A stretch of 15,684 nt of DNA from Octopus sinensis (Eukaryota), in the NCBI RefSeq assembly GCF_006345805.1, contig NW_021835807.1:1-15684 (forward strand), read 5' to 3'. Positions 1 to 15,684 of the stretch are shown piece by piece (positions within the stretch are counted from its first letter, which is position 1; each line of letters starts with the position of its first letter). Below the pieces are notes generated by a model. The model made no database searches and was not told where the DNA came from. It saw nothing but the letters and a program-made list of their open reading frames with translations. The position numbers and the translations under genes were made by a program.

Positions 1-36
1 ATATATATATTATATGTATATATATATATATATGTA
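1..36. repeat. (TA)n microsatellite flanking the LINE 3' tail
   Basis: Near-pure TA run with occasional TG. Confidence 0.95.
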
Positions 37-63
37 TACTCTTTACTCTTTACTCTTTTACTT
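37..63 (-). repeat. LINE A 3' tail, (GAGTAAA)n, about 3 units
   Basis: Plus strand reads tactctttactctttactcttttactt. Short tandem-repeat tails are typical of CR1/L2-type LINEs. Confidence 0.8.
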
Positions 64-66
64 GTT

Positions 67-82
67 TCAGCCATCTGGCTGA
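67..82 (-). other. LINE 3'-UTR stem-loop, putative RT recognition signal
   Basis: Perfect hairpin TCAGCC-AGAT-GGCTGA just upstream of the tail; the stem is conserved in the stub at 4761-4819. Confidence 0.65.
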
Positions 83-118
83 GGCCATGATGGGGCAACG
101 CCCTTGTTGCTACCCTCT

Positions 119-3100
119 CTAAGTCCAGTTTGCCGTGGCTGGCCACTGATCTAAGAGAGAGTTTGTAGCTGCTGCCCTTAGGTTACCTTCGTACCTTGCA
201 GTGGGTTCATCGGGATCCCGGAAAGCAGCTTGTCTAGATGTTTTTGAAAATGTCACATCCCGCATCATGTAGATCTCTTAGTTTTCTTGGCAGTTGTTGA
301 ACACTGAGGGCCCCTGAACGCCAGGCTATGACAGTATCTGCTCCTTACCCTGGATGTGGAAGACGGGACCTTTGGCACCACACAGTGACGTCCTGTACGG
401 GGATTGGAACATCTCTCAATTCCAAAATTGGTGCTAGTCCCTCCAGGATTTTCCATATGTATATCACTGCATATCTCTCTCGTTCTTCGTTCCAAGGAGT
501 ACAAATTGAGTTCCCTAAGCCTCTCCCAATATTCTTTTCTTTCATGGTGGAAATCCTCTTGGTGAAATGTCTTTGGATTGTCTCAAGCTCTGTGGTTAGT
601 TTGACACACTATGCGGTGACCACAGTTGGGAGCAATAGTCCAGGCGGCTTAGGACAAATGTCCTCCATAGTGTCAACATGGTCTCGCGCTCGCAGTCTCT
701 TGTCCGGAATGTCCTCAGGATCCAGCCAGTGAGTCGTCTGCACATTGTCGCCACCTTCGCGATGTGTGAAGAAAAAGATGCATCGTCACTCATGTCTATC
801 CCCAGGTCCCGTATTGATTTCGATACTGGGATTTCGATCCCTCCTGGACCAGTATAGTTGTGTTGTAATTTATATGTGTTTACAGCTTGATATTGTAAGG
901 CTTGAAATTTACCAGCATTAAATTGCATGTTGTGTGTCTTCAGCCCATTTGTATATGGCATCCAGATCTTGTTTGTAAAAGGTCAGCATCAGCTGGGTTT
1001 TTGATTGCCTGTGCTACCTTGTGTCATCAGCATAGCTAGTGAGGGATGTTGTTTGTGCTACCAAGGGCATGTCAGAGAGCGCCACCAAAAACAGCAAGGG
1101 TCCCAAGACTGTGCCCTGTGGCACCCCGCTTGCTATTGGTGTCTTCCCGAGAGGGCTCCATTGGCTGCAACCATCTGGCTTCTGTCCTTCAGGAAGTCAT
1201 GTATCCACTCACCTACTTTTCCTGTTATGCCGAGTCTGAGTAATTTGTGACATATCACTCCGTGGTCGACTTGTCAAAGGCCTTCGCAAAGTCGAGATAT
1301 ACCACATCCACCTGTGAGCGATCCAGTAGTTGTTTCAGTACCCAGTCGTAGTGTTGTAACAGCTGCGTAAGGCAGCTTCTTCCTGGGCGAAAGCCATGCT
1401 GTGTGTCAGTGAGACGGTTTTCTTCGAGGAACGTGATCAGTTTTTTTCTGATGATTCGTTCCATGACCTTACTTATGTGTGACGTCAGGGAGACTGGCCT
1501 GTAGTTTTTGGCCTCTGCTCTACTCCCTCCTTTGTGGGTAGGGCATATGGTGCCTTCTTTTAGCGCCCTGGGCAGTTTACCGTTAGCCAAGGAACCACTG
1601 AAGAGCTTCTTCAGTGGTCCCGCTAGGGCATGCCTGCATGTTTTTAGGAGGACTGCTGGGAATCCATCTGGTCCAGCAGCTGAGTTTATTCTCATTTCTC
1701 TATGGCAGATATTACATCCTCTCTGTTATGTCTATGTGGTCGATGGTTGTTGTTTGGTTGGAGTGTTGTGCATCAAAGAAAACTTCTGGGTTTGTGATTT
1801 GCATGTGCCCCAGAGGGGATGTGAACACACTTTTATACTGTTCCTTTAGTATTTCACTTATCCCTTGGGGGTCCTCAGTTAGAGAGCCCTTTTTATCAAA
1901 GAGTGGGCCAATCTTGCAGTGTACCGAGGTGGTTTCTTTCGCAAATTTAAAGAAGCTTTAGGGTTTGTTTTAATATTCTCTATGGCCCTGGCTTCTCTCT
2001 CTGCCCTCTCCTTCTCATAGGAAAGTTTGAGTGCAGTTTCCGTTTCAAAAAGTTTCAGGTGGAGTCCCTCATTGTTTCTCTGCCGTGCATTCAGTTGCTT
2101 CGAGAGCTTAGCTCTTCGCCTCATAAGTATTTTCCTGTCTCTGGGAATAACGTTCCTATGCCCGCTGGCTTTTTTTCTCCAGGACAAACTTATGGCATAT
2201 GTTCTGTATTGTTGTCATGAAATGTTGGAATGTGTGTTGGGTGTCTTGTGTGGTGATGAAATCACTCCAGTCATGTTTTCGGATCTCTTCGTTGATCTTC
2301 TTCCAGTTTGCCTTATGGAAGTTTAGACTGGATAGGCCTGTGGTATTTTCTAATGGCTGCGTCTCAACTAACTCTCTCATACCATATATCATTACCTCTA
2401 CTAAGTTGTGATCTGAGAGAATTGTTGGTGTTACCATTATGTTGTGGATGAGCATCGGGTTGCTTGTGAAACAGAGGTCCAAGACATTCTCACCTTTTGT
2501 TGGCCGAAGCACTGCTTGTTCCATGAAAACTTGCGTGTGAGAGCCAACAAGGACTCTCTGTCTCTCTGTTCAAGTGATGTCATTCCAGGGAGGAGATGGC
2601 CATCTGGCCATTTGACTTTCGGAAGGTTAAAATCTCCCAGCAGTAGAATGGTGTTACCCTGGTCCAGTTTGTCCAGGACTTCTTCTATTCTTCTGAGGCT
2701 ATCTTCAAACACTCCTTCATGACTAGGGGTGTCTGATGGCCGATATGTGACACATATTACTATTTTCGGTTGTTTCATGTGTACTATCAGTGTGTCACAG
2801 ACTGAGTTTGAGTGTGTCAACAGTACTATGGGTGTGACATCTTCACGGACGTACAGGGCAACCCCACCATGAGTTCTTTCCTTCCTGTCTGACCGAAAAA
2901 CAGTATACTTTGGTATGTGTATTTCTGCATCTGCTATACTGCTTGACAGGTGCGTTTCAGTCAGCGCTATGCATATTGCATGGTTGCTTGTGCTTAAGTC
3001 CCTAAGGTAAGGAATTTTACTCATATTAGTGGGTTTCACCAGACCTCTGACATTCAGCAGAAGCACTGGTGAGATATTTGGGGTGTCAATAAAGGCTGTC

Positions 3101-3135
3101 GGTGTGGCACCTGGGCTGGTGTCAGCGGTGGCCAC
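119..3135 (-). pseudogene. LINE A ORF2 (APE endonuclease + reverse transcriptase), split by many 1-bp indels
   Basis: APE motifs LLLNVRGL, IALTETHL, GGVALYV, VTYRP, LLGDFNLP (2437-3135) and NVLDLCF, SDHNLV (2156-2524). RT motifs GPDG, NYRPVSLTS, QHGFRPGRSC, VYLDFAKAFDK (1255-1695), PQG at ~1114-1121, YADD at 1023-1034. Thumb and C-terminal segments lie in ORFs 596-961, 345-545 and 265-504; stop TAG at 119-121. Confidence 0.92.
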
Positions 3136-4040
3136 CCTGGGTCCCTTGATTGTGGTGGTCTTGAGTGCTGTTGTGAGTGCCCCTGGCTCTGAAGACGATG
3201 TATCCAGGCCAGTTGTCCCACAATTTTCTCTGCTATTTCCACAAAATTTCTTTGTACTGCTGCCGCCGTCTGCATTTCCTCTGCAAATGTGCGCCTTCTC
3301 CTTGTTGGGGCATTCCGCACTATGTCTGCATATTTCTGGGGCAGCTTGTATTTGTTCTGGTTTTGGTTTCGGTCTTGGTTTTGGTTTCGGTCTTGGTTTT
3401 GGTTTCGGTCTTGGTTTTGGTTAAGGCATTTTGGTCGAGTGGGTTTGATGCAATTTCCATAGGGCCTGGGATGAGCGAACCTGCATCCTTCCCCGTTTCT
3501 CCATGCCAGCAGGTTCCATTCCGGAAGAATTTGCATGTTATCTGGGTTTTTTGTCCCCAGTTCCTCTCTGTTTTTTCTCCTCCGTTGGACGGTTGTCCAC
3601 TGGTTCCTTCTGCATAGGTATTTTCATCCGGGTGGTTATTTTCCGTTTTCCCCATCGCCGCCTACCTGTTGTTTGCCCTGCTTGCCTTCTTCGACTGTGG
3701 CAGTGGGCGTGTCATTTTTTGACACTCTGTGGTTGGTGTTTCCTGTTTCCATCTCTCTCTCTTTGTCTTTGTCCACCTTGAGGACTTGGCTTAGCAAAGC
3801 CATGTGTGGTGCAATGAGAGTGTAGACCCTTTCGACTTCTCTTTTCTTCCTCTCTACTTGCGCCAACGTCCTCATAAAGCCATGGCTTTTCAGGGTCGCC
3901 GCTATGTTTTTAGTTGGTTGCGATCTGTCGGCCAAGCTCCATCCTCTGATGAAAACTTCCAGCTCTACTTTCGTCCAGTTACGCTGGCTTTTGTTGACGC
4001 CAGTGTTTGCATTCACCTCTAATTTTTGCATGTTGTCCAT
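3054..4040 (-). pseudogene. LINE A ORF1: Myb/SANT(trihelix)-like domain (3822-3977), charged linker, CCCH zinc finger (3471-3535), YADIV/helical C-terminus; two indels
   Basis: ATG at 4040 (MDNMQK). WTKVELEVFIRGW...IAATLKSHGFMRTLAQVERKK resembles the trihelix pattern. The finger reads CKFFRNGTCWHGETGEGCRFAH after restoring one G in a G-run. Homologous to LINE B ORF1. Confidence 0.8.
3359..3422. repeat. 18-bp tandem repeat (GGTTTTGGTTTCGGTCTT) x ~3.5 inside ORF1, encoding NQNQDR
   Basis: Direct inspection; in frame in ORF 3054-3536. Confidence 0.9.
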
Positions 4041-4044
4041 TCCG

Positions 4045-4500
4045 TTGTAGCGGGGAGAGAGAGAGAAGCTGTGAGGGAAAAAGGGAGAAGGGAGGAGAGA
4101 GGAAGAGATTGTGAGGAAGGGAGGGTGAGAGAGAGGAAAAGAAGACTGTTTTGGGGAAAGAGAGAGAGGGTGAGAGAGAGGCAGGGAAGGAAAGCGAGAG
4201 AGGGCGAGAGAGATAGAGAAAAGGGGTCTGAAGGAAAGAAAAAGAGAGAGATTGGGAGGGAGGGAGTGAGTTCGTGAGGGAAAGAGAAAGGGATAGTGAA
4301 AAGGAAGGAGAAAGGGAGAGTGAGGAGAGAGAGGGGAGAGATAGTGTGATGGAAAGAGCGAGAGAGGGGAGAGAAAGAGGTAGTGCAGGAAAGCGAGAGA
4401 AAGGATTACGAGGGAGAGATAGAGGGGCAGAGAGGCTGTGAAGAAAGAGAGAGAAGAAAGAGATTTTGAGAGAGGAGAGAGTGTGAGAATGCAAGAGAAG
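4045..4500. repeat. Degenerate GA-rich polypurine tract (polypyrimidine leader on the LINE sense strand)
   Basis: About 450 bp almost entirely G/A on the plus strand, ending a few bases from the ORF1 ATG. Confidence 0.9.
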
Positions 4501-4648
4501 GAATAGCTACAATATGTTACATATACACACATACTTACTATATAGATATAGATAAAGTAAAAATATCCATTCATCACAGATATGTACAACCTGCAAACAT
4601 CGACACTTGTCACGGGAATTTACCGTTCTAAATAACACACGCGCACGA

Positions 4649-4824
4649 TATATATATTATGTATATATATATATATGTATATGTAATATATATATATATA
4701 TATGTATATGTATATATATATATGTATATGTTATATATATATATATGTATATATATATATGATTGATTGATTGATTCTAGTTTCAGCCTATGAGCTGTGG
4801 CCATGCTGGGGCAACCGCCATATG

Positions 4825-4883
<59 letters not shown>

Positions 4884-5225
4884 GTATATGTATATAATAT
4901 ATATATGTATTGTTATATATATATATGTATATGTATATATATATATATGGTATATGTTATATTATATATGTATATATATATATATATTATATGTATATAG
5001 TATTATATATACATATGTATATGTATATATATATAATATATGTATATGTATATATATAGGTATATGTAATAATGTATATATGTATATGTATATATATATA
5101 TGTATATGTATATAGTATAGTATATATATATAGTATATGTATATATATATATGTAATGTTATATATATATATGTATATGTATATATATATATGTATATGT
5201 ATATATATATATGTATATGTATAGT

Positions 5226-5258
<33 letters not shown>

Positions 5259-5395
5259 AATATATATATTATAAATATATATATATATAAATATATATAA
5301 TATAATATATATATATATAAATATATATATATATAATATAATATATATATATAATATATATATATATAAATATATATATATATAAATATATATAA

Positions 5396-5431
<36 letters not shown>

Positions 5432-5445
5432 AAATATATATATTA

Positions 5446-5501
<56 letters not shown>

Positions 5502-5527
5502 ATATATATATAAATAGATATAAATAT

Positions 5528-5562
<35 letters not shown>

Positions 5563-5644
5563 ATAATATATATATATATATATAAATATTATTATATATA
5601 TAATATATATATATATATAAATAATATATATATATTAAATATAT

Positions 5645-5702
<58 letters not shown>

Positions 5703-5780
5703 TGTATATATATATATATTGTATATATATATATATGTATATATAATATATATATGTATATTATATATATATATATATAT

Positions 5781-5831
<51 letters not shown>

Positions 5832-6000
5832 TATGTATATTATATATATATATGTATATATATATATGTATATATATATAGGTGTATATATATATGTTAT
5901 ATATATATATATTATATATTAATATATATATGTGTATATATATATATGTATATATATATATGTGTATATTATATATGTATATATAAATATATATATATAT
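4649..6000. repeat. Compound (TA)n/(TATATG)n microsatellite, interrupted at 4761-4819
   Basis: Direct inspection. Confidence 0.95.
4761..4819 (-). mobile_element. Severely 5'-truncated LINE stub: 3'-UTR signal plus (ATCA)n tail, related to LINE A
   Basis: 4780-4819 matches LINE A 64-102 at 32 of 40 aligned columns; the tail is (GATT)4 on the plus strand. Confidence 0.8.
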
Positions 6001-6291
6001 ATAATTTCAACAATTGAGGGTAAAATTAATTAATTATTAATCAATTTCACCAAGTGTTCAGTATGCAAAGGGACCATTTAAGGCGAATTCAAATTATTAC
6101 ATTATATAAAAGGGCTTAGTAAAATAAATTACTTCGCCGCATACTGAACTCATTAGAAATAGCAGCTAAAAAACTTTTTTAAAGCTATTTCTAATACTTA
6201 AAGAAAATCTCTCTCATATATAGCGTTTGCCTAATTCAACTCACAAAAGTTTGGGGGTAAGGACATTAAAAAATCAAATGCTAAGGTTATT

Positions 6292-6343
6292 TGAGTACGT
6301 ACGTTTCAAGATTAGTCAAAACAACACTTCTATCTTCAGCTCA
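6292..6343 (-). ncRNA. Minimal type I hammerhead ribozyme motif, array copy 1
   Basis: Minus strand: UGAG-CUGAAGA-(25 nt)-GAAAC-GUAC-GUA^CUCA. Stem I is 4 bp; stem III has a palindromic loop; stem II is weak, with U.U at its base. Confidence 0.72.
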
Positions 6344-6829
6344 GAAATTCCTTGGTTTGGATTTGGAAACACTGAAACTAAGAACATACCCTTTCGAAGA
6401 TTCGCTCGTTACTAACAGTGCCAACTAACCCAAAATAAGCAAGTGAAGAATTTCTGTTCTCCCCTTTCCACCAGCGTGGGTTAAAATCATCAAACGCTAT
6501 GCTTATTTCGGTAAAATCCGAAGCATTAATTAGAGGGAGATTAATTATAATTTCAACAATTGAGGGTAAAATTAATTAATTAATCAATTTCACCAAGTGT
6601 TCAGTATGCAAAGGGACCATTTAAGGCGAATTCAAATTATTACATTATATAAAAGGCTTAGTAAAATAAATTACTTCGCCGCATACTGAACTCATTAGAA
6701 AAGCAGCTAAAAAACTTTTTTAAAGCTATTTCTAATACTTAAGAAAATCTCTCTCATATATAGCGTTTGCCTAATTCAACTCACAAAAGTTTGGGGTAAG
6801 ACATTAAAAAATCAAATGCTAAGGTTATT

Positions 6830-6881
6830 TGAGTACGTACGTTTCAAGATTAGTCAAAACAACACTTCTATCTTCAGCTCA
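6830..6881 (-). ncRNA. Minimal type I hammerhead ribozyme motif, array copy 2
   Basis: Same sequence as copy 1, 538 nt away. Confidence 0.72.
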
Positions 6882-7373
6882 GAAATTCCTTGGTTTGGAT
6901 TTGGAAACACTGAAAGTAAGAACATACCCTTTCGAAGATCCGCTCGTAACTAACAGTGCCAACAAACCCAAATAAGCAAGTGAAGAATTTCTGTTCTCCC
7001 CTTTCCACCAGCGTGGGTTAAAATCATCAAACGCTATGCTTATTTCGGTAAAATCCGAAGCATTAATTAGAGGGAGATTAATTATAATTTCAACAATTGA
7101 GGGTAAAATTAATTAATTATTAATCAATTTCACCAAGTGTTCAGTATGCAAAGGGACCATTTAAGGCGAATTCAAATTATTACATTATATAAAAGGGCTT
7201 AGTAAAATAAATTACTTCGCCGCATACTGAACTCATTAGAAATAGCAGCTAAAAAACTTTTTTAAAGCTATTTCTAATACTTAAAGAAAATCTCTCTCAT
7301 ATATAGCGTTTGCCTAATTCAACTCACAAAAGTTTGGGGGTAAGGACATTAAAAATCAAATGCTAAGGTTATT

Positions 7374-7425
7374 TGAGTACGTACGTTTCAAGATTAGTCA
7401 AAACAACACTTCTATCTTCAGCTCA
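7374..7425 (-). ncRNA. Minimal type I hammerhead ribozyme motif, array copy 3
   Basis: Same sequence as copy 1, 544 nt from copy 2; the array ends 9 nt beyond its stem I. Confidence 0.72.
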
Positions 7426-7434
7426 GAATATTCC

Positions 7435-7442
7435 TTATATAT

Positions 7443-7484
<42 letters not shown>

Positions 7485-7542
7485 TATATTATAATATATA
7501 TATGTGTGATATATATATATGTATATATAAATATATATATAT

Positions 7543-7582
<40 letters not shown>

Positions 7583-7628
7583 TATATATATATGTATATG
7601 TATATATATGTATATATTTATATATATG

Positions 7629-7662
<34 letters not shown>

Positions 7663-7700
7663 TGTATATATATGTGTATATAGATATATATTGTATATAT

Positions 7701-7734
<34 letters not shown>

Positions 7735-7837
7735 TTATATATATATATGTATATATTTATATATATGTATATATATATTATGTAATATATATATATATAT
7801 ATGTATATATATGTGTAATATATATATGTATTATAAA

Positions 7838-7868
<31 letters not shown>

Positions 7869-7877
7869 GTATATATA
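7435..7877. repeat. (TA)n microsatellite
   Basis: Direct inspection. Confidence 0.95.
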
Positions 7878-8075
7878 ACTACAAAATTAGAGAATGGAGA
7901 AACATACTTAAATCAATAAAACATCAACTATCCGATGATACTCAATCCATACTTTAATACACCATTACATAGGAGTAAAGGCAATATATAAAATGAAATG
8001 AGATATACAGTAATAGTAAAAGTAAAAAGATAAAGAGATATAAGTAAAAAATTACAAATATAATATGCAAATAAA

Positions 8076-8195
8076 TCAAAACTGACAGCTGTTTCGGCAG
8101 TGAGGACAGTCATACCTCATTTAACCTATAAGCCATAAAGGCAGGTATAAATGAGGCATTAACAAAGATGCCCCACGGCCTCTTCAGAGAATTAA
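8076..8195 (-). ncRNA. Type I hammerhead ribozyme motif with 85-nt stem II (left arm)
   Basis: Reverse complement of the right-arm motif: CUGAAGA at 8187-8181, GAAAC-AGCU-GUC at 8095-8084. Confidence 0.7.
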
Positions 8196-8531
8196 ATTAA
8201 ATTTGTTATAATAGTGAAAATTATTATATAATCATATACATATAAATATAAAAATATAAAAATGTAAAATATAAAAACTTATACATCATAATGCTACACT
8301 TGTATAATATAATACACATTTGTACAAAAAGGAAGGTAACCAGAACAAAATAAAACAAAATATATAACAGTGTATATATAATATTAATAAGTACCGATAT
8401 CATACATATTTAGCTAATAGTTATTTTTATAAAAAAAAGGGCTAACACATATGGAGATGAAAAATAATAATAATTAAATCCGTGGTACAGTTCATAAAAT
8501 TCTAAAGCTATAAAAGTTAATAAAAATTACT

Positions 8532-8534
<3 letters not shown>

Positions 8535-8568
<34 letters not shown>

Positions 8569-8579
8569 GTAATAATAAT
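8535..8579. repeat. (AAT)n microsatellite in the left arm (mirror (ATT)11 at 12068-12100)
   Basis: Direct inspection. Confidence 0.9.
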
Positions 8580-9993
8580 AAAAAATAATAAAAATAGATA
8601 CAGTTAAGTTAGCACCAAGTCCATCCTTCCAAGATCTAAATAACTATGAGTTAAGAAATGCTGACCACTAGGTAAAGAAAATTTAGATTAATTCGATTGG
8701 CTATTGGTTTGAAATTTAAATCACAAAAGAAAATTATACGGTTGGTTAGTCAGGGAACGCCAATATTCACACACGCATCTACAGATCAATCGCACATACA
8801 CACATAGTTATATGTATATACATACACTTGTACATATACATAATCATAAGCAACAACTAACACTTAGATAAACAAATAGGGAAGCAACCATGCTAACACT
8901 AAGTCCTTCAAAATTATAACTGAGCCTCAATAACAAAAAAAGAACCATCCATGCATTCTATAAAATATTTAATTAAGATATAAATATATTTTTAAATATC
9001 AGTATGTTACTAATTCAGATAATTATTTCATGGGTAACTTAAAATTTATAACACCGGTTTGTTGCAGAGTAAACATACGGTTGTTAGGTTTATCGTAAGT
9101 TTGTTATGATTTTAAGTACGCTAAATTATAAAGTATAAAATATAAAATATATTAATTTAGATATTATAAATAAGTCACTTATTAACTTAATAAATATAGT
9201 GCCATAATATACCAGTTTAGGCAATAAAAAATAGAAGGGGAAGTATTAATGTAAACGCTTATGAGAACATCACAGAAATTTTAAATAAATTTTATATTAT
9301 AAAGACTTAAGATGAAAAGAGATAAAATAAATAAAAAGGAATAAATACGAAGGAATAAATACGGTTATACACATAATTATAAGTACAAACTAGTATATAT
9401 GTATTCATATATTATTAAAATTAAATAAAAATAAATGACAGATATGTATGTATAAAACTACACCAGTATAAGTAAATAAGTAAAAAATAAATAGGTAACA
9501 AATTAAATGACTTGATATGTATGTAAACATCCACACTTAAATAGGCAAATAAATAAATAAATAGAAGACTAGATGCAAATATTGATAATATTACAATAAA
9601 ATGGGAAATAAATAAAAATAAATAAAGTGAATATATATATTTTATATTGTTGAAAGTAAATATGTATGGAAGGATAGTTTAAAGTACAGATCCAGAGGAC
9701 TATAGATATAAACTAAATATATGAGGCTGGTAACAATTATAAAGCAAAATGCATGTAAATGAGAAAATGAAAAAAATGAAAAAGGTTTATCAGTGAATAG
9801 CATAAGATACAAATTAAGGTGAGTACAAAAAGACCAAATATATAATAAAAACCTTCCAAATCAGCACATACAAAAAACCTATAATCTCAACCTAAACCCA
9901 CCAAACTCACAAAAGGCTCTCATATATTACATATTATACAATATCATTACATTATCCAGAGCTAGGTATCTAACCAAGATATACATATATACT

Positions 9994-10368
9994 ATGCAAT
10001 ATACTGTAGTTTACCAATGCACTGTAGATACACAATTGAGTAGTAGGGTGTATATCGGGGCAACTATGAATAGCATAAAACAAAGATGGAATTATCATAG
10101 ATATACTTTTAGGAATAAAAATAGAATGTACTCTACAGGGCTAAGTGCATATATTTGGGAACTTAAAAGTAAGAACTTAGATTTTAGATTAAACTGGAAA
10201 ATACTAACTTCAGCACCTGTGTATAATGGAAAAAATAAAAAATGCTCTCTATGTATTAATGAAATTTTCTTCATTATTAAAGCGGGTCGGCAAATTATTA
10301 ACAACATTAATGAGAAAAACTTCTTTTGTATTCATAGGCTACCGTTCACCTTTTCTAGATTCAAATAG
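9994..10368 (+). CDS. Stand-alone GIY-YIG endonuclease, 124 aa, Penelope-like (Naiad-type) with C-terminal CxxC...CxH
   Basis: VVY...YIGAT, KQRWNYH, TGLSAYIWELK, LNWKIL, CSLCINE (predicted catalytic Glu), INNINE, FCIH; no frameshift or internal stop. The Naiad assignment is by motif recall, not a search. Confidence 0.82.
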   Translation: MQYTVVYQCTVDTQLSSRVYIGATMNSIKQRWNYHRYTFRNKNRMYSTGLSAYIWELKSKNLDFRLNWKILTSAPVYNGKNKKCSLCINEIFFIIKAGRQIINNINEKNFFCIHRLPFTFSRFK

Positions 10369-10658
10369 AACTTAGCACTTCCACTATTATCAATTTTTTA
10401 ATTCCCTTCTTTAACTAAATATACCTGTGGTCTTCTATAATTCTAAAGTATACAATTTATAAATTTCATAATTTTATAATTTTTATAGCTACATTTGTAT
10501 AATAATTAATGGATGTGTCTAGCATTATTGGTTTCTTGGTTTTTGTATGTGGGTTTTTGTTTGTTTTTTTAAGAGAAATGCAATATGACAGAAAATAACA
10601 TATTCATTTTGGTATTTGCCTTGTAATGTGTGATTTTTGAAGTTTTCCAATATTGCAT

Positions 10659-12060
10659 AGTATATTGCATAGTATATATGTATATCTTGGTTAGATACCT
10701 AGCTCTGGATAATGTAATGATATTGTATAATATGTAATATATGAGAGCCTTTTGTGAGTTGTGGTGGGTTTAGGTTGAGATTATAGGTTTTTTATGTGCT
10801 TTTTGGAAGGTTTTTATTATATATTGGTCTTTTTGTACTCACCTTAATTTTATCTTATGCTATTCACTGATAAACCTTTTTCATTTTTTTCATTTCTCAT
10901 TTACATGCATTTTGCTTTATAATTGTTACCAGCCTCATATATTTAGTTTATATCTATAGTCCTCTGGATCTGTACTTTAAACTATCCTTCCATAATATTA
11001 CTTTCAACAATATAAAATATATATATTCATTATTTATTTATTTATTTCCCATTTTATTGTAATTATCAATATTTGCATCTAGTCTTCTATTTATTTATTT
11101 ATTTGCCTATTTAAGTGTGGATGTTTACATACATATCAAGTCATCTAATTTGTTACCTATTATTTTTTACTTATTTACTTATACTGGTGTAGTTTTACTA
11201 CATATCTATCATTTATTTTTATTTAATTTTAATAATATATGAATACATATATACTAGTTTGTACTTATAATTATGTGTATAAACGTATTTATTCCTTCGT
11301 ATTTATTCCTTTTTATTTATTTTATCTCTTTTCATCTTAAGTCTTTATAATATAAAATTTATTTAAAATTTCTGTGATGTTCTCATAAGCGTTTACATTA
11401 ATACTTCCCCTTCTATTCTTTATTGCCTAAACTGGTATGTTATGGCACTATACTTATTAAGTTAATAAGTGACTTATTTATAATATTTAAATTAATATAT
11501 ATTTTATATTTATATTTTATAATTTAGCGTACTTAAAATCATAACAAATACGATAAACCTAACAACCGTATGTTTACTCTGCAACAAACCGGTGTTATAA
11601 ATTTTAAGTTTACCCATGAAATAATTATCTGAATTAGTAAACCATATGATATTTAAAATTATATTTATATCTAATTAAATATTTTATAGAATGCATGGAT
11701 GGTTTTTTTTTGTTATTGAGGCTCAGTTATAATTTTGAAGGACTTAATGTTAGCATAGTTGCTTCCCTTTTTGTTTATCTAAGTGTTAGTTATTGCTTAT
11801 GATTATGTATGTGTATAAGTGTATGTATATACATATAACTATGTGTGTATGTGCGATTGATCTGTAGATGCGTGTGTAAATATTGGCGTTCCTTAACTAA
11901 CCAACCGTATAATTTTCTTTTGTGATTTAAATTTCAAACCAATAGCCAATCGAATTAATCTAAATTTTCTTTACCTAGTGGTCAGCATTTCTTAACTCAT
12001 AGTTATTTCGATCTTGAAAGGATGGACTTGGTGCTAACTTAACTGTATCTATTTTTATTA

Positions 12061-12103
<43 letters not shown>

Positions 12104-12757
12104 AGTAATTTTTATTAACTTTTATAGCTTTAGAATTTTATGAACTGTACCACGGATTTAATTATTATTTTTCATCTCCATATGTGTTAGCCCCTTTTTT
12201 TTATAAAAAAAACTATTAGCTAAATATGTATGATATCGGTACTTATTAATATTATATATACACTGTTATATATTTTGTTTTATTTTGTTCTGTTTACCTT
12301 CCTTTTTGTACAAATGTGTATTATATTATATAAGTGTAGCATTATGATGTATAAGTTTTTATATTTACATTTTTATATTTTTATATTTATATGTATATGA
12401 TTATATAATTATTTTTCACTATTATAACAAATTTAATTTAATTCTCTGAAGAGGCCGTGGGGCATCTTTGTTAATGCCTCATTTATACCTGCCTTTATGG
12501 CTTATAGGTTAAATGAGGTATGACTGTCCTCACTGCCGAAACAGCTGTCAGTTTTGATTTATTTGCATATTATATTTGAAATTTTTTACTTATATCTCTT
12601 TATCTTTTTACTTTTACTATTCTTTTTACTTTTACTATTACTGTATATCTCATTTCATTTTATATATTGCCTTTACTCATATGTAATGGTGTATTAAAGT
12701 ATGGATTGAGTATCATCGGGATAGTTGATGTTTTTACTGATTTAAGTATGTTTCTCC
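10659..12757 (+). repeat. Right arm of ~2.1-kb inverted repeat
   Basis: Reverse complement of 7896-10005 with scattered small indels and substitutions. Confidence 0.95.
12438..12557 (+). ncRNA. Type I hammerhead ribozyme motif with 85-nt stem II (right arm, downstream of and sense to GIY-YIG)
   Basis: CUGAAGA 12446-12452; stem II GGC...GCC 12453-12537; GAAA 12538-12541; palindromic ACAGCUGU stem-loop III; GUC^ at 12547-12549. Stem I is weak (2 bp, UU/UU, then ~4 bp). Confidence 0.72.
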
Positions 12758-12770
12758 CTCTTATTTGTTA

Positions 12771-12772
<2 letters not shown>

Positions 12773-12816
<44 letters not shown>

Positions 12817-12849
12817 TATATATATATATATATATCTATATATGTATAT
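12773..12849. repeat. (TA)n microsatellite
   Basis: Direct inspection. Confidence 0.9.
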
Positions 12850-12966
12850 GATTGATGATTGATTGATTATATATATGGTTCCGTTTTCAGATTATAATAT
12901 ATGGGTTTGATTGATTATATATATATGGTTCCGTTTTCAGATTATATATATATGGTTCCGTTTTCA
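12850..12966. repeat. (GATT)n plus three ~25-27-bp copies of GATTATATATATGGTTCCGTTTTCA; possible retroelement 3' tail on the minus strand
   Basis: Copies at about 12865, 12913 and 12940; the tail resembles that of the 4761 stub. Confidence 0.65.
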
Positions 12967-13400
12967 GCAGAGAAAAGACGTGATTGCCTTTGCTCTGTGA
13001 AAAAGTCTGCATAGAACGGCGAATAACCCACTGTAGTTGCAAAACATAAAACTCTAAGTCATAGAGATCACACAACACTTTGGTTAAAAATATTTTTAAA
13101 AATATATATATAAATATATACATATACACAGTAATTTTCATTTTCCCTGAAACGCACATGGTGCAAAAATAACTGAATCAAGTTATCTCCTGCAAGAAAG
13201 AAAAAAGAAGCATCTCTCCCGAAAAAAATCCCGTAAATCAAAAAAATTATCCAGACCACATTGTTGGATTAAGTATCAATTTCATCTATTTCATATTTTA
13301 TTTATTATTCTATTTTATCTTTCACTTAGGCCCACATCTTAGTTAAAGTTGCGATCGTCATTTGGTTTGTTTACATTTTCAATAACTGTTCTCGATATAA

Positions 13401-14570
13401 TAATTTTCCAGATACTCTATCTTCTAATTAGCCTTAAGATTAAATTAAATAACGTTTAATATTGATACCGTCAAATTAGCCTTAGGATTAAATTAAATAA
13501 CGTTTAATATTGTTAATAATTATTGTTAATTAGCCTTAAGATTAAATTAAATAACGTTTAATATTGTTTTAATATTGTTAATAATTTTTCAGATACTCTA
13601 TCTTCTAATTAGCCTTAAGATTAAATTAAATAACGTTTAATATTAATAACGTCTAATTAGCCTTAGGATTAAATTAAATAACATTTAATATTGTTAATAA
13701 TTATTGTTAATTAGCCTTAGGATTAAATTAAATAACGTTTAATATTGTTAATAATTACTGTTAATTAGCCTTAAGATTAAATTAAATAACGTTTAATATT
13801 GTCTAATATTGTTAATAATTATTGTTAATTAGCCTTAGGATTAAATTAAATAACGTTTAATATTGTTTAATATTGTTAATAATTATTGTTAATTAGCCTT
13901 AAGATTAAATTAAATAACGTTTAATATTGTTTTAATATTGTTAATACTTCTTCAGATACTCTATCTTCTAATTAGCCTTAAGATTAAATTAAATAACGTT
14001 TAATATTACCCACACTCTAATATAATATTAACATTGCTAATATATTTTCAGATACTCTATCTCCTGATTAGTCTTAAGATTAAATAACGTTTTTATCCAC
14101 ACTCTAATATAATATTAATATTGCTAATATATTTTCAGATACTCTATCTTCTAATTAGCCTTAAGATTAAATTAAATAACGTTTAATATTAATAACGTCT
14201 AATTAGCCTTAAGATTAAATTAAATATGGTTAATATTGCTTAATATTGTATATATAATTTTTCAGATACTCTGTCTTCTAATTAGCCTTAAGATTAAATT
14301 AAATAACGTTTAATATTACCCACACTCTAATATAATATTAATATTGCTAATATATTTTCAGATACTCTATCTCCAAATTAGCCTTAAGATTAAATAACGT
14401 TTTTTACCCACACTCTAATATAATTAATATTGCTAATATATTTTCAGATACTCTATCTCCTAATTAGCCTTAAGATTAAATAACGTTTTTTACCCAAATA
14501 ACGTTTTTACACAAACTTTAATATTGTTAATATTTCTTTTTCAAGTACTCTATCTTCTAATTAGCCTTAA
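13401..14570. repeat. Modular AT-rich minisatellite, 17 copies of core AATTAGCCTTA(A/G)GATTAAATTAAATAACGTTT with shuffled linkers
   Basis: Counted by eye; recurring linkers CAGATACTCTATCTTCT, GTTAATAATTATTGTT, CCCACACTCTAATATAATATT. Confidence 0.9.
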
Positions 14571-14631
14571 TATCTTCCTGTCTTCTCTCGAACATAATTA
14601 GATAGATAAACGGATAGACGGATTATCCAGC

Positions 14632-15565
14632 ATGTCCAGAGCATGGAGACTTGACGAGCTGGATTTATTCGTACGAGCATGGGAGTGCGCCGGCGGAGAT
14701 AGCCCTAGCGAGATGATTGCGGCTGCGCTGAAGAGCAGAGGCTACAAGAGGACAGCGGCTCAGATGGAGCGAAAGAGACAGGAATTCGTGCGCTCATATG
14801 CGCTTGTACGGTCGCACATCGTGCGCTCATATGCGCTTGTACGGTCGCACATTGGCGCACTTGATGCATCTTTGAGAAGCGGGGCAAGATGGCAAGAATG
14901 GAGACGATGAAAGAAGTCACCCCCACCTGGTGGACGCCAGGAGGAGGTTTTGAATGAGAAACCTGCCCGGGAAGTGAACCCAGGTGCAAGTTCTCCACCG
15001 GCAGCAAGGGCCATGGAGACGGAGAACCTGGTGAAGAGGTAGAGGGAGGAAGAAGAACTAAAGAAGGACTGGAAGAGCTAAAGGAAAAGAAAAGCTCAAG
15101 CAGGACCAAAGAGTGAAACAACCAGGAATAGAAGTGGAACCGCAAAGGATGGAACCAAACAGCGCACACGGGTGTGTACGTTCTACCTGAGAGGTTCCTG
15201 CTGGCACGGAAAGGAAGTGCAGGCTGCCGCTTTGCACATCGGGGACCCTGCCACAGAGACACGAGGCAGATGGACAAACCATCAACACAAAGAAAATGGA
15301 TGGACTACGCACCACCTGCCCCAAGCGGAGGTACGCAGATGTTGTGCGCGCCACAAACAGCCAACATGATGTTGTCGAAAGAGCAGCTGCTGAGCAACAA
15401 TCTTTTTTGTGCATGGCACAAAAGATTGTACAGCAGCTGACCTGGCTTCATCAAACCCAAGCCCGCAGGTGGGACTACCAACTATATACCAGACCCACAC
15501 AGCAAACAGACACAGGATGGACACCGCCGGCAACAACGTACACCTCACCCCGATACTCCTACTGA
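14632..15565 (+). pseudogene. LINE B ORF1 (Myb/SANT-like 14644-14817; CCCH 15175-15239), frameshifted
   Basis: 27 of 58 residues identical to the LINE A Myb-like domain without gaps; CTFYLRGSCWHGKEGAGCRFAH after restoring one G; RRYADVVR...AQKIVQQLTWLH matches QKYADIVR...AEKIVGQLAWIH. Confidence 0.8.
14786..14851 (+). repeat. Perfect 33-bp tandem duplication, in frame (VRSYALVRSHI x2)
   Basis: TCGTGCGCTCATATGCGCTTGTACGGTCGCACA twice. Confidence 0.95.
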
Positions 15566-15684
15566 ACATCAGAGGACTGCAAACACTCAGTAACAGGACA
15601 AAGATCCCGTTCCTGAGAGACTTTGTTGCATGCAATCAAGCCTTATGCATAGCACTTACAGAAACGCACCTGAAACCGGACATA
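15517..15684 (+). CDS. LINE B ORF2 N-terminus (APE endonuclease), truncated by the window end; not in the ORF track
   Basis: MDTAGNNVHLTPILLLNIRGLQTLSNRTKIPFLRDFVACNQALCIALTETHLKPDI aligns with LINE A VLLLNVRGL...SKIPYLRD...ICIALTETHL. Confidence 0.88.
   Translation, partial: MDTAGNNVHLTPILLLNIRGLQTLSNRTKIPFLRDFVACNQALCIALTETHLKPDI

What the first reader, a model, noticed from the sequence alone, without database searches (positions are those of the whole stretch)
7896..12757. 4.9-kb palindrome: nuclease-only Penelope-like element with a hammerhead in each arm
Seen: ~2.1-kb very AT-rich inverted arms, a 653-bp spacer with an uninterrupted GIY-YIG ORF, a ribozyme motif about 200 bp inside each outer end, and no recognisable RT. 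Known: PLEs encode RT + GIY-YIG, carry hammerheads in pLTRs, and often have an inverted pLTR upstream of 5'-truncated copies. Inference: either a one-off truncation/inversion product, or a self-contained non-autonomous element that supplies its own nuclease and borrows an RT. A transcript of either strand would be a giant hairpin trimmed near its 3' end by one hammerhead, resembling a copy-back genome and a likely siRNA source.
Basis: partly seen in the sequence, partly recalled or inferred. Interest (0 to 1): 0.85.

Follow-up and report, generated by a model that had tools for sequence, protein, structure and literature searches.

The report
Head-to-head truncated Penelope-like retrotransposon copies
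The 4.9-kb palindrome is real, but it is the ordinary scar left when a Penelope-like retrotransposon (Hydra clade, probably in a cephalopod genome) inserts two incomplete copies head-to-head into a (TA)n microsatellite, not a new kind of nuclease-only element.

Summary
The arms are 7896-10005 and 10659-12757 (98% identical) with a 653-bp spacer. An open 124-codon frame has a confidently predicted GIY-YIG fold. A type-I hammerhead lies about 200 nt inside each outer end, and the window holds no PLE reverse transcriptase.

The nuclease belongs to the Hydra clade of Penelope-like elements (PLEs). Thousands of relatives are ~700-aa RT-EN proteins carrying that clade's published motifs, and the closest are from Octopus bimaculoides. 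The window's frame begins exactly at the GIY motif, so it lacks the zinc-finger linker and the RT.

The locus is best read as two 5'-truncated copies with their 3' ends facing outward into (TA)n. The forward copy is 10006-12757 and the inverted copy is 10005-7896. The "spacer" is the extra 653 bp of the longer copy.

Independent relatives from a bryozoan genome and from environmental contigs show the same inverted-adjacent architecture. The literature describes it as typical, and a purified PLE protein primes on both target strands.

The self-contained non-autonomous reading has no support, but I could not test junction recurrence because the host genome is not searchable here. The 2.1-kb gap between stop codon and hammerhead, and the 85-nt helix II, are unusual for the clade.

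The parts
7436..7877 (.). (TA)n microsatellite, left flank of the insertion (target sequence)
   Evidence: TRF finds period 2 with 228 copies. Hydra-clade PLEs insert into (TA)n (PMC8557442, section 11).
7878..7895 (-). Terminal stretch of the left copy that matches the right end only weakly (12 of 15). It may be the variable PLE 'tail' or a chance AT-rich match.
   Evidence: block 7878-7892 against 12772-12758. The tail concept comes from PMC8557442 and PMC11167929.
7896..10005 (-). Left arm: the inverted, 5'-truncated copy (copy B). It consists only of non-coding 3' region, and its 3' end is at 7896.
   Evidence: It has no ORF of 60 aa or more except a 61-aa frame over the hammerhead. It has no protein homology.
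8084..8187 (-). Type-I hammerhead motif of the left copy: CUGAAGA, an 85-nt helix II, then GAAAC-AGCU-GUC, with predicted cleavage after 8084
   Evidence: descriptor scan and shuffles; MFE fold forms helix II; comparison with family hammerheads
9994..10368 (+). Open frame of 124 codons. Codons 1-4 (MQYT) come from the left arm. Codons 5-124 are the complete GIY-YIG catalytic core of a Hydra-clade PLE endonuclease, running to the family's natural C-terminus.
   Evidence: The residues Y7, Y20, G22, K29, R31, H35, C84, C87, E90, N103/104, C112 and H114 are all retained.
10006..12757 (+). Forward 5'-truncated copy (copy A): EN core, a ~2.08-kb AT-rich 3' UTR, the hammerhead, and a 208-nt terminal region
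   Evidence: The truncation point is fixed by the alignment to octopus P0001 and P0115, which carry CxCX5C...R(R/K)E directly upstream of VVYQC.
10369..10658 (+). The part of the 3' UTR that only the longer copy has.
   Evidence: A 12-bp tandem duplication, ATATTGCATAGT x2.3, lies at 10650-10677 across the arm boundary.
10659..12757 (+). Right arm: the part of copy A that is shared with copy B
12446..12549 (+). Type-I hammerhead motif of the forward copy, with predicted cleavage after 12549
12782..12849 (.). (TA)n microsatellite, right flank of the insertion
   Evidence: TRF finds period 2 with 34.5 copies.

Best explanation
The locus is a single insertion site in a (TA)n microsatellite. It holds two 5'-truncated copies of one Hydra-clade Penelope-like retrotransposon, joined head-to-head with their 3' ends facing outward. 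The most likely origin is as follows. The RT-EN protein of an autonomous copy elsewhere in the genome cut both strands of the (TA)n target. Each freed 3'-OH then primed reverse transcription from the same internal start site near the 3' end of element RNA. One cDNA stopped 2110 nt in, and the other stopped 2752 nt in, just inside the nuclease coding region. The two incomplete cDNAs were then joined at 10005/10006. The palindrome, the 'spacer' and the nuclease-only frame are by-products of this event. The frame is open because the insertion is young, and nothing indicates that it is expressed or acts alone. The hammerheads are the normal pLTR ribozymes of the element, carried along passively. 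What is shown: the anatomy, the family assignment, the truncation point, the (TA)n flanks, and the recurrence of the architecture in relatives. What is inferred: priming on both strands as the cause, the absence of expression, and the one-off status.
For: (1) Family: 3457 homologues. Full-length relatives are ~700-aa RT-EN proteins on 2.4-3 kb contigs. Of 79 of them, 77 have DKT, 0 have DKG, 68 have RW[KR], 76 have the CxCX4-6C linker, 0 have two Cys between GIY and YIG, 77 have CxxC-E and 76 have CxH. This is the Hydra-clade definition in PMC8557442, section 11. (2) Truncation: the window frame aligns from the GIY motif to the natural C-terminus. The closest relatives, O. bimaculoides P0001 and P0115 (61-64% identity), continue upstream into the linker. 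No RT remnant exists in the window. (3) Both outer ends abut (TA)n, the clade's preferred target. (4) The same architecture appears in independent relatives. In L004 (Watersipora subatra) a 1384-bp inverted copy, 100% identical, abuts a full-length copy with a 943-bp spacer. In L002 a 434-bp inverted copy abuts a partial tandem. In L022 there is a 487-bp inverted pair at 94.7%. [quoted passage not shown] This predicts symmetric outer ends, which is what is seen. (6) The hammerhead matches the family type: same core and the same helix III, CAG..CUGU-H. (7) The arms differ by 28 substitutions and 30 indels, and the spacer is unique sequence, so this is not a fold-back read artefact.
Against: The parent element and the copy number in the host genome could not be examined, because the genome is not in any searchable collection. 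One-off status is therefore inferred, not shown. The ratio of indels to substitutions between the arms is about 1:1, which is high for neutral divergence. That could mean two different template RNAs, RT errors or assembly errors. If indels hit the 363-nt frame at the arms' rate, an intact frame would be expected only about 8% of the time (my estimate). This is weak and not significant, but it leans towards constraint or towards uneven indel rates. The element is atypical for the clade. Its 3' part alone is 2.75 kb, whereas whole Hydra elements are under 3 kb. Its hammerhead lies 2078 nt after the stop codon, against 63-190 nt in relatives. No target-site duplication can be read in (TA)n.
Confidence: 0.8

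Rival explanations
1. Snap-back (copy-back) synthesis during a single insertion. One cDNA was made from the 3' end up to the VVY codons. The RT then switched template onto its own nascent cDNA at the position equivalent to 10659 and copied back to the end, producing a hairpin cDNA with a 653-nt loop.
For: It gives the same final geometry. The innermost 102 bp of the arms are identical. A 12-bp tandem duplication sits exactly at the inner arm boundary, 10650-10677, which could mark template slippage.
Against: It predicts arms that are identical at time zero, with copying continuing into the target primer. The (TA)n flanks are self-complementary, so this cannot be read. In relatives the inverted copy abuts full-length or tandem forward copies (L004 and L002). 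That is more simply explained by two independent priming events, for which there is direct biochemical evidence (PMC11167929). No microhomology is visible at 10005/10006.
Confidence: 0.1
2. A propagating, non-autonomous palindromic element. It would carry its own stand-alone GIY-YIG nuclease and borrow an RT, and its transcript would be a 2.1-kb hairpin processed by the hammerhead.
For: The catalytic core is complete, with every family-invariant residue retained, and an in-frame ATG is available at 9994. The frame is intact although the arms carry 30 indels. The right arm retains the 3' region that a PLE RT would recognise.
Against: The frame is cut exactly at the start of the core. It lacks the linker zinc finger thought to guide (TA)n targeting (PMC8557442). 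There is no upstream PLE promoter, because the hammerhead-bearing terminal regions point outward (inference). The hammerhead is of the dimer-dependent type and would be buried in the hairpin. Identical geometry in relatives arises with full-length forward copies. No second copy was found in any collection searched.
Confidence: 0.05
3. A DNA rearrangement after insertion, or an assembly artefact. In the first case an ordinary single truncated PLE copy was later partly duplicated in inverted orientation by replication template switching or hairpin-capped break repair. In the second case an assembler or a chimeric long read created the fold-back.
For: Palindromes are known assembly hazards, and PMC8557442 notes that PLE structures 'often lead to problems in WGS assemblies'. 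The excess of 1-2-nt indels between the arms resembles long-read error.
Against: A fold-back artefact gives a zero or adapter-sized spacer and near-identical arms. Here there are 653 bp of unique coding and UTR sequence, 28 substitutions with a transition bias, an 18-bp duplication and an 11-bp microsatellite difference. Both outer ends coincide with the same element position and with (TA)n, which a random rearrangement would not reproduce. The architecture recurs in several independent assemblies.
Confidence: 0.05

Closest known systems
Hydra clade of Penelope-like elements (Craig, Yushenova, Rodriguez & Arkhipova 2021, PMC8557442)
   Same: The GIY-YIG endonuclease has no CCHH motif, and CxxC and CxH flank the catalytic E and N. 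Full-length relatives carry the CxCX5C linker and the DKT and RW(K/R) motifs. A hammerhead lies downstream of the ORF. Insertion is into (TA)n. The hosts are aquatic invertebrates, including molluscs.
   Different: This copy has no RT or linker because it is 5'-truncated. The non-coding 3' region is ~2.4 kb, against 63-190 nt between stop codon and hammerhead in the relatives examined here. Helix II of the hammerhead is 85 nt against 20-30 nt. The closest proteins are from octopus, and the paper does not list cephalopods by name for this clade.
The standard PLE insertion architecture: pLTR partial tandems with an inverted 5'-truncated copy adjacent (Evgen'ev & Arkhipova 2005; Arkhipova 2006; Fig. 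2 of PMC8557442)
   Same: An inverted 5'-truncated copy directly abuts the 5' side of a forward copy, which gives inverted repeats with the 3' ends and hammerheads outermost.
   Different: Here the forward copy is itself severely truncated, to the last 121 codons, and there is no tandem pLTR. The whole unit therefore looks like a clean palindrome with a small coding spacer.
Twin priming in LINE-1 insertions (Ostertag & Kazazian 2001; cited from my own knowledge, not read here)
   Same: Both strands of the target prime reverse transcription, producing an inverted 5' segment joined to a 3' segment with both parts truncated.
   Different: In L1 both segments come from one RNA, so they are non-overlapping or barely overlapping and make an inversion rather than a long palindrome. 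Here the two copies overlap over 2.1 kb, which implies two template molecules or two passes. The enzyme is a GIY-YIG PLE protein that has been shown to cut and extend both strands (PMC11167929).
Retrozymes, the non-autonomous hammerhead-bearing derivatives of PLEs (PMC4918200; bioRxiv 10.64898/2026.07.22.740005)
   Same: They are RT-less sequences derived from PLE terminal regions and carry type-I hammerheads.
   Different: Retrozymes are short direct tandem or dispersed repeats, with a sense hammerhead in each unit, and they circularise. This locus is an inverted pair with only one sense hammerhead per strand and a coding remnant. The neighbouring 540-bp tandem array at 6005-7432 is a closer match to that description than the palindrome is.
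I-TevI-type GIY-YIG homing endonuclease catalytic domain (PDB 1mk0, 1ln0)
   Same: The predicted fold and the order of catalytic residues (Y..Y.G..R..H....E....N) match.
   Different: Sequence identity is 16-18%. The PLE domain has extra Cys/His motifs and is normally fused to an RT rather than to a DNA-binding domain.

Membership tests
GIY-YIG nuclease superfamily | The three-stranded sheet and helices fold of the catalytic domain | tested here: met
   AlphaFold2 with a 111-sequence alignment gives pLDDT 91.1 and pTM 0.83, with elements in the order E-E-H-H-E-H. The top three Foldseek PDB hits are the I-TevI catalytic domain, with prob 0.99, 0.93 and 0.90 and target-normalised TM 0.61-0.69. 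The next hit has prob 0.11.
GIY-YIG nuclease superfamily | Signature residues: GIY Tyr, YIG Tyr-Gly, Arg, His, Glu and Asn | tested here: met
   Y7, Y20, G22, R31, H35, E90 and N103/104 are present and are invariant or nearly so in the family. Pfam PF01541 does not hit the window copy itself, but it hits 19 of 111 relatives with best E 1e-5. The best PDB sequence hit is T4 endonuclease II at E 0.18.
Penelope-like elements, Hydra clade | [quoted passage not shown] | tested here: met
   The window has a single Cys between VVY and YIG. C84-x-x-C87 precedes E90, and C112-x-H114 follows N103/104. Among relatives, 0 of 79 have two Cys, 77 of 79 have CxxC-E and 76 of 79 have CxH.
Penelope-like elements, Hydra clade | CxCX5C linker upstream of the EN core | tested here: inconclusive
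   It is absent from the window copy because the copy is truncated just downstream of it. It is present in the closest relatives P0001 and P0115 (CYCRVRENC, CDCRISNNC) and in 76 of 79 full-length relatives.
Penelope-like elements, Hydra clade | PLE-type RT with DKT (not DKG) and an N-terminal RWK motif, fused upstream of the EN | tested here: inconclusive
   It is not present in the window. It is present in relatives: 77 of 79 have DKT, 0 have DKG, 68 of 79 have RW[KR] and 78 of 79 have Y[RK]DD.
Penelope-like elements, Hydra clade | Hammerhead ribozyme motif in the terminal repeat region downstream of the ORF | tested here: met
   There is one motif per arm. The same type is found 63-190 nt after the EN stop codon in L002, L003, L004, L005, L029 and L108.
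Penelope-like elements, Hydra clade | Insertion into (TA)n | tested here: met
   (TA)n lies at 7436-7877 and 12782-12849, directly outside both ends.
Penelope-like elements, Hydra clade | Short element, generally under 3 kb | tested here: not met
   The 3' part from the GIY motif to the end is already 2752 bp. By extrapolation a full-length parent would be roughly 4.5-5 kb. The paper says 'generally', so this is a tendency and not a strict criterion.
Hammerhead ribozyme, type I | Conserved core C3-U4-G5-A6-N7-G8-A9, G12-A13-A14, the A15.1-U16.1 pair, and H17 at the cleavage site | tested here: met
   The sequence reads CUGAAGA ... GAAA-C-AGCU-G-UC^ at 12446-12549 (+) and 8187-8084 (-).
Hammerhead ribozyme, type I | Three helices around the core, supported by covariation | tested here: met
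   Helix II has 3+8 bp at its base and is formed in the MFE fold. Helix III is 2-3 bp. Helix I has 2 bp, a 2x2 internal loop, then 4 bp. Across 19 distinct family hammerheads, helices I and II keep pairing while their sequences change. These sequences were selected with a descriptor that required pairing, so the covariation evidence is partly circular.
Hammerhead ribozyme, type I | Match to the curated Rfam hammerhead models | tested here: not met
   There is no hit at the gathering score or at E<=10. The models also miss the hammerheads of genuine family loci L002-L005, so the test is insensitive for this variant.
Hammerhead ribozyme, type I | Self-cleavage activity | not testable with these tools
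   This needs in vitro transcription. The palindromic helix III (ACAGCUGU) predicts dimer-dependent activity, as described for PLE min-hammerheads (PMC4209133).
Non-autonomous PLE derivative / retrozyme | Multiple dispersed or tandem copies of the same RT-less unit with identical internal junctions | not testable with these tools
   The host genome is not in the collections. No close relative was found in the protein or metagenome collections.

The most novel reading that the evidence does not exclude
The head-to-head unit is not inert. When read through from a neighbouring promoter, it yields a 2.1-kb perfect hairpin RNA that feeds the siRNA or ADAR pathways against the active Hydra-clade PLE family. 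Alternatively, the palindrome with its intact stand-alone GIY-YIG core is itself mobilised in trans, and the 10005/10006 junction recurs across the genome. Either case would make double-strand-primed PLE insertions a regular source of self-targeting hairpin loci.
Probability: 0.06. Interest if true: 0.6.

Novelty: new member of a known kind. Interest (0 to 1): 0.25.

Why it matters
The main value is as a worked example. An apparently exotic "nuclease-only palindromic element" turns out to be the standard head-to-head insertion product of a Penelope-like element. Its geometry is what the recent biochemical finding predicts, namely that a PLE protein primes on both target strands.

Three smaller points go beyond what the papers I read describe:
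- Hydra-clade PLEs appear to have a young lineage in a cephalopod-like genome.
- That lineage has a much longer 3' untranslated region than relatives, and a hammerhead whose helix II carries a ~60-nt extension.
- Rfam's hammerhead models miss this whole clade's ribozymes, so annotation pipelines will under-call them.

Tried and rejected
- Rfam on the window found no hammerhead, at the gathering score or at E<=10 on 7700-13000. Only chance miRNA-like hits to AT-rich repeats appeared.
- Pfam and NCBIfam on the ORF gave nothing useful.
- The word-indexed homologue search with the ORF alone gave nothing. With a 3-sequence alignment it returned only two octopus proteins.
- The single-sequence AlphaFold model was useless, with pLDDT 32.
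- A profile search of PDB sequences with alignment A3 gave no hit.
With A2 it found no close relative in metagenomes.
- Exact look-ups of three window ORFs found none on record. The host genome, the parent element and the copy number therefore stayed out of reach.
- The O. bimaculoides locus L001 holds a degenerate copy. It shares only ~71% identity over 106 nt of EN coding sequence and has no hammerhead, so it was no use as a parent.
- Supplementary files listing the Hydra-clade hammerheads are not held.
- I considered and rejected these readings: a fold-back assembly artefact; a link between the 540-bp tandem array and the PLE through shared 3' sequence, since none was found; and any relation between the palindrome and the flanking non-LTR elements.

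Full report
**Observation**

I aligned the left region against the reverse complement of the right. The inverted arms are 7896-10005 and 10659-12757, with 2118 of 2159 aligned positions identical (98.1%). A global alignment of the arms counts 28 substitutions (18 transitions, 10 transversions) and 30 short indel events. These include an 18-bp duplication and an 11-bp microsatellite length difference, and the innermost 102 bp are identical. Arm GC is 0.20-0.28. ORF 9994-10368 (+) is open for 124 codons. The palindrome is therefore real and far beyond chance. The unique spacer and the pattern of differences between the arms argue against a fold-back read artefact.

**The nuclease**

Pfam, NCBIfam and the indexed homologue search gave nothing for the ORF. 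The best PDB sequence match was T4 endonuclease II, at only E = 0.18.

The exhaustive HMMER search found 3457 relatives with E <= 1e-3 and 785 with E <= 1e-10. Of 111 relatives tested, 19 individually hit Pfam GIY-YIG, with best E 1e-5. An AlphaFold2 model built on that alignment is confident (pLDDT 91.1, pTM 0.83). Its only credible structural matches are the I-TevI catalytic domain (prob 0.99, 0.93 and 0.90); the next hit has prob 0.11. Y7, Y20, G22, R31, H35, E90 and N103/104 are retained, as are all 17 positions that are at least 90% conserved in the family. The GIY-YIG call is correct.

**Which family**

The closest relatives are two Octopus bimaculoides proteins, 61-64% identical. UniRef names one of them a "GIY-YIG domain-containing protein".

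Longer relatives are ~700-aa proteins on contigs of 2.4-3 kb. Named hosts include a bivalve, a bryozoan and a coral. Upstream of the nuclease these proteins carry an RT-like region. Counts among 79 full-length relatives:

| Motif | Relatives with it |
|---|---|
| DKT | 77 |
| DKG | 0 |
| RW[KR] near the N-terminus | 68 |
| Y[RK]DD | 78 |
| CxCX4-6C linker | 76 |
| Two cysteines between GIY and YIG | 0 |
| CxxC before the catalytic Glu | 77 |
| CxH near the C-terminus | 76 |

This is point for point the definition of the Hydra clade of Penelope-like elements (PMC8557442, section 11). That definition also includes short elements, detectable hammerheads and insertion into (TA)n. The window's insertion is flanked on both sides by (TA)n, at 7436-7877 and 12782-12849.

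**Truncation**

In the alignment the window frame matches the family from the GIY motif to the natural C-terminus. In the octopus relatives the residues directly upstream are the linker (CYCRVRENCVFGNSCMRRE-VVYQC). In the window they are MQYT, encoded by the last 12 nt of the left arm, which is antisense 3' UTR. tblastn with twelve relatives, including full-length ones, finds nothing else in the window. The frame is therefore a 5'-truncated remnant that happens to begin at the catalytic core. The spacer is simply the 653 bp by which the forward copy (10006-12757) is longer than the inverted copy (10005 back to 7896).

**Hammerhead**

Rfam reports no hammerhead, but it also reports none in four loci that hold genuine full-length family members. 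Its silence is therefore uninformative.

I scanned with my own descriptor: the core CUGANGA...GAAA...UH, a helix II of at least 5 bp with one mismatch allowed, a short helix III, and at least 4 of 6 pairs in helix I. It finds exactly two hits in the window, one per arm: + strand 12446-12549 and - strand 8187-8084. The expectation is 0.007 hits per composition-preserving shuffle.

The same descriptor finds motifs in the family loci. In L002, L003, L005, L029 and L108 they lie 120-190 nt after the EN stop codon. L004 has a variant 63 nt after its stop codon. Nineteen distinct hammerheads of this type share the core and the helix III sequence CAG-NN-CUGU-H, while helices I and II change sequence and keep pairing. 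That covariation is partly circular, because the descriptor required pairing.

The window's version differs in three ways:
- Helix III is the perfect palindrome ACAGCUGU.
- Helix II is an 85-nt irregular hairpin instead of 20-30 nt. The MFE fold forms it.
- The motif lies 2078 nt after the stop codon.

Short palindromic helix III is the hallmark of the dimer-dependent min-hammerheads of PLEs (PMC4209133).

**Architecture in relatives**

Self-comparison of the family loci shows the same layout:
- L004 (Watersipora subatra): a 1384-bp inverted copy, 100% identical, abuts the 5' side of a full-length copy. This is a palindrome with a 943-bp spacer.
- L002: a 434-bp inverted copy abuts a partial tandem of direct copies.
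- L022: a 487-bp inverted pair at 94.7% identity.
- L005: inverted fragments further upstream.

[quoted passage not shown] The window differs only in that its forward copy is also heavily truncated.

**Mechanism**

[quoted passage not shown] Reverse transcription starts at the same internal site of the RNA on both strands, and hammerhead cleavage is not needed for insertion in vitro (PMC11167929).

Two target-primed cDNAs growing towards each other from one staggered cut give two copies with 3' ends outward, symmetric outer ends and arbitrary inner truncation points. That is the anatomy seen here. This step is inference. Snap-back synthesis on the nascent cDNA gives the same geometry and cannot be excluded, because the (TA)n flanks are self-complementary.

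The near 1:1 ratio of indels to substitutions between the arms is unusual for neutral decay. It may reflect two different template RNAs, RT errors or assembly errors.

A transcript across the locus would indeed fold into a hairpin. The inner 300 nt of the arms alone give about -459 kcal/mol. Three points weaken the rest of the claim:
- In PLEs where it has been mapped, transcription starts in the pLTR (PMC8557442). Here the equivalent terminal regions sit at the outer ends and point outward, so any transcript would be read-through. This is inference.
- The hammerhead region gains about -174 kcal/mol by pairing with its complement in the other arm rather than folding locally.
- Each strand carries only one sense hammerhead, of a dimer-dependent type.

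Trimming by the ribozyme is therefore doubtful. The open frame is adequately explained by youth. At the arms' indel rate an intact 363-nt frame would be expected about 8% of the time by my estimate, which is not significant. The coding stretch also probably contains fewer low-complexity runs than the arms, which I did not quantify.

**What could not be done**

The host genome is not in any collection I could search. No close DNA or protein relative beyond the octopus proteins was found. The O. bimaculoides locus L001 is a degenerate copy with no hammerhead. I therefore could not test whether the 10005/10006 junction is unique, or recover the RT-EN parent from the same genome.

**Verdict**

The locus is a PLE remnant of the ordinary inverted-truncated kind. 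It belongs to the Hydra clade and probably sits in a cephalopod genome. For that clade it has an unusually long 3' region and an extended hammerhead helix II. It is a new member of a known kind and of modest interest.

Noticed in passing
window 6005-7432: A tandem array of a ~540-bp unit with 2.6 copies (units start at 6005, 6551 and 7088) that are 99-100% identical. It lies in the same (TA)n tract as the PLE. TRF missed it because the period exceeds 500. Each unit carries a hammerhead-like core on the minus strand: CUGAAGA at 6339, 6877 and 7421, a 25-nt segment, then GAAAC-GUAC-GUA^, with a palindromic helix III (ACGUACGU) and a 4-bp helix I. A relaxed descriptor hits all three units, against 0.003 hits expected per shuffled window. 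However, helix II is weak (~3 bp with a U.U closing pair), Rfam gives no hit at E<=10, and the unit shares no sequence with the PLE. It could be a retrozyme-like non-autonomous repeat.
   Followed up: partly
window 596-4613 (- strand): A degenerate non-LTR retrotransposon. It has an ORF1-like region with a Myb/SANT-like segment and a CCCH-like motif (3054-4613), an AP endonuclease (2437-3135; Pfam Exo_endo_phos, E 1.7e-6) and an RT (1255-1695; RVT_1, E 1.1e-10). The coding sequence is broken into several frames. This is the only RT in the window, and it is unrelated to the PLE.
   Followed up: partly
window 14632-15684 (+ strand): A second, diverged copy of the same kind of non-LTR ORF1 (Myb/SANT-like, weak Pfam hit at E 0.003, and a CRFAH CCCH-like motif). 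It lies in the opposite orientation to the one at 3054-4613. Two related LINE 5' regions therefore face each other across the ~10-kb AT-rich block. They are roughly 50% identical at protein level by eye, and no long DNA inverted repeat was reported between them.
   Followed up: no
window 13398-14515: A satellite-like array with nested periods of about 54, 87, 128, 310 and 363 bp. Its core is TAATTAGCCTTAAGATTAAATTAAATAACGTTTAATATTG.
   Followed up: no
window 12856-12967 and 4763-4775: Just right of the PLE there is a short tandem repeat, TATATATGGTTCCGTTTTCAGATTA (27-bp and 50-bp periods), preceded by (GATT)n. A (GATT)n run also borders the large (TA)n/(TATG)n tract at 4763-4775.
   Followed up: no
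window 4640-6003: A ~1.4-kb compound microsatellite, (TA)n/(TATATGTA)n, with GC as low as 0.04. Together with 7436-7877 and 12782-12849 it suggests one long (TA)n tract that has been hit repeatedly by insertions: the tandem array and the PLE pair.
   Followed up: no
window 3979-4500: A strongly strand-biased purine/pyrimidine low-complexity stretch. GC skew is +0.79 and AT skew +0.50 in the 4001-4500 composition window, and the minus-strand ORFs overlapping ~3979-4500 read as Ser/Leu/Pro repeats. It lies at the 5' end of the non-LTR element.
   Followed up: no
L002-L005 (family loci), all hammerhead positions: Rfam 15 hammerhead models at gathering threshold miss every hammerhead of these Hydra-clade PLE loci. 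Examples are L002 5802-5847 and 8282-8327, L005 8308-8348, and L004 from ~8170. Standard annotation will therefore under-call ribozymes of this clade.
   Followed up: partly
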